In this document: positions 1-64,000 of the stretch, one piece after another
Position numbering within the stretch: the first letter of the stretch is position 1
Layout: every line of letters starts with the position of its first letter
UHGV virus genome: UHGV-0293664
Strand: one strand, 5' to 3'
DNA length: 64,000 bases
Source: a virus
Program-made: the position numbers and the translations under genes
The notes under the pieces: generated by a model
Seen by the model: the letters and a program-made list of their open reading frames with translations, nothing else
What the model was told of the DNA's origin: nothing
Databases searched by the model: none

Positions 1-458
1 TTGACAGTATGAATGCGGGAATCATCACCAAGTGGAACTCTGTTGTGTCACCTGCAGACACTGTGTTCCACTTGGGAGATATTGCGTGCACTAATGATAA
101 GAATATCAACAACTTACTTCCAGATATTCTAAATATGTTGAACGGACATATTATTCTTGTTCGTGGCAACCATGACACAAGGACGACTGTCAGAATTATG
201 AAAGAGTTCGGTCATGAGGTTGTAGATTATTACGAGCTTCGCCACAACAAGAATTTGATCTGTATGAGCCATTACCAGTTTGCAAAGTGGAACAGAAAGC
301 CTCACGGATCAGTCCAACTGTTCGGTCATGCTCACGGAACCACACAGCAGTTGTTTGGCAGGCAGTTTGATGTCGGTTGGGATGTGTGGGGGAGACTCTT
401 ACCATTAGAAGAGGCATACCGTATTGCAATGAGTCTTGCTATTGACAGCGGGGAGTAA
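1..458 (+). CDS. Ser/Thr protein phosphatase-like metallophosphoesterase, 5' end outside window
   Basis: ORF 9..458 stays open to the window edge; motifs GDIACTND, RGNHD and GHAHG match calcineurin-like phosphoesterase motifs II, III and the GHxH motif; the first DxH motif is absent, so the N-terminus is probably upstream. Confidence 0.55.
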   Translation, partial: DSMNAGIITKWNSVVSPADTVFHLGDIACTNDKNINNLLPDILNMLNGHIILVRGNHDTRTTVRIMKEFGHEVVDYYELRHNKNLICMSHYQFAKWNRKPHGSVQLFGHAHGTTQQLFGRQFDVGWDVWGRLLPLEEAYRIAMSLAIDSGE

Positions 459-505
459 TCCCTGCTATTTTAAAGAAAATTGCCACACAAGGAGAATCAG
501 GAGAT

Positions 506-856
506 ATGAAAGATGGGGATAAGCTGCTATATCTTAAAGTCCCCCTTGAAATACTATCTATGTCAAAAGTTTTGAATGACACAACTGGGGAGGTTGTTGT
601 TCTTGACTTATATGACAAGATCGTATACTGCTACCTGCACAACTGGTATAAGCTTGGAGGAAATTCACGCTTCACACCCAGCACAAGGAAAATTGCAGCA
701 GATGTAGGGATAAAGAAAACAAAAGCAGCAGCGTGCGTTAAAACTTTAGAATGTGCAGGAGTGGTTGAAATATCCACACAAGGGAGAGGTAAAAGATGCA
801 CATTTTCCAAAGTTTTGCCACCAGAAGAGGTTATTCGAATGTCAACAACTGATTAG
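506..856 (+). CDS. small DNA-binding protein, winged-HTH-like (possible origin-binding or regulatory protein)
   Basis: 116-aa ORF with RBS GGAGAA upstream; C-terminal segment STRKIAADVGIKKTKAAACVKTLECAGVV looks like a helix-turn-helix; sits immediately upstream of an iteron array. Confidence 0.35.
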   Translation: MKDGDKLLYLKVPLEILSMSKVLNDTTGEVVVLDLYDKIVYCYLHNWYKLGGNSRFTPSTRKIAADVGIKKTKAAACVKTLECAGVVEISTQGRGKRCTFSKVLPPEEVIRMSTTD

Positions 857-928
857 ACCAGTAAAAACTTAAATATCTGTACTATAAGGATTCGTATGTT
901 TTATGTTCGCCATGGAACAGACACTGTT

Positions 929-1015
929 AACTGTCCGTGATACGGACACTACTGTCCGTCACGCGGACACATCTGCCCGTAATACGGACACTAACTGTCC
1001 GTGATACGGACACAT
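929..1015. repeat. four tandem copies (about 21-bp period) of palindrome GTCCGT-N3-ACGGAC; iteron or operator array
   Basis: Core 15-mers at 934-948 (gtccgtgatacggac), 954-968 (gtccgtcacgcggac), 975-989 (gcccgtaatacggac), 997-1011 (gtccgtgatacggac). Confidence 0.7.
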
Positions 1016-1144
1016 AAAGAATATAACTAAAATAACTAAATAATAAAAATAAAAAGATCTAGTACTTATGGTACTAAAGTACATATACTTAACTTATGTA
1101 GAATATACTAGATCCTAAGTACCATGTTTTAAAATTATTACTTA
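1016..1144. other. AT-rich tract with shuffled inverted repeats (gatctagta / tactagatc; atggtact / agtaccat); possible DNA unwinding element
   Basis: Very high A+T, no ORF, lies between the iterons and a GC-rich island. Confidence 0.4.
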
Positions 1145-1400
1145 CTATAGGTAGTGTCGGCCCTTCATTGGCACTCGCCTACGAGGGGCGAGATGCCGGG
1201 CCTCCATGGTGCACACAATAACAGAAGTGCATACATGCAGGTCTGTTAACATGTGTGGGAGCGAAGCGATAGCGCAGGCCAAAGGCCGAGCACTGATGTG
1301 GACCACCGACGAAAGCTTGCCAGCGCCGTAAGGAGTCGGTTGAGAGTCTCCCGCGCGAGCTTGGATGAAGTTTATGTGTGGAAACGGACAAGAAGGCACC
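1145..1400. other. GC-rich non-coding island, candidate structured RNA or foreign insert
   Basis: Abrupt rise in G+C versus flanks; no plus-strand ORF; only overlapping minus-strand ORFs in two frames (1145..1399, 1179..1391) as expected for GC-rich non-coding DNA. Confidence 0.3.
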
Positions 1401-1517
1401 TAAATCGCTCCACAGCTATATAAACTGCACCAAGTAGGGCAATCACATCAGTTTGATAGAAAAGCTCGTTACAAAGCGATACAGTGAGTTTTTCTATAAC
1501 TTGAAGAGGAGGCTGCT

Positions 1518-2096
1518 ATGAGTTCACGCAAAGATTCCCGTGAAAAGATTGCAAAACGTTATCAGAATGAAGAACAGATGGAGAAAACTTTCAAGTGGAA
1601 GCCAGGTTTCCAGCGTAATCATTCTAACGCTCGTGATCGTAAGCATCCGGATAAGTGGTTAACACCGCCAAATGATGGCATGCAGGCTGGTGATGAGAAG
1701 GAGCTGTCACCTGGAAAAGATGGCAACTACATTCGCACTAAGGAAGCAGGTCCAAAGGATGACAGTTATCTTGTAGATAAGGTTCTTGACGGTATTGATG
1801 TAGATGTTGACACTGCACGAAACCTTTTTCTTGGTTGGTATCGCACAGGGTTTTTCGACATCAAGGCTATTCGTCGTGTTTGTGATATTAAAAAGTCTGC
1901 CTATGATGATGACTCCCTACATCGCACTCTGAGACAATACTCGGAGAGATACGGTCATCCAGTTATCACTCTTGACGATATTAACGAAGTGATGTATCAT
2001 GCAGAGGTTGTTGCAGGTAGATTCGGTGATGCATACCTGGACATCCTTTCTGCAAAGGATGAGGTAATGTTGAATAAGATTTACTATGAACGCTGA
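1518..2096 (+). CDS. hypothetical early protein
   Basis: 192-aa ORF preceded by RBS AGGAGG (1508-1513); no recognisable motif. Confidence 0.5.
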   Translation: MSSRKDSREKIAKRYQNEEQMEKTFKWKPGFQRNHSNARDRKHPDKWLTPPNDGMQAGDEKELSPGKDGNYIRTKEAGPKDDSYLVDKVLDGIDVDVDTARNLFLGWYRTGFFDIKAIRRVCDIKKSAYDDDSLHRTLRQYSERYGHPVITLDDINEVMYHAEVVAGRFGDAYLDILSAKDEVMLNKIYYER

Positions 2097-2295
2097 GGAG
2101 CGCTTAATGAACAATCTGGTAGCAAAGAACTGTAATAGGTTTAACAAGTCTGCGATTCACACTGACAGGAAAAAGAGCTGGTCTCCTGACATCGACGATG
2201 AGCTTGAGAGTTACTTTGAAGACCTGGTCACTAATGCAGATGAGATTGCGATTAAAGAATACGCAGACAGGCGAGATAAGGCCGGAATCTGTTGA
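2086..2295 (+). CDS. hypothetical small protein
   Basis: 69-aa ORF whose start overlaps the stop of the upstream gene (translational coupling). Confidence 0.35.
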   Translation: MNAEERLMNNLVAKNCNRFNKSAIHTDRKKSWSPDIDDELESYFEDLVTNADEIAIKEYADRRDKAGIC

Positions 2296-2371
2296 CAAAA
2301 ATAATCTTACCTGATAAGATCTGCAATATGATGTGATACAATTTTAACTTACGAGGTCTACAGGTAATGTT

Positions 2372-2614
2372 ATGTTTAAGGTTAAGCTCGTTTTTCGTTC
2401 CATGAATGAGGATTATTTAGAAGATGAAGGTGAATTTCGTGCACTAGATGATGCAATAGATTTTGCCAACGACTTAGCTTGTATGAATACTGGTTATGGG
2501 TTATGCTGTTGGGATGGTGGTGTTCAGATTGGCGATAGCAAGATCTTCTACTTCTACCCAGAGCCGGATAACAAACAAATTAAGTATGTTTTATTTATTT
2601 GTGCTTTACAATGA
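2372..2614 (+). CDS. hypothetical small protein
   Basis: 80-aa ORF; TTGACA at 2292-2297 upstream suggests a promoter. Confidence 0.35.
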   Translation: MFKVKLVFRSMNEDYLEDEGEFRALDDAIDFANDLACMNTGYGLCCWDGGVQIGDSKIFYFYPEPDNKQIKYVLFICALQ

Positions 2615-2639
2615 GGTTGTTTTCGTGTATCATGATGAA

Positions 2640-2900
2640 TATCCAATTTAAAGATGAATTTGATGGCTTTATCTCCGGATGCTTTGAAACAGGGTTCGGA
2701 GAAGACTGAGTTCCCCTTAGAGGGCTTGATAGTGCACCACACTCAAAATGGTAGGGGCAGCCAGCACATGACGATGTGACCCCAGCCAACCTGTAATAAG
2801 GTCGAGCCCAAGTGCGGTAATGGGTATAGCTGGTAACCCACTTGTTGGGTCTTGTTGGTCCAGGACGCTGGGCAAGTCGCAGGGAACACCACCCTGCGGC
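2640..2900. other. second GC-rich non-coding island, candidate structured RNA
   Basis: High G+C; four overlapping minus-strand ORFs of about 62-64 aa in different frames and no credible coding frame. Confidence 0.3.
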
Positions 2901-2904
2901 GAAC

Positions 2905-2933
2905 TTGACAATCAGTATTTGCTATGATAAAAT
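2905..2933 (+). promoter_or_regulatory. sigma70-type promoter TTGACA-N17-TAAAAT
   Basis: TTGACA 2905-2910, 17-nt spacer, TAAAAT 2928-2933. Confidence 0.65.
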
Positions 2934-2938
2934 CCACC

Positions 2939-2950
2939 TATCACGTGATA
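2939..2950. promoter_or_regulatory. perfect 12-bp palindrome TATCACGTGATA, putative operator
   Basis: Self-complementary sequence at the predicted transcription start, between the -10 element and the RBS of CDS 2962..3300. Confidence 0.5.
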
Positions 2951-2961
2951 ATGGAGGAAAC

Positions 2962-3300
2962 ATGGCGGATACAACTAAAAAGCGTCGCCGTAGAGGCAGA
3001 CCTCTGAAAGAGGAGTCCAACGCCATTCAGCTAGAGAAGAACATCCTTGATATGAAGGAATCTTTTATAGCGATGGTTCCAGAAGCTCACAAAGTTTTAA
3101 GAGAGCTGATGTTGGACCCGAAAACCAAACAAAATATTCGTCAAAGCATTGCAGAGTATGTTCTTGATAAGGCAGAACGAATGCAGGAAGAATATGATGA
3201 GATGTTTGGTGAAGAGGAAGAGGTGGTAGTGGAAGAGGCTGAAAAACCAGCACCCTTTATGCCATTTACCACAGAAATACAGCCTGTTGGCAATAGTTAA
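2962..3300 (+). CDS. basic/acidic small protein with KKRRRRGRP motif, putative nucleic-acid-binding regulator
   Basis: ATG at 2962 after RBS GGAGGA; Arg/Lys patch at N-terminus, acidic C-terminus; the track ORF 2842..3300 was trimmed because its upstream part covers the promoter. Confidence 0.5.
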   Translation: MADTTKKRRRRGRPLKEESNAIQLEKNILDMKESFIAMVPEAHKVLRELMLDPKTKQNIRQSIAEYVLDKAERMQEEYDEMFGEEEEVVVEEAEKPAPFMPFTTEIQPVGNS

Positions 3301-3309
3301 AATATTTTC

Positions 3310-3338
3310 TTGACAAACTTTGCTTAACAGTGTAATAT
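3310..3338 (+). promoter_or_regulatory. sigma70-type promoter for the tRNA cluster (TTGACA-N17-TAATAT)
   Basis: TTGACA 3310-3315, 17-nt spacer, TAATAT 3333-3338. Confidence 0.6.
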
Positions 3339-3396
3339 TGTAAACATGGTCTCCCACCTTTTCTGGCGGCTCAGGTGTAAAAGAAAGCCACCCAGT

Positions 3397-3471
3397 GCCC
3401 TGTTAGCTTAGTGGATAAAGCAGCGGCCTTCTAAGCCGTTGACACTGGTTCGAGTCCAGTACGGGGTGCCA
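3397..3471 (+). tRNA. tRNA-Arg (anticodon TCT)
   Basis: Hand-folded cloverleaf: 7-bp acceptor stem (two G-U pairs), D-loop with GG, anticodon loop cttctaa, T-arm actgg-ttcgagt-ccagt, encoded CCA. Confidence 0.7.
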
Positions 3472-3601
3472 AGTTCTTTTTAATGTAGCTTACTTTAGCA
3501 GAGTAAATCTTCGGCAAGTGGCGGTAACCACTTTACCGATACCTCATAGTTAGTGGTGAGAACACTAGCTATTTTAAAAAGAATTTAAATATTAGTATTT
3601 A

Positions 3602-3689
3602 GGTGAGTTAATTCCGTAGGGGTAGCGGGGCAGACTGTAAATCTGTTATCATTGCGATTCGGGTGGTTCGACTCCATCACTCACCACCA
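3602..3689 (+). tRNA. tRNA-Tyr (anticodon GTA), long variable arm
   Basis: Acceptor ggtgagt/actcacc, anticodon loop ctgtaaa, long variable arm, T-loop ttcgact, encoded CCA. Confidence 0.7.
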
Positions 3690-3803
3690 AATTTATATTT
3701 TTAAATGCATAAATCATACAGATAATGGCATTGATATTTATCGTCGTTTATACTAGTCACTAACTGCTCGAAAATCAGTGTCATTATCAGTATTGTTTAT
3801 AAA

Positions 3804-3894
3804 AGAGGGTAGGGAGCAATGGTGCTCAAGCGGTCTTGAAAACCGTCCCGTTGAGGATGACTCGATGATGGTTCGATTCCATTATCCTCTGCCA
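3804..3894 (+). tRNA. tRNA-Ser (anticodon TGA), long variable arm
   Basis: Acceptor agagggt/atcctct, anticodon stem gcggt/accgt with loop cttgaaa, long variable arm, T-loop ttcgatt, encoded CCA. Confidence 0.7.
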
Positions 3895-3992
3895 TATTGT
3901 TGACCTTGTAATTAAGCGAAAGCCGGAAGCAGAACCGGATTATCAAATGTTACAGTCGTCATCGCCGACTAGCAACATGGTCAACATACTGA

Positions 3993-4089
3993 GCTAGGTA
4001 AGCCCTTTGGCAAGGGCGAGGATTTTTAATCCTGAAAATAGACGAGGTAGTCGTTGAATACATAGGTGGTTCGATTCCATCACCTAGCA
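3993..4089 (+). tRNA. aberrant 97-nt tRNA-like gene (possible anticodon TTT; isotype unresolved; may be a pseudogene)
   Basis: Perfect 7-bp acceptor stem gctaggt/acctagc, canonical D-arm gccc-tttggcaa-gggc and T-arm ggtgg-ttcgatt-ccatc, but about 30 extra nt between anticodon and T arms and no encoded CCA. Confidence 0.4.
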
Positions 4090-4096
4090 CCTTTTT

Positions 4097-4172
4097 GCTG
4101 ATGTAGCACAATTGGTAGTGCAATTGATTTGTAATCAATAGGTTGCAGGTTCGAGTCCTGCTATCAGCACCA
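4097..4172 (+). tRNA. tRNA-Thr (anticodon TGT)
   Basis: Acceptor gctgatg/tatcagc, anticodon stem attga/tcaat with loop tttgtaa, T-arm gcagg-ttcgagt-cctgc, encoded CCA. Confidence 0.75.
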
Positions 4173-4173
4173 T

Positions 4174-4248
4174 GGCCCTGTAGCTGGAAGGTTCAAGCAA
4201 GCGACTCATAATCGCCAGACGGTGGTTCAATTCCACCCAGGGCCACCA
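4174..4248 (+). tRNA. tRNA with CAT anticodon (Met, or Ile if lysidine-modified)
   Basis: Perfect acceptor ggccctg/cagggcc, anticodon loop ctcataa, T-arm ggtgg-ttcaatt-ccacc, encoded CCA; D-stem and first anticodon-stem pair are imperfect. Confidence 0.6.
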
Positions 4249-4259
4249 AATAATAAATA

Positions 4260-4336
4260 CTCCGCGTAGCTCAGCTTGGTAGAGCGCCTGATTTGGGATC
4301 AGGAGGTCGAGTGTTCGAATCACTCCGTGGAGACCA
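4260..4336 (+). tRNA. tRNA-Pro (anticodon TGG)
   Basis: Acceptor ctccgcg/cgtggag, D-arm gctc-agcttggtag-agcg, anticodon stem cctga/tcagg with loop tttggga (G37), T-arm gagtg-ttcgaat-cactc, encoded CCA. Confidence 0.75.
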
Positions 4337-4383
4337 CTTTCAGTTATACTTTAAACATATACAAACAAAAGGAACCTTTAAAA

Positions 4384-4653
4384 ATGTATACACTTAAAAT
4401 TGTAGAGCGTGTAAATCCAACCCATACCGTAGATTTTCGTGACGATTTCAATCCTCTGGCTGTAAATCTTCGAGAGTCATATCATGAACTCAGCTGCGAT
4501 GCAGTGGTGGTCTTTTTTGAAGACAACTCTGAAGGGGCGGTAGCTTGTGTTGTTGATAGTGAGCAGAAGTTTTATATTTACAGAGATGTAGATGCATACT
4601 TGATGAATGAAAATGCAGTTACTGTTAGAATCATCCACCGAGTGCCTCGATAA
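4384..4653 (+). CDS. hypothetical small protein
   Basis: ATG at 4384 after RBS-like AAAGGAA; the longer track ORF 4276..4653 overlaps tRNA-Pro and was trimmed. Confidence 0.4.
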   Translation: MYTLKIVERVNPTHTVDFRDDFNPLAVNLRESYHELSCDAVVVFFEDNSEGAVACVVDSEQKFYIYRDVDAYLMNENAVTVRIIHRVPR

Positions 4654-4705
4654 GTATTAGTCTCCTTTTAGTTAGTTTCGATCTATTTAGGTTACTCAAT
4701 TTTAA

Positions 4706-4741
4706 CCCGCCCCGTTAGCTGTATAGCTGCGGGGTTTTTTC
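4706..4741 (+). terminator. intrinsic terminator
   Basis: Stem ccccg/cgggg with internal palindromic loop, followed by TTTTTTCGTTT. Confidence 0.5.
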
Positions 4742-4758
4742 GTTTCTGGAGCCTTAAA

Positions 4759-5157
4759 ATGATTTCAGTTTTAACATGGCTGAGCAGGTATAGAGGGGTC
4801 ATAAAAGGTTTAGTTTTTGCAGCTGCGATAGGTACAGCTTATCTTGGGGCCGTATATTGGTTTAACTCTAAGATTAATGAAGCCTACCAAGAGGGTGTAT
4901 CAGCAACAGAGTTAAAGTGGGAACGGATCCTTGATCAGCAACAAAAGCAGGCCGACAAAATTAAAATGGGCCACGCAGAGGAGGTTAAAAACCTTGAAAA
5001 ATCCCTTTCTGATCTGCAGGATAAATTAAATATGGCTGAGAAGGCAGGTAAAGAAAAGCAGATTATCTACCTCCAGTCACCTGAGGGCAAGAAGTCAACA
5101 CTTCCTGATCAGCTTATAGATATTTATAATGAGAGTATCAATCAGGAGGATCAATGA
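4759..5157 (+). CDS. i-spanin (Rz-like inner-membrane spanin)
   Basis: N-terminal hydrophobic segment GLVFAAAIGTAYLGAVYWF followed by a charged coiled-coil region; next gene overlaps its 3' end. Confidence 0.5.
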   Translation: MISVLTWLSRYRGVIKGLVFAAAIGTAYLGAVYWFNSKINEAYQEGVSATELKWERILDQQQKQADKIKMGHAEEVKNLEKSLSDLQDKLNMAEKAGKEKQIIYLQSPEGKKSTLPDQLIDIYNESINQEDQ

Positions 5158-5441
5158 GAGTTGCTACACTGTTTATTGTGTGCTTGTTATTATGTGGGTG
5201 TGCAACCAGCGTTGAGAGAGAATACAAGATTGACCCTCCTGATGTAGGAAGGTTGATTGTTAAACCCCCGGAAGGTGCCATGAAACCACCTGCTAAAGCT
5301 ATGCCTTTGAAGAAAGGTGCGCCAGATGCAGTGAATTCTGGCATTATGAGGGATAATAATCTGTCTTGTAGCAATGATAGAGTTAAATTGATCATTTTGC
5401 AAGACTATATTAGAACACTGTTTCCAAAGGAGAGAGGTTAA
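5154..5441 (+). CDS. o-spanin (Rz1-like outer-membrane lipoprotein)
   Basis: Signal peptide with lipobox-like LLLCGCAT, Pro-rich mature part (PPDVGRLIVKPPEGAMKPPAKAMP); start overlaps the i-spanin stop. Confidence 0.5.
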   Translation: MRVATLFIVCLLLCGCATSVEREYKIDPPDVGRLIVKPPEGAMKPPAKAMPLKKGAPDAVNSGIMRDNNLSCSNDRVKLIILQDYIRTLFPKERG

Positions 5442-5866
5442 TGTCTAAGATTTACGGACCGTGTTCTGAAAAGCAGAAGATGATCCTAGAAAACGATGCA
5501 GATATTTTGGTAATCGGCGGTGCCGCAGGGTCTGGCAAGTCGTTCCTCCTGCAGTTGATGCCGCTTAAAATTATTGATGACCCACACAGCTCTGTGGTTA
5601 TGTTCCGAAGAACAACTCCACAGTTGGAAGGTGAGGGTGGGCTATGGCCTAAAGCAGTAGCTATTTACAGTGATCTGCCTGAAAACATTAAACCAAAGTT
5701 CAGAGAAAAGGATCATAAGTTTATTTTTCCACGGTTTGATCCGAGCACTGGCAAGTGGGATAGGAGCAAAAAGGGGGCCGTTGTAAAATACTGCCACATG
5801 GAGTATGTCCAAGATAAGCTTAACCATCAAGGCCTTGAGTACACAATGGTTTGCTTCGATGAGGGT
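5441..5866 (+). CDS. terL: terminase large subunit, exon 1 (ATPase N-terminal part)
   Basis: Walker A GGAAGSGKS and Walker B MVCFDE; the ORF stops at TAA straight after the Walker B region, where terminases normally continue. Confidence 0.75.
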
Positions 5867-6749
5867 TAATTTGTAGCTCTCGTAAAACCTCCCTAATTGC
5901 GGGGAAATCTTTATTATTGACACCACCAACCTGTCATGGTAACATGATAGAGGCTTCGAAGAGAGATCGAAGGTATGGTAACAGTGTGTTAATTTAGATA
6001 ATCCGCAGCGAAGCATCCGAAAGGATGAACGTTCAACGACTAGTCGAAAGACGTAGAATCAAGCGATTCGAAACGGGAGGGTGAATGTGTAATACTAAAA
6101 AATGTATGGATTGCCAAAGAGTTCTACCTCTTGATGATTTCTTTTTATCATCTAAGAGCAAGGATGGATACTCCGGTACATGCAAGGAATGCTATATGTA
6201 CTACAGGAAGAATGGATCTCGTAGAAACAAAAATATGGTTAAGAGAGATGATGCAGCATCTTTTATTCAAGACTTACTGAAGAAAGGTGAGCTTTTTGAA
6301 TGTAAATCTTGTCATGAAAGTATGCTTGCTGATAGTTTTTACACAAAACGTGACTATGGTAAAGTGTATCTGGTTACGAACAGGTGTAAGATGTGTGAAA
6401 AGTTTTATCAGATTGAGAAGAAATTTCACATAACAAAAGATGAATACTATCGTTTACTCTCAGATCAAGATCATAAGTGTGCCATTTGTAGAATATCTCT
6501 TGATGAGTATAGGACGCAAGGGTACAGAGATTTCTTTTGTGTTGATCATGACCATAAAACTGGTGCTGTAAGAGGGTTGCTTTGTGATAAATGCAACAGA
6601 GCTTTAGGTTTCTTCCAAGAGGATGAGGAAACCATTCTTAGAGCAGCAGAGTATTTGCACATTCATAAGATATAGTCTGGTCTGCATGGAGACATGCAGC
6701 TGCCTGAAAATGGCGGGGCAAGACTAGCGACCTTGCCCGAACATAAACG
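5867..6749 (+). mobile_element. putative group I-type self-splicing intron carrying an HNH homing endonuclease gene
   Basis: Separates the two terminase halves, which are in different frames; exon 1 ends in T and the proposed intron ends in G; hairpins with GAAA tetraloops (catcc-gaaa-ggatg, tcgaaaga); boundaries approximate. Confidence 0.5.
6085..6675 (+). CDS. HNH homing endonuclease (endonuclease VII-like HNH family)
   Basis: Motif CVDHDHKTGAVRGLLCDKCNRALG plus several CxxC zinc-ligand pairs; lies inside the terminase-interrupting insertion. Confidence 0.8.
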   Translation: MCNTKKCMDCQRVLPLDDFFLSSKSKDGYSGTCKECYMYYRKNGSRRNKNMVKRDDAASFIQDLLKKGELFECKSCHESMLADSFYTKRDYGKVYLVTNRCKMCEKFYQIEKKFHITKDEYYRLLSDQDHKCAICRISLDEYRTQGYRDFFCVDHDHKTGAVRGLLCDKCNRALGFFQEDEETILRAAEYLHIHKI

Positions 6750-7871
6750 ACGCAGTTCGAATGGGAGCAGATAGACTATCTGATGTCTCGTCTGCGATCT
6801 CAGTCAAAGTATCCATCAAGAATGGTTATCAGCTGTAACCCCGATTCAGAACACATGCTTGCCAAACTGGTTAGGTGGTGGTTGGACGATGAAGGGTATC
6901 CAGATCCGGAGAAATGCGGTAAGAAAAGATATTTTATCCGACGCGACGGTGAATTTATCTGGGGAGACTCTAAAGAAGAGTTGATAGAGAAATACACCAC
7001 GGTTAACGGACTGGGTGTAGAGATCAAGCCGAGACCGTTGTCATTCTCGTTTATAGGCGCAACAATCTTCGATAATCCTGTCTGTTTGAGAGACAACCCA
7101 GAATACCTTGCTTTCCTTGAAGGTCTACCCGAGCTTGAAAAAGCTCAGCTTCTTCATGGCAACTGGTTTGCCAAACCTGAGGGTGCGAACTATTTCCAAA
7201 GATCTTTCCTTCGTGATGCCGATAGAGTACCACTTGGATCAGTATCTTGCAGGGCATGGGATAAAGCTGGAACTGAAAGAACTTCAGGTAATAAATTCCC
7301 TGACTTTACCGCCAGTGTTAAGGTAAGTAAAGATAGCGACGGCTTTTATTACCTGTCCGGTTATTATTGTCCTGAGAACGTGGATGACGGGAGGTATTCC
7401 ACAGGTCTGGAAGGTAAGTTCTGTAAAAAGGCTGGTGAACGAGATGTGATCATCAGGAAACAGGCACAGTTTGATGGTGATGATTGTATAATCGTATTCT
7501 CTGTGGACCCCGGTCAGGCAGGTAAGAGTGAGTTCTTAACTTCCTCCAGATCCTTACTCGCCGAAGGGTTTAGGGTTGAAGAAGACCCAATGCCTTCCAA
7601 CAAATCTAAACTAACAAGGTTCTCACCTTTTGCCAATCTTGCCCAACAAGGAATGGTGAGGATTGTAAAATCCAGTTTTCATCCTGATACTCTGGAAGCA
7701 TTTCTGACTGAACTTGAAAAATTCAACGGGGAAAGATCAACATTTAACAGAAAAGACGACTGGGCCGACTGTGTAGCTTCTGCGATTAATTTCCTGGAGA
7801 AAGAGGAGGTAGCACTTCCTTGTGTTATTCCATCAATCTCATCACCTTCTATGTTCAAGCGTTTTATCTAA
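6750..7871 (+). CDS. terL: terminase large subunit, exon 2 (coupling and nuclease C-terminal part)
   Basis: Frame open from 6747; proposed junction gives ...MVCFDEG|TQFEWEQIDYLMSRLR...; SRMVISCNPDSEH coupling-like motif, acidic nuclease-like motifs FSVDPGQAGK and DDWADCVASAINF. Confidence 0.7.
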   Translation, partial: TQFEWEQIDYLMSRLRSQSKYPSRMVISCNPDSEHMLAKLVRWWLDDEGYPDPEKCGKKRYFIRRDGEFIWGDSKEELIEKYTTVNGLGVEIKPRPLSFSFIGATIFDNPVCLRDNPEYLAFLEGLPELEKAQLLHGNWFAKPEGANYFQRSFLRDADRVPLGSVSCRAWDKAGTERTSGNKFPDFTASVKVSKDSDGFYYLSGYYCPENVDDGRYSTGLEGKFCKKAGERDVIIRKQAQFDGDDCIIVFSVDPGQAGKSEFLTSSRSLLAEGFRVEEDPMPSNKSKLTRFSPFANLAQQGMVRIVKSSFHPDTLEAFLTELEKFNGERSTFNRKDDWADCVASAINFLEKEEVALPCVIPSISSPSMFKRFI

Positions 7872-7874
7872 GTG

Positions 7875-7903
7875 TTGCCAATCTTGATCAGATGTGGTAC
7901 AAT
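7875..7903 (+). promoter_or_regulatory. sigma70-type promoter with extended -10 (TTGCCA-N17-TGgTACAAT)
   Basis: TTGCCA 7875-7880; TG at 7895-7896; TACAAT 7898-7903. Confidence 0.5.
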
Positions 7904-7919
7904 AGAGTAATTGGAGATA

Positions 7920-7946
7920 ATAGCCCTCTGATGAGGGCTATTTTGT
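7920..7946 (+). terminator. hairpin plus T-tract just downstream of the promoter (possible attenuator)
   Basis: atagccctc-tgatg-agggctat followed by tttgtt, about 20 nt downstream of the -10 and upstream of the portal RBS. Confidence 0.4.
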
Positions 7947-7971
7947 TATACTGTTTTGAGGGGTAAAGCTT

Positions 7972-9528
7972 GTGTCCAAAAAGAACCGCAGGAAACACAA
8001 CGCCACAGCCAAAACTGTGAATAAATCTGGGAACGCAGGCGCACCAACTCATAATGTTCGTATGAGTGAGATCGGTTCTGGCGCACTTTCCCAAATTATG
8101 GCAGAATCGCAATCTATGATGGTTGAGGAATTGCGTTGGCCTCAGCTGATTGCCACCGTGGAGACTATGAAATGTGATTCCACAGTTGCTACTGCCTTAG
8201 ATACAAAATATGTTTTCATCACGAAAGCATTCAATGATTTTAAGATCCTTTATAATGTTAAAAGTGAAGACTCTAAGAAAGCTGCAGAGCTTATAGAGTA
8301 TTCTTTGCGTAATTTGGCAAACCAACAAACTCTTCGAGATATCGCAAGAAGCGCAGCTACCTTTAACGAGTATGGTTTTTCACTGTTTGAGAAAGTATAC
8401 CGCAGAGAGAAAGAAGGTAAATATGCCGGGATGCTTCTTATTGATAAAATTGCATTCCGACCTCAGGCCAGCTTGTCCAGATCAGAGCCGTTTGTTTTTG
8501 ACAAGAATAGTAGAACACTGACAGGTATTTATCAGTCACCTAATGCATTTCTAAACACTCAGAATGCACGCTGGGCTGGACCTCTTGCTGCAATGCCTTC
8601 AAAAGGCTTTAATGAGCCTGAAATTTTCATCCCTGCTAAAAAGCTTATGCTCATGACCCTGTCAGGAACAGAATCTAACCCTGCAGGTGTATCACCAATG
8701 ATAGGTTGCTACAGATCTTTCCGTGAGAAAGTTCTGATTGAAAACCTTGAGGTTGTTGGCTGTTCCAAAGACCTTGGTGGTGTGCTTGAGCTGAAAATTC
8801 CTTCCAATATTTTGAACAAGGCCAGCATTGACCCGAATTCAATGGAAGGGAGAATGGTTGCAGACCTTATGCTTGACGCAGCAAACGCCCATAGTGGTGA
8901 GCAAAGTTTCTTTATACTTCCGTCTGATAGAGATAAGTCTGGTAAAGAGCTTTACTCCATGACCCTGAAGGGGGTTGACGGTATGGGTAAGCAGTATTCC
9001 ACTAAAGATTTGATTGATGCCCGTAAGAAGGCGATTCTTGACCGTTTCGGTGCTGGCTTTATTAACCTTGGTAACGATAACGTCGGATCTTTCTCTCTGT
9101 CTGAGTCAAAACAGTCTATCCATGGTCATTTTGTTCAGCGTGATATAGATATTATCACTGAGGCCTTCAATAAAGATCTTATCCCACAGCTTCTGGCATT
9201 GAATGGTATCATCCTTGAAGATGATGATATGCCTAAACTGAAACCTGGTCTGATTGAAGAGGTGGACATGGAGAGCTTCTCCAAGTTTGTCCAGAGGATC
9301 GGTGCTGTAGGTTACTTGCCAAAAACTCCTGCAGTAATTAATAAGATTCTTGAAGTAGGCGGGTTTGATGAAAGATTTGACGAGGACATGGATCAGGAAG
9401 AGCTGATGAAGCTCTTGGGCCAGGACATTAGTAGGGCTGGTGATGGAATGGCTGCAGGATCCACTGGCAACGGCACTTCTAAGATGTCATCAACCAGAGA
9501 TAATTCCATATCCAACATGGAAAATTAA
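7972..9528 (+). CDS. portal protein
   Basis: 518-aa ORF (GTG start after RBS GAGGGG) directly downstream of terminase; size and position typical of portal; no motif check possible. Confidence 0.55.
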   Translation: MSKKNRRKHNATAKTVNKSGNAGAPTHNVRMSEIGSGALSQIMAESQSMMVEELRWPQLIATVETMKCDSTVATALDTKYVFITKAFNDFKILYNVKSEDSKKAAELIEYSLRNLANQQTLRDIARSAATFNEYGFSLFEKVYRREKEGKYAGMLLIDKIAFRPQASLSRSEPFVFDKNSRTLTGIYQSPNAFLNTQNARWAGPLAAMPSKGFNEPEIFIPAKKLMLMTLSGTESNPAGVSPMIGCYRSFREKVLIENLEVVGCSKDLGGVLELKIPSNILNKASIDPNSMEGRMVADLMLDAANAHSGEQSFFILPSDRDKSGKELYSMTLKGVDGMGKQYSTKDLIDARKKAILDRFGAGFINLGNDNVGSFSLSESKQSIHGHFVQRDIDIITEAFNKDLIPQLLALNGIILEDDDMPKLKPGLIEEVDMESFSKFVQRIGAVGYLPKTPAVINKILEVGGFDERFDEDMDQEELMKLLGQDISRAGDGMAAGSTGNGTSKMSSTRDNSISNMEN

Positions 9529-9595
9529 AAATTATCAACACAGGGGGTTGCAAAACCTCCTTTGGCGTGATAAAATAATCCACATGGGGAATAAG

Positions 9596-10015
9596 ATGCC
9601 ACAGGAAGAAATGATTTCCTACGAAATCATCTACGAGCCTGACACTAAAGATGCTCACGGTGAGTGGATGAGTAAAGACACCATCAAAAAGGCTAAAGAT
9701 AACTGGGACGCAGCATACGCCGCAGGCCTAGTTTCTGAAAACCTTTTTCACTTGACCTCTACAGATGCTTTCACCATTGAAAAGACGTGGATTCAAGAAG
9801 AGTTTGATGTTGTAGTGATTGGCACTGAGCAGGTCATCAAGGCTGGCTCTTGGGTTGCTAAAGTTAAATACAATAATCCTGAATTATGGGAAGCTAAGAA
9901 GGCTGGCATTGTTGGTGGCCTAAGCATTCAGGCAACAGGTAATGTTGATGAAGAAACTGGTGAAATTACCAACGTAAACTTCGGGATCAGTGTTGTAGAA
10001 GAGGGCAATGAATAA
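9596..10015 (+). CDS. head morphogenesis protein (possible prohead protease)
   Basis: Between portal and scaffold-like gene; start trimmed to the ATG at 9596 after GGGGAA, because the track ORF 9440..10015 overlaps the portal 3' end. Confidence 0.3.
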   Translation: MPQEEMISYEIIYEPDTKDAHGEWMSKDTIKKAKDNWDAAYAAGLVSENLFHLTSTDAFTIEKTWIQEEFDVVVIGTEQVIKAGSWVAKVKYNNPELWEAKKAGIVGGLSIQATGNVDEETGEITNVNFGISVVEEGNE

Positions 10016-10992
10016 TGTCTGAAAAAACGATTACTATTAAAGAGAAGGGGATTGCCCTGTGCCATAAGGCGCAAGGCTATAGCGCTAACAACAGACCTGT
10101 ATCTCTTTTGATGAAGAGTGATCTTCAGCCTGAGCAGTTGACAGACGATATTGTTAAGGCACTTCGCCAAGTTACTGTGGAGCTTAGTTTTGAAGAATAC
10201 CTGCGTCGTTTCTTCGATATGTGGTATGACGATGCCAAGGCACTTGCACACATGCTTGGTTTTGAGATTGAAGAGGAAGCTTGGGCTAAAGAGCATCCTG
10301 ATTGGGAATGGGCGCAAGCTGACGCAGAGTCTTGCATTGCATGGCTGGAAGAGCGTTGTGATAACGTGACCATTCATAAAGCTGCAAAAGAAGGCAAGCA
10401 GCTTAGTGTGGTAGATCAGTACAGCCTGTTAAAAACACAACAGATTTTTGAACAAGTAACCGCTGATCTCTTCGATAAAGAAGGGAACCTGATCAAGGCG
10501 GTACAGGAACCTACTGAGGTGGATAAAACTACCGAGGTGGATGATGTTGCAAAATCCGCAAATACCGAGGAGAATCCGGTGGACGTAACCAAAACTAAAG
10601 AGTATCTGGATCTGCTGAAGCAAGTAGAAGAGCTGAAAGCAACCCAGAGTAAAGCTGAAGAAATCATCAAGGCCCAGGTTGAAGTTGAAAAAGCTAAAAT
10701 GCTGGCTAAAGCTCAAGCTTTAAGCTTTGTTGGTGAAGAAGATCATGCAACCCTTGTTGACTTCATGCTGGAAAAAGCTAACGAACCTATCGTAGCTATG
10801 CTGGAGAAAGCTCAAGCCAAAATTAAAGAGCTGGAAGCAGAGGTGCATAAAACCAAAGAAGAGTTTGCCACCACTGAACATGGTAATGATGGCGAACCTG
10901 TTGTGGATGATATTGCAAAATCCGCAGAAGAAATTCTTGCTGAAAACGTTGCAAAAGCGCTTGCTCGTGCACGTGCAGAATCTAACAAATAA
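10015..10992 (+). CDS. scaffolding protein
   Basis: 325 aa, highly acidic and Ala/Glu/Lys-rich with coiled-coil character, placed between portal/protease and capsid genes. Confidence 0.5.
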   Translation: MSEKTITIKEKGIALCHKAQGYSANNRPVSLLMKSDLQPEQLTDDIVKALRQVTVELSFEEYLRRFFDMWYDDAKALAHMLGFEIEEEAWAKEHPDWEWAQADAESCIAWLEERCDNVTIHKAAKEGKQLSVVDQYSLLKTQQIFEQVTADLFDKEGNLIKAVQEPTEVDKTTEVDDVAKSANTEENPVDVTKTKEYLDLLKQVEELKATQSKAEEIIKAQVEVEKAKMLAKAQALSFVGEEDHATLVDFMLEKANEPIVAMLEKAQAKIKELEAEVHKTKEEFATTEHGNDGEPVVDDIAKSAEEILAENVAKALARARAESNK

Positions 10993-11012
10993 GACATTAA
11001 CGGGGGAAATAA

Positions 11013-11402
11013 ATGATTACCGCTCAATATTCTGATATCGTGCTCGGCAAAGTTGATTCTAGCGATGCTGGCTACAATTTTAAAGAGATGGAAATTACAC
11101 TGACAGAGCACCATCATGCTGGCACTGTTGTAACAAAAATTGGCACTATCGCTAACGATGATGGCTCAGATGTTTATGGTGTTCTTGTAGACCGAGCTCT
11201 GGTAAAAGATGCAGGAAAAGTTCATCTGGCTGAGCCTCTGCAAACAGGTCAGAAATATAAACTGGTTGTTGCAGTTCACGGTGTTACCTTTGCAAAAGAT
11301 AAGCTGCTAGGGTCTAACGGTGAAGCAGCTAAGCAGGCTGTTCTTGAAAAGCTGGAAGCTCTGGGTAACAAAGTTCACGTCCAGACTCTTGGTGAAGAGT
11401 AA
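11013..11402 (+). CDS. head decoration-like protein
   Basis: 129-aa ORF immediately upstream of the capsid candidate with strong RBS and highly biased codon usage; call by position only. Confidence 0.35.
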   Translation: MITAQYSDIVLGKVDSSDAGYNFKEMEITLTEHHHAGTVVTKIGTIANDDGSDVYGVLVDRALVKDAGKVHLAEPLQTGQKYKLVVAVHGVTFAKDKLLGSNGEAAKQAVLEKLEALGNKVHVQTLGEE

Positions 11403-11449
11403 GCCCTAAATAGTTCGGGAAATATTTAAGTTTTACTTTGGAGAAATAA

Positions 11450-12460
11450 ATGATTACTCGTAAAGATGAATTTGGCATTGTTGATTTAGGTGCTACTCTG
11501 GACCTTGTTCCGCGCCAATTCCGACTGATTACCGGTATGGATCTGTTCGAAACCCGTCTCGGCACCTCAACAATTGCTCAGATCGAGCGTGTTGATGAAG
11601 TCGTAACCGACATTCCGGCACGCCGTCGTGGTGGTGAGCGTAACTACGTTGGTAGTGAACGTGCTCAGGTTAAAAACCTGAACATCCCGTTCTTCCCTCT
11701 GGACAAAGGCATCACCGCAGCAGATGTTCAGAACTTCCGTCGTTACTTCACTCCTGATGCTCCGAAAACTGTTCAGGACGTAGTAACCCGCGTTGTTCGC
11801 CGTATCCGTGTTTCTCATGAAGCACTGCGTGAGAAAGCGCTGTTCCAGGCTATTCTGGGTAAATCCTATGCACCTGGTGACACAACCTGTCAGTATGACT
11901 ACTACACTCTGTGGGGTGTGACTCAGAAGTCTGTTGAGATTGACCCTGCAAAAGCAGATCAGGATCCGATGGAGGTTCTGGAAGAAGCTCGTCTGCACAT
12001 CGCGCTGCAAGCTGGCGATAACGCAGCTGGTTATCGTATTGTAGCCCTGTGCTCACCAGAGTTCTTCAGTGCTATTACCCATCACCCACTGGTAGAACTG
12101 GCATACACCTATTACGGCTCTGCTCAGGAACCTCTGCGTCGCCGTCTGGGTGCAGGTGGTCAAGACAGCGTATACCGTGTGTTTGAGCATAAAGGTATCA
12201 CCTTTATCGAAGATATCTCTGGCAATATTCCTAAGAAAGAAGCTCGCATTCTGCCGATGGGTATTGATCAGATGTTCCAGCTGCACTTTGCTCCGGCAGA
12301 TGATGTTAACGAAGCAAACACTCCAGCACAGGAACTGTACATGTGGTATAAACACTCTGCATACCTGCGTGAAGAGAAGATTGAATCTGAAACTTCCATG
12401 CTGGCAGTTAACACCCGTCCAGAGCTGGTTGTTAAAGCAACTCTGAAAGCTGGTGGCTAA
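11450..12460 (+). CDS. major capsid protein (candidate)
   Basis: 336 aa, strongly biased high-expression codon usage, follows scaffold and decoration-like genes, followed by a strong terminator. Confidence 0.5.
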   Translation: MITRKDEFGIVDLGATLDLVPRQFRLITGMDLFETRLGTSTIAQIERVDEVVTDIPARRRGGERNYVGSERAQVKNLNIPFFPLDKGITAADVQNFRRYFTPDAPKTVQDVVTRVVRRIRVSHEALREKALFQAILGKSYAPGDTTCQYDYYTLWGVTQKSVEIDPAKADQDPMEVLEEARLHIALQAGDNAAGYRIVALCSPEFFSAITHHPLVELAYTYYGSAQEPLRRRLGAGGQDSVYRVFEHKGITFIEDISGNIPKKEARILPMGIDQMFQLHFAPADDVNEANTPAQELYMWYKHSAYLREEKIESETSMLAVNTRPELVVKATLKAGG

Positions 12461-12484
12461 TCACTGATGTGATTCATCCCATAT

Positions 12485-12513
12485 GGGGAGGGGGTTCTCC
12501 CCTCCCCTTTTTA
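12485..12513 (+). terminator. strong intrinsic terminator after the capsid gene
   Basis: GGGGAGGGGG-ttct-CCCCTCCCC then TTTTTATTT. Confidence 0.75.
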
Positions 12514-12540
12514 TTTATTAGGGTTTACCAGGAGTGTCCC

Positions 12541-13389
12541 GTGAAGAGAGCTGTATATCCAGTCGAGTATGATCCTCTATTAAGAGTTTTCAACAATCAG
12601 TTAAGTTTTTATCAATTTTTAGCACAATATAACCCAGAAATCAATGTTGGTTTATCAGCCCTGCTGCCACCAACAGAATTCGTTATCGGCAGTGTTCACT
12701 ATCCGTGCAGAACGATTGTAGACTTCTTCGAGAAGATTGCAAAACATACAGGACTGCCAATTGATCCTGGTATTTCAACTATCCGTATGGGTGTTATTCT
12801 TCTGTTCTTCACAGAGAACCTTGATGAAAGCACTTTAACACTGCAAAGCGGGGATGTCAATATCACACTCACCCCGTCAGTGTTTAAAGAGGTAGATGCT
12901 GCTTTCCAAGTTTCCGTGGCAGAGGGCCATCTATGGGACCCTGTAGGGATGCCTAAAAAAGTGACCATAAACGATGAGCAATGCAATATTGTTTATGAAG
13001 AAGATACCCAAACCTTCACCATTGAGTGGCCTAAGAAACGTTCTCAGGTTGTAAATCTTGGACTGGTCTCTACGATAGCTCCACCGCCTGAACCAGAGCC
13101 GGAGCCGCCTGTAGGTCCTACTGAACCTGGTGGTGGTGGTGAAGAATCTCAAGGTCCGACTGTACCTGAGGAAGGCACTGAGCAGGATCCTGAACAGGCA
13201 CAAGAATCAAGATCTTCTCGCAGTGATGTTGATGCCATACTACAGCAGGCCGCAGCTCTTAACAACGAAGATGACAAAAGTGGTTCAAAAGATGCACTTC
13301 AAGCCTTCGCTAAAGAGTACGGTGTTACCTTAAGTAAGGCAAAAACTTTCCAAAATATGATGAAAGATTTTGAGGCTGCACTGGCATAA
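12541..13389 (+). CDS. hypothetical head/neck protein with Pro/Glu-rich linker
   Basis: GTG start after RBS AGGAG (the track start 12469 lies in the terminator); contains PPEPEPEPPVGPTEPGGGGEE linker. Confidence 0.4.
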   Translation: MKRAVYPVEYDPLLRVFNNQLSFYQFLAQYNPEINVGLSALLPPTEFVIGSVHYPCRTIVDFFEKIAKHTGLPIDPGISTIRMGVILLFFTENLDESTLTLQSGDVNITLTPSVFKEVDAAFQVSVAEGHLWDPVGMPKKVTINDEQCNIVYEEDTQTFTIEWPKKRSQVVNLGLVSTIAPPPEPEPEPPVGPTEPGGGGEESQGPTVPEEGTEQDPEQAQESRSSRSDVDAILQQAAALNNEDDKSGSKDALQAFAKEYGVTLSKAKTFQNMMKDFEAALA

Positions 13390-13398
13390 TTTTGTTAA

Positions 13399-13433
13399 GG
13401 CCCCTTCCAAATCAGGAATGGGGCTTTATTTTT
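13399..13433 (+). terminator. intrinsic terminator
   Basis: ggccccttcc-aaatca-ggaatggggc followed by tttattttt. Confidence 0.6.
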
Positions 13434-13448
13434 ACGAGGTATTTTCAA

Positions 13449-14069
13449 ATGGCATGGTATGAAGATGAAGAGATTATCCCGTCCCCGCCTAACCATGATG
13501 GTGTAGTTGATACCCCAGAAGAACCACCAAAAGAAGATCCTGTACCTCCGGAACCTGATCCAGACCAACCTCTTATTAATATTATGAGGTTGTTGCTTGG
13601 CAATGTTGATGAGGAAACCCTCCCTGACGAGGTAATTAAAACATTCCTTGACATGGAGAAGCTGAAACTAAATTATCCGGCAGACCCTGATAAGCTACCT
13701 CTGCTTAAGTACAATGTGCTTGTGCAGCTTGTGCGGTGGCTGATGATGCAGGAAGTGTCCAGCGGTAATGCAAGTATAACTTCTCGTCTGGAAAAAATAG
13801 GTGATGAGACCATAGAGATTCGTGGTGGATCTGCCTACGCCCAGTGGAAAGATTTCCTTGATTGGCTGCTGGCACACCCAGACTATGTAGACTCTGAGCT
13901 GGATGCTTACAGCAGAATGATTATCATTGGTGGTGTTCGTGTAGACGAAGGAATTCGGGTTAAATTTAATGAAAACAGCAACGGCCCGTTCGATGTCCAA
14001 GGGATTACACCTATCAGTGGTCTAAATAATCAACCTCCTCGCCACCCAAGACGCAAACGCAGTTTTTAA
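13449..14069 (+). CDS. hypothetical neck/head-tail joining protein
   Basis: ATG at 13449 (MAWYEDEE...); the track start 13392 lies inside the terminator hairpin. Confidence 0.35.
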   Translation: MAWYEDEEIIPSPPNHDGVVDTPEEPPKEDPVPPEPDPDQPLINIMRLLLGNVDEETLPDEVIKTFLDMEKLKLNYPADPDKLPLLKYNVLVQLVRWLMMQEVSSGNASITSRLEKIGDETIEIRGGSAYAQWKDFLDWLLAHPDYVDSELDAYSRMIIIGGVRVDEGIRVKFNENSNGPFDVQGITPISGLNNQPPRHPRRKRSF

Positions 14070-14075
14070 AAATTG

Positions 14076-14104
14076 TTGCTTTTGATGTATCTTTGTGGTA
14101 AAAT
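14076..14104 (+). promoter_or_regulatory. sigma70-type promoter with extended -10 (TTGCTT-N17-TGgTAAAAT)
   Basis: TTGCTT 14076-14081; TG 14096-14097; TAAAAT 14099-14104. Confidence 0.5.
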
Positions 14105-14122
14105 ACATTAGTGAGGAATATA

Positions 14123-14587
14123 ATGCTAAAGGTTAAATGTCAAACAAGGTTCAACTTAAAGCGTTTAGATCGCTTTTATAAAGACCTTGTGAAACTTGAA
14201 AGCAAAACAATAACCTACGGCTTTTATGACGAACCTCACCCGTCAGGCTTAAATATGGCAACATTGGCAGCTATTCACAACTTCGGTTGGAACGGGCTGC
14301 CTGTTCGCAATTTCATGGAGACGGCCTTTGCATTTCACAGCACGCAACTGCAAACCTTGACAGAAAAATTGTTGAGGGCTATGGCTAGAGGATCAAGTGC
14401 AGAGGCCGTTCTTAGGCAGATGGGGGACACAGGGGCTAAAGCTATCCAGTTTGTTATTGAGGCTGGTCAGTTTAGTAACCCTACTGTTAGTGAGCAGTGG
14501 GCACAAGAGAAGGGCTTCAACGAGGCTATGCGGCATTACGATGTGCTGCTGGAATCTGCAACCTTTAAAATTGGACAGCAAAAATAA
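14123..14587 (+). CDS. hypothetical head-tail connector protein
   Basis: ATG at 14123 after RBS GTGAGGA; position between capsid and tail genes. Confidence 0.35.
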   Translation: MLKVKCQTRFNLKRLDRFYKDLVKLESKTITYGFYDEPHPSGLNMATLAAIHNFGWNGLPVRNFMETAFAFHSTQLQTLTEKLLRAMARGSSAEAVLRQMGDTGAKAIQFVIEAGQFSNPTVSEQWAQEKGFNEAMRHYDVLLESATFKIGQQK

Positions 14588-14596
14588 GGGGGTTGA

Positions 14597-15022
14597 GTGG
14601 CAGCAGGTTATAAGCTGATAGGAAAGAACAGGCTAATACCCCGTAAAACATTTAAAGGTCGCCACAGAGTGTATAACAAAACAGTTGGTGGTCCTTTTGC
14701 TAACGAGGGGTTAGAACTTGAGTATGAAGAGTTTGATGTCTTAGAGTGTGTTGTGCAGCCGTTGACAGGAAGGGCAGCTAAAGATTACTCCTCTCAAATA
14801 AATCCCGAAGGTGACAGACAGTACGAGGCTTTTACAGTTTACTCCTCAACCAAGTTGTATAGTCCAGATGAAGGAACATATGCAATGGCTGATCAAATTC
14901 AGCTGCCTGACATCCGTGGTGACTTGAAATGGTTTACCGTTTTAAAATGCGATGCATATGTCACGTCTGGTGGTGGAAGATATAGATTTTTTGTGGTAGA
15001 AGAGCCTGAAGGAGAAGACTGA
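14597..15022 (+). CDS. hypothetical head-tail connector protein
   Basis: GTG start after RBS AAGGGGG; 141 aa. Confidence 0.35.
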   Translation: MAAGYKLIGKNRLIPRKTFKGRHRVYNKTVGGPFANEGLELEYEEFDVLECVVQPLTGRAAKDYSSQINPEGDRQYEAFTVYSSTKLYSPDEGTYAMADQIQLPDIRGDLKWFTVLKCDAYVTSGGGRYRFFVVEEPEGED

Positions 15023-15573
15023 TGGAAGCTTTCGAAAAAGTTTTTTCTGATCTTGAAACAACCATTGCTAAGCTTGTCAAGGTTGCCACAGGAAGAACTG
15101 TAGTTCTGGCAGAAAGCTTCACCATACCGAAGCCGGAAGGTGAGTTTGTACTTTTACAAACCTTGGCGATCAATCCCACCACTTGGGAAGATAACGAGTT
15201 CCAAGATGCGGAAGGTAATGCTTACGTAACACACAGTTACACTGTTACCTATCTGTTAACAGCTTATCGTGGCAGGGCATATGCTGCACTTAGCAGAGTA
15301 TTGCAAGCAATAAACCTTCCAATGTTTTATGACAAGTATTTCCCTCTGGGATCGTGCTTTGCCTACTCTAACAATTCAACAATCTCACCTCAAAGAGTGC
15401 CGTTGAATAAGCAGACGTATGAAAATAGGGCCACGGTAATGCTGACATTTAACGTAAGGTTTGTTGAGACAGACATTGGGGCTTTTGAGGATCTTCAGGG
15501 AATTAAGGCTGAAATAACCATACACTTCCCTTCACCCAATTCTGATAAATCGGTTACAGACAGTGGTCAGTAA
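15022..15573 (+). CDS. hypothetical tail completion/neck protein
   Basis: 183-aa ORF with start overlapping the upstream stop. Confidence 0.35.
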   Translation: MEAFEKVFSDLETTIAKLVKVATGRTVVLAESFTIPKPEGEFVLLQTLAINPTTWEDNEFQDAEGNAYVTHSYTVTYLLTAYRGRAYAALSRVLQAINLPMFYDKYFPLGSCFAYSNNSTISPQRVPLNKQTYENRATVMLTFNVRFVETDIGAFEDLQGIKAEITIHFPSPNSDKSVTDSGQ

Positions 15574-15645
15574 TCGTTATAATTGTGTAGTGTAATGATT
15601 ACACTGCGTGTTTGATATCCGTGCACAGATATTAAGAGGAAACAA

Positions 15646-17022
15646 ATGCCATATTTAGATAAAGTGGTAGATGTTACAGTTAACCTCGGAACCCAGCCTA
15701 TTGACACTGTAGGTTTCGAAACCCCGCTGTTCATCGCTATCCACAACAACTTTACTGAGCGAGCTCGCGTGTATGCTGAGCTGGACCAGATGGTGGAAGA
15801 CGGTTTCGCACAAGGCTCTGCAGCGTATGAGTTTGCAGCAAAAGCTTTCGGCGGTGTATTCCCTCCACAATACGTTATAATCGGCAGACAGGCTAAAGAA
15901 AAAACCACTGTAGATTTTAAAGGTATTGCTGCCGCAGCCGATACCGATGTCGTAATGACCATTGCAAAAGGCAGCTACAATACTTCTTTGATAGTGCCTA
16001 TCTCTGGTGGAACAGCTGCAACTCAGATTGCAGAATCAATGAAGACTAAAATCGAAGCAGATGATAACTTGGACGATATCACTGTAGCGGCTGAAGACGG
16101 TGTTATCACCATCACTGGTGACTGTACTGTAGGTTATCATACTGGTAACTATACAATCAAAAATATCGCCAATGCTGAAAAACCTTCTACAGTAGTTGAT
16201 AAGATCAATGCTGAGCGTGACAATTGGTACTTCCTGTGCCATGAAGACCACACCGACATTGAAGCATGTGCTAAGTGGGCTCAGGCCAACTACAAGCTGC
16301 ATGTTTACTCTACTGCAGAAGATGTGACTGGTAAAGATAATAACATCGCCACCAAACTGATGGCTGCACAATATGACAGTGTTGGCATGTACGATCCTCG
16401 TGCTGATAAAGATTTTCCAGAGGGTGGTATCGTAGGCGCTATGGCATCCAACGATCCGTCTTACGGTGACAGCTTGCACTTAAAACAGATGCCGGGTGTG
16501 ATTGCACCATCTCTGACTTTAACTCAGCGTATGGCGATTTGGGAAAACCACGTTAACTTCTACAGAATGATTAACGGTGTTGGCGCTTTCTGGGAAGGTA
16601 AGTGTGCTTCAGGTCAGTATGCAGACGCTATTCGTTTTGCACACTGGATCAAGTTCAGATCTGAAGAATCCATGTTTGGGTACATGCATCGTCGCTCTAA
16701 TATGGGTTTAAGCATGAAGATGTCCGATGATGATCTCCCGGTTATCAAGTCTGTCCTGATGAACAACCCAATCAACACTGGCATTAAGAATGGTGCGATC
16801 CTGACAGGTTTCGACGAAGACAATAATGTATTCTACGACCCGATCATTACAGTTCCTAAACGTGCAGAAATCCCAACCAATCAGTTGGCTGCTCGTGTTC
16901 TGGAAGGTGTGAAAGTAGAGCTGGTGTATAACAACGCCCTGCACTTCGTTCGTATCCGGATCAACGTCCTTCTGGACAAAGTTGGTTCTAAATCCACCAA
17001 TGCTGTTGCAATGACTGAATAA
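15646..17022 (+). CDS. tail sheath-like protein (candidate)
   Basis: 458-aa ORF with high-expression codon bias, immediately upstream of a 157-aa tube-like gene, the chaperone pair and tape measure; order sheath-tube-chaperone-TMP is typical of contractile tails; not motif-verified. Confidence 0.4.
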   Translation: MPYLDKVVDVTVNLGTQPIDTVGFETPLFIAIHNNFTERARVYAELDQMVEDGFAQGSAAYEFAAKAFGGVFPPQYVIIGRQAKEKTTVDFKGIAAAADTDVVMTIAKGSYNTSLIVPISGGTAATQIAESMKTKIEADDNLDDITVAAEDGVITITGDCTVGYHTGNYTIKNIANAEKPSTVVDKINAERDNWYFLCHEDHTDIEACAKWAQANYKLHVYSTAEDVTGKDNNIATKLMAAQYDSVGMYDPRADKDFPEGGIVGAMASNDPSYGDSLHLKQMPGVIAPSLTLTQRMAIWENHVNFYRMINGVGAFWEGKCASGQYADAIRFAHWIKFRSEESMFGYMHRRSNMGLSMKMSDDDLPVIKSVLMNNPINTGIKNGAILTGFDEDNNVFYDPIITVPKRAEIPTNQLAARVLEGVKVELVYNNALHFVRIRINVLLDKVGSKSTNAVAMTE

Positions 17023-17032
17023 GGAAGCCTAG

Positions 17033-17506
17033 ATGGAAACTCAAATTTTAACTCCTTATGCGTATGACCCTAAAAAGGTCAAACTGTATCTGATGCAGCA
17101 GCGTGTCACTGGCTTCGCTGCTGACACCAAGATTGTTGTTTCAAGAAACGAAGACAACATTTATCCCCACGTCGGTGTGGATGGCGAAATGTCTGCAGCT
17201 CTGTCCCGTAACCAATCTGGTGTTATGACTGTATCTTTGCAGAACACTTCTGTATGGAACGCTTACCTTTCTGACTGGCAGAAACAGGCATCGATTACTG
17301 GCCTGGTATTCTTCCCGGTTCTGCTGGAAGGTAGCCAGGGCCCTGGTATTTCCACAATCGGTTGGATCCAGAAACAGCCTGACCTGACTTACGGAACCGA
17401 AGTAGGTCAACTGGACTGGGATATCGGTATTCTGGATGCATGGCTCAACCGTGATAACATCACTGGTGCTCTTACTGGCCTCGCAGGTCTTGCAGGTATT
17501 ATCTAA
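17033..17506 (+). CDS. tail tube / major tail protein (candidate)
   Basis: 157-aa ORF directly before the chaperone genes, followed by a terminator. Confidence 0.4.
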   Translation: METQILTPYAYDPKKVKLYLMQQRVTGFAADTKIVVSRNEDNIYPHVGVDGEMSAALSRNQSGVMTVSLQNTSVWNAYLSDWQKQASITGLVFFPVLLEGSQGPGISTIGWIQKQPDLTYGTEVGQLDWDIGILDAWLNRDNITGALTGLAGLAGII

Positions 17507-17523
17507 GGGCACACTTTAGCATA

Positions 17524-17555
17524 AGCCTCACCTTCGGGTGGGGCTTTTTGCTTTT
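17524..17555 (+). terminator. intrinsic terminator
   Basis: gcctcacc-ttcg-ggtggggc followed by tttttgctttt. Confidence 0.65.
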
Positions 17556-17596
17556 ATGGTTTTGACACACGTTCTTGAATTGCTTGAAAGGTTAAA

Positions 17597-17625
17597 TTGA
17601 CAATGCACAATAATCATGGTAAAAT
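17597..17625 (+). promoter_or_regulatory. sigma70-type promoter with extended -10 (TTGACA-N17-TGgTAAAAT)
   Basis: TTGACA 17597-17602; TG 17617-17618; TAAAAT 17620-17625. Confidence 0.6.
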
Positions 17626-17668
17626 ACACAAATATGGTGCACAACATGACTAATAAGGATGCTATAAA

Positions 17669-18142
17669 ATGGCTATAAACTTTAGACCTACAACAGAGAT
17701 TGATTTAGCAGGGCACAACTTTGTGATCACCCACTGGGGACCGATGAAAGCAATGAAAAACATGCCTAAAATCGGTAAGATTGTGGCTGTCCCGCTAGGT
17801 GCTATCGGCGGATCTATTATCTCAGGCGGTCAGAACATGGCAGAAGTCCTTCCTACTGCTCTGGCTTACCTGTTCCAAGAACTTGATGATAACTCTATTG
17901 AAGAGTTATTTAAAATTTTGTTCGAAGATATTACCGTAGATGGTGTGGATAAGCTTAACCCGGATGTTGTGTTTGCAGGGCATCTGCTGGAGATGATTAA
18001 GCTGGCAGGTAAGGTTCTGGAGGTTAACTACGGCTGTTTTTTCACACAAGACGGTTTAGGAAGCCTTCTGGAGATGTTACAGCAGATGGGTATGATTCAG
18101 CAGGTGAACAACCTGGATCAGACTCCGGAAGAGCAGGAATAA
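17669..18142 (+). CDS. tail assembly chaperone (gpG-like, zero-frame product)
   Basis: 157-aa ORF directly upstream of the tape measure gene; contains slippery heptamer T_TTT_TTC. Confidence 0.6.
   Translation: MAINFRPTTEIDLAGHNFVITHWGPMKAMKNMPKIGKIVAVPLGAIGGSIISGGQNMAEVLPTALAYLFQELDDNSIEELFKILFEDITVDGVDKLNPDVVFAGHLLEMIKLAGKVLEVNYGCFFTQDGLGSLLEMLQQMGMIQQVNNLDQTPEEQE
18037..18043 (+). other. -1 programmed ribosomal frameshift slippery site T_TTT_TTC
   Basis: Heptamer is in X_XXY_YYZ register with the chaperone frame (codons tgT TTT TTC = C F F); the -1 frame is open from here to 18402. Confidence 0.55.
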
Positions 18143-18402
18143 GCAAGGTTGTTGTGAGGGCCAGTGAGTGGGCAGCCAAGAACAGTTCACTCAACTGGTT
18201 CGACTTTCTTTGGTGCAGGGTGCTCAAGAATTTCAAAGGGGAAAATTTTGAATCGCTAAATCTTGCAGATATGGCGTATTTCCTGAAGCTCTGTGAGTAT
18301 CTTGATATCGAAGAATTCCTAGATACCGTCCAAAACAGGGAAATGGAGCGGGAGCAGAAGGCTGCCGCAGCTGCTGCGAAAGCTAAGCGCAGGAGAGGAT
18401 AA
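18043..18402 (+). CDS. tail assembly chaperone frameshift extension (gpGT-like; fusion product about 244 aa)
   Basis: The -1 frame has no stop between 18043 and 18400; the track ORF 18154..18402 is its tail; position matches the conserved G/GT arrangement before the tape measure. Confidence 0.5.
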   Translation, partial: HTRRFRKPSGDVTADGYDSAGEQPGSDSGRAGISKVVVRASEWAAKNSSLNWFDFLWCRVLKNFKGENFESLNLADMAYFLKLCEYLDIEEFLDTVQNREMEREQKAAAAAAKAKRRRG

Positions 18403-18456
18403 TCTAAGGGCCGGATTCCTTTTCTGGGATCTGGCCCTTTTTATTATGAGGAAACC

Positions 18457-20793
18457 ATGGCTACAAACAAAATAGTTGCCACAACAGTCAACAAGATTGG
18501 CTTTGAGATAGAGAACTCCTCCTACAAAAAAGCTGTAGAGAAAATTCGCAGTATTGGGAGGGAGTTCAGGAAACTGGGCGAAGATTTTAACTCAGCCAAC
18601 CCCATGAGCAGATGGCAGGCGGTAGCTGTTAAAACCCAGCAGACAATGCAGCGGGTTGCCAGACAGCAATCTCAGGCAAATGCTAAACTGCACAGAGAGA
18701 GCGTAGCACAGGCCAAGAAAGAGGCTGCAGTAAGGGCTGCAATAGAACGTAGGGAGAATGCGAGACGTAAACAAGCTGTAGGTAATCTTACCGCTAAAAA
18801 TCCAGAAATGGCTAGGATGCGTAAGTTCTACCAGCAGCAAGCTAAAGAGGCCAAAAAGGCTGCCAAATCTGCACCAGTGTCTTACGGTGGTTATAAGGCA
18901 CCTAAGGCAAGAGTTTTGGCTAATGCCAAATCTTTCAAATATATCCCCGGTAACCCTAATATGGGTGGTGTGGCTTCCGACCCTAACCTTGTGAAAGCTC
19001 AGACAGCCGCTATGAATCGTTATCATAGACAGCTAAGAAGAGACAGTAAAGCTGGTATGGATAATAAGCTTATGTCGGATCGTGAGGCAAGGAGAACCCA
19101 CCTCTACAACTCCGCGATAAGACTTTCTGCCAAGTATGGGGCCGGATTCCGTGGAAGCTTGCCAGGATACTCAGAGTTAGAGTCCAGGTTTGCTCGCGGG
19201 GAGATGAAGAAGTCAACCTTTAACGCCCACCTGTCAGCGCTGCAGTCTGGGTTTAAAAGCGCCACCAGCCAAACGCTTACACTAGGTGATGCCATGAGAG
19301 ACCTACGTAGATCTGTTATTAATGCAACAGCTGCGTATACGGCTTTTTCTGGATTTGCTGCGGTTAACAGATCCGGTCACATGATGGAGGGGGCAAGTGC
19401 TGCTCTTACTGCTGTTACTGGAGATCCAAACAAAGCCAACAGTGAGGTTGCGTTTGTCCAGCAAGAGGCTATGCGTCTTGGTTTTGATCTCAAATCTGGT
19501 CTTCAAGGTTACGCCCAGATGTCGGTAAACGCCAAAAACCAGATGACAAATCAGGAAGTGCATGAGCTGTTTTCTGCATACTCACAGTATGCTGCTGCTT
19601 ATGGTGCCGATGAGGTAAAATACCAGCGCGGTATTATGGCTATCCAACAGATGCTAGGCAAGGGACAAGTAATGTCCGAAGAACTGAAGCAACAACTTGC
19701 TGAAGCATTGCCCGGTGCATACGAACCTTTTATCAAGGCCACCAAAGAGGCTTTTGGTCTTTCTGAACTCTCCATGGATCAGTTCATGGACATGATGAAG
19801 AAAGGTGAGGTTAAAACAGCCAAGATCATGAAGTATGTGGCTAAGTACATGAACGAGGCATCTGCAGCTGGTTATGAAAGAATGCAGAAGTCTAACGTGC
19901 TGGCAGAAAACAGACTGAAAACCTTCATCGAACTGACTCGTCAGAAACTGTTCACCCGTTGGTCCGACGAACTAACAGAGTTCTATTATACACTAATCCG
20001 CACTGGTGAGACTCTGCAATTTGTGTGGGATGCCTCTGGTGATTTTGTTAGCGGGTTTGTGAGAGGCCTTAACTGGGTAGTTGGTGAACTAAACAACACC
20101 ATAGTCAAGATCCGCATGTTTTTCCTTGAATGGGGGATTAAATGGGGATTCATAACAGCTAAGACGAAGGAATATTCTGAAGAGCTTCATGACACCTTTA
20201 GTTATGCTAAATGGGCAGGGTTTGCTGCTGCCATTATGCTGGTAGTGAACGCCCTAACAAAAGGTTTTGTCATGGCATCCATGCTTGTAAAAACCTTTAA
20301 ATTCCTTAACTCTCTAAGGGGTGCAGCCGGAGCAGCGGGTGCCGCTACTACAGAAGGATCTGGTGGTGGTGCTCCGGCAGGAAAAGGGGGAGGTGGCCTC
20401 AAGACACCTGGTGGCAAAGTTGGTCTGCTCGGTAAGTTGGGCATTATCGGTACAATACTAAGCGCCGGGGAATTGTTTAATGACCGTTACAACCCACTAA
20501 GTGAAAGAAATCAGCAGCTGGATACCATCAGTGATATGATTCGTAAAGATATCATATCTGGAGGTAACGGGTTTGTTAATCCTTTGGACACCTTACCGGG
20601 AGGGACTCTTCCGTTACCAGGTGGTCCTGGTTTTGCTTCTCAATTAAGAACTATGGAAATGCTGCCTTTAGAGATCAGTGATGGGAAAATCACGATTTCA
20701 ATAGATGAGGGTGAGTTTAACAAAATATTTGATGCAAAACTGGAGTGGGAGAACAATAAAGATATCAACTTCATGTCTACCGACCTTTGGTAA
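18457..20793 (+). CDS. tail tape measure protein
   Basis: 778 aa; follows the chaperone pair; long helical Ala/Lys/Gln-rich stretches and Gly-rich hydrophobic segment GAAGAAGAATTEGSGGGAPAGKGGGG. Confidence 0.65.
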   Translation: MATNKIVATTVNKIGFEIENSSYKKAVEKIRSIGREFRKLGEDFNSANPMSRWQAVAVKTQQTMQRVARQQSQANAKLHRESVAQAKKEAAVRAAIERRENARRKQAVGNLTAKNPEMARMRKFYQQQAKEAKKAAKSAPVSYGGYKAPKARVLANAKSFKYIPGNPNMGGVASDPNLVKAQTAAMNRYHRQLRRDSKAGMDNKLMSDREARRTHLYNSAIRLSAKYGAGFRGSLPGYSELESRFARGEMKKSTFNAHLSALQSGFKSATSQTLTLGDAMRDLRRSVINATAAYTAFSGFAAVNRSGHMMEGASAALTAVTGDPNKANSEVAFVQQEAMRLGFDLKSGLQGYAQMSVNAKNQMTNQEVHELFSAYSQYAAAYGADEVKYQRGIMAIQQMLGKGQVMSEELKQQLAEALPGAYEPFIKATKEAFGLSELSMDQFMDMMKKGEVKTAKIMKYVAKYMNEASAAGYERMQKSNVLAENRLKTFIELTRQKLFTRWSDELTEFYYTLIRTGETLQFVWDASGDFVSGFVRGLNWVVGELNNTIVKIRMFFLEWGIKWGFITAKTKEYSEELHDTFSYAKWAGFAAAIMLVVNALTKGFVMASMLVKTFKFLNSLRGAAGAAGAATTEGSGGGAPAGKGGGGLKTPGGKVGLLGKLGIIGTILSAGELFNDRYNPLSERNQQLDTISDMIRKDIISGGNGFVNPLDTLPGGTLPLPGGPGFASQLRTMEMLPLEISDGKITISIDEGEFNKIFDAKLEWENNKDINFMSTDLW

Positions 20794-20802
20794 TAAACTG
20801 TG

Positions 20803-20828
20803 CAGGGGGCTCTGGCCCCCTTTATTCT
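20803..20828 (+). terminator. intrinsic terminator
   Basis: gggggc-tctg-gccccc followed by tttattct. Confidence 0.6.
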
Positions 20829-20835
20829 ATCAGTG

Positions 20836-20864
20836 TTGTAAAAACGGCTATTTTATGATACAAT
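20836..20864 (+). promoter_or_regulatory. sigma70-type promoter with extended -10 (TTGTAA-N17-TGaTACAAT)
   Basis: TTGTAA 20836-20841; TG 20856-20857; TACAAT 20859-20864. Confidence 0.5.
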
Positions 20865-20897
20865 ATTTAGATGGTATCGGAGTGTCCTGGAGAGGTT

Positions 20898-21782
20898 ATG
20901 CAAAGTAATATAGTTGATGAAAAAGACCTGTACAAGCCTCGAGAGGTTAAATCTCCAAAGGCTGAAAAGGCAGAGCAGCAAACCGAAAGCGATGTAAAGT
21001 ACACTATGTTTGTCAGCGGTCTTAACTATGGCGGTCGCAACATAGAGATGAAGGGTAAAAACTTTACTAACGATCTTGCCATTATCTTCGATCAGGTTGA
21101 GAACTACTCTTTCAAACATTCTGTTGATAAGACGGGGTTTGCGGTGGAAGATAAATCTACCCTGTCAGACCACGCTGTAATTAAAGATGGTGTATTTTCT
21201 TTTACTGGTAGGGTAAATACATCTCCACATATAATCTATGAGCAAAACTACATCGATAGGAATACTGACTCTAAAAACCCTGCAGCATCTATGCGACCAA
21301 GTGCTGCACTGGAGGCTTTGACTGAGATCATTAATAAGCGACAGTTGGTTTCTTTGGTTACCGAGGAGAGACTTCTTGAGAACTACATCATAACCAGTCT
21401 TTCTGCCAGCAAGTCTGTTGGTGAAGGTGCTGCAATGGTTTTTGATGTAGAACTTACGGAGTTCCGCACATTCTACTTGAACAAGGTTGTTAATGCAACT
21501 GTATACAGCAATCCCAAGAAAGTAGGCAAGACTCAACAAAAAGGTGCTGTCAACGATTGTAAGAATGGCAGTAACGTAGGTAACAAGAGAGACACAGGGG
21601 CATTTGCAGACACTGCATCCACAAATGCTGCAGAGGAGTGGCAGCCATATAAATCTATGATGTGGACAGATGAAAACGGTGTTACCCAATCGGCTGCGGA
21701 TTGGTATTATCAGGAATATGGAAGACCTTCTACCATAGTCCCATCTGAGCAGGGAAACTACGACAAAGTTAACGGGAAATAA
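20898..21782 (+). CDS. hypothetical tail/baseplate protein
   Basis: ATG at 20898 after RBS GGAGAGG; first gene after the tape measure. Confidence 0.35.
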   Translation: MQSNIVDEKDLYKPREVKSPKAEKAEQQTESDVKYTMFVSGLNYGGRNIEMKGKNFTNDLAIIFDQVENYSFKHSVDKTGFAVEDKSTLSDHAVIKDGVFSFTGRVNTSPHIIYEQNYIDRNTDSKNPAASMRPSAALEALTEIINKRQLVSLVTEERLLENYIITSLSASKSVGEGAAMVFDVELTEFRTFYLNKVVNATVYSNPKKVGKTQQKGAVNDCKNGSNVGNKRDTGAFADTASTNAAEEWQPYKSMMWTDENGVTQSAADWYYQEYGRPSTIVPSEQGNYDKVNGK

Positions 21783-21793
21783 GGGGGCGCATA

Positions 21794-22174
21794 ATGGAGC
21801 TTAAAGATTGGTGCATAATCACCTTTGTGTGGGACATTGACGGCTTTCCTGATCAAACCATGCGTGTTGTTTTAGACAATGAAACGTATGAAATGCGTAT
21901 GCAATGGAATGAGAGGGATGAGTCCTGGTGGTTATCTCTTGGTCCAGTAGGTGACAGCCCTTTAGTAACCAGAAAAGTAACAGCTTGTCAAGATATTTTA
22001 GACGGACTGCATTACAGGGATGATTTACCGAAAGGTAGACTAATGGCGCTGTCGTTTAAAGACGATCAATATTGGGGCAGGGTTGGAAGATATAACCTTG
22101 GGGCAAGATCTGAGCTACAACTTGTATACGGCACCCCGGTTGATCTTTACAAGGAACAGCAAGGGTTAGAATAA
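21794..22174 (+). CDS. hypothetical tail/baseplate protein
   Basis: 126-aa ORF with start/stop coupling to neighbours. Confidence 0.35.
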   Translation: MELKDWCIITFVWDIDGFPDQTMRVVLDNETYEMRMQWNERDESWWLSLGPVGDSPLVTRKVTACQDILDGLHYRDDLPKGRLMALSFKDDQYWGRVGRYNLGARSELQLVYGTPVDLYKEQQGLE

Positions 22175-23178
22175 TGGCAGAGTACAGACGTAGAACATGG
22201 CGATTATTGTTTGGTCGTCCGGTAGAGCATGGTGGTAAATCAAAAACCAATATCCCAAAATCTGTTGAAAAGAAAGGGGAGAGTGATTCCGGAGTTTATG
22301 AAGTTAGCTCAGACACTGGTGCTGCCAATATAGAGTTTGACATACAAAAGGACAATACCAAAGAGCCAAACAAAGGTTATGTGACAGTTTACAACCTGTC
22401 TGACGATACAGTTAACTATCTGGATATGCATCAGGCTGATGCCCTTGCAGTTATGTTTGAAGCTGGCTATGATGATGAGAACCAGTTGATATTCTCCGGA
22501 ACTGTGGAGTTTGTTGAAGACAGATGGGAAGGTCCGACCAGAAAAACTAAGTTCATCTTTGGGGATGGTACTGAGAACATCATTAAGTGCCAAAGCACAA
22601 GATCTTATCAGAAAGGCACACCTCTGAACTCTGTGCTTAATGACCTACTGAAGGATATGAACTTGCCAAAAGGTAGGGTTGTTGGTTTTGGAAACCAGAC
22701 TTTGCAATACTCTATGGCTTTCTCTGGAAACACTGCAGAGAACCTCCGCAGGTTTGCAAGGCTGACCAACTCCACATTTAGCGTTCAGGATGGAGCTTTG
22801 TATTGGACCAAGGTTGGAAAAAGGTTCAAAGACTCTGTGTTTGAAATAAGTGCAGAGTCTGGGATGCACGGATCGCCTACCCCTAAAAACCCAGAACCTG
22901 CTAAAAAACGAAAAGCTAAAGCTGCTGCCAAAGGTGGTTCGACATCTAAAAAGAAAAAGAAAAACCCGAGAGAGGATGTTGGCCTTACTGTAACCACATG
23001 CCTTAACGGAGCTATCCTCCCAGAGTCAACTATTTATCTTAAAAGCAAGCAATATACAGGATTCTATAAGGTAATCACGGTGCATCATAAGGGCACCATA
23101 GAAGGAGGTGATTACACTACAGAGCTTGGCCTTGGGGAAACAGTGGGTGGAGTTGTTGACAAAACTGAGGAGGTATAA
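22174..23178 (+). CDS. baseplate hub-like protein (candidate)
   Basis: 334-aa ORF directly upstream of the spike gene; Lys-rich patch KKRKAKAAAKGGSTSKKKKK. Confidence 0.3.
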   Translation: MAEYRRRTWRLLFGRPVEHGGKSKTNIPKSVEKKGESDSGVYEVSSDTGAANIEFDIQKDNTKEPNKGYVTVYNLSDDTVNYLDMHQADALAVMFEAGYDDENQLIFSGTVEFVEDRWEGPTRKTKFIFGDGTENIIKCQSTRSYQKGTPLNSVLNDLLKDMNLPKGRVVGFGNQTLQYSMAFSGNTAENLRRFARLTNSTFSVQDGALYWTKVGKRFKDSVFEISAESGMHGSPTPKNPEPAKKRKAKAAAKGGSTSKKKKKNPREDVGLTVTTCLNGAILPESTIYLKSKQYTGFYKVITVHHKGTIEGGDYTTELGLGETVGGVVDKTEEV

Positions 23179-23855
23179 TGGCAATAAATAGGAAAGATGC
23201 TGCTGTAAGATCCTTCATAGAAAAAATAATGAGGGACTACCACACAAGTATCAGGGCCAGAGTTGTCAGTGTAGACTACAGTATCCCTTCTGCAGCCGTG
23301 CAGCCAATAGCTGAAACCACGTTTGATGACGGAGATGTGGAGAGATACCCTCTTATCTATGACGTTCCAATTCAGGTGATGTCTGCAAACAGCGGAAAGG
23401 CAAGGCTAACACTTCCTATTAAGGCTGGGGATGTTGTAGGATTGCAGTTTTCAGAGAGAAATGAAAACAATAACGACGATCAACAAACTCACGGCCTGTT
23501 TCCAGGGTGGGCAATCACCTCTGTCCATTCAGACTCAAACGCTTTACAGATTGATCCTGACAACGTAGAGTTATGGAATGATAGGGTTTATTTTAAACTG
23601 ACACCTTCTGGCGATTTTGAGCTTCAAACACCCGGTGGGACATTACGGTGCGACAGCAGTGGGGAGTTTTCTTTCACTAACGGGGCTGCCAATTTGCGAG
23701 CTGCTGTGGATGGAAATATCAGAATGAATGGTGCCACAATAGACCCATCGGGTAGAATTATAACTGCTGCTGGTGTGGATTTGGATTCATTCTATGCAGA
23801 ATATAAAGGTCATACCCACTCTTGCCCTGATGGCGAGACAAGTGGACCGCACTAA
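23178..23855 (+). CDS. baseplate central spike protein (gpV-like)
   Basis: 225 aa; C-terminal GHTHSCPDGETSGP (HxH metal-binding apex motif of gpV-type spikes). Confidence 0.55.
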   Translation: MAINRKDAAVRSFIEKIMRDYHTSIRARVVSVDYSIPSAAVQPIAETTFDDGDVERYPLIYDVPIQVMSANSGKARLTLPIKAGDVVGLQFSERNENNNDDQQTHGLFPGWAITSVHSDSNALQIDPDNVELWNDRVYFKLTPSGDFELQTPGGTLRCDSSGEFSFTNGAANLRAAVDGNIRMNGATIDPSGRIITAAGVDLDSFYAEYKGHTHSCPDGETSGPH

Positions 23856-23867
23856 TAGAGGGCTTTC

Positions 23868-24584
23868 ATGGCTACGCTTTATAGTGATATATTGATGGAC
23901 CCACAGACAGGCGATTTGGCGATAGACAAAGGTCTTGAGTTGATAGATTCAAACCAGGTAAGTCTGCGCCAGCGCTTGTGGATGAGGTTTAATACGTGGA
24001 AGGGGAGCTGGTACTTTGACGAGTTGTTTGGCTTCCCTTATATGGACTTTCTCAGTAAGAAGGTCATGAAGACTGTTCTTGATAACAAGATTATGGAAGT
24101 GGCAAGACAAGAGCCGGATGTGCTAAACATCATAAACTTCCAGTCTACCATGGATCGAAGATCGAGAACATACCAAGCGTTCTTTGAGGTTGTTACCAAA
24201 GAGAACGAGATTGTAAGACTGGCTTTCGTAGGTCTTGATCAGTTCACCTACCCACAGCCTGATTCTGGGACAACCTCTCTCTGTGATGATGAGGGTTGGA
24301 TTAAGTGGGCCAATAAACTGTACTATCTGATCAACTTCAGATTGCCTAGAACCGGAGATGCCACATGGTGGAACCAGTATGCTGGTCCCGAGATGGAAAA
24401 CCCGATCCCTGTAGGCTCTCTGTTGACTCAGGATAAAGATCTGCTGATGACTGAGGCAGAACAAACTATTAACCGCAATACCTGGACGCTTGCTCCAGAT
24501 GAGCGCGAATACTCTGGTGTTATTGCTACCTCCAACGATGAGGCTATTGCCAACCAGTCTGGTCGTGCTATTGATGTTAACTAA
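23868..24584 (+). CDS. baseplate protein (candidate)
   Basis: 238 aa; N-terminal GDLAIDKGLELIDSNQVSLRQRLWMRFNTWKGSWYFDELFGFPY pattern as in small conserved baseplate proteins; by position. Confidence 0.35.
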   Translation: MATLYSDILMDPQTGDLAIDKGLELIDSNQVSLRQRLWMRFNTWKGSWYFDELFGFPYMDFLSKKVMKTVLDNKIMEVARQEPDVLNIINFQSTMDRRSRTYQAFFEVVTKENEIVRLAFVGLDQFTYPQPDSGTTSLCDDEGWIKWANKLYYLINFRLPRTGDATWWNQYAGPEMENPIPVGSLLTQDKDLLMTEAEQTINRNTWTLAPDEREYSGVIATSNDEAIANQSGRAIDVN

Positions 24585-24593
24585 GGAGAAATC

Positions 24594-25262
24594 ATGGCTG
24601 TAGCTTATCCTACAATACCAATTCCAGATCTTGAAGATGCAGAAACAGTCCTGAGTGATGACTTCTTGGTTGTCAACCAGACTGATGGGACAAGAAAGGC
24701 TAAGATTGACGATGTTGTCAACGATCTTAGTATTACTAAGATAGTCTATTTCACAGAGGGTGGTTATCTTAAGAGCAAGAAGGACTTTGCTTATGACCCA
24801 GAAACTAAACGCTACTATACGTGGAACGGGGATTATCCTAAAATAATCCTCCCAGACTCCACTGTAGATGGTGCTGGGGGTGTGTCTGCAAATGCCTGGT
24901 CTGTTTTTGGTGAGCTTGCTGCAACTTCTTCTGGCAGAATAGTTGATTACGGATCTATCGGTGGTCAGCTTGATATGGATCTTGAAGTTGCGGATACCTT
25001 TAAGGTTCGACTAACTTCAAATACCACAATCTCTTTTGAAAATCAAACAGAAGGTCTTGAAGGGGTGGCGAGAACTATAACCGTATGCATTACTCAGACC
25101 TCTGGCGGCAACAAAGTCTATTGGCCTGGTAATGTTAAATGGTCCTACGGAAGAGATCCTATCCTAACATTTACAGCTGGTGCAACAGATATTTTTAAGT
25201 TGGAAACCTACGACAACGGGTTAACTTGGTACGGGGCACTGATCATCGCAGGAGCTATCTAA
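24594..25262 (+). CDS. tail protein sharing an N-terminal domain with the 27897 fibre
   Basis: N-terminal region aligns by eye with the N-terminus of the 1269-aa fibre (TEGGYLKSKKDFAYDPETKRYYTWNGDYP vs KEGGKLNGPMDFAYFEEEDLYLRWKGEFP). Confidence 0.4.
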   Translation: MAVAYPTIPIPDLEDAETVLSDDFLVVNQTDGTRKAKIDDVVNDLSITKIVYFTEGGYLKSKKDFAYDPETKRYYTWNGDYPKIILPDSTVDGAGGVSANAWSVFGELAATSSGRIVDYGSIGGQLDMDLEVADTFKVRLTSNTTISFENQTEGLEGVARTITVCITQTSGGNKVYWPGNVKWSYGRDPILTFTAGATDIFKLETYDNGLTWYGALIIAGAI

Positions 25263-25263
25263 G

Positions 25264-27861
25264 ATGCGTATTCAACACAACATTGATAACGTATTTCAGA
25301 TGATTGAGGGGCACAGGAAGTGCCTCGATAACAACACAGGTATTACCAACACACCTACACAAAATAAGCTAGTAAACCCTGATGGTCTTATAGCTGCAGG
25401 GTGGGCAGGTAATAAGATAAATAATGATTGGGCAATGCATGAGTCCCAAGCTGTGTTGATTCTGGGATACATTGAAGCATACAGGGCATCGAAAAGCGAT
25501 TTCTATCTGGATAGGGCAAAAGATGCTTGGGAAGCTTACAATAGTCATCTTCTGGGTGCATATGCTGTAGAAAGTAAAATGCAAAGATTGTCCCACCACC
25601 CTCTGTCCACAGACGGGGTTCCATCACATGGTGGGTTTAAAGATGTGGTGGTGTCTTTTACTAATGGTAGAGGAAAAATCCCAGCTGGATCTCCGACATG
25701 GGGAGAATACCTGGACAAGGCATTCCAAGCATATAACGGTGTGTTAGGAAGAAACACTGTAGACTCTGATGTTTACGGCGGCACAGATGCTAACCCAGAT
25801 TGGACAACATCCGGATTAAGTTGGTGGGTTGAGTGGTATATAGCATGGGATGGTAACCGCTATTGGGCTAACGGTAGCATAGCCGACAGTGGTCATACGT
25901 CTGTAGAGTTCGGCACAATCCAATTACAAGATAAGGGTGTTACAGGCAGCCACAAGGTGACCTATTGTGTAAGATTACCTCAAGAGCAGGGTGGATCGGT
26001 GATACCTGCAGGATCCCCTGTAATTGTAAATCCTATAAACGTGGTTGCAGATAACCAGGCCCCAGAGTTGGACGGGGAAGAGATGTGGTGTGACGCTTGT
26101 TATCAACTCTACACCTTGACAGGTGAGGAAAAGTATTACACCGCGTTTAAACAGTCTTACAACAAGTTGCTTAATTTCAGTGATATAAACGCCTACGATA
26201 AGCTGTTTAGAAAGACCACGTTGATTAAGGCACCGTTCACAGATGGTACTTGCCTAGTTGCAGGGACAGTTCCTGTCATGAGCAGGGACAGTGACGGGTA
26301 TATCAATTTTAGAATGAACGCACGCCAGCCTTGTGAAATAATTCAAAAAGGGACTACATACAAAATAGGCAGAGATGCTGAAATTGTTATGAATTTCGGA
26401 GGAGAAGGGGTTCTGTTCCAGCCACATTTCATCCTTAATGATGGCAACAATAACAAAAAACAGTACAGGATAGGGGTTCCTTTTGGAGGGGCAGAGGTAA
26501 CAGAAATAGTTGCCAAGGTTACTGATTTCGTAGAGGTGGTTGGTAAAGACGGTAATCCGTATCTCTTACCTAAAGAGGAAAACATTGCCGTAAGCGGTGG
26601 TGCTAGTGTTAGTATGCAGTATGATACCGACATTTACAACCACTCTGACAACTTCACCCGCTGTAATATAGCAAGAGGCAAAGTAACTTTCAATTTTGGA
26701 AGAGAGATTTCTTTAAACTCAGTAACTTATCGATCAGATGATGAGATGGTAAGGGTCAAATTTCTTGACAAAGACAGGTGGTTATGGTATGCTGATCTAT
26801 ATGCCACTAATGGACAATGGATAACAGAAACTCTTACTCTAGGAGATTTCAAACTAGATCCGACACAACCTCATCACACCGAAGAAGAGATTAAACCTTT
26901 CTTTGCTAATCCTAAGGGGCTCACCTCTGTAGATTTCAGCCTAAGCGACAGGCAGATAGGTAATGGCTTGTTTGATCTATATTGCGTCAACACACTACCG
27001 CAATTTTATATTGCAGATAGGGATGCCTATCTAATCTGGTTTAGCGTATGGATGGCAAGCAAGACAGAATCAACCGCTAAGGTTGGCGATTGCTATGTCA
27101 GAAACTACAAGCAAGGTGCATACAGGCACACACCGGGTGTGTTCCCTGCCGGAAAGGTGATAGATAAGGAAAACTATCTCTTAGAGGAAAAGCCAAATTG
27201 GCCCTACCCTGGCATGCAATACCCAGCAGTCTACTGCATGGGTGCAGAAAACATAGATCGCCATAGATTGTCAAATACAACAGGCTTTCTGTATGACGCT
27301 CAAGTCTGGTATAATAATACATTTAAGACAGAGGGTCCAGTTGCCTCACGTTATGTATGGCAAAGAGGTAATGAAGGGTTGACTGGTTGGTGGGAGATGG
27401 TAGATAACTCTAAACTCCAGTCAAGATCTTTTGTTGCTGCGTGCCGCACAATATATGAGCTCAAGAAACATAAAGAACCTGTTGATGAAAGACTGTTCCT
27501 GTTCTGCCAGAAATGGGCATGGTTCCTCAACAGATTCCAGTCATCTCATTCAGGAAATCTGCCTACAGACTTTAACACCTCTGGGGGATATTCTTATCAA
27601 GACAGGGGAGACAGGATGTGGGTGGTAGGTGAATGGCTTGCAGGTTGCTGCTGGCTAGGTCTGTGCGGGTATTCAGAGACAATACCTCAAATAGATATTG
27701 TTGTAGAAGCCTGTGTGAAGCTACTGCAAAAGCACCACTTCATTAATGGGGATAATGTTTTAAACGGCTGCTGGGCAGTTTCTGATCCGGTAGGCTATCA
27801 CTCTGGCGAAATCCTTCGCGGTCTGGGCCTCTATGCTCAATACCGTGGATTGTACCTTTAA
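25264..27861 (+). CDS. large tail-associated protein, function unknown (possible tail spike/enzymatic domain)
   Basis: 865-aa ORF in the tail gene block, Trp/Tyr-rich; no recognisable motif. Confidence 0.35.
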   Translation: MRIQHNIDNVFQMIEGHRKCLDNNTGITNTPTQNKLVNPDGLIAAGWAGNKINNDWAMHESQAVLILGYIEAYRASKSDFYLDRAKDAWEAYNSHLLGAYAVESKMQRLSHHPLSTDGVPSHGGFKDVVVSFTNGRGKIPAGSPTWGEYLDKAFQAYNGVLGRNTVDSDVYGGTDANPDWTTSGLSWWVEWYIAWDGNRYWANGSIADSGHTSVEFGTIQLQDKGVTGSHKVTYCVRLPQEQGGSVIPAGSPVIVNPINVVADNQAPELDGEEMWCDACYQLYTLTGEEKYYTAFKQSYNKLLNFSDINAYDKLFRKTTLIKAPFTDGTCLVAGTVPVMSRDSDGYINFRMNARQPCEIIQKGTTYKIGRDAEIVMNFGGEGVLFQPHFILNDGNNNKKQYRIGVPFGGAEVTEIVAKVTDFVEVVGKDGNPYLLPKEENIAVSGGASVSMQYDTDIYNHSDNFTRCNIARGKVTFNFGREISLNSVTYRSDDEMVRVKFLDKDRWLWYADLYATNGQWITETLTLGDFKLDPTQPHHTEEEIKPFFANPKGLTSVDFSLSDRQIGNGLFDLYCVNTLPQFYIADRDAYLIWFSVWMASKTESTAKVGDCYVRNYKQGAYRHTPGVFPAGKVIDKENYLLEEKPNWPYPGMQYPAVYCMGAENIDRHRLSNTTGFLYDAQVWYNNTFKTEGPVASRYVWQRGNEGLTGWWEMVDNSKLQSRSFVAACRTIYELKKHKEPVDERLFLFCQKWAWFLNRFQSSHSGNLPTDFNTSGGYSYQDRGDRMWVVGEWLAGCCWLGLCGYSETIPQIDIVVEACVKLLQKHHFINGDNVLNGCWAVSDPVGYHSGEILRGLGLYAQYRGLYL

Positions 27862-27896
27862 CATAGGGGGCTGTTTGCCCCCTTTCAGGAGAAAGA

Positions 27897-30800
27897 ATGG
27901 CTGATATTAAAGTTGTCAGAATTGAATCTCTTCCTGCCACTACCGCAGTGACAGAGGATGATTACCTGGTTGTTCAGCAACCAGACCTGACCCGTCGTGT
28001 AAAAATTGGCGATGTTGTCCATGTGGATGGGACTGTTTCTCATGTAATCTCCTTTAAGGAAGGTGGTAAGTTAAACGGCCCAATGGATTTTGCCTACTTC
28101 GAAGAGGAAGACCTCTACCTGCGTTGGAAAGGCGAATTTCCGCACACTGTTCCTGCACTGTCTTCACCGTACGCTGATGGTGGGATTACTGACGCTGCAT
28201 GGATGGTATATACTGACCCGTCCTTAAGGGAGGAGCTGGAATCTACCATTGGCGCATCTATGATCATGACAGCCGAAGGGCAGTCTGTCCAGGATGTAAT
28301 GGATGTTACTGTTCAGACAGCTAACGATGCTAAAGCACTTGCACAGCGTGTAGATTTTGGTACAGTGCACACTGTAGGCGATGTTATTCACCTTGATAAC
28401 TTTGTTGGCCCTGCAGTTATTGAAGAGGGAAGAACTACCAACTACCCTTCTGTAGCAGCTGGTGAAAAATTTCTGAACGGTGTGGTATCTCGTCGTGATA
28501 CTACAACTGTTGATGGTATTTTCCGTGGTGCTACCTCAGGAGCCATGTATACCATTGCAGTAACCAACGGTGTAGCAACAACAAAAAGAATAGCACTTCG
28601 TGATGAATTTAAACGCCTAGAGGCAAACAACCCAACAAGAACAGTTATCCGTGCTGGAGATGATTTAAACACAGCAGGGTACTTGCAGCTTGATGCAACA
28701 GGCCGTTGGGGTATGTGGAACCAACAAACAGCTTCGTGGCAACCTCTTGCTATAGAGCAAGGCGGTACAGGGGCCAGAGATGTAGCAGGTGCACGCATTA
28801 ACTTAGGGGCTTTCTATAAGCAACGTGCAGCCCTTGAGCCAAATTTCAATATCAATAACTTGACTGGTAATCAGGATGGTGTATACTACCAGCCGATGAC
28901 TGCTTATGCAACTGAGGCAAATGGTTACCCTGCAGGTTCTGGTGCTGGTCACTTGATTGTTTGGCAGAACAATGCTAACGGCGGTACAGGTTGTCGTCAG
29001 GAATACTATCCATTCTCTAACGTAGATGTTTGGTATTTGAGAACCTATCAGGCCAACACAAATCAGTGGACTGCATGGCAGCCGATGGTCAGACCTCGTA
29101 ATGATGATACCTTTAGAACGCACATCGGTCTTGGGTCCAGAAATTCCCCTACCTTCGGGCACCTTTACCTGTCTCAAAGCTCTGCTGATGTTAAGTCGGC
29201 ATCAGGTATTGTTAACGGGGACAAATATAGTGCTGACGGTGTCCTTGAGCATGGGTATAGGATCTACTCTGAGGTAAGAAACGACAATAAAGCTTGGTTG
29301 ACAATCCACCTGCACAAAGGTGCAAAAGGATCTGAAACTCATAGATATTTAGGTTTCCGCGAAGACGGTGTATTAGTCTGCCCTAAATATATGCAAGTTG
29401 GGGATCTTACTGGTCAGCTGACAAACTGGGGGCTTGGAGAGTGGATTCGTAGTTCAGGGGCAGAAAGAGGTTTCTGGGGGTCCAAGAAAGCCGCCAAGAT
29501 GGTCATCTGGGATGGCGGGATGGACGAATCCGGTAACGGCAGTTTGGAATGGGGTGTTTATAACAACCGGAAGGCCAAGTGGGAACCTTTACCTCACGCC
29601 GCAGGTGGTACCGGGGCTACAACTTTAGCAGATGCTCAGAATCTGTTCAAAGTTCCTATAGCAGCAGGTGTAAAAGACTTATTAACACTGCCAAGAACCG
29701 CAGGGATGGAAGATGGGAAATACTACCCAATTATCGTTAGAACAGATCCGTACTATGCTCCAGCAACTGGCACTGATATTACTATAGTCACCAGGTCTTC
29801 ATCTGGAAATGACCCTATGAACTGTGCGACCTTACAGTGTCACTATAGAACTGGTGGTTGGACAGACAGAGGAGACTCTTTCTACGGGGTAGTAAATTTC
29901 TACCAGAATGAAAAAGCAATTCTTGGGATGGTTGCTCCAACAAGGGGTAAACAAGAATATGTTGCTTTCTATGCAGAGGCGCGTGCTTTCCCTGTCAGCA
30001 TATACGCAAGTAGAAATGTTGTCGAGGTGTTTACCAGAGAGCAAGATTACCAGGTTGGCTCTGTAACAAACAATCAGGACGGTGTTAAATTCGTTGCACC
30101 TCTCCAGTCAGCAGATTTGAATCTTGCTGTTCTTGGAGATAACAACACCAATACCAGACCTATTGTTGACTTCAAAGGTACCTCTGGGTTCTACACTGGC
30201 GGCGGCACACAGTGGCACTATATAGGCACTGCTGAACGCTATGCTGTGATGAGCAAAATGAATATGCCAAAAGTTGAGCTGTGGGCAGATGGTCTTGACT
30301 ATTTGTGCTACGGCAGCTCTAGAAAGGCGTTATTCTCTAATGCAGGATTCCAGTGTGCCTCCGATGGGACAGAGGATCTGACTAACGGTACGTTTACCTC
30401 TAAATGCGGTAATGGTGCTGGTCTCAAAGGTCGGGCAGAGTTCAGATCTACTCCGGAAGCGGGTCAAGTTATTGTTCGCGATGTTGTAGGCACAGCTCAT
30501 AGATTCTACAACTTCAACAAAGATGGTACTTTCTCAGCACCTGGTGGTTTTGTATGCCACACTGGTGGAGACTGGAACAACCAGTTTGGGAATAATAATC
30601 CGTCCAAAATAATGGCTGGCAACGTCAACGGACCTGAAGGTTCAATGGTTGTTGGCGGGGTGTCTGTAGCATTTTCTGGAAATTATGCTTTCCAGATAGC
30701 TGGTCGCCTTGATAGGTTGTATACCAGATCTATCGAGGGTGGTGCTCACAGACCGTGGAACAAGATCTTCTCACACAGAGGTGTAGGTCTTGGTTCTACA

Positions 30801-31706
30801 GACCTAAACACTTACGATGGTACTTGTGAGGGCATCTACGACCAACCGCTTGATGCCAACTCGACATCTGAAAGACATTACCCAGCACCGTACGCTGGTA
30901 CTCTGATTGTTTACCAGAACAATGCAAACAATCCGAAAGGATGCGTACAGGAGTACATCACACGTTTTGGTGACAGATACACGCGTGTTGGTAACATGGA
31001 TAGAACTGGTTCCACTTACATGTGGGAAGTTTGGCGGCATGATTCTGGTAAAGCTATCCAGTTACGCCCGAATCGCAATGTTGATGAAACAGATAAAGAG
31101 CTGTGCATTCATGTTGGTGGTTCTGAAAATCCCAGCAACAACGGTAACTTACCTAAGGATGATGCTGTACTCCATTATTGGGGTAACGGCAGCACAGGGG
31201 ATCGTCCAAACGTGTTAGAGTTTAAGGTTCTTGACGAGTCTCAAGCAAATTGGGTATGGCATTGCGGTACCTTGCCGGATAAATCAAGATATCTTTCTGT
31301 AAACGGTGCTGTGAATTGCGCATCTGTCAATCAGAGTTCTGACAGGGACCTGAAAGATAACATAGCTGTTATTCCTGATGCATTAGAAGCTATTCGGAAG
31401 ATGAAGGGCTATACTTACACTCTTAAAGAGAACGGTATGCCTTATGCAGGTGTTATAGCACAAGAGGTGCTTGAAGCGCTGCCGGAAGCAGTTAGCTCTT
31501 TCGTGCAAAGAAAGGAAATCCCAAACCCTGATCAAGATGGAACCCCTTTGATAACAGAGGAAAGATTCTACAGCGTGGATTACGCAGCCGTAACAGGCTT
31601 GCTTGTCCAGGTTTGCAGGGAACAGGACGATAAAATAACCGCCCTTGAGGAGCAGGTTAAAAAATTGACAGAGGTTGTTACTGGGTTGCAAGAGAAACTG
31701 AAGTAA
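27897..31706 (+). CDS. tail fibre with C-terminal intramolecular chaperone (peptidase S74-like) domain
   Basis: C-terminal SDRDLKDNIAVIPDALEAIRKMKGYTYTLKE...YSVDYAAVTGLLVQVCREQ with terminal coiled coil; fibre-repeat-like GGTGA motifs; internal duplicated LIVWQNNANG..C.QEY segment. Confidence 0.65.
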   Translation: MADIKVVRIESLPATTAVTEDDYLVVQQPDLTRRVKIGDVVHVDGTVSHVISFKEGGKLNGPMDFAYFEEEDLYLRWKGEFPHTVPALSSPYADGGITDAAWMVYTDPSLREELESTIGASMIMTAEGQSVQDVMDVTVQTANDAKALAQRVDFGTVHTVGDVIHLDNFVGPAVIEEGRTTNYPSVAAGEKFLNGVVSRRDTTTVDGIFRGATSGAMYTIAVTNGVATTKRIALRDEFKRLEANNPTRTVIRAGDDLNTAGYLQLDATGRWGMWNQQTASWQPLAIEQGGTGARDVAGARINLGAFYKQRAALEPNFNINNLTGNQDGVYYQPMTAYATEANGYPAGSGAGHLIVWQNNANGGTGCRQEYYPFSNVDVWYLRTYQANTNQWTAWQPMVRPRNDDTFRTHIGLGSRNSPTFGHLYLSQSSADVKSASGIVNGDKYSADGVLEHGYRIYSEVRNDNKAWLTIHLHKGAKGSETHRYLGFREDGVLVCPKYMQVGDLTGQLTNWGLGEWIRSSGAERGFWGSKKAAKMVIWDGGMDESGNGSLEWGVYNNRKAKWEPLPHAAGGTGATTLADAQNLFKVPIAAGVKDLLTLPRTAGMEDGKYYPIIVRTDPYYAPATGTDITIVTRSSSGNDPMNCATLQCHYRTGGWTDRGDSFYGVVNFYQNEKAILGMVAPTRGKQEYVAFYAEARAFPVSIYASRNVVEVFTREQDYQVGSVTNNQDGVKFVAPLQSADLNLAVLGDNNTNTRPIVDFKGTSGFYTGGGTQWHYIGTAERYAVMSKMNMPKVELWADGLDYLCYGSSRKALFSNAGFQCASDGTEDLTNGTFTSKCGNGAGLKGRAEFRSTPEAGQVIVRDVVGTAHRFYNFNKDGTFSAPGGFVCHTGGDWNNQFGNNNPSKIMAGNVNGPEGSMVVGGVSVAFSGNYAFQIAGRLDRLYTRSIEGGAHRPWNKIFSHRGVGLGSTDLNTYDGTCEGIYDQPLDANSTSERHYPAPYAGTLIVYQNNANNPKGCVQEYITRFGDRYTRVGNMDRTGSTYMWEVWRHDSGKAIQLRPNRNVDETDKELCIHVGGSENPSNNGNLPKDDAVLHYWGNGSTGDRPNVLEFKVLDESQANWVWHCGTLPDKSRYLSVNGAVNCASVNQSSDRDLKDNIAVIPDALEAIRKMKGYTYTLKENGMPYAGVIAQEVLEALPEAVSSFVQRKEIPNPDQDGTPLITEERFYSVDYAAVTGLLVQVCREQDDKITALEEQVKKLTEVVTGLQEKLK

Positions 31707-31713
31707 CTGTTTT

Positions 31714-31738
31714 GCCCTCGCTTCGGCGGGGGCTTTTT
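31714..31738 (+). terminator. intrinsic terminator with UUCG tetraloop
   Basis: gccctcgc-ttcg-gcgggggc followed by ttttt. Confidence 0.65.
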
Positions 31739-31745
31739 GTTTGTA

Positions 31746-31774
31746 TTGCGTATTAACTCAAAATCTGGTAAAAT
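31746..31774 (+). promoter_or_regulatory. sigma70-type promoter with extended -10 (TTGCGT-N17-TGgTAAAAT)
   Basis: TTGCGT 31746-31751; TG 31766-31767; TAAAAT 31769-31774. Confidence 0.5.
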
Positions 31775-31805
31775 AGCTATCATGATTGTTTAACCGGGAG
31801 GCACA

Positions 31806-32396
31806 ATGTTTTTATGGGAAAGGCCTAGATACCTTCCAGATATTAGATTGGAGCTGCTGGCAGATATTGTTACGTTTAAAAGTCCGTTTACAGGTAAAAC
31901 GCAAAAAGTAACCTATGCCACACCTAACTGGAAAGGCACTTTGACGGTTTCCAATATCAGTGAGTCACAGTTGCTAGAGCTTAAGAGCTTTGTCGATCAG
32001 GTGTATAAAGATGGGAACATATTTCTTATTAAAACTTACGGTCACTCAGTAACAGCTAATGAGCCAATCGCCCTCGGGCCTACTGGTAACGACGATTTTT
32101 TGAAGACGGTTGGGTGGGAGCCAAACAGAGACATAGCCAGAGCCGGGGATAAAATATCTGTCAATGATGAATTGAAAGTGGTAACAGCTCCAGTGCGTAG
32201 CGATGGTGTTGGGTCTGCTGTTATAGGTATATCTCCAAGACTTAGAAAACCTATTGCCGCAGGGGACACCATGAAGATAATAACTCAATCTCCGAAGGGT
32301 AGGTTTCATATCAGAGATATTTATAAAATTAAGCAAAAAGTCGATGCTATGCAAAAAGGTGATAATATAGTTATCAACTTCTTTGAGGATTTTTAA
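31806..32396 (+). CDS. hypothetical tail protein
   Basis: 196-aa ORF after RBS GGGAGG; first of three short genes preceding the gpJ-like gene. Confidence 0.35.
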   Translation: MFLWERPRYLPDIRLELLADIVTFKSPFTGKTQKVTYATPNWKGTLTVSNISESQLLELKSFVDQVYKDGNIFLIKTYGHSVTANEPIALGPTGNDDFLKTVGWEPNRDIARAGDKISVNDELKVVTAPVRSDGVGSAVIGISPRLRKPIAAGDTMKIITQSPKGRFHIRDIYKIKQKVDAMQKGDNIVINFFEDF

Positions 32397-32949
32397 GATG
32401 ATCAGAGCGCCATTAGATAATTTATTTCTTGAAAAGCTGGAGCTTGATGGTGTTGAGATCTTAATTGCTGCAAAGCTGGAGCTACCGACAGGAACTGTCA
32501 GGGTGTGCTCAGGCACTGGTGTTGTAGTAATTGAGGGGCAACATTTTATAGGGATAGGGGGATCAGCAACATTAACTGCTGTGTCTGAGAAAGATGCCAC
32601 CAACTTCGGATCTGTGGTAGCAACATTAAACGGGTTTGATCCTAAGTATGTGGGTGATCTGCTGAAGACAGAGTATTCTGGTTGTCGTGCCACGTTGTAC
32701 ATTACCGCTATGGAGAATGGTCTGCCTGTCACAACCAATGGCTTGTTTGACGGTCTTATAACAGATATGGCTATTCAGACAGGAGAGAATAGTGCTTTGT
32801 CCATATCCATCTCTTCCATCTTCAACAGCTGGTTAAGAGGTTTTCCTTATCGGTACACTGAGGAAAGCCACAGCTCAAGAAACGATAACGACAGATTTTT
32901 TAAATATGTGGATCAGGTGGCGAGCCGCCCGATCATTTGGGAGGTTTAA
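32383..32949 (+). CDS. hypothetical tail protein
   Basis: 188-aa ORF overlapping its neighbours at both ends. Confidence 0.35.
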   Translation: MRIFKMIRAPLDNLFLEKLELDGVEILIAAKLELPTGTVRVCSGTGVVVIEGQHFIGIGGSATLTAVSEKDATNFGSVVATLNGFDPKYVGDLLKTEYSGCRATLYITAMENGLPVTTNGLFDGLITDMAIQTGENSALSISISSIFNSWLRGFPYRYTEESHSSRNDNDRFFKYVDQVASRPIIWEV

Positions 32950-33374
32950 TGAGCACACATCCTCGTTTAGTGGACTGGCAAGAAAGATTGTGGAAAGTGT
33001 TTGACGAAGAGGCCACCATACCTTTTGAATGGGGATTCCACGATTGTTGCACCTTTGCGGCTAAGTGTGTTGATGCCCAATACGGAACAGATTTTCTTTC
33101 TAACTTCGAAGGAACGTATAAAACAGAGTTGGAAAGCAAGAGATGGTGCATGCTTCATTTCAAAACCACACACCTGCCCACTATTTTTGATTTCTTTATG
33201 ACTCGGCTGGACACTCCTAAACAGGTTCAGCGTGGCGATATTGTTATCTTCAAAGGTCTGAACGGCCTCACAGCTGGTGTGTTCTGGAACAACCAGATTT
33301 GGGCGAAAGGTGATAAAGGGGTCTTTATGTTCGACATGAAAGATTCTATCGTTGTTGATGTCTGGAGGTATTAA
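32937..33374 (+). CDS. hypothetical tail protein with HDCC Cys/His motif
   Basis: 145-aa ORF with FHDCCTF and GDIVIF segments; resemblance to papain-like or NlpC/P60 folds is speculative. Confidence 0.3.
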   Translation: MGGLMSTHPRLVDWQERLWKVFDEEATIPFEWGFHDCCTFAAKCVDAQYGTDFLSNFEGTYKTELESKRWCMLHFKTTHLPTIFDFFMTRLDTPKQVQRGDIVIFKGLNGLTAGVFWNNQIWAKGDKGVFMFDMKDSIVVDVWRY

Positions 33375-36300
33375 TGCCAATTGCAATGATTGATAACATC
33401 GTTGCTTCTGCAAGATCTTCAAGTTATGACTGGAACGCATCCAAGGCAGCTCTGGCTGACAGCCTGAACACTGTTACCACCAGAACTCTGGATAAGATTT
33501 TTGAGGGCAACAAATCTTACAGAAGTCAGCAAGATAGACAAAAGCTTCTCAGATCTTCTGCTGCACCCTGCTCTGTAGTGTATGGGAAGACACGCACATC
33601 CGGATTGCTTGCGTTTTTGGAGCAGGACAGAGACAGAACCCTCCATTGTGCTATTGTTCTTGCCAATCATCCTCTAGAAGGTATAGAAGACATACTCATC
33701 GACGGTAATCCTATTTCCTCGTATGGAGATCTGGTATCGTGGGAGCTACATAACGACAGAAAAACATCTGATCCTTTCATGGGTACACACTGCCCATCAT
33801 GGTCACCTGACATGATAGGTAGAGGGATCAGTTGGCTACGTGCCAGCTTCAGGTTTGACCCTAACAAGTTTCCTTTTGGGTTGCCAAACGTTACACTCGT
33901 TAAGGTTGGTAAAAAATGCTATGATCCTCGCATCAGTAAAGAGGTGTATACCAATAACGCGGCCTTGGTGATTCTAGACTATTTAAGAACGTACCTTAAA
34001 TGTCCTGACGAAACCATCAACTGGGAGTCCTTCAAGGAGGCTGCTAACATATGCGACGAGGCGGTAAAAAACGCAGACGGAACCAGTGAGCGCCGATACA
34101 CCATTAATGGCGAGTTTGACATGGACGAGGCTCCGGCAAGCATTATGGCAGAAATGCTGAAAGCTTGTGGCGCAGATCTCAGCTATGTAGCTGGTAAGTA
34201 TGGTTTGCTGGTTGGTGCATACTATGGCCCGGCAACAATGACGCTGAGTGAGGATTGTGTCTGTGGTGAGGTTAAGATCTATCCGGAAGCCTCGTTTGAC
34301 AAAAGATCCAACACAATAACTGGCAGATTCACCAGTCCGACCAAAGGGTATTCTGAAACAGATTTTCCATCAGTGTTTGTCCCAGAGTGGATAGAGAAGG
34401 ATGGAGAAAGAAAGATAATCGATATAGACTACCGCTTTGTTACCAGCCCTTATCAAGCTCAGCGTGTTTCTGCAATATTTTTAAGACGTGCTAGAGCTGG
34501 CAGGATTATTGAAGTCACCTGCAATATGCGAGGTTTTAAATTTAAACCTGGCCGTTACGTTACAATGAATCTCCCAAGTATTGGTATAGTGGGCCAAGAA
34601 ATGAGGGTTCTTGAGTGGGAGTTCACCAAAAAGGGCGGTGTCAAGGTAAAACTTCGTCAAGATGCTAAAGAGTGGAATGATGCCACAGGGCAACTTCCGG
34701 ATTCTGGCGATGTAGATATTCCGATATCCCCATCCGGTGTAGCTCAACCGCAAAACTTCAGATACTCCGTCCTCCAAGCTGGGGAAATAACTCACGGTGT
34801 TCTGGCTTGGGACAACGTTGGGACTTACGCTCAAAATATTGTGCAGGTAAGAAAGAACGGAGAGATTGTTTGGACAGCACAGACAGTTGAGCAGTTTGTC
34901 CGAGTAGAAGGCTTGACCAAAGGGTCATACACAGCAACCGTGGTTGCAACATCCTATAAAGGTGGTGTATCTCCAGAAGCGTACTGCGAGTTTAACATTC
35001 AGGCACCTGAAGCTCCGGTTTCTGTAGAGGTTAAGCAGGGATATTTCGCTATCACCTTGATTCCGCATAGTAGGGATTTAGCAAGCGTAAGCACCCAGTA
35101 TGACTTTTGGACATCTGGTATGACAAGGTTGCCAGACACCAGTGATGCTACCGTTACTTCAAAAGCCACCCGTATGGGTGTTGGTTCAACTTGGACGTCT
35201 GAAGGTCTCCAGAACGATAAGGTTTATTATTGGTATATTCGAACCACAAACGCTTTTGGTAGCTCTCAGTTTGTAGAATGCGCTGCACGCTGCTATACCT
35301 CTATTGAGGATTTGATGCCTCAGATAGATGCTGAATTCAAAAAGACAGAAACTTATAAAGAGTTGATGAGCACTTTGGATTCCTCTATTGAAGAGGTTGA
35401 AAATCGTGTCACAGAACTTAACAGGTACATGGATGGTAGGGTAGATGAAGCGTTCCAACAACTTGGGGACAGAATAGGTGCGGTAGTTACAGAAACAACT
35501 CAGAAGTTTGAAGATGTCAATGGTAACATTACAGCGCTGGATAGGAAACTTGTTGCTGCACAGAACAAATTCACCAACGATCTGAACACTGAAAGTGGCA
35601 GACTGGCATCTCTGATCGAGACAACCAATAAAGCAACTACTGATCTTCTGAACAAAAAGACAGAGGCTTTAGATGAGAAATTGGTTGCCGCCAAAGGTGA
35701 GCTGGTAGAGCAGATAGAGGGAGTTGAGAGCGGGTATTTAGCCGGAGATAAAACTCTGGATGGTAAGATCAATACTCAGAGAACAGAACTTGACGCAAGC
35801 ATCTTGAGCACTAACCAGGCAACTGTGGATCTTTTGAACAGGACATCTGAAACTCTGGATCAAAAGATCAGTCAGACAAACGCGACGGTATCTAAAAACT
35901 ATACCACCCTGGATGGCAAGATAACCACCGCAAAAACTGACCTCAACACCTTGATTGCCAATACCAACAAGGCCACCACTGACTTGTTGAATCAGAAAAC
36001 ATCTGCACTGTCAGAGCAGATAACTTCTGCACGTGGGGAGATTTCTACCAACAAGCAGGCGATTGATGCTTTGGATGGAAAACTGACTTCCACAAAAACA
36101 GCGCTGGATGCTACAATTTCCGATACCAACAAAGCCACTGTGGACCTTATCAACGGCACAGCGTCAGCTATTCGTCAAGAACTTGCTGTTGCTAAGCAGG
36201 AGATCATTGATGATGTTGGGGATGTGTCCGAGATCAGGGCTGCAGTAGCTACAACATCTAAGGCTGTAACCGACTTGGAGGGTAAAGTAAATGCTCAGTG

Positions 36301-37213
36301 GGGTACAAAAATACAGGTGGACTCCGCAGGGAATAAATATGTTGCAGGTATCCAGTTGGGGATGGAAGGGTCTGGGGGCCAAGTTCAATCCTACTTCATG
36401 GTTAGCGCAAACAATTTTGCGGTATACAACCCCGGCAATGGAACAGCAACCCTTGCTTTCGCAATCAAGAACAACCAAGCGTTCTTGAAAGACGCTTTTA
36501 TAGAGAATGGCACGATCTCTTCTGCCAAGATCGCACAAGAAATTTCGTCAAACAACTACGATGGCAACGGGTACCATAAATACGGTTGGTATATTAACAA
36601 GAACGGGCACGCCCAATTTATGGATGTGTGGGTGAAAGGCAACATCAACGCCAGTTCTGGTAACTTCACAGGGGCAGTTAACGCCACTAGTGGTACCTTC
36701 CGTGGGGATGTTTATGCCAACAATGGTAGCTTTAGGGGCACCATAGATGCAACCGGAGGTACCTTCCGTGGGCGTGTAGAAGCTTCTGTTATCCGCGCTA
36801 ACCAGTTCGAAGGTGCAATTGTTGCACACAGGACTTACGGAGATTGTGCTCCAGTATATAACTCCCGGCAAAGGGTTTGCCGTTGGAGGTGGAGATATGT
36901 GGACAACGTGCAAGGCCAAGGTAAAAACGTAACATTCTTCTTTAAACTGAACGGTACTCGTGCCAACTCTCAACTAAATGCGTGGATAGCTGGTCACCAA
37001 CTACTTGCTGGCAAGAAGTACGGAAACGATAACGATGGCATGTGTGCAGTTGGGATAACAGGTCTAGGTGAACAAACTATAGACATTATTATCGAGATTT
37101 ACACACCATGGTCAACAGGGAACGTGACAGGCATTACAATATCTTGTCCTACAGTCGTTGTAAGTCGTTCTAACTCAAGTTTCCAAGGTCCTTGGAATGA
37201 GTCTCACGACTAA
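33374..37213 (+). CDS. lambda gpJ-like host specificity / central tail fibre protein
   Basis: Segments match lambda J as recalled: GYFAITLIPH vs GYFQITATPH, YYWYIRTTNAFGSSQFVE vs YYFYIRSVNTVGKSAFVE, YVAGIQLGMEG vs YVAGIGLSMED; four tandem coiled-coil repeats. Confidence 0.6.
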   Translation: MPIAMIDNIVASARSSSYDWNASKAALADSLNTVTTRTLDKIFEGNKSYRSQQDRQKLLRSSAAPCSVVYGKTRTSGLLAFLEQDRDRTLHCAIVLANHPLEGIEDILIDGNPISSYGDLVSWELHNDRKTSDPFMGTHCPSWSPDMIGRGISWLRASFRFDPNKFPFGLPNVTLVKVGKKCYDPRISKEVYTNNAALVILDYLRTYLKCPDETINWESFKEAANICDEAVKNADGTSERRYTINGEFDMDEAPASIMAEMLKACGADLSYVAGKYGLLVGAYYGPATMTLSEDCVCGEVKIYPEASFDKRSNTITGRFTSPTKGYSETDFPSVFVPEWIEKDGERKIIDIDYRFVTSPYQAQRVSAIFLRRARAGRIIEVTCNMRGFKFKPGRYVTMNLPSIGIVGQEMRVLEWEFTKKGGVKVKLRQDAKEWNDATGQLPDSGDVDIPISPSGVAQPQNFRYSVLQAGEITHGVLAWDNVGTYAQNIVQVRKNGEIVWTAQTVEQFVRVEGLTKGSYTATVVATSYKGGVSPEAYCEFNIQAPEAPVSVEVKQGYFAITLIPHSRDLASVSTQYDFWTSGMTRLPDTSDATVTSKATRMGVGSTWTSEGLQNDKVYYWYIRTTNAFGSSQFVECAARCYTSIEDLMPQIDAEFKKTETYKELMSTLDSSIEEVENRVTELNRYMDGRVDEAFQQLGDRIGAVVTETTQKFEDVNGNITALDRKLVAAQNKFTNDLNTESGRLASLIETTNKATTDLLNKKTEALDEKLVAAKGELVEQIEGVESGYLAGDKTLDGKINTQRTELDASILSTNQATVDLLNRTSETLDQKISQTNATVSKNYTTLDGKITTAKTDLNTLIANTNKATTDLLNQKTSALSEQITSARGEISTNKQAIDALDGKLTSTKTALDATISDTNKATVDLINGTASAIRQELAVAKQEIIDDVGDVSEIRAAVATTSKAVTDLEGKVNAQWGTKIQVDSAGNKYVAGIQLGMEGSGGQVQSYFMVSANNFAVYNPGNGTATLAFAIKNNQAFLKDAFIENGTISSAKIAQEISSNNYDGNGYHKYGWYINKNGHAQFMDVWVKGNINASSGNFTGAVNATSGTFRGDVYANNGSFRGTIDATGGTFRGRVEASVIRANQFEGAIVAHRTYGDCAPVYNSRQRVCRWRWRYVDNVQGQGKNVTFFFKLNGTRANSQLNAWIAGHQLLAGKKYGNDNDGMCAVGITGLGEQTIDIIIEIYTPWSTGNVTGITISCPTVVVSRSNSSFQGPWNESHD

Positions 37214-37220
37214 CAGTAAA

Positions 37221-37248
37221 GCCCCGCTTCGGCGGGGTTTATTTTTAT
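37221..37248 (+). terminator. intrinsic terminator with UUCG tetraloop
   Basis: gccccgc-ttcg-gcggggt followed by ttatttttat. Confidence 0.7.
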
Positions 37249-37255
37249 GCTCAGA

Positions 37256-37284
37256 TTGACTATTGTTACAAAATTTGGTAAAAT
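37256..37284 (+). promoter_or_regulatory. sigma70-type promoter with extended -10 (TTGACT-N17-TGgTAAAAT)
   Basis: TTGACT 37256-37261; TG 37276-37277; TAAAAT 37279-37284. Confidence 0.6.
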
Positions 37285-37317
37285 ACCTTGTAGAGATTTT
37301 CATACCGGAGGAGTGAC

Positions 37318-38808
37318 GTGGCTAAGTATGGATTGACAGAGGCTGGTTTCGTTATACCAACCCTAAATGACCTAATCGTTGAAACTAAGCAAAGCCTGAT
37401 CCGTGCTTTTGGCGAAAACTTCAACGTACAGAGTAACTCCGTTGCAGATAAGCTGACCACTATCTTCAACGAGCGAGAGTATCAACTTATTCTTATGGCA
37501 GCATCTGTATACGCATCACAGACGCTGTATGGGGCAGAAGGTATTTACCTGGATGAGCTTCTTGGAAGACAAGGTATTTACCGAAGAGGCCGTTCTAAAT
37601 CATCAGGTACCTGCCAGTTGACAATCAACACAACTGTGCCGTACAATATGATTTACGATTCCAAAACTTACACACTGGACAGTGGGAACTTTGTTCTTAG
37701 CAATGACGTGCAGGTAGCGGGAAATCTTATTGCTCATAGGATAAACGCTCCAGATCTAAGAATTGGGAAATACAACTTTCAAATTACCAACCAGACAGAT
37801 GGAAGTATCAAAACAAAAAGTCTGGTTTTAACAGATAAGGCTCTGGACTCTTCTGATCTGCCAAGCTTTTACGGAGAGATTAAGCAGTTCATTGTCGATA
37901 ATACAACCCTGTTGAACGACGATTTGATTCAGATCGATATGTTGACAGGAACGTTGTGGATAGGGTACAATTCGAATCTTGATCAAGTTGGACTTAATAG
38001 TAGAGTAGATTTCAGGGTATCCCCGATTGTAGGGGAAAGAACTATTACCCTGGATGTTATCGCTAACGAGGCTGGTGAGCTGTCAAGAGAGGCAGAAACC
38101 GTGACAACAATGTCGCCTACTCCCAGCGGATTTATCAAACTCACCAACCGAGAAAGATTCAATGAGGGTAGGGATGTTGAGAAAGACTCAGAGTATCGCT
38201 TAAGAGCTTCCAGCACAAAACAGTTAACATCTAAGGCTACCCGTCCTGCAATCCTTAGCGCTGTAAGCGAGGTGAAAGGTGTTGAGAAAGTGAGAGTGTT
38301 CTCCAACAACACCGATAAAACTGATGCTAAAGGTATACCTCCTTACAAGTTCCAAGTGGTTGTGTTTGGTGGTGCAACGGAAGACATTTGCCAAGCACTT
38401 TACCAAACTATAGCCTGCACGAACAGGACTTATGGTAATATTTTCTACGATGTCACTACATCTGACGGTCAAACTGAAAGAATTTATTACTCCAAGGCAA
38501 ATACCTACCGCCTAGATGTAAGAATTACCTACTCCGGTGCTGCGCTTTCCACAACCGAAAAAGATGCCATTACAGAGGCCCTTTTGCATGTTGTTAACGG
38601 ACTAGATGTTGCAGATACGTTGTACAATATCCAATTGGTCGGTGCTGCATCTGCTGCTGTGTCGATAGGCAGATTTAATAGACTGGTAATTCAAGTTAAA
38701 CCAGTAGGAGCTTCTGATGAAGCTTACACTACAAACGATATTGTTGCGAACATGACCGAGGTGTTTGACCTCGACGAAAGTAATATAACTTTCCAACAAA
38801 CTATTTAA
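37318..38808 (+). CDS. baseplate/tail structural protein (possibly baseplate J-like)
   Basis: 496-aa ORF with GTG start after RBS GGAGGAG; by size and context only. Confidence 0.3.
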   Translation: MAKYGLTEAGFVIPTLNDLIVETKQSLIRAFGENFNVQSNSVADKLTTIFNEREYQLILMAASVYASQTLYGAEGIYLDELLGRQGIYRRGRSKSSGTCQLTINTTVPYNMIYDSKTYTLDSGNFVLSNDVQVAGNLIAHRINAPDLRIGKYNFQITNQTDGSIKTKSLVLTDKALDSSDLPSFYGEIKQFIVDNTTLLNDDLIQIDMLTGTLWIGYNSNLDQVGLNSRVDFRVSPIVGERTITLDVIANEAGELSREAETVTTMSPTPSGFIKLTNRERFNEGRDVEKDSEYRLRASSTKQLTSKATRPAILSAVSEVKGVEKVRVFSNNTDKTDAKGIPPYKFQVVVFGGATEDICQALYQTIACTNRTYGNIFYDVTTSDGQTERIYYSKANTYRLDVRITYSGAALSTTEKDAITEALLHVVNGLDVADTLYNIQLVGAASAAVSIGRFNRLVIQVKPVGASDEAYTTNDIVANMTEVFDLDESNITFQQTI

Positions 38809-38819
38809 GGCGGCGAGAT

Positions 38820-39506
38820 ATGGCAGAGATTAAGTCGGATGTTAACCACATCCACACTCTGCCAGATTTTGTTCAGGGAGGTCTTGACTACCTGCCTGGA
38901 GATTTTCTGGCTGAGAAGGTTAATTTAGTCACATTCTTAACCGTGTACCTTAAAAGGTTGGAGGATGTTGATAAGATGCTGGTAGGTTTGGCTGAAGGAA
39001 GATTGCTTAACAATGCCAGCGGAAGATACCTTGACGAGGTTGGTAATCAACTTGGTATTCTTAGGAATGGACTTTCAGATGCTGATTTTCGTGCCACACT
39101 AATTATTCAGCAGGCCGCAGCATCAAGGGGCGGGACTCGCGAAGATGTCATCTCCACCTTGCGACAATTGTTCGGAAGAGACAATTTCGATACGTGGAAA
39201 GGAGACAACTTCCGGTTTGACATAAATATTAGAAAAACTTGCTTTGACATATTGCAGTCTATCGATCAGATCTTAGATATGCTACCATTGCCTTGTCATT
39301 TGCGTCTTACAGAATCGCAAGGGCAAGCTTTTGGTTTTGAAGGGGACTCTACAGCTCTTGGCTTCGGATCAGTGTGGGAAGAAAACCAATTCGGAGTTGG
39401 TGGGCTGGCTACTTTGCTGTATGTTCCTGACGTAAGACCTGATTGGGACACCACAACCATTTATTGTGAAAGTATTACAGTAAACGCAACTAGACAGGAG
39501 GGTTAA
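38820..39506 (+). CDS. hypothetical baseplate/tail protein
   Basis: 228-aa ORF coupled to the flanking genes. Confidence 0.3.
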   Translation: MAEIKSDVNHIHTLPDFVQGGLDYLPGDFLAEKVNLVTFLTVYLKRLEDVDKMLVGLAEGRLLNNASGRYLDEVGNQLGILRNGLSDADFRATLIIQQAAASRGGTREDVISTLRQLFGRDNFDTWKGDNFRFDINIRKTCFDILQSIDQILDMLPLPCHLRLTESQGQAFGFEGDSTALGFGSVWEENQFGVGGLATLLYVPDVRPDWDTTTIYCESITVNATRQEG

Positions 39507-41578
39507 TGGCAACAGCTGTTTTTAAACCTTACCGTGATTACTCTACAATGGCTGCACAGTTTCATTACCGCACAGTTCAGGATACTGCCGTTCCTGGTAG
39601 GGATTATGATCATGTTGAGGGCGATGTAACTATCCCAGTCGGGGCAACCAGTATTGAGATTCCGGTGGAAATTGTTGACAAATTGCCCAACAGATTGCCA
39701 AGAAGCTTCTTTATGGAGTTTTCATCAAAATCTCAAGGGGTGATGATTGGGACACAAAGGGCGAAATGTACAATAGTTTCAGATGAGAATCTTGACAGGA
39801 TATCTTGGGATACTGTCGAGGAGAGAATGTTCCACCCAAGATATTGGGTTACAAATACTCAGCAGACTGAAAGTACCTGTATTGTTGCAGATAACAACTG
39901 TTGTATTAACCGTTTAGTGTCAAGAACATATGGAGGTGTGGCTGGGTGCATTTGGGAAACAGTTGACAAGTATGACCATTTCGGTATTGGGTTTGATGAT
40001 CACTATGAGATGAGAAACACCAAGCTTTGGTTCAGAATGTCAATAACCAACGCCAGCAACTTCTCCACTCCTGAAAAGATGATTATGACTGTAGACCTTG
40101 TTGATGGCACAATCATCTATGTTCCTTTAGCTCAATATGCTGTCAGCATCTCAGAGGATAAGAATGTTGCAGAAATTCATATTGATTTTGAGGACTGCGT
40201 CGGGATGGACCAGAACAACAACATGATGGGTGTTGATCCTCGGCAGGTGAGAAGGATTTTAATACCGCTCATGCCTAAAGACTGGGTAAGTAATAGCACA
40301 GACCCGAGAACGGAAAATGTAGAGTGTGAGTTGCGCCTAGATTTGCTTCAGCCAGACACAGGCTGGAAAATGATGCAACTTAACAATATTCAGGTGAGAG
40401 AGCACGACGTTGGGATCTGCACCGCATATGACGATATGTGGAACGTATCTCCTTTAAGGGTGTTGAACAATATCAAGCGTCTGGGCTATACCGGAACCAT
40501 AAACCATTATGTTGGTATGAGTCATTATTATGACTACACATGGTCAGGAACCCAATGGTCTATAAACAGAACAGGAGCGCTAAACGCTGCAGCTTATAAA
40601 TGGCATGATGATTTTATGTACAATGCCAAACGACATAACTTCGACGTTATGCAATCTGTAAGTTTTGAGCTTTTCAGCGATGCCTGCCCGTTGGAATGGA
40701 CCCAAAGAGACTGGAACGATAACTATGCTAAAACAGGCTATACGCCTTGTAGTTACCTCCTATCTCCAACCATTGAAGAGGGTATGAATTTCCTTACTGC
40801 AGTATTTAAGAATTTTGCATCAGCCGCTATGAGAAACAATCTGCCAGTGATTATGCAGATTGGTGAACCGTGGTGGTGGTTCAATACCGATACTCGTAAG
40901 CCTTGTATTTATGACTACCCTACAAAACAGGCGTTTTATGATGAGACTGGTGAATATGCACTAGACATTGGGACTATTGACGATCCTAAAACTGGCGGTG
41001 TTTATGACAAGTATGTAGCATTTTGTCGTGGTAAGCTTGGCGCTCGTATTGCGGCTATTTCAAAGGCAATAAAGGCACACGCTGCATCAGCTCAGATGAC
41101 AGCTCTGCTGTTTTTCCCAACCATTATGGAAACCGAGCTTACGCAAAAGCTGAACCTTGCTGACCAATATAAAAAAGAAGCAGGTGCTCTTGATTTCTTC
41201 TGCACTGAGTGCTACGATTGGGTGATGCAGGGAGGTATTGAAAAGGCAAAAGAGTCTGTAAACATACCTATCGTTAAGTTAGGTTGGCAACCGTCTGAAA
41301 TACAATACCTTGCAGGGTTCGTTCCTAGCAAAGAGCTTGCTCCGGTATATGGCTACGACCCAACCAGGAATTACCAAGAATTTTTATGGAGATGTATCTG
41401 CGGAAACATGGCAACCATAGAGTATAGATACCCTGAGGTAAAACAGTATGTGTGGGCATACCCGCAAGTAATGTCTGACAGCATCACTGTTACCGCTAGG
41501 GATTCTACCGTGCTTCATATAGGGCAGGTTGCTCTGAAAGGGTATGTAGAAGATGTTGTCCCGCCAGACTTCTCATAA
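39506..41578 (+). CDS. tail protein with N-terminal Calx-beta-like domain
   Basis: N-terminal RDYDHVEGDVTIPVGATSIEIPVEIVDK resembles the Calx-beta motif; 690 aa, Trp-rich C-terminal part of unknown function. Confidence 0.35.
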   Translation: MATAVFKPYRDYSTMAAQFHYRTVQDTAVPGRDYDHVEGDVTIPVGATSIEIPVEIVDKLPNRLPRSFFMEFSSKSQGVMIGTQRAKCTIVSDENLDRISWDTVEERMFHPRYWVTNTQQTESTCIVADNNCCINRLVSRTYGGVAGCIWETVDKYDHFGIGFDDHYEMRNTKLWFRMSITNASNFSTPEKMIMTVDLVDGTIIYVPLAQYAVSISEDKNVAEIHIDFEDCVGMDQNNNMMGVDPRQVRRILIPLMPKDWVSNSTDPRTENVECELRLDLLQPDTGWKMMQLNNIQVREHDVGICTAYDDMWNVSPLRVLNNIKRLGYTGTINHYVGMSHYYDYTWSGTQWSINRTGALNAAAYKWHDDFMYNAKRHNFDVMQSVSFELFSDACPLEWTQRDWNDNYAKTGYTPCSYLLSPTIEEGMNFLTAVFKNFASAAMRNNLPVIMQIGEPWWWFNTDTRKPCIYDYPTKQAFYDETGEYALDIGTIDDPKTGGVYDKYVAFCRGKLGARIAAISKAIKAHAASAQMTALLFFPTIMETELTQKLNLADQYKKEAGALDFFCTECYDWVMQGGIEKAKESVNIPIVKLGWQPSEIQYLAGFVPSKELAPVYGYDPTRNYQEFLWRCICGNMATIEYRYPEVKQYVWAYPQVMSDSITVTARDSTVLHIGQVALKGYVEDVVPPDFS

Positions 41579-41590
41579 TCAGGAGATAAA

Positions 41591-42631
41591 ATGTCAAAAC
41601 CTAGTTTTCCATTAGAGATTTGGGCAGAGGAGGATCAGGTTCTGCCTAACACCCACAGACAGAACAGGCTACGCCCGATTGATGATTTGTGGAGAAAAGG
41701 TTGGGATCTTGGTCAAAAGCCATCCTGTGAAGAACTTAACTATATTTTCAATATGCTCGGGACTTGGGCAAAATACATTGCTGACGAGCAGATCCCCGCT
41801 CAAGAAGGCCGCTATCTGGTACGTGATAATAACTTGAGTGATCTTTTAAACATCCCTGTTGCCCGTAGAAACCTTGGAATTATTACTAAGGAAGAGGCAG
41901 ACGCCAGGTATGTAAAAGTTACAGGTGATACAATGACAGGCCCATTGGGTTTGCAACGTATCAACTTTAAAGCTGCCGAGACAGATAAGGCTTGGATAGA
42001 GACAACTATTGGCCCAGATAAGACAACTCTTGACTTTGGGTTAAGTGATAATATTGGGGCGTTCGATGATGGTGGCACATCTACAGTGGATGCGTTCCGT
42101 TGGAGATTCCAGCCAACTCAGCCGGACATTAATCCAGAGTTCACTTTAATGTACCTGAACGCAATCACGGCTAATCGTGCGTTGTTGAAAGTGGTGGGCA
42201 ATGTTGAAGTTGTTGATAACATGCGGTGTAATAACCTCACCATTAGTAGCACAGCAACATTCACTAACTGCAATGTAGCCAGTCAGTTGACAGCTGGGTC
42301 AGTATATGTCAATGGCGGTGCAAGTTGTGATAGTATGGTTGTAAGAAGCCAGCATTGTGTTGTCGGTAACAGAAATGTGGTGCGCTCTGTGAATGGAGTG
42401 ACGGCTAACGGCAACGGCGATGTAACGATCACCATCCCACAGACAGGTGTACAGGATATCAGAATCGGTGCAAGACTTGTTGATGGCGTTTCTGAATCTC
42501 CAATCCGCAACGGATACGTTGTCACAGGTTGGCATTTTGGTGACAAAAAAGAGATGCGTGGTTCAACTTACTGGGCAGGACCTTTACAAAAACTTGTAAA
42601 TGGTCAATGGATCACTGTTAATTATGCATAG
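41591..42631 (+). CDS. tail fibre protein, paralog 1
   Basis: 346 aa; paralogous along its whole length to 43646..44689; followed by a Tfa-like gene. Confidence 0.5.
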   Translation: MSKPSFPLEIWAEEDQVLPNTHRQNRLRPIDDLWRKGWDLGQKPSCEELNYIFNMLGTWAKYIADEQIPAQEGRYLVRDNNLSDLLNIPVARRNLGIITKEEADARYVKVTGDTMTGPLGLQRINFKAAETDKAWIETTIGPDKTTLDFGLSDNIGAFDDGGTSTVDAFRWRFQPTQPDINPEFTLMYLNAITANRALLKVVGNVEVVDNMRCNNLTISSTATFTNCNVASQLTAGSVYVNGGASCDSMVVRSQHCVVGNRNVVRSVNGVTANGNGDVTITIPQTGVQDIRIGARLVDGVSESPIRNGYVVTGWHFGDKKEMRGSTYWAGPLQKLVNGQWITVNYA

Positions 42632-42645
42632 ATCGGAGGACTAGC

Positions 42646-43230
42646 ATGAAAATACTTCAAGAGTTTAAACTTTACCAACCGGGATCTGGCGAATACCACG
42701 CCAACAAGGAAACCAAGGAGCTGACCCCTCAAGAGGTTGAGGACTACACCGCATACACTGGGTATTTTTTACGTAATGATGATGGCGATTGGTATGTGCA
42801 GTCACGAACATTACGACAAGAAAATCCGGGTTGTATCTTCCTACTTGTTGACGAGAAAGGAATTCTTAAGACATCTACAGAAGAACCTGATGCCTTATGG
42901 CCTGCTCCAGGTCTTCGTGTGGTTATCGCCAAAAAAGAAGAGGTACCAGAAAACATTATGCTTCACCACGACGCTTTGCGTTTAGTTGGTGATGAATTTG
43001 TCACAGATAATGAATTCTTTGTTCAACAGGCAGAGGGTGTCATAGAGACAGAACTTGCTTGGGCTACTGCTAGACTTGGTGCCTATCAAGACATGATTGA
43101 CCTTGAATATGATCTTACTGATGACCAGAAACGTAACATCAGAGATTTGAAAATGTACAGGGTAAAACTTCTTGAAATAGATACATCTAAAGCCCCTGAC
43201 ATTTTCTTCCCGGAGCGACCTACCCTCTAA
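42646..43230 (+). CDS. tail fibre assembly protein (Tfa-like chaperone)
   Basis: C-terminal LLEIDTSKAPDIFFPERP resembles the conserved Tfa C-terminal motif; sits directly downstream of a fibre gene. Confidence 0.55.
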   Translation: MKILQEFKLYQPGSGEYHANKETKELTPQEVEDYTAYTGYFLRNDDGDWYVQSRTLRQENPGCIFLLVDEKGILKTSTEEPDALWPAPGLRVVIAKKEEVPENIMLHHDALRLVGDEFVTDNEFFVQQAEGVIETELAWATARLGAYQDMIDLEYDLTDDQKRNIRDLKMYRVKLLEIDTSKAPDIFFPERPTL

Positions 43231-43241
43231 GAGGAGGTGTT

Positions 43242-43556
43242 GTGGAGTTGGATTTGGCGGCATTGTACGGTATCTGTATGGGTACCGTTGTCCCGATCTG
43301 TGTATGGGCTTTCAACCAGTGGCACACCAAATGGAAAGGCATTTCCCAGAGGTTGGATGAACTGGAGAAAGACCTCATCTTAGTGAAAAATAGTATGGTT
43401 ACAAAAGATAGACTTGATTCCGTTATCGAGACCCGGTTAAGCAAGCTAGAGGCCGATATTAACGACCTTAAGCAGGATGTCAGGACAGATGTCTCCGGCA
43501 TCCGAGCTGATGTACAAAAGATTTTGCACATGCTCGTAGAGCATAGTAAAAGGTAA
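43242..43556 (+). CDS. small membrane-anchored coiled-coil protein
   Basis: GTG start; N-terminal hydrophobic segment then heptad-like LDELEKDL...LSKLEADINDLKQDV. Confidence 0.3.
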   Translation: MELDLAALYGICMGTVVPICVWAFNQWHTKWKGISQRLDELEKDLILVKNSMVTKDRLDSVIETRLSKLEADINDLKQDVRTDVSGIRADVQKILHMLVEHSKR

Positions 43557-43565
43557 ACAAAGGTC

Positions 43566-43597
43566 AGAACGGAAAGGACTCCGTTCTTGCATTTTGT
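43566..43597 (+). terminator. intrinsic terminator
   Basis: agaacgg-aaaggact-ccgttct followed by tgcattttgtt. Confidence 0.55.
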
Positions 43598-43615
43598 TCT
43601 CTAAAGTGTTAAAAT
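43587..43615 (+). promoter_or_regulatory. sigma70-type promoter with extended -10 (TTGCAT-N17-TGtTAAAAT)
   Basis: TTGCAT 43587-43592; TG 43607-43608; TAAAAT 43610-43615. Confidence 0.5.
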
Positions 43616-43645
43616 AGTCCTAAGGAATTTTCTCAGGAGAACGCG

Positions 43646-44689
43646 ATGACTAAACCAGTTATCCCTCTTGATATTTGGGCCAATCAGGATGTTGTGCTTG
43701 AAAATACGGGAGAGTTGAATAAATCTCAACCAAAAAAAGAAGAGAGATTGAAAGGTTGGGATATGACACAAAGAATGGCATGTGAAGTTGTTAACTTTGA
43801 ACTTCACATGCTTTCTGCGTGGTTGAAGCATTTAACAGAAGATGTTGTCCCAGGATGGGATAATAGATTCTTAAGGGTCACTAATAACCTAGCAGACGTT
43901 CCAGACAAAGCTGCTGCACGTCAAGTTCTCAATGTATACTCACCTGAAGAAATGGACGATCTATATGTTGACAAGTCTGGAGACATAATGACTCAGACTC
44001 AAACTTTAGGTCTTCAAAGAATCGAGTTTGCATCTGCGTCAACAGACAGTGCGGCAATATACACCACCATAACTCCAGACAAGACGACGATGGATTTCTG
44101 GATTATGGACAACATCGGTGGTGCTGACGGCACAGACCTTGATGATCCTTCTCACCAAATAGACGGGTTCCGTTGGAGATTTCAACCTTCTGGTGGGCAG
44201 CCTGTGTTTTCGGCTATGAAGCTCAATGCTATAACTGCCAACCGTGCAAGACTGGCTATCCAAGGAAATCTTGAATGTAACGATGCAAAAAGTTCCTCTG
44301 CAAATGCCAATGCGGTCACGATACCAAGAGCCACTGTTAACGGACAACAATCCTGCGGAAGCGCTCAAATAGGTGGAAGAGTTGATTGTAACGATGAAAC
44401 CGTTAGGGGCCAATATGCAACCGTTGGTGGAAGAAACGTGGTCCGCAGGGTAAATGGTAACAGCGCAGACGGTAGTGGTAACCTTACTATCCCTATGCCT
44501 AGCAGAGGGGTTGATGATGTAAGGATAGCGAACCGTTTCAAAACCACCTACAGAGAGTCAAGAGTCTACCCTGGACATGTGATGTGCTCTGGTAACTACG
44601 CCTATAAACACCCTTATCAAGGTGATTACTGGACAGGTGCTATCCAAAAACTTGTAAATGGTCAATGGATCACTATATCTTATGCTTAA
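43646..44689 (+). CDS. tail fibre protein, paralog 2
   Basis: 347 aa; shares the N-terminal P(L/I)(E/D)IWA..D.VL.NT pattern and C-terminal QKLVNGQWIT(V/I).YA with 41591..42631. Confidence 0.5.
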   Translation: MTKPVIPLDIWANQDVVLENTGELNKSQPKKEERLKGWDMTQRMACEVVNFELHMLSAWLKHLTEDVVPGWDNRFLRVTNNLADVPDKAAARQVLNVYSPEEMDDLYVDKSGDIMTQTQTLGLQRIEFASASTDSAAIYTTITPDKTTMDFWIMDNIGGADGTDLDDPSHQIDGFRWRFQPSGGQPVFSAMKLNAITANRARLAIQGNLECNDAKSSSANANAVTIPRATVNGQQSCGSAQIGGRVDCNDETVRGQYATVGGRNVVRRVNGNSADGSGNLTIPMPSRGVDDVRIANRFKTTYRESRVYPGHVMCSGNYAYKHPYQGDYWTGAIQKLVNGQWITISYA

Positions 44690-44700
44690 AAAGAGGGTAA

Positions 44701-44967
44701 ATGAAACTAACTCAGTTTTTATGGGGACTGGTTGCGGCATCTGATGACCCTACGAAAGTGTCCCAATCTAAGCTATGGTCGAACATAGGTATGGCGGTGA
44801 TGACTGGGGTGTTTATTCATATGGGGTATAATGATACGCTTCCTGAATGGTATGCGTGGATATACGCGCCTTCAGTAGCTTGCCCCCAGCTTATTAGCAA
44901 ATTCATCTCGCTCCGGTGGGGTTGCCAGCACCCTGACCACGTTAAAAACGAAGAGCAAAAAGCTTAA
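44701..44967 (+). CDS. small hydrophobic protein downstream of fibre paralog 2
   Basis: 88-aa ORF with two hydrophobic segments. Confidence 0.3.
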   Translation: MKLTQFLWGLVAASDDPTKVSQSKLWSNIGMAVMTGVFIHMGYNDTLPEWYAWIYAPSVACPQLISKFISLRWGCQHPDHVKNEEQKA

Positions 44968-44976
44968 GGAGAAATC

Positions 44977-46722
44977 ATGGCGCAAGACATGACAAGCTTT
45001 GAGCAGGCGGTAGATCAAGTAATTGTTGATTCTGAACGTTTGCACCTGATTGTCAACGGTAACGCTGTGGATGAAGTTGTCGTAGAGGATGGGACCACCA
45101 TCCCTACGGTACGAAAAGCCATGCTTGACACCCTTTATTTTAAAACGCCACCGATCCCTTGGGCGTATGGTGCATCCACAACAGTTTTTAACCAGCTGTA
45201 CGAGTTTAAGGGGGACACAGGCCCTCAGTGGTGGTACGCTCCCGCAGCATCAAAATCTAACCCGGTTAGAATGCCAGCAGATCCTTCACAATCTCCAAAC
45301 TGGAGATTATATACAGATTCTGCAGTAATGGCAAAATACTACGCAAAACTTAACAGTCCGAGGTTCGAAGGTGACCCGCGAGTACCGACACCTCCAATGG
45401 ACGACAAATCCGAGTCTATAGCAAACACAGAGTTTGTTGTTGACTACGTGGATAGCATATTTGAAGCCATGGAGGGGATGAAAGTTACTGTAGGGTCTTT
45501 GGTGGTAAAAGGTCTTACAGAACTTGCTAACACCATAGTTGGTGGCACACTCACCCTACATGGGCCTGTTAATGGAGCAGATTCTACTGCACGCTTCAGG
45601 AACCTAATCCTCACGGCAAACACTTCTACACTTACTTTTGCGTGGAGCGATCCTAAGCATGCAGACTGGAGAAGTACAGAGCTGCAGCCTCATGAAGTGT
45701 CCACCCACAGGATTATAGCTGACACTATAACTTCTGGGAAACCAGTGGCTAATAATAACGATGTGCATTTTGATGGTCTAGGTAATAACTTTTTTGACTA
45801 CGTGTACATTCGTGGTAATGCCATGAAGGCAGCAACCGAACCGACATTGCAGGTAGATGGAACCACCAGGGTTAAGAACCTTGAGGTGACAGGTACTGTT
45901 ACAGGAATAACCTACTCTGTCGATGGCACCATGATCTACCCTAGCTATATTGAAAGCACGGGGGACGCATTAATAAATGGTGATTTAGAAGTTGGCGGAT
46001 CTGTAGTTATTCGAGGTACAGCCTCTATCCAAAACATAGCTCTGAATACCTTAAGAGTCAATGAGCGTGCAACTTTTGAAGGAGAAGGGCTTGCAGCCAA
46101 TAAAGGTACAATTACCGAGCTGACCACCACCACTCTAACTGCAACAACTGCAAACTCTGAAAACTGCAACGTTACCAGAAACTTGCAGGTAAATGGGGAT
46201 GTTAGTTTAAACGCAGCAGGTACTGGCACCACCTACCTGCACAACCTTGAAATATCCGGCACAGTGACTGGGTGGCTGCCAGACTTCTCTAATGTCAACT
46301 TTGTTTGTAATGGCATTAACTCTAGCGGTAAGATAACCACCTCTCAAGGAATTGAAGCTGGTAAAACCATTACTGCCCCTACTTTCCACGCAGGGAAGGT
46401 AGATTTTGATTTAGAGGAGGTTGACGCGTCCAGTGGGACATGGACACCTAACGGGCAGGCCAGTATGTATGTTGTCCACGCGAAAGGGGATTTTACAATA
46501 GGACAGTGGCCTGGGACATCAGCGGAAGATAAACCTTATCCATTCACTGCAGTTATCTATGTAATTCAGGATGCTGTAGGTCACAACGTGACTTTGCACG
46601 ATAAGTATGCCATCCTGTCGGCAACACCTGTTATTAACAACAAGGCTAACAGTGTTACCTTGCTGCAATTAACGTATTGTGGTGTTGGTGATATTGTAGA
46701 CGTAGTAATTGCACAACGTTAA
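44977..46722 (+). CDS. tail fibre/spike-like protein
   Basis: 581 aa, Thr/Gly/Asn-rich repetitive composition typical of fibre shafts; RBS AAGGAGA. Confidence 0.4.
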   Translation: MAQDMTSFEQAVDQVIVDSERLHLIVNGNAVDEVVVEDGTTIPTVRKAMLDTLYFKTPPIPWAYGASTTVFNQLYEFKGDTGPQWWYAPAASKSNPVRMPADPSQSPNWRLYTDSAVMAKYYAKLNSPRFEGDPRVPTPPMDDKSESIANTEFVVDYVDSIFEAMEGMKVTVGSLVVKGLTELANTIVGGTLTLHGPVNGADSTARFRNLILTANTSTLTFAWSDPKHADWRSTELQPHEVSTHRIIADTITSGKPVANNNDVHFDGLGNNFFDYVYIRGNAMKAATEPTLQVDGTTRVKNLEVTGTVTGITYSVDGTMIYPSYIESTGDALINGDLEVGGSVVIRGTASIQNIALNTLRVNERATFEGEGLAANKGTITELTTTTLTATTANSENCNVTRNLQVNGDVSLNAAGTGTTYLHNLEISGTVTGWLPDFSNVNFVCNGINSSGKITTSQGIEAGKTITAPTFHAGKVDFDLEEVDASSGTWTPNGQASMYVVHAKGDFTIGQWPGTSAEDKPYPFTAVIYVIQDAVGHNVTLHDKYAILSATPVINNKANSVTLLQLTYCGVGDIVDVVIAQR

Positions 46723-46730
46723 TATATCTA

Positions 46731-46757
46731 ACCGCTCCTGACGGGGCGGTTTTCTTA
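46731..46757 (+). terminator. intrinsic terminator
   Basis: accgctcc-tgac-ggggcggt followed by tttctt. Confidence 0.55.
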
Positions 46758-46770
46758 TCTGGAGAACACA

Positions 46771-49700
46771 ATGCTTCCAATCCCTTTGCTAAAACTTGGT
46801 CGTCATTTCCTCGATAAGAGGGGTGGAATTAAGGAACTTGCTGTTCTGTCATACCCAATAGACAACAGTGATGGCACAAGCACTACAGTATCCTATGTAA
46901 ATAGTTTAGCTATACTTTTTGATGATGGTCAACTCAATATCACGGGCTATAACAGGTTCGGAGAGTGCCGCACTGGGGGTCTTGACACGATAAACTACCC
47001 CAACGAGGCTGCCTGGAACGTTGATCATGTGTGGAGAGCAGACCGTGCGTTTGTGATCCGAACTTTTGATAACCAGTTTTTCTACATCGGCTGCACTGCA
47101 GGGCTTATTGGGTCTGATGCTGCAGGCGGTAATGATGTTTGTGTAAGAGAGTGGACACCTCTTCCTGAACAGATCGTTAAAGGGTTGCACCTTGACACCC
47201 ACCCAGAGCGCCTTATTGAAGTAATGGGCGGTATTAACAACACTATCTGGGTTATTGCAGAGGCAGAAGGCACTGGCATACTTAACCTGTATGGATCTGG
47301 TAACAACACCTACGGATCTTTGCATGTAGATAAAAATCAGCATGCAACCCCTGTAAAGATCGGTGAGACATCGGAAAATCCTGAAACAGGCCCTTGGAAA
47401 AACCCAAGCATCAACTGCGAGGTGCATGACAACTCTGTTATTTTCGGTGGTCCTAGAGGTTTCTGGATTGCTGGATACGACTTTCTGAGAAATAACAGTA
47501 GAAACGATCTTGTTTGGCCTCCTGTGCAGATTACTCGTAACGATTTGAGGGGCATTCCTGCAGATGAGGAGTGGAAAGGGTTTATGTGTGGTCCTAACGG
47601 GGCAATAATTGCCACACAGAGGATGCATAGACCCGATGACCAGCAGCTTGTTAACGTATTCTACGGGCAAGACGTTTGGGGAGATGACACATGGCGTTCC
47701 TTAAATATCACCTACACCCATGAGGTAATAATGGCTCGTGGGTACGGCACAAGTGGCATTTTCTTCAATAATGGCACTAAGCAGTATCGTGGATTCTCTC
47801 GCAACTTGTGTAATGATATTGGCGCACAATCTGCAAACAATAGCCCTAGGGCCAATTTTATCCACTATCAAGCTCTTGCTACAGCTAAATATGTTGAGCA
47901 ACGCCTGCCAGTTAGCTGGACAGAGAGTGTTTATTTCCAAGGCATCCACAGGGAAGGTTTCTTAGGAACCTTTACTGTTGTTAATGGTAAACTTTGGTGG
48001 TCAGGCATCCCAAGGGGGAGTTTTGCAGGCTCTAACAACCTGTTTGGCGGCAGACTTAATAGTCAGGGGTTCACAGAGGTTCCTGAGAATTGGTATAAAA
48101 ATGTCCCAGTAGACAGTTGGGATGTTGATGATATTTTCGACGTTAACGGTGTTAGCAGCGTTAGCAATATTTACATTGGTGACACGGTCAAGATGAAATT
48201 GAAGCCTCAGCCAGAAGGGGCTACGTTCATTATTGACAAGATTGAACTGGTAAATGCTGCAGGCACGGTTGTTACAGATGCAAATTACCAATTCTCCACC
48301 AACTGGAACCACGGCGGGGCCAATGAAGTTGTTGTTACCCAGTATAACAGAAATGTTAACAGACGTGGCCTGTACTCTGTAAAAATAACTTATCATGACA
48401 AGCATGGCACAGGCAGAACCCATACGACAAGGACTTTGAACTGGAACACCATAGTTCCTGCGTATCCGTCTAACGGCAAGTGGCATACCGTTGGTAGAAA
48501 CAAGCAGTTCCATGTTAACGATACTGTATACTTTGGGCTGAATGGTACTCAGCCTGCAGTAGAAGGTGATACATCATATATGGTCCGACTCCACAGAATG
48601 GATGCTGGATCAGTCACTTACGATGTTACCCAAGAGATTTATGATCAGAGAAGAAATACCTACAACAACTTGGTGCAGACACAGGCCGTATGGGAGTTCA
48701 ACCCTAACGGCAGAGGTGGTAAAATGTTGCAGGTTAACGAGCAAAACGGAACGTCGTTAACTGTCCACAAACACCCAGACCCTTGGCCTGATCCTGGAAA
48801 ACCTCACCCAGGCGCTCGTACGCTGAAAATTGTCAGCCATGATGTAGGATATTTCGGAATACGCTGGGAAGCTACAGTAAGGTATGCCGACGGGACAACA
48901 AACAACATAGGGATTACACTTGGTGGCACCAGTGAAGATAACTCGCTGAAAATTGCCTACACTCCTAGAGGTATATCTATTGACAATATGGATGTTGTTC
49001 GCAATGGTTACGGCGATGTGAATGTCAAAGTTACTCTTGGCGAACATCTTGGTGGGGAAAGGATCATCATGTATGCTTTTGATCATGACCCGCGTACCAA
49101 CGGAACTTATGCAAATCAGGCATGGAGTTACCTGATAAATGCACCTGGGCCGAATACTAAAGAGTTCTACTACGGCATGAAGCGAGATGTGTGCAAGAAA
49201 ACAGGAACACATGACTGGATTGCTATCTGCGTTAAAGATGAGCGCACAGCTTGGGATGAGCCTGTTAACAGATGGTTCATAGGTATTCCTACCAGAAGTG
49301 ATAAGTATGTCGCAGAATATATTGTATGCATGGGCGGTACCAACCTGAACATGTGTTGGAACGAGGATGCAAACAAATACTCTGATTATGACTATATGAG
49401 GGACTACTCTTGTAATCAGTGGTTTAACCAATCAACAGGATACCCTCCACGTCAGGCGAGAGTAAACCCTGCAATCTTCACAGATACGCAGGTTTTCTTG
49501 ACAAAACAGGCCAACAAGGTTCAGACCTTCAAGAATAAATACGATCCTAACAAGTGGTTCTACAACTGTTACGGCGCATTTTTCTGGGGACCTGGTGAGT
49601 TACCTGGTGGAGGATCTTGCTTGAATGAGGCAACTTACGCCAGTGACTACATCATGGGGCAGGTCAAGAAGTATAAGATAATCCCCGGTCCTGAGACTCT

Positions 49701-52398
49701 GGGCAATGCCGTTGACCCTTATATCATCATGACTGCACTGAGATCAAACATGGACGGGACATCCATGTCTATGCAAATTCCGGTAACAAACGGGTACAAA
49801 CGTGTTGTGATGATCATTAAGTGCGACTTAATAGGTAAACAAGTTCTTGCAGAAAACGGGACATCCACACATCCTTTTGAGATTGCTCTGCACTATCAGT
49901 TTGCTGACTCGCCTTTTGCAGGTGATAAGAGAATATCTGATACAGATGCACAGCGTTGTAAGAAAGTATTGTTGGGTGCAGGTTGGTGGTGGTATGAGTT
50001 TGATTTAACAGACAAATTCACCGACACGTCTAAAGTTGTAACAGGACTTCGTCTAGACCTTGGCGAGAACATGCACAAAGCTGTTTGTGATGGCACCTAT
50101 GGTGACCCTACAATATACCTAAAATATATTTCTTTTGAGCATCCGGAAGATGTTGTCTACGGTCCAAAACTGAGATTGTTTGGCAGTTGGATTGCAAAAG
50201 ATAGGGTAGGCATGGGTAAGAAGGTGAGAGGGTTCTTGGTTGATGCAGGAACAGAAGACATGCTGGTTAATGCAGTATGGCCTGAATTACCTGGGACTCA
50301 GTGGAACAACTCAGCCAAATCTATAAACTGGTTTAACATCCACAGGGCTATGTGGACCACTAACTGCTACTTGTGGAGAGAGCTTAACGATCAGGCTTTT
50401 GGCTTCAGTGATGGCAGGAGGATGGCGATCATTTGCTGGACAACGCTGCAAAGATGCTATGACCATGACTACGAGATTGGTGGTAGGGCATGGAAAAATA
50501 TCAGGGACAGAATCATAACCAATTTTGCAGACGACAACGGTGGTGGAGCACATAACTTTGGCACAAGCCGACTTATCCATTTGAATGGATCCTCGGCCTA
50601 CAAGAAAGAAGGTTACTCAGGGTCCATGATCGAGTGGGGTCTGGTGAAAGATGCTCGCGTATTGATGGGCCAGCAACTTGCTGCCGCAATAGGCCCAAGC
50701 GCAGTGCAGTCGGTTAAACCAGCGTGGTTCGATATCCCATTGTGGTCACCAGGAACACCGGGAACTGCTGCAATCAACCCTACCACTGGGGATCTAGAAA
50801 TATCCTGGGAGGACTTGAAGCAGGTCGGTGGTTGGGATAAAACGGGGTATCAGGTCCAGTGGTGGAGGGCTGATGGATCTTTAGCCTCTGATGAGTTTGT
50901 TAAGGACAATTTCTACACCATGTCCTCTGCAAAAGCACAGCAATTATTTGGTCAGGCCACTCCGTCAACGATCACCATGTCTATGTGCTGTAAAGACAAC
51001 AGGACTGGAGCTTTGGGGCCAAGGGTTGCTAAGGTTTTCTCAGGTATTAAATGGAATCTCCCTGTTCAAAGTGTTTCATGGAAGCAAATAGGTGATAACA
51101 AGCTGCTGGTTACCCCTGCCTGTCAGTTCAACGCAACTCTTAACGTTGATCCTGCTGTTGCGGCAAACTCAGCTAAAGCTTCTGACTTCTCTGTGTCTAA
51201 CACTGCTATGGCAGATGTGAGGAAGATTGACACACTGAACGCCAGAATTACCTGTAAAAACACTTATGGCACATTCCAAATCATCAACAACTTCACAGAT
51301 GCTGATTCTAAGGTAGTAAGGACAGCAAGCCAGACTCTGAGTTTAGGGACTCTGGCCTATGCGGCCCTGATCACCGAACAGTCGGCAACACTCCAAGGAG
51401 GCGGTGTAGGCAAGTCCATTGCAACACCTGTGTGGAAGCCGAATGAGTGGGTTGTGTTTGATTTGACTGTGGACTTCTCCAGTGATAATAACTGGACATG
51501 GGTAAGGAATTGTTTGTCACAGTTGATGGGCGGTCCAAGCTCCATTAGCGATAGTCACGACTCTACTGACCCGAGCGTGTTCCAGGTGGGTAAAACTCAC
51601 CCAGAGACTGGAGAAACGTTGCCTGACAGGAAGTATGCTTTGGTTTGCATCTCTTACGGGAAGGCAGATGTCACCTTCTCAGGGACACACACTTATAACG
51701 GAACCTACAACTTCTCAAGGAAGTATAGTCTCAAAGCAGGGAACATTGTAGACGAGGTTGGTGTGCTGTATAATCCAGGTAACGGCATAGGGATTGTGGG
51801 TGGTCAACTGCAGATGCAGGAACCTTCTATTACACCTTCCAACGTATCCGGGATTAGAAAGACTTGGGAAAGTAGTAATACCAACATTGCAACAGTGGAT
51901 GCCACCACAGGACTGGTAACATTTAAAGCCACTGGGAATGTCACCATAAAGTTTGTAGTTACAGATGATGCAGGCCGCAAAACGTCTTCAACATCATTCA
52001 CTGTCAAACAGATGGCACCTCAGTGGTTTATTTGGGAAGGAAATCCTCTTGACGGGGCTTACCCTAGACCTGCAGGAACGTCTAATATGAGGGTCTTTAC
52101 CGGTCCGGTCATGAACAATCCGACCACAACCACCAACCCTACATTTTTTGGTGCTTACATACCTGAAATCATTGGCCTACCAAGGAACCAGATACAACTG
52201 CTTTTCGGAGCAGGTGTTGATGGTCTAGCCACCTTTGGGTACAGTGACAACATTGATGCAGCCAGAAGCTCGGGTTGGATTGGATTTAAGTTCCAGTGGA
52301 ACCCTGGTGGTAGAACATTAGGTCTTGCAAGCATAGGTGTTATGCTACCTGGTAACCAGCAATACCATCTCGAAGCTTATACAAACTTCCCTAGTTAA
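46771..52398 (+). CDS. giant virion-associated protein (1875 aa) with C-terminal Big_2-like Ig domain
   Basis: Uninterrupted 5.6-kb ORF after RBS GGAGAA; C-terminal SNVSGIRKTWESSNTNIATVDATTGLVTFKATGNVTIKFVVTDDAGRKTSSTSFTV resembles a bacterial Ig-like group 2 domain. Confidence 0.45.
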   Translation: MLPIPLLKLGRHFLDKRGGIKELAVLSYPIDNSDGTSTTVSYVNSLAILFDDGQLNITGYNRFGECRTGGLDTINYPNEAAWNVDHVWRADRAFVIRTFDNQFFYIGCTAGLIGSDAAGGNDVCVREWTPLPEQIVKGLHLDTHPERLIEVMGGINNTIWVIAEAEGTGILNLYGSGNNTYGSLHVDKNQHATPVKIGETSENPETGPWKNPSINCEVHDNSVIFGGPRGFWIAGYDFLRNNSRNDLVWPPVQITRNDLRGIPADEEWKGFMCGPNGAIIATQRMHRPDDQQLVNVFYGQDVWGDDTWRSLNITYTHEVIMARGYGTSGIFFNNGTKQYRGFSRNLCNDIGAQSANNSPRANFIHYQALATAKYVEQRLPVSWTESVYFQGIHREGFLGTFTVVNGKLWWSGIPRGSFAGSNNLFGGRLNSQGFTEVPENWYKNVPVDSWDVDDIFDVNGVSSVSNIYIGDTVKMKLKPQPEGATFIIDKIELVNAAGTVVTDANYQFSTNWNHGGANEVVVTQYNRNVNRRGLYSVKITYHDKHGTGRTHTTRTLNWNTIVPAYPSNGKWHTVGRNKQFHVNDTVYFGLNGTQPAVEGDTSYMVRLHRMDAGSVTYDVTQEIYDQRRNTYNNLVQTQAVWEFNPNGRGGKMLQVNEQNGTSLTVHKHPDPWPDPGKPHPGARTLKIVSHDVGYFGIRWEATVRYADGTTNNIGITLGGTSEDNSLKIAYTPRGISIDNMDVVRNGYGDVNVKVTLGEHLGGERIIMYAFDHDPRTNGTYANQAWSYLINAPGPNTKEFYYGMKRDVCKKTGTHDWIAICVKDERTAWDEPVNRWFIGIPTRSDKYVAEYIVCMGGTNLNMCWNEDANKYSDYDYMRDYSCNQWFNQSTGYPPRQARVNPAIFTDTQVFLTKQANKVQTFKNKYDPNKWFYNCYGAFFWGPGELPGGGSCLNEATYASDYIMGQVKKYKIIPGPETLGNAVDPYIIMTALRSNMDGTSMSMQIPVTNGYKRVVMIIKCDLIGKQVLAENGTSTHPFEIALHYQFADSPFAGDKRISDTDAQRCKKVLLGAGWWWYEFDLTDKFTDTSKVVTGLRLDLGENMHKAVCDGTYGDPTIYLKYISFEHPEDVVYGPKLRLFGSWIAKDRVGMGKKVRGFLVDAGTEDMLVNAVWPELPGTQWNNSAKSINWFNIHRAMWTTNCYLWRELNDQAFGFSDGRRMAIICWTTLQRCYDHDYEIGGRAWKNIRDRIITNFADDNGGGAHNFGTSRLIHLNGSSAYKKEGYSGSMIEWGLVKDARVLMGQQLAAAIGPSAVQSVKPAWFDIPLWSPGTPGTAAINPTTGDLEISWEDLKQVGGWDKTGYQVQWWRADGSLASDEFVKDNFYTMSSAKAQQLFGQATPSTITMSMCCKDNRTGALGPRVAKVFSGIKWNLPVQSVSWKQIGDNKLLVTPACQFNATLNVDPAVAANSAKASDFSVSNTAMADVRKIDTLNARITCKNTYGTFQIINNFTDADSKVVRTASQTLSLGTLAYAALITEQSATLQGGGVGKSIATPVWKPNEWVVFDLTVDFSSDNNWTWVRNCLSQLMGGPSSISDSHDSTDPSVFQVGKTHPETGETLPDRKYALVCISYGKADVTFSGTHTYNGTYNFSRKYSLKAGNIVDEVGVLYNPGNGIGIVGGQLQMQEPSITPSNVSGIRKTWESSNTNIATVDATTGLVTFKATGNVTIKFVVTDDAGRKTSSTSFTVKQMAPQWFIWEGNPLDGAYPRPAGTSNMRVFTGPVMNNPTTTTNPTFFGAYIPEIIGLPRNQIQLLFGAGVDGLATFGYSDNIDAARSSGWIGFKFQWNPGGRTLGLASIGVMLPGNQQYHLEAYTNFPS

Positions 52399-52404
52399 CA
52401 AGAG

Positions 52405-52442
52405 GAAAATAAAAAGGGGCCGTTTGGCCCCTTTCTTTTTAT
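52405..52442. terminator. bidirectional intrinsic terminator between convergent transcription units
   Basis: A-tract, stem ggggcc-gttt-ggcccc, T-tract; lies between the plus-strand stop (52398) and the minus-strand stop (52445). Confidence 0.7.
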
Positions 52443-52444
52443 AA

Positions 52445-52645
52445 TTAGTAATATTCCCAACACGACCCATCTTCAGACGGCTGGACACGCTTACCTTCAT
52501 GATCGACATAGGTGTAACCACAGCCTTCACAGATAACAGGTGCCGCATAACCTTCCTTCCACTGCTTCTCCGTGATCAATCCTTTCAGATCTCCGCAGTC
52601 ACGACCAAACAACTCTTCAGAACAGTCTTTACAAAAATCAGCCAT
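52445..52645 (-). CDS. small zinc-ribbon-like protein
   Basis: 66 aa with CKDC...CEGC cysteine pairs. Confidence 0.4.
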   Translation of the reverse strand: MADFCKDCSEELFGRDCGDLKGLITEKQWKEGYAAPVICEGCGYTYVDHEGKRVQPSEDGSCWEYY

Positions 52646-52714
52646 CTCTATCAGTCTCCATATTTAACCAATCTGTATTACATATTGCCGAAGAAACAGT
52701 ATTTCATTTCATCA

Positions 52715-52933
52715 TTACAGATCTCCAACAACTTCCCAAATACCCCAGTGAGCATCCATATCCTTGATAAAGTATCTTTCTCCACGGTTTGTCCACACAC
52801 CTATCCCAACTTTACCATCTATCCCATTGTATACATCTGCCTCATACTCTTTGCCCGGTGTAAAGTGTACACCCATCATAAGGGCTGTTATTCCGTTAGG
52901 ATTTTTAAATTTAACAAATTTTACTTTGCTCAT
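52715..52933 (-). CDS. hypothetical small protein
   Basis: 72-aa ORF in a tightly packed minus-strand gene block. Confidence 0.35.
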   Translation of the reverse strand: MSKVKFVKFKNPNGITALMMGVHFTPGKEYEADVYNGIDGKVGIGVWTNRGERYFIKDMDAHWGIWEVVGDL

Positions 52934-52934
52934 A

Positions 52935-53264
52935 TTACTTAATCCTTGCAGTTACAGTAGCGCTATACCCCATGTAGTTATGAGACATAAAGAATGTAAG
53001 CCCTTTAAGTTCAGGATTCTTTCTAAGAAATCGTTTCAATTTTCGAATGCAATTAACACCATGATCATAGTTTGAGAAATTAAATTTAATACCCTGCTCT
53101 ATCATAGTGCACACTTCTTCATGGGTATGCCATTGTCTATCGTGGTCACAAAACCAGTAACCAATACTTTCTTTTTCTTGGATATGCAACCCCCAAAATA
53201 CTTTATGCATTGGATATTTTGGTTTTCTACCATGATAATGTAGTTTAATATTCACATGTGCCAT
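52935..53264 (-). CDS. hypothetical His/Trp-rich protein
   Basis: 109-aa ORF; stop adjacent to the downstream gene start. Confidence 0.35.
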   Translation of the reverse strand: MAHVNIKLHYHGRKPKYPMHKVFWGLHIQEKESIGYWFCDHDRQWHTHEEVCTMIEQGIKFNFSNYDHGVNCIRKLKRFLRKNPELKGLTFFMSHNYMGYSATVTARIK

Positions 53265-53434
53265 TTTTTTGTTACTCCGTTCTGTATCTGTGATAATGAG
53301 AATAGCAAACTGGAGTGTGTGCTGTCAACAACATTTTTTAAGCGTTTTGGGGAAGTTTTTTGAAAGGTGGGTGTAATCACAAGAGGGGGTAGAGTTATTG
53401 AAGGCACAGGCCTCGTTTGAGGCCTTAAAACAGA

Positions 53435-53815
53435 TTATGATGCTTTGACGTAGCGCTCTGACAAAGCTGGGAAGCCAAAAGCAGCACCTACACTGCCGTA
53501 CGCTATCCACCATTGAAGTTCATCGTGACACCATTTTCCGATCAGAAAGGTGCTGGGGTAGCGGGTCAATATTTTGGCATAAGCTTTAGGGTCTGCATCC
53601 TCTGGGATAATGATGCTTGGAACATCTTTGTTATGACCACAGCAGCAGTTTAGAGTTTTCAATCCTGCCGCCCATAGACTCATGATAGGCTTAGCCATGC
53701 ACTTATCAAGGCACACACGTTTTTTGCCGTCTCGAAGTTTTTTAGGCACATCAACGATAACATTTGGATGCTTGGCACCTTTCACTTTCCAATTATAGGA
53801 TTTACACTTGCACAT
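53435..53815 (-). CDS. hypothetical Cys-rich protein
   Basis: 126-aa ORF with CKCK and NCCCGHN cysteine clusters. Confidence 0.35.
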   Translation of the reverse strand: MCKCKSYNWKVKGAKHPNVIVDVPKKLRDGKKRVCLDKCMAKPIMSLWAAGLKTLNCCCGHNKDVPSIIIPEDADPKAYAKILTRYPSTFLIGKWCHDELQWWIAYGSVGAAFGFPALSERYVKAS

Positions 53816-54117
53816 TTAATCAGTCTCCGTCTAGAAAGCTCTGTAACTAAAATGATGCACAAAACTACCTAGCAATGCAATCTTATGCCTGCGGTGAGTT
53901 AAGTGCGCTACAGGGACTCCTGTTGCGTTTTAAGGCATATTTTACTTAAAGTCTTTATCACCTGCCACGATTGCATGAATCCACTCATTGTGATGCTTAA
54001 TAGCGGTGAGATGTAACATGATGTAGTGATCGTCATTGCCAAACATGGTATGATAGGCTTTGGCAGCATTTTGATATAACTTCCACATCAGGTAATAATA
54101 TCTTCGCCTCATGGCTC

Positions 54118-54588
54118 TTACTCCGGTTCAGGATCTGGGTAATCTTCAATAATAAAGGGCCATCCGTTCCGCTTAGCCTCAGACTTATACTCGATCTCCT
54201 TCATTGCAAACTCTAACTGATTCTTAGCCGGAATACATGCCGGAGAATCATCAATCCAGATATCTGGGTAGATATCAAACTGCGCCAGATAGGCTGCCTT
54301 CTGAACACCCCCAGTATAAAACACACCAACATCAAGCTCCTTGCGCCAATACTCAATGTCTACATTGTCTTGAGTAATGAATCGGGAAGTCACAAGGTAG
54401 ACTGTCCACCCCTCCTTCTTCAGATCCCTGATCAGGCGGGAGAAGATGAAAGGGCTCGCATTAAACGTTCCATCAAAGTCAATGGCAATGATGTGCGTGC
54501 CGTGGCGAGTCTCATATGGATTGCTCGTGGTAAGATTGCTGTAGTTAAAAGGAACTTCTTCCCCGCAGTAGCTGTAGTCCATATTCAC
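54118..54588 (-). CDS. HAD-superfamily phosphatase (possible nucleotidase)
   Basis: Motif I IIAIDFDGT, motif II LVTSR, motif IV IWIDDSP. Confidence 0.55.
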   Translation of the reverse strand: MNMDYSYCGEEVPFNYSNLTTSNPYETRHGTHIIAIDFDGTFNASPFIFSRLIRDLKKEGWTVYLVTSRFITQDNVDIEYWRKELDVGVFYTGGVQKAAYLAQFDIYPDIWIDDSPACIPAKNQLEFAMKEIEYKSEAKRNGWPFIIEDYPDPEPE

Positions 54589-54860
54589 ACCTTCTCGTTG
54601 ATAAATTTACGGGCGGTTTGGTGAGTTGTTTCTGCTGTCTTCAGAATGATGTTAATTTTATTGTCAAGATCATTCATCTCTGCAGTTAATTCAGGAATCT
54701 CTCCGGCGTGCATAGTGAAATCATACATAGACATGCCCAGAATCTCATTGATGCGGCGGTTGCATTCTGCAGCACGCTGGTTCATTTTCCAAGCTAACAC
54801 CAAAGCCTCCTGCGTAGCCTCTAGTGCAAAATCTAATACGTCGGCCTCTTCTTTCGTCAT
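54585..54860 (-). CDS. hypothetical small protein
   Basis: 91-aa ORF overlapping the downstream gene start by 4 nt. Confidence 0.35.
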   Translation of the reverse strand: MTKEEADVLDFALEATQEALVLAWKMNQRAAECNRRINEILGMSMYDFTMHAGEIPELTAEMNDLDNKINIILKTAETTHQTARKFINEKV

Positions 54861-54917
54861 GTCAGTCTCTCCTGTTGTATTGTTGGTAGGTGTATGAATA
54901 CCTTATAACTCACCTTT

Positions 54918-55484
54918 TTATTCAAACTGCAATAGTAAATCCACCACCGCGCTAGGTCTGTCAACAAATTCCCCTGGTCCACATGCCCATAAAGGGTATC
55001 CGTCTACATACCGCCAAATCCAACCTGCAGTGTGGAGTTCGAGCAGGGCAGTACCGTCCTTACTGTCAACCACTCTTTCCCACAGTGTCGGGCAGCGAAG
55101 CTTGAGGATCGGATCCCCTCCCTTATACCCGTCCATGTAGATACCCATTGCAAAGTTCAGCATCATCTTTTTGTGCACCGATCTCTTACTGAGAGTGCTC
55201 ATCACTTCCTCTTTGTGAATGTTTGTAAGCTTCTCCTTGGCTATCCGCAGATCGTTGCAACCATTGTTCAGCAAATCTTCTAGACACCTGATCCGAAGGT
55301 CGTGAATGTCTTTGTCGTGTACCGTTGGCACAGGGTCGTAGCGGTATAGCACTGTTGATACAAGGTTGCTCGGGTGTGGGTCTGACAGCAACCCATAACC
55401 CCAATACTCTTCTGTATCTGAAAGGACAAGACACCCAATGTCTCTGTCAAGCTTTCCTGTGTTGTAAGCCACATTGACCGCCAT
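54918..55484 (-). CDS. hypothetical protein
   Basis: 188-aa ORF. Confidence 0.35.
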   Translation of the reverse strand: MAVNVAYNTGKLDRDIGCLVLSDTEEYWGYGLLSDPHPSNLVSTVLYRYDPVPTVHDKDIHDLRIRCLEDLLNNGCNDLRIAKEKLTNIHKEEVMSTLSKRSVHKKMMLNFAMGIYMDGYKGGDPILKLRCPTLWERVVDSKDGTALLELHTAGWIWRYVDGYPLWACGPGEFVDRPSAVVDLLLQFE

Positions 55485-55486
55485 GA

Positions 55487-55732
55487 CTATAGCTCCACTA
55501 GCAAAGTGCTTTCAAAGTGCCGTTCATGCAGACCGTTGTAAGGGACCACCTCCACAACGCCATCACGAACATATGGGGTCATCATAGTGGTATAATCTCC
55601 AAACGGGTTGGTATTGTCACTAACCACAACCACCTTCTGCCCTTCCTTGGCAGAGTGCCAAATAGATCTGCACTTCATCAGGTGTTCGAGAGCTCCAGGT
55701 AAAATTTTGTTACGTTCTTTACGGGTCTTCAT
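55487..55732 (-). CDS. hypothetical small protein
   Basis: 81-aa ORF. Confidence 0.35.
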   Translation of the reverse strand: MKTRKERNKILPGALEHLMKCRSIWHSAKEGQKVVVVSDNTNPFGDYTTMMTPYVRDGVVEVVPYNGLHERHFESTLLVEL

Positions 55733-56178
55733 AACAGGTATAGCTCCTTATGAAAGTGATCTTTTAATTTCTCACTGAGAAACTTCTTGATACCTTCCTC
55801 TAAAGTGTTTTCGATGTAGTCCAGCTTAACTGCTTCGATAGACATATCATAGATCGCCAGCTCTAAGCTGTCAAGTCCCATCATAGCATGAACCATAAGA
55901 TTTTCATCTTCAGATACATTCAGGGGACTTCCTATAACATCTGGAGGCAGAATAGTTTCCCAATTATTCTGGGTGGTAGTTCTCCCCCCCTCTGCTTTAC
56001 GGCGCAGTTCGAATGTGTTCTTAGTATAGAACACTTCATAAGAAACGATACGACTGTCGCTCTCATAATAAACGAAGTTCAGGTAGGAGCCTAGCCGCAG
56101 TCGGCAAACTTCCACCCCAAACCATTGTTTCTTATAAGAATTCAGGCTAATGCTGTCGCATTCACGTTTGCTCAACAC
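55729..56178 (-). CDS. hypothetical protein
   Basis: 149-aa ORF overlapping the downstream start. Confidence 0.35.
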   Translation of the reverse strand: MLSKRECDSISLNSYKKQWFGVEVCRLRLGSYLNFVYYESDSRIVSYEVFYTKNTFELRRKAEGGRTTTQNNWETILPPDVIGSPLNVSEDENLMVHAMMGLDSLELAIYDMSIEAVKLDYIENTLEEGIKKFLSEKLKDHFHKELYLL

Positions 56179-56194
56179 GGCTCTCTCCTTTTTG

Positions 56195-56428
56195 TTAATC
56201 TTCGTAAATCAGGATTTCTGCTTTAGGTTTTCGTGCTTTCAGATCCAGCTCTATCCAATGCACCATGGCTGTTTCAAGAAAAACAGCCTGGATGCATCCG
56301 TCCTCAGCGTGCCCTACCAACATAACAAGATCTTCACCTTCGTCATCTGCATCACGAACATACAGAATCTCTCCAGATTCAAAGTCTTTCACAACCTGAT
56401 TGCTGGATAATTTACGAATTTTTGCCAT
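56195..56428 (-). CDS. small protein, possible distant member of the 87-aa paralog family
   Basis: 77-aa ORF immediately downstream of the three paralogs, similar size and acidic character. Confidence 0.35.
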   Translation of the reverse strand: MAKIRKLSSNQVVKDFESGEILYVRDADDEGEDLVMLVGHAEDGCIQAVFLETAMVHWIELDLKARKPKAEILIYED

Positions 56429-56429
56429 A

Positions 56430-56693
56430 TCAGAAACCCTCTAAAAAGCTCTTGTAGAAAACAATCTCAGTGTCCACACCAGTCACAATCTTGTCGTTCC
56501 TGATTTCATCGGTAAGATAGGTGTCAAAACGCAGAACCTGTGTGGTGTTGTCACACATCCACTCAGCTGTGACCATTGCGAAAATCTTAGCATCTTCATT
56601 ATCCGGTGTAAATGTTACCACCTCACCGCATTTAAACTTTTCGATAGGTTGAGTGTTAGCTTTCGGCTCTGCGATAGTGATTTTTGTGGTCAT
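56430..56693 (-). CDS. 87-aa paralog family member 3
   Basis: Identical length (87 aa) and shared pattern with the two upstream copies (cGeVV...VTgvDteI). Confidence 0.45.
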   Translation of the reverse strand: MTTKITIAEPKANTQPIEKFKCGEVVTFTPDNEDAKIFAMVTAEWMCDNTTQVLRFDTYLTDEIRNDKIVTGVDTEIVFYKSFLEGF

Positions 56694-56956
56694 TATTCTC
56701 CTCCTTGTTTTGAATAGCTTGTCTCTCCAAGGATGGTAATTTTGGTATCAAGCTCTGTAACTTTCATGTTTGGTGGCAGATCGTACAACTCCTTATTTTC
56801 TAAATCGAACCCCCACACACAATGTTCTCCTGTTTTGACAATCATAACTATGTTTTGAATGCCGTCTCCGTCGCAACTTACCACGGTCCCACACGGAAAA
56901 CTATCTGCACGCTTTTTGTTCTTCACCTTAGAATTGAATACAATGCTAGTAGCCAT
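56693..56956 (-). CDS. 87-aa paralog family member 2
   Basis: MATSIVFNSKVKNKK..GTVV..GFDL..VTELDTKITILGE aligns with member 1; start overlaps the upstream stop. Confidence 0.5.
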   Translation of the reverse strand: MATSIVFNSKVKNKKRADSFPCGTVVSCDGDGIQNIVMIVKTGEHCVWGFDLENKELYDLPPNMKVTELDTKITILGETSYSKQGGE

Positions 56957-57219
56957 TATTGTTCCTCCACCATAACTTCGCCAAGAATTTCTATGCAGGC
57001 ATCCATTTCTGTAACAACCAAGGTGTGAGGTAGTTCTGCAAACACCTTTCTGAACAGGTCAAATACCCCAACATATATGTTTGCAGGATGTGATTTTACA
57101 ACAAGTGCTGTATTCACATCCCCAAGTTCATCAACAAACATCACCACAGTGCCTGGAGCTACTGAAGACAGATACTTCTTAGTTTTACGGTTTGATGCAA
57201 ATTTTAACTCTGTTGCCAT
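56956..57219 (-). CDS. 87-aa paralog family member 1
   Basis: MATELKFASNRKTKK..GTVV..GVFDL..VTEMDACIEILGE aligns with member 2. Confidence 0.5.
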   Translation of the reverse strand: MATELKFASNRKTKKYLSSVAPGTVVMFVDELGDVNTALVVKSHPANIYVGVFDLFRKVFAELPHTLVVTEMDACIEILGEVMVEEQ

Positions 57220-57234
57220 AAATAATCTCCTCCT

Positions 57235-58716
57235 TTATTTAGCGTACTCGATTAATTCCACAGTTTTCCCAAAGCTCGGGATATAATTTTTATTATACCC
57301 CTCGGTGAGAACCCATAAAGTATCGTACTTTTTCCACTTGTTGTCAACAGCCTTTTGTTCAAAGTTATGCTCAAAGTATAGGTCGGTCAGGACGATGACA
57401 TCTTTTGCATTCGGTATATTGGCATCCAGATACTCGAACACGCAAGCAGCTGTTGTGCCCCATGTTGAGTGGACCTCATAGTTGATCATCTCATCTATGT
57501 TACCGCGAGTGTATACTTTAACCTCTCCAACCTCAGTTGACCAACAGAACATTGTAACCTTAAACTCTTTATACAGATTGCACAATCCGGTGATTTCATT
57601 GAACATTTTCTTTAAAGTTCTTTGAGAGATCGAGCCAGAAACGTCTAAAGCCACCACAATATCTATGGTGTTTTCCGGATTACGACCAGGAACAATAACG
57701 TGCTGGTTCTTGTTTATAGCCCCAACTTTTCGCATTGTGCTGGTCAAAGACCCAGATCGGCGACCAGGTTTTCTGTAGGTCAGTTCAGCCTTTCGTTTAG
57801 ACAACATGCGTTGCTTAATGATATCTATATAGTTGATTACAGGCTTGCCTCTGTTCTTGACAAACTCACGCACCGCCTCAGGGCAACGACCTCCGGAAGC
57901 TTGCATTGCTGCCTCCAGCATGTCACCAGAATCCTGCATGGCCTGATCTTTATCAGATTGGCTGATTACAGGTTGTGGCCGATCATACCCCATAGCCTTC
58001 CCAAGATCATCGCTGGTGCCACCGTTCCCGCTCATGTGATCATCGGTTTGTCGCTTATCTCCTTGGGAGTTATCACCTTTACCGCTCTTACTTTTACCGT
58101 TATTTTGATCTCTTTGCCTATCAAGAACTGCATAGACGTTCTCAGCAATCCATCCATGAAACTTCATGTCGCAGTAGCAGCTGGCTAAGAAACCAAAAGG
58201 CTTACCTTTTACGAACGTAGTGCTTTTCCCCTTCGGGAAGAAAACACAAGGGGGCTTGCTAAAGTCAACCACAAGACCTGTGTTGATAACGTGATCACAA
58301 GCAATATTGAACAGTTCCGGCTCAAAGCTTTTGCCACGGACCAGGTGATCACAGATAATATGCCCCACCTCATGTGACAGAAGGAAAGCCACCTCTTTCA
58401 CAGATTTGGGGGAATAGAAAACTTCAGCCATCTCAAACTGCTCTCCAGTTAGAGAGGCCTTGAGAATAGCCTTGCGTTCATCAGCCAACCCCATAATGAA
58501 CTCAGGACTGTAATAGATGCGTTTATGGTCGGTTGCCATGGTGGAGCACCATGTGTGGTTTTCTACGAACTGTAACCCTGACAGCAGTGTGCCATAAAAC
58601 GGCAGCTTTTCAAGGAGATACATACGTGCAGCCTGTAACATTCTCAGGGCATCATCTTTCTGTGAGGCAATGATTTCTGAACTTCTGCTATCCATTAAAA
58701 CTCCAGAAGGGGCCAT
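57235..58716 (-). CDS. VWA-domain protein with N-terminal HExxH metallopeptidase-like domain
   Basis: HEVGH zinc-binding motif at N-terminus; MIDAS motif VVALDVSGSIS in the C-terminal half. Confidence 0.6.
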   Translation of the reverse strand: MAPSGVLMDSRSSEIIASQKDDALRMLQAARMYLLEKLPFYGTLLSGLQFVENHTWCSTMATDHKRIYYSPEFIMGLADERKAILKASLTGEQFEMAEVFYSPKSVKEVAFLLSHEVGHIICDHLVRGKSFEPELFNIACDHVINTGLVVDFSKPPCVFFPKGKSTTFVKGKPFGFLASCYCDMKFHGWIAENVYAVLDRQRDQNNGKSKSGKGDNSQGDKRQTDDHMSGNGGTSDDLGKAMGYDRPQPVISQSDKDQAMQDSGDMLEAAMQASGGRCPEAVREFVKNRGKPVINYIDIIKQRMLSKRKAELTYRKPGRRSGSLTSTMRKVGAINKNQHVIVPGRNPENTIDIVVALDVSGSISQRTLKKMFNEITGLCNLYKEFKVTMFCWSTEVGEVKVYTRGNIDEMINYEVHSTWGTTAACVFEYLDANIPNAKDVIVLTDLYFEHNFEQKAVDNKWKKYDTLWVLTEGYNKNYIPSFGKTVELIEYAK

Positions 58717-58728
58717 TGGCCCCTGTTA

Positions 58729-59718
58729 TTATTTAACGTGTTTGAAAATACCTGCCAACTCGGTCATTGTCATGCGGGTGGTCTTCATAAGATCTGTCAT
58801 AGCTTTCTCCATAATTGGGGATACTACCATAAAGTTTCCTTTAGTGAAACCTTTATTCCAGTCGGTCACCAACAGTGGTTTAAGTCCAGCTCCGAGACGT
58901 TCACCAGTTAAAGCACAACATTTTCGAATGTATGTGCTCTTAAACTGGCTGAATGACAGATCCACTTTCATACCTGCATCGTAGAACGTCTGGCAATAGA
59001 AAGTGTAAGCTTTGGCAATCTCAACATCGTCAGGCAGTGCAGGAACCTCTTCTGTAAGCTCTTCTTCGACCCCTTGAGGCTCTTTTTCCTCTTCGTAAGC
59101 CTGTTGCGTCATCTCTTCAATCTCCTCTACTACAGGCTCGTTTACAATGTCAGAAATGTGCTTGTTGGCTCCACGATTAGCCATGAAGTTTTTAAAATCC
59201 TGCATTGGTGACATATCTTCCTCCCATTCTTCGTCAAAGAGTGCCAGTTTATCCTCTTCCGTTCCATATTGCAAGATGAAATCTTCAAAAGTGTAATCAC
59301 CTTTCAATTTCTCCATACGCTCTTCGCTCAGGTGGAGCATCATCTGCTGGACAATTTTTCGATCAGTTTTGTCTTTAATCAAGACTGCGGTCTTTTTATC
59401 TACCAGACAGTCCTTTAGAGAGTTGCATCTCAACCCTACCACACAACAGTTATCAACCGCATAAGGGCCTTCATCATCTATCCGCTCTAGAGATGGGTAG
59501 AAAGGATTTCCCAGTCCGTTTTCATCCGTGTGCATGTCGAAAGGTATAAGGGTATAGTCGCATACTCCATCTCCTAAAAGTTTTTTACCAAATAGGAGAT
59601 ATTCTTCCCATGACAGGTTGAACTCTATATCTCGTTTCCGTGCATTATTCTGTTTGCGTCTGTATTTTTTGAGCAAGCGCTCTAACTCTTCTGGTGTATA
59701 ATATTTTTCAAGATTCAT
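58729..59718 (-). CDS. hypothetical protein with HNH-like cysteine motifs
   Basis: Start trimmed to the ATG at 59718 because the track start 59784 lies upstream of the predicted minus-strand promoter; motifs ERIDDEGPYAVDNCCVVGLRCNSLK and a second Cys-containing segment near the C-terminus. Confidence 0.35.
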   Translation of the reverse strand: MNLEKYYTPEELERLLKKYRRKQNNARKRDIEFNLSWEEYLLFGKKLLGDGVCDYTLIPFDMHTDENGLGNPFYPSLERIDDEGPYAVDNCCVVGLRCNSLKDCLVDKKTAVLIKDKTDRKIVQQMMLHLSEERMEKLKGDYTFEDFILQYGTEEDKLALFDEEWEEDMSPMQDFKNFMANRGANKHISDIVNEPVVEEIEEMTQQAYEEEKEPQGVEEELTEEVPALPDDVEIAKAYTFYCQTFYDAGMKVDLSFSQFKSTYIRKCCALTGERLGAGLKPLLVTDWNKGFTKGNFMVVSPIMEKAMTDLMKTTRMTMTELAGIFKHVK

Positions 59719-59749
59719 GAGTTGTCTCTTGTGCTCTGTGGGTGGAGAA

Positions 59750-59779
59750 ATCTTACCAAGGGCCTGGGAAGATGTCAAC
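59750..59779 (-). promoter_or_regulatory. minus-strand sigma70-type promoter (TTGACA-N18-TAAGAT on the complement)
   Basis: Plus-strand tgtcaa 59774-59779 and atctta 59750-59755. Confidence 0.45.
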
Positions 59780-59791
59780 CTCAAAAACGTG

Positions 59792-59820
59792 TTGACTTTA
59801 CTCTAAATCCTCGATATAGT
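59792..59820 (+). promoter_or_regulatory. plus-strand sigma70-type promoter (TTGACT-N17-TATAGT)
   Basis: TTGACT 59792-59797; TATAGT 59815-59820; back to back with the minus-strand promoter. Confidence 0.5.
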
Positions 59821-59860
59821 GCACCCATTCGAAAGAAAACTAGCATAGGAGTACTTATTC

Positions 59861-60760
59861 ATGGCAAATCTTAACAGTTTTAGCACCAGGTGGCAACAGG
59901 ATATAACAACCAATCTTTCAGCTGGAGATATCCTTTCTGCAATTTACGAGGCTTTGGATGATAAAGCTACTTCAAGATCGGTTTGTACTAATCCGCTAAT
60001 TCCTATAGTGATGAAGGTAATTGAGCGGAGGTTGGTATCCGGGTCTGATAAGTGGACATACCTTGATAATGGAGGGCATACTTACTCCAACGGATATGTT
60101 GATATAAAAGTGGAATACGCAGTATCATACCGCCGGAGCGGTTCTGTAACTTTCAACTTCTCTGGAGGTTTTCGATCTCTGGCTACTTCACCTTTTGTTT
60201 CCTCAGAGGAGAAGTATGAGCTGCCATTTCTTTGGATGATGGCTAACGCGACAGGAAAAACCCCCGTTAGCATCCGAGTAAAATACAACTACAACGGATC
60301 TAGTAAGATCTATGCCGAAAGTGCCTCAGCAAGTTTTTATTTTGTGATGGGGGATGGAATCCTCAAACATATAAAGATGTGCGATATGCATGATGTTATA
60401 AATGAAGTGACTGATAAGAATGTTCTAGTGAAAGACCTCAATAATTTTTATACACCTGGAGACTATTACGTCAACCGCCCACTGTGCATCTTTAATGCCG
60501 CACACCCTTTAGGTGAGTATTTGATCGCCAATAGCGATATTGCCAATAACCGCTTCGAGGTAGCAAGAGTACAGAATGAGGTATTGACATCTTGCAAGAG
60601 CGGTGATAAGTTTACCGAAGAAGAGATGGGTGTTTTAGAAATGATGGGATATAAGTGTAGCCTTTGGGTAGATGAGGTGTTTAATGACTGCATCTATGGA
60701 CAGGATATTTACCCGTTAAAGAAGTATACTGATTCCAGTTTAATTTACGCGGAGATTTGA
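59861..60760 (+). CDS. hypothetical protein
   Basis: 299-aa ORF after RBS AGGAG; first gene of a coupled plus-strand block. Confidence 0.45.
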   Translation: MANLNSFSTRWQQDITTNLSAGDILSAIYEALDDKATSRSVCTNPLIPIVMKVIERRLVSGSDKWTYLDNGGHTYSNGYVDIKVEYAVSYRRSGSVTFNFSGGFRSLATSPFVSSEEKYELPFLWMMANATGKTPVSIRVKYNYNGSSKIYAESASASFYFVMGDGILKHIKMCDMHDVINEVTDKNVLVKDLNNFYTPGDYYVNRPLCIFNAAHPLGEYLIANSDIANNRFEVARVQNEVLTSCKSGDKFTEEEMGVLEMMGYKCSLWVDEVFNDCIYGQDIYPLKKYTDSSLIYAEI

Positions 60761-61035
60761 CTATGATGAAGTCATGTGGTAGTGTATATTATGTTGGTGA
60801 GAATGTTCAGGCAGACAGCGTGTGGAAATCCATTAAGTCTACCACCGACGATGCCTTCTTGAGCGGGTTATGTTTTCCCAGCCCTGGGGACACTCTCCCT
60901 TACCCTGGAGATTTTGTTGTCAACAAGATGGACGGTTATACCGTGTGCCTGATGGTTGAAAAAATCTTTTTAGACACTAGACACAATCACCGTCTTGTGT
61001 TAAAATTTCAAGAATGTAAAATGACAATTGCCTAA
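60757..61035 (+). CDS. hypothetical small protein
   Basis: 92-aa ORF overlapping its neighbours. Confidence 0.35.
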   Translation: MTMMKSCGSVYYVGENVQADSVWKSIKSTTDDAFLSGLCFPSPGDTLPYPGDFVVNKMDGYTVCLMVEKIFLDTRHNHRLVLKFQECKMTIA

Positions 61036-61405
61036 GGAGGCCTTGCCTATGTCTAAAGTTACGTATCGTGCAGCTATTTACTGCAATGAACACCCAATCA
61101 ATAATGATGGTCACTGCCTTTTTAAAGAAAATCAGTTGGGCTGTATTGTCCTCCCTGATGAAGGGAAAGGTTATCTGATTGCATTGACAGGGTTTGAGCC
61201 TGAAGCTTTGGAAGCCAATCTGGACTACCTGGTAGAAGAGGGTGCTGCAGACCTGGTTGCCAATGGCCTCTCCATAAACCTTGACGAAGTGGAGCGCTTC
61301 ATGGGCAATTACCGTGTAGTGCGTGAGTTTACTATCGAGGTGGAAACTCCAGAGTGGGGTAGCCCTGAAACTAATACCGAAGAAAAAGAAGAGGAGGTAG
61401 AATAA
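61028..61405 (+). CDS. hypothetical acidic protein
   Basis: 125-aa ORF after RBS AAGGAGG. Confidence 0.4.
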   Translation: MPKEALPMSKVTYRAAIYCNEHPINNDGHCLFKENQLGCIVLPDEGKGYLIALTGFEPEALEANLDYLVEEGAADLVANGLSINLDEVERFMGNYRVVREFTIEVETPEWGSPETNTEEKEEEVE

Positions 61406-61662
61406 TGAAAGTGCAGATTTTGACTAATGCCGAGAAGATGTTTATTGAAGATACACCTTTTGAAGCTGGTGAGCTACAGTTCGTTTATTTTGTTGACTTA
61501 GATAAGGTGTTCCCTGCACTGAATCTGGGTCTGGATGAAGTTCCTCATAAGGTTTTGTGCCAAGTTGTTCGTGCTTTAGCGGCAGATGGGGAGTTCCACA
61601 CTCTTGAAGATATCCAGACCTACGGGTATCTTGAACTACAACGAGAAGAAGAGGTGGATTGA
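61405..61662 (+). CDS. hypothetical small acidic protein
   Basis: 85-aa ORF after RBS GAGGAGG, coupled to the upstream gene. Confidence 0.4.
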   Translation: MKVQILTNAEKMFIEDTPFEAGELQFVYFVDLDKVFPALNLGLDEVPHKVLCQVVRALAADGEFHTLEDIQTYGYLELQREEEVD

Positions 61663-62045
61663 TAATGGCCCGATGGAAGACAACGGTTGACCTGCATGAT
61701 CAGTGGTTAGGACGCATCACTGAAGACGGGAAACTAGTAGAGTGGGACAATAAACATGTCAGCGAGTTGGCAAGTATTGTGGCTGGCAAGTTACGCTCCA
61801 AGTTCCCTGAACAACTGGATCCTGATAATTCAAAGTTCGATCCTGAGTTGGAGGATGTTGTATACTACTTCGATACCGTGGATGACTACGATGCGTGGTT
61901 TGCAGCACGGGAGCTTTACCCACAAGGCTCCGCTATGCGTCAGATGGAAGAAGATTATCCTCCGTGCGAGCAATTCAATAGCGCAATGACTTGCCTCTAT
62001 GATTGGGCAGATAAGAACCTTGTCTGGATCCGGACTGCATTCTAG
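61659..62045 (+). CDS. hypothetical protein
   Basis: 128-aa ORF overlapping the upstream stop. Confidence 0.4.
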   Translation: MIMARWKTTVDLHDQWLGRITEDGKLVEWDNKHVSELASIVAGKLRSKFPEQLDPDNSKFDPELEDVVYYFDTVDDYDAWFAARELYPQGSAMRQMEEDYPPCEQFNSAMTCLYDWADKNLVWIRTAF

Positions 62046-62051
62046 CAGGCT

Positions 62052-62354
62052 GTGGCAAGGATGCCACTTAAAAGAGTAATAAGCATGTTATACCAGAAAC
62101 ACAAACTTTGTGCAGAAAAAGAGTTAAATTTTGACAAAGTTATCCACAGATATTGTTATGGGAAAACCGGAAGACAACTAAGAAGGTGTACCCCAACATT
62201 CTTTCACCCCAGTAGACGGCTAAGTCCTGAAGAAGCAACAGCAGAAAGGGTTGCATACAACTGGGAAGTTGTGTACGATATTGACAGATCCGATGTGGCA
62301 TCTGTTTTGGAAAACTTTGAAAACACTTACACACAAGTAGAGGACTTTTACTAA
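62052..62354 (+). CDS. hypothetical protein
   Basis: 100-aa ORF. Confidence 0.35.
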   Translation: MARMPLKRVISMLYQKHKLCAEKELNFDKVIHRYCYGKTGRQLRRCTPTFFHPSRRLSPEEATAERVAYNWEVVYDIDRSDVASVLENFENTYTQVEDFY

Positions 62355-63538
62355 TGTCAAGAAACGTATTTGAAAGTGGTCAAATCACTGTCCGTGAGTT
62401 GCCAGCTATCATTCAGTTTGCCCAGCGTCATAACCGATCTGTCCTGATTTTAGGACCAATGGGCGTGGGGAAGAGCCAGGTGATGAAGCAGATTGCCGAT
62501 AATATGTTCGGTGAGCGAGATGACAACCTGGTTGACGTGCGACTGTCAGATAAAGATCCTGCCGACTTATCTGGGCTACCTATCCCTGTAGAAGCGGATG
62601 GAACTACACGTACAGTGTTTGCAATTCCAGAATTCTGGCCTGCAGATCCAGACTGGAGCGGGATTATCTTTCTGGATGAGCTTACTCATGCAGATAACTA
62701 TCTACAAAAGGTTGCAATGCAGATTATGCTCGACCACAAGTGCGGCACCTATGCATTCCCTAAAGGCTCTGTTTTTGTGGCTGCGGGTAACCGTTCTACA
62801 GATGGTGCGGTTCTTTCGGCGCTCGAAGCCCCTCTGGCTAACCGTTTTATCATTGTAGAAGTTACAAGCAATGCAGAGGTGTTTATTGAGGACTACGCAT
62901 TCCTTAATGGGGTGCATTCCTCTGTAATTGGGTATCTGAAAAGAGTTCCATCAGCTATCGATAATTATGAGGCTATGGCTGAGATTAATTGTCCATCTTT
63001 TGCCACACCGCGATCTTGGGTTGCTGCATCTGACATCTTGCACGATTTTGACAGCGGTATTATTTCTGACGCTATGGCCCGTGTTCTTCTGCAAGGTGCT
63101 ATTGGTCACACTGCAGCGGTAGAGATCTGGACCTACCACACCAAGAAACGCAACTTACCGGAAATCGGTCGGATTATGGCAGGGGGTTGCAAAGAATACG
63201 TAGGTCCTAAACAGCCAGACATTTTGTGGATTCTTGGATCTGAAGGTTGTATCGCTATTCGTAATATGATGGAAAATGCAAGTATCTCCGACGAAGATCT
63301 TGTCAGCTGCGTGGCAAACTTCCTCGATTTCCTTTGGGAAAACTTCAAAGACGAGAACCGAGATTTTGTATTCTCAGTCTTTATGGCGATGATGAAACCT
63401 AATGCCTTAGGAAATGCCTTGCTTATCGGTAAAGGGCGTGACAAGATTGTTGCTCAGCTGATCAAAGCATACCCAAACCTGATGAAGATTGTAAAAGAGT
63501 TTGGTGAAGAGTTTAGCGCCATTTTGGCTAAAGCTTAA
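62354..63538 (+). CDS. MoxR-like AAA+ ATPase (CobS-like)
   Basis: Walker A GPMGVGKS, Walker B IIFLDELTHA, sensor-like AAGNRS. Confidence 0.65.
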   Translation: MSRNVFESGQITVRELPAIIQFAQRHNRSVLILGPMGVGKSQVMKQIADNMFGERDDNLVDVRLSDKDPADLSGLPIPVEADGTTRTVFAIPEFWPADPDWSGIIFLDELTHADNYLQKVAMQIMLDHKCGTYAFPKGSVFVAAGNRSTDGAVLSALEAPLANRFIIVEVTSNAEVFIEDYAFLNGVHSSVIGYLKRVPSAIDNYEAMAEINCPSFATPRSWVAASDILHDFDSGIISDAMARVLLQGAIGHTAAVEIWTYHTKKRNLPEIGRIMAGGCKEYVGPKQPDILWILGSEGCIAIRNMMENASISDEDLVSCVANFLDFLWENFKDENRDFVFSVFMAMMKPNALGNALLIGKGRDKIVAQLIKAYPNLMKIVKEFGEEFSAILAKA

Positions 63539-63547
63539 GGGGGTTGT

Positions 63548-63928
63548 ATGGCTAAAGTAGGTAAGCGGGGAAACTACCTGGTGGTATTGACCGAGGAGCC
63601 AGAGAAGGAGTACGAATGCAGCTCCACTTGCGTGATCGATATCCGAGAAAAAGATGTAGATGAAATCTGGTTTGAAATATTAGACGCTTGCGACAGCAGT
63701 GATTATTTCTTCATCTATGTCAACGATAAGGCTGGGTTCTTCCATGACGACGGAGAGTTGCCGTATGAAATCTATGAACTTGTAGAGGCTTGCCATCGCG
63801 GAGATGCGGAGTTGTTTGGCCTACGGCTGAAAAGCGGTAAATTCTTCTATCAAGATGAGTGCATGAATCTTCATAACTTTGTAGAGGGAACTTGCAACGA
63901 TGGAGAGATTTTGGCACACTACGATTAA
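63548..63928 (+). CDS. hypothetical acidic protein
   Basis: 126-aa ORF after RBS AAGGGGG, followed by a terminator. Confidence 0.4.
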   Translation: MAKVGKRGNYLVVLTEEPEKEYECSSTCVIDIREKDVDEIWFEILDACDSSDYFFIYVNDKAGFFHDDGELPYEIYELVEACHRGDAELFGLRLKSGKFFYQDECMNLHNFVEGTCNDGEILAHYD

Positions 63929-63939
63929 TTTCTAAGACA

Positions 63940-63966
63940 CCCCGCTTCGGCGGGGATTTTCTATTT
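63940..63966 (+). terminator. intrinsic terminator with UUCG tetraloop
   Basis: ccccgc-ttcg-gcgggg followed by attttctattt. Confidence 0.7.
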
Positions 63967-64000
63967 GGAGTTATTGTGAAAATTAAGATCTTTGCTATTA

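Follow-up and report, generated by a model that had tools for sequence, protein, structure and literature searches.

A MoxR-class AAA+ ATPase and a VWA protein with a putative zincin peptidase domain, encoded in divergent units of an rV5-like Vequintavirus, as a likely two-protein machine

We analyzed a 64,000-nucleotide stretch (the window) of the virus genome UHGV-0293664, whose source phage is an rV5-like Vequintavirus (coliphage). It encodes a zincin-like and VWA protein (57235..58695, minus strand; DUF2201_N + DUF2201), the homologue of rV5 gp012 and N4 gp25, and a MoxR-class AAA+ ATPase of 394 aa (62354..63538, plus strand), the homologue of rV5 gp004 and N4 gp24. Both ORFs had been picked out in a sequence-only reading of this DNA, and that observation was confirmed as a whole. 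The pair is already known: GenBank and other public phage records label the genes “MoxR ATPase” and “putative metallopeptidase/VWA-like”, and the same MoxR + peptidase-vWA module was described in jumbo phages by Iyer et al. (2021) (PMC7824862). Our literature search returned no paper on DUF2201 function and no experimental work on family members.

The longest ORF of the VWA/peptidase gene (57235-58716, minus strand) spans 493 aa; the true start is probably the ATG at 58695, which yields 486 aa, because of a GGAG Shine-Dalgarno sequence and agreement with the GenBank annotation of Bas49. The product matches the Pfam families DUF2201_N (E 4.3e-28, 99.1 bits, cut-off 23.2) and DUF2201 VWA-like (E 3.5e-11, 43.7 bits, cut-off 26.4), and it displays both the N-terminal HExxH and the VWA MIDAS motif earlier claimed for a minus-strand protein. 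The HEVGHIICDH codons (58345..58374, minus strand, coordinates verified) specify a putative zinc-binding/catalytic HExxHx4H motif (H115, E116, H119, H124). Across 37 homologues, some of them bacterial and the most distant at 21% identity, these four residues, D141 and every position of the MIDAS site do not vary. All 10 matches (E <= 10; best E 1.2e-3) of the N-domain profile against the PDB are zincin peptidases, and in the printed profile alignments (selecase MJ1213, M48 3c37) their HExxH falls on that of the N-domain; the PDB fold searches gave no zincin-fold match for this domain among the best matches listed. We predict it to be a putative zincin peptidase, with profile links that are weak (E about 1e-3). 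In the structural model, the N-domain is followed by a disordered linker (pLDDT below 50 at 210-235) of low complexity and then by the VWA domain (aa 350-493; 57238..57669, minus strand), which bears a complete MIDAS comprising D358-x-S360-G-S362 (the DVSGS residues, 57631-57645, minus strand), T421 and D445. Shortly before VWA strand beta-1, a conserved ‘T-x-x-R-P-x-R-R’ segment, nearly invariant in the alignment of homologues, contains R319-R320 (codons 57757..57762, minus strand), a candidate ATPase-engaging element by analogy with the NorD finger.

The ATPase features, all on the plus strand, are Walker A GPMGVGKS (62453-62476), Walker B DE (62675-62680), sensor-1 N146-R147 (NR, 62789-62794), the Arg finger R164 (62843-62845) and sensor-2 P219-R220 (PR, 63008-63013), of which both Walker motifs, N146, R164 and R220 do not vary among 34 aligned ATPases. 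In the HMM searches, where the DUF2201_N and DUF2201 matches of the VWA protein are significant, the ATPase was assigned via its homologues: it is itself below the Pfam gathering thresholds (AAA_5 16.7 bits vs 22), and homologues at 35% identity (E 1e-45) do carry AAA_3/AAA_5 (PF07726/PF07728). A profile search retrieved the Midasin AAA_5 modules as the best PDB match, and the top 18 Foldseek matches of the model are NorQ or CbbQ (NorQ at E 3e-8, CbbQ2, CHU_0153; TM 0.61-0.68 on the target, identity only 17-23%). The model further features, after helix 2, an insert of two strands (75-81 and 84-90), short strands preceding sensor 1 and about 120 aa of additional helical C-terminal sequence, the last unlike NorQ/CbbQ. 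By transitive homology, profile search and fold, the protein is a divergent MoxR-class AAA+ ATPase; of its earlier description as “MoxR/CobS-like”, the MoxR part holds on all three counts (homologue Pfam content, Midasin profile, NorQ/CbbQ fold), and the CobS part has no CobS family match in Pfam or NCBIfam at the thresholds used.

CobS, too, belongs to the AAA_5/MoxR clade of ATPases, and CobT contains a VWA domain. The sequence-only reading had suggested this analogy, under which the genes would encode CobS/CobT-type cobaltochelatase subunits and act as auxiliary metabolic genes, as in cyanophages. Domain content effectively refutes such an identity, leaving it a vanishingly small probability: Pfam and NCBIfam at the thresholds used gave no CobS or CobT family match, the partner bears a zincin N-domain instead of the CobT N-domain, and no chelatase appears among the listed matches of the ATPase fold search and PDB profile search. 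As a label, “CobS/CobT-like” is imprecise and no more than a loose analogy; the right reference is N4 gp24/gp25.

The two ORFs lie on opposite strands with a gap of 3637 bp and seven other genes between them, in keeping with the “about 3.6 kb” and the divergent promoter region described before. The 142-bp intergenic region 59719-59860 holds two back-to-back sigma70-like promoter matches to consensus. The leftward one (TTGACA-17-TAAGAT, with TG ahead of the second hexamer; 59750..59778, minus strand) has equivalents, as promoter matches or annotation, in a 53%-identity relative (L011) and PVP-SE1. The rightward one, with an UP-like element (AAAA-N3-TGTTGAC-N17-TATAGT; 59783..59820, plus strand), exactly fits the core of the early-promoter consensus of Vequintavirinae (PMC7344957), and this motif is over-represented in the window (3 exact copies vs 0.10 expected). 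Neither gene of the pair opens its unit, the VWA gene being second in the leftward and the ATPase gene seventh in the rightward one. The first leftward gene (58729..59718, minus strand) is annotated ‘anti-sigma factor’ (phrog_3118; PHROG matches, Bas49 and PVP-SE1 annotation), its product has an Srd/endonuclease VII-like N-terminal region, and it adjoins the VWA gene in L011 too; the two are presumably co-transcribed. Between its stop codon and the VWA gene start lies a GC-rich hairpin (AGGGGCC-AAT-GGCCCCT; 58708..58724), and a terminator-like hairpin occupies the equivalent position in L011. Six genes stretch from the promoter to the ATPase (59861..62354, plus strand): the first encodes a 299-aa protein annotated ‘putative 1-3 fucosyltransferase’, and the other five ORFs are of 92, 125, 85, 128 and about 90-100 aa, the last overlapping the ATPase start by one base. 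Across the selected relatives compared, only the 128-aa ORF (61659-62045) of these six has a homologue, in L011, and neither a third partner nor a conserved client candidate goes along with the pair from lineage to lineage.

The synteny check in related genomes revealed a near-absolute co-occurrence: the pair is present in 70/71 informative viral loci found via the ATPase, the ATPase in 16/16 loci found via the VWA protein and in 73/73 bacterial loci with upstream sequence. Of 80 viral loci, 70 have the two genes as immediate neighbours and 9 of the other 10 are truncated by a contig edge; almost all loci display the same arrangement, with ATPase then VWA on a single strand. Among the loci examined, neither gene occurs without its partner save at contig ends and in a single locus (L041), and the genus counts of the two proteins run parallel over 719 and 821 phage records. 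Given the strong domain E-values and the recurrence of the pairing in essentially every related locus examined, the domain and pairing matches are not due to chance. The layout split across a back-to-back sigma70-like promoter region is confined to Vequintavirus, Seunavirus and L011, and the operon split could indicate looser coupling in this lineage. On another reading, the vequintaviral genes no longer cooperate, each having acquired or kept an independent role after the split, with their proximity a remnant. The opposite strands, the intervening genes and the stability of the split layout in all three lineages fit such uncoupling; we nevertheless consider it very improbable, as every split-layout genome examined keeps both genes (catalytic motifs were checked in the window proteins and aligned homologues only), sequence identity is at least 99% for the ATPase (110 records) and 95-99% for the VWA protein, lone genes are lacking apart from the above exceptions, and a single divergent promoter region serves both units.

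N4 gp24 and gp25 are true homologues of the window ATPase (hhalign probability 99.9%, E 1.6e-35) and VWA protein (100%, E 6e-56), respectively. They are conserved in N4-like Schitoviridae as an AAA ATPase and a vWFA protein, gp25 has the same DUF2201_N + DUF2201 architecture, and N4 and the window phage both have rIIA, rIIB and DNA helicase genes downstream of the ATPase. Like the window pair, gp24/gp25 have no assigned function (PMC2784036). In N4, the two are neighbours on the same strand and count among the middle genes, which N4 RNAP II transcribes; those of the window lie on opposite strands behind sigma70-like promoters and encode longer proteins with clade-specific insertions (394 vs 352 aa for the ATPase, 486 vs 380 aa for the VWA protein).

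Both window proteins also match the jumbo phages RaK2, vB_EcoM_G17 and fHe-Yen9-04 at 25-29% identity, and group 2.2 jumbo phages possess a pair of MoxR AAA+ and vWA with N-terminal metallopeptidase, likened here by domain description (PMC7824862). For this homologous module, Iyer et al. (2021) propose virion assembly, in which the pair would help fold or assemble tail or fibre structural proteins and trim them. A precedent is the Acidianus two-tailed virus, an archaeal virus with a peptidase-less MoxR-type ATPase/VWA couple that has a role in extracellular tail growth, as cited in PMC9964418 and PMC7824862. The leftward block of the window starts directly after a long tail-fibre gene, and roseophage RPP1 has genes for some of its virion proteins close to the gp24/gp25 homologues (PMC4193335). 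However, the window genes lie outside the structural module: they follow sigma70-like promoters and are surrounded by small ORFs of early type together with rIIA/rIIB, helicase and genes of nucleotide metabolism. N4 gp24 and gp25 are middle transcripts (PMC4193335). Moreover, the pair is common to phages whose tails are unrelated (podoviruses, myoviruses and jumbo phages), and it is found in bacterial chromosomes beside cellular genes such as ferrochelatase, Lon and SoxYZ, where there is no virion to build. The early-type context and bacterial homologues thus fit a virion-specific role less, and we regard it as possible but unlikely.

The best structural matches of the ATPase, NorQ and CbbQ, offer a mechanistic template, and the layout of the NorD partner is likewise shared (N-domain, disordered linker, C-terminal VWA with MIDAS). 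In NorD, the ATPase acts on the linker (PMC13036017). Unlike the window protein, NorD and CbbO lack a peptidase domain, and their VWA domain sends a long beta-finger into the ATPase pore; the compact VWA domain of our model (about 140 aa) has, by its secondary structure, no evident insertion of the NorD beta-finger type, and its docking mode may therefore differ from that of NorD. The pair is likely a widespread two-protein machine, in which an ATP-driven motor works with a partner that unites a binding domain and a probable protease. Taking NorQ/NorD, CbbQ/CbbO and Rea1 as models, we posit, with somewhat better than even confidence, an N4 gp24/gp25-type machine, a NorQD-like motor/adaptor complex that remodels, and probably cleaves, a client early in infection. 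The ATPase would presumably form a hexameric ring on which the VWA domain docks, while the MIDAS metal captures an acidic residue of the client; ATP hydrolysis would then pull or twist the flexible linker of the partner, remodeling the client, which is most likely cut by the fused zincin domain with its invariant HExxHx4H.

Against the protease reading, the MoxR-VWA pairs characterised so far mostly act as maturation factors without proteolysis. The window pair could instead remodel a specific metalloenzyme of phage or host nucleotide metabolism for cofactor insertion or release, like NorQD, CbbQO and CoxDE, with the zincin-like domain merely binding the client or handling metal. This agrees with NorQ and CbbQ being the closest solved relatives of the ATPase, with the metal insertion or enzyme reactivation ascribed to characterised pairs (PMC9976466, PMC13036017) and with the frequent neighbours thymidylate synthase, dCTP deaminase and 5′-3′ exonuclease, or ferrochelatase in a bacterium. 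We deem it decidedly unlikely, as the invariance of E116, the catalytic Glu of HExxH, and of the three His over phages and bacteria is the pattern expected of a hydrolase and less of a mere metal-binding module, and no conserved candidate client gene travels with the pair across the phage lineages compared.

If the zincin domain does cleave the client, the pair would constitute an adaptor-targeted, ATP-dependent protease built in trans. The same logic, with a ring that feeds or positions substrates for an HExxH zincin, would apply to FtsH (AAA+ fused to an M41 zincin); FtsH is of the classical AAA clade, a single membrane-anchored polypeptide without VWA/MIDAS, and the likeness is one of analogy only, with homology not beyond the superfamily level. 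In this phage, the ancestral ATPase-then-VWA operon would have been split with both genes left intact, and these are probably still co-expressed, early, from the back-to-back sigma70-type promoters, a timing suggested by the divergent promoter matches, the over-represented early-promoter motif and the middle-gene status of N4 gp24/gp25.

The 6.8-kb stretch around the two genes matches Escherichia phages rV5_ev147, APECc02 and EmilHeitz (Bas49; classified as Vequintavirus) at 95-96% identity and recurs at 90-96% identity in a total of 122 public records, almost exclusively from rV5-like phages. The matching GenBank records label the ATPase gene (gp004 in rV5 numbering) "MoxR ATPase" or "ATPase" and the VWA gene (gp012) "putative metallopeptidase" or "VWA-like domain containing protein". 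Both genes were thus annotated beforehand and their module has already been described computationally, and the pair is a confirmation of existing annotation rather than an unexpected discovery. What is new here is the explicit equation of the pair with N4 gp24/gp25, a numerical measure of the coupling, a check on the conservation of the catalytic residues, and the lineage-specific splitting of the operon to either side of a divergent promoter region of early type. The reading made from the sequence alone was essentially right, in that we recovered both the domain content and the co-occurrence that it had proposed.

The leftward gene (57235-58716, minus strand) encodes 493 aa as its longest ORF; the true start is probably the ATG at 58695, which is preceded by a GGAG Shine-Dalgarno and agrees with the 486-aa GenBank annotation. 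An HExxH metallopeptidase-like N-terminus and a VWA domain with a MIDAS had been discerned in this protein, and these correspond to two Pfam domains, DUF2201_N ("putative metallopeptidase domain"; E 4.3e-28, 99.1 bits vs. a gathering threshold of 23.2) and DUF2201 ("VWA-like domain"; E 3.5e-11, 43.7 bits vs. 26.4). The zincin-like motif HEVGHIICDH (HExxHx4H; 58345-58374, minus strand) supplies H115, E116, H119 and H124, and the MIDAS motif DVSGS (57631-57645, minus strand) forms a metal site that is complete with T421 and D445. Across 37 homologues (≥21% identity, bacterial ones included), H115, E116, H119, H124, A139, D141, D358, S360, G361, S362, G420, T421 and D445 are all invariant, and R319-R320 are nearly so, lying within a "T-x-x-R-P-x-R-R" segment directly N-terminal of the first VWA strand. 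In the AF2 model (pLDDT 82), the N-domain is predicted well and has three short strands ahead of the HExxH helix; it is followed by a disordered linker rich in Gly, Asp and Lys (pLDDT <50 at 210-235) and by a compact VWA domain. The whole protein gave no match in a PDB phmmer search or among the PADLOC defense models, and the N-domain fold found none among the best hits listed in two PDB fold searches. When only the N-domain is profiled, its matches in the PDB are all zincin peptidases, with selecase MJ1213 as the best (E 1.2e-3), BepA also matched, and an M48 peptidase and HtpX at E ~0.013; in the printed alignments, its HExxH is aligned with those of selecase and the M48 peptidase 3c37. These matches and the motif alignment make "putative zincin peptidase" a reasonable description of the N-domain. 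A competing label, "HNH endonuclease", is found on phrog_1314 and on the RefSeq entries of N4 gp25 (L090 3165-4307) and PVP-SE1 gp216 (L187 4042-5478); Pfam yields DUF2201_N and DUF2201 alone in both the window protein and N4 gp25, and this label has apparently been propagated in error. One public record names a DUF2201 protein "DNA repair ATPase", likely another such error.

The rightward gene (62354-63538, plus strand) encodes a 394-aa protein with a Walker A motif GPMGVGKS and a Walker B D108-E109, both of which are invariant in 34 homologues, as are the sensor 1 N146-R147, the arginine finger R164 (in "ANRF", ahead of strand 5) and the sensor 2 P219-R220. Searches with the single sequence are uninformative as to its class, which requires alignment-based profile and fold searches: Pfam, NCBIfam, PDB phmmer and PADLOC return matches at the P-loop level only (ClpB, ClpC and others; in PADLOC weak, with E > 5e-4). 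Significant domain hits had been anticipated for both proteins; the VWA protein bears this out directly, whereas the ATPase itself stays below all Pfam AAA gathering thresholds (AAA_5, PF07728, 16.7 bits vs. 22; AAA_3, PF07726, no match). Its homologue P0047 (35% identity), rescanned with Pfam, exceeds both thresholds (31.7 vs. 27 and 26.9 vs. 22), so that membership in the MoxR class by sequence is transitive. The homologues at large (31-36% identity over ~85% of the length, E ~1e-45) hold PF07726, PF07728 and sometimes PF20030 (bpMoxR). Against the PDB, the profile of the 34 homologues finds the AAA modules of Midasin/Rea1 as its best sequences (E 3e-10), and a Foldseek search with the AF2 model (pLDDT 85) returns NorQ or CbbQ2 as all of its best 18 matches (E 3e-8 to 2e-6; TM on target 0.57-0.68), closely followed by the MoxR-proper protein CHU_0153 (2r44). 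The model places two strands (75-81 and 84-90) after helix 2 and ahead of strand 3, and it has short strands at ~129-135 in front of sensor 1, a predicted arrangement consistent with the presence of a helix-2 insert and a pre-sensor-1 beta-hairpin. Transitive homology, profile search and fold together settle that this plus-strand protein is a MoxR-like ATPase, as had been proposed.

We then quantified the coupling of the two genes across related genomes. Starting from the ATPase, a DUF2201 gene lies directly downstream on the same strand in 70 of 80 viral loci; 9 of the remaining 10 stop at a contig edge, and the other (L041 1840-3980) is the sole informative viral locus in which a radical-SAM gene replaces DUF2201 after the MoxR-like ATPase. 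From the VWA side, for which the N4-like subset of the alignment and the bacterial subset served as queries, the ATPase is directly upstream in 16/16 viral loci of the N4-like search and is upstream on the same strand in all 73 bacterial loci with upstream sequence (of 80, mostly from sulfur-oxidizing Gammaproteobacteria). In sequenced phages, matching records number 719 for the VWA protein and 821 for the ATPase, with parallel counts per host genus (Escherichia 215/216, Pseudomonas 104/108, Pectobacterium 26/26, Cronobacter 17/17), a comparison made on counts and 60-row samples. The pair thus co-occurs throughout related genomes, and the locus adjacency and the genus counts render the coupling about as strong as genomic evidence allows. 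An apparent ATPase-VWA fusion in a bacterial locus (L146) stems from a masked stretch of N, which is translated as XXXX, and is not real. A comparison of the window genes with those of relatives yielded no third conserved phage partner, the ATPase and the VWA protein alone being common across lineages. In the bacterial loci (L091-L170), a ~380-aa gene without a Pfam match often follows the pair (32/70), and soxY and soxZ lie ~3 kb downstream in ~27/80, about a third (example coordinates for these neighbors: L102 9224-9700, L108 9952-10272, L146 7254-8420). The phage loci contain no homologue of either the ~380-aa gene or soxYZ, and the proximity of these genes to the pair may reflect lineage synteny; clustering of these bacterial neighborhoods is noisy because high-GC genomes yield many spurious ORFs.

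The typical order of the module, with the ATPase followed by an adjacent VWA gene on one strand (70 viral, 16 N4-like and 69-73 bacterial loci), is absent from the window, which differs from it in layout while having the same content. Here, as the sequence-only reading had estimated at about 3.6 kb, the two genes lie 3637 bp apart on opposite strands, with a strand switch at 59719-59860, where the composition skew also flips. The adjacent order is displayed by bacteria, N4-like phages, many uncultured phages and Certrevirus-type relatives (L006, L012 and Pectobacterium phage P7_Pc), and in another relative (L008, 42% identity) four small genes separate the two. The split layout is common to Vequintavirus (the window, L001 and L010), the Seunavirus PVP-SE1 (gp216, gp225) and L011 (53% identity); in its leftward unit the VWA gene follows an "anti-sigma factor"-like gene, and in its rightward unit the ATPase follows several small genes. 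That the split was followed by functional uncoupling of the two genes is unlikely, since all split genomes examined retain both and the window copies keep every family-invariant residue. The "anti-sigma factor" gene (58729-59784, minus strand) adjoins the VWA gene throughout Vequintavirus, Seunavirus and L011; it has no Pfam match and bears conflicting PHROG labels (HNH endonuclease, endonuclease VII, Srd anti-sigma factor, decoy of host sigma70). A gene of ~90-100 aa upstream of the MoxR gene (62052-62354, plus strand) is labeled "ATPase" (phrog_13164); it is much too short for an ATPase domain and matches nothing in Pfam or NCBIfam at E <= 0.01, and the label is likely a propagated annotation error. 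Immediately downstream of the VWA gene is a tandem array of small genes (56195-57219, minus strand; 87, 87, 87 and 77 aa), of which the first two are paralogues (40% identity) and the others are more diverged (14-22%).

Where a divergent promoter region had been postulated between the two units, the intergenic region has two back-to-back sigma70-like consensus matches, TTGACA-17-TAAGAT leftward (59778-59750, minus strand) and TTGACT-17-TATAGT rightward (59792-59820, plus strand). The rightward promoter begins with AAAA-ACG-TGTTGAC, which fits exactly the core, AAAA(N3)TGTTGAC, of a sigma70-like consensus for early promoters published for Certrevirus (PMC7344957). This 14-mer core, AAAANNNTGTTGAC, has three exact copies in the window (53324-53337, minus; 57343-57356, minus; 59783-59796, plus) vs. 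0.10 expected by chance, and none of 100 shuffles reaches three; each copy is oriented with its local genes and all lie within the small-ORF region. The copy at 57343-57356 falls within the VWA gene, in its 3' part, and lies upstream of the paralogue array. The leftward promoter has observed or annotated equivalents in L011 and PVP-SE1. Between the "anti-sigma"-like gene and the VWA start, the short spacer harbors a GC-rich hairpin (58708-58724), and the equivalent position in L011 (6077-6100) a terminator-like hairpin with a 10-bp stem and a T-run; the window hairpin may act in attenuation or processing and so determine how much VWA protein is made, and one might speculate that it lowers VWA expression relative to the ATPase. 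Our literature search found no transcriptome for any rV5-like phage; from the promoter matches, we infer that both units would be co-expressed early or in the middle phase.

Profile-profile comparisons link both proteins to phage N4, the ATPase to gp24 (hhalign probability 99.9%, E 1.6e-35) and the VWA protein to gp25 (probability 100%, E 6e-56), which is itself a textbook DUF2201_N + DUF2201 protein in Pfam. In N4-like phages, these are recorded as middle genes of unknown function, "putative ATPase, AAA superfamily" and "vWFA superfamily" (PMC2784036, PMC4193335), and a literature search turned up no study on the function of DUF2201 or N4 gp24/gp25. Downstream of the MoxR ATPase, both rV5-like phages (L001 11360-18050) and N4 (L090 1939-14277), which are otherwise unrelated in morphology, have rIIA, rIIB and a DNA helicase. 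Iyer et al., who described the module for jumbo phages, proposed a role for it in virion assembly and processing (PMC7824862); such a role fits less well with the early-type genomic context of the pair, its spread over phages with unrelated tails and the chromosomal bacterial homologues with cellular neighbors. The pair had also been likened to CobS/CobT; no CobS- or CobT-specific family of Pfam or NCBIfam is matched at E <= 0.01, so the likeness is a distant analogy only.

A closer guide is NorQD, in which cryo-EM shows a single VWA protein on a MoxR hexamer with a VWA finger in the pore and the MIDAS turned toward the client and away from the ATPase, and in which the linker joining the N-domain of NorD to its VWA domain is remodeled by ATP hydrolysis (PMC13036017, PMC9976466). 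The VWA protein of the window shares with NorD the order of N-domain, disordered linker and VWA-MIDAS; its N-domain, however, is zincin-like, with an invariant catalytic Glu. The predicted secondary structure of its VWA domain shows no long insertion of the NorD/CbbO beta-finger type, so docking on the ATPase may differ, and the conserved RPxRR segment before VWA beta-1 is a candidate ATPase contact. NorQ and CbbQ, in turn, have no counterpart to the extra ~120-aa helical C-terminal region of the window ATPase. By analogy with these systems, the most economical reading of the pair is a trans-assembled ATP-dependent protease: the ATPase would assemble as a ring on which the VWA domain docks, the MIDAS would grip an acidic residue of the client, and ATP-driven remodeling would either expose the client to the zincin site or relieve inhibition of that site. 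A non-proteolytic maturation role of the NorQD kind is plausible, given the nearest structures of the ATPase (NorQ, CbbQ) and the nucleotide-metabolism neighbors, but leaves the invariant HExxH glutamate unexplained. Extending the protease reading, we raise as a rather improbable conjecture that a MoxR ring with a MIDAS-targeted zincin adaptor constitutes a previously unrecognized type of ATP-dependent protease, which virulent phages of many unrelated kinds (N4-like, rV5-like and jumbo) would express early in order to degrade one particular conserved host protein, e.g., a defense or stress factor, with counterparts in sulfur-oxidizing bacteria acting on the same class of client.

Roughly 700-800 phage genomes, out of about 50,700 sequenced, contain the module; they come from N4-like podoviruses, the entire rV5 subfamily, several groups of jumbo phages and some cyanophages. 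Bacteria have it as well, and its catalytic residues are strictly conserved in the aligned homologues. Were a trans-acting AAA+/zincin protease to prove true, it would represent a new design among ATP-dependent proteases. The vequintaviruses are genetically tractable E. coli phages of the BASEL collection, their split layout allows each gene to be deleted with less risk of a polar effect on the other, and the homology to N4 gp24/gp25 makes results transferable between model phages. The region 57000-63800 of the window is also contained in 16 records named "Campylobacter phage" (e.g., A141, C15, D1 and A147; host Campylobacter jejuni), whose ~99% protein identity to E. coli rV5-like phages suggests mislabeled hosts or contaminated lysates.
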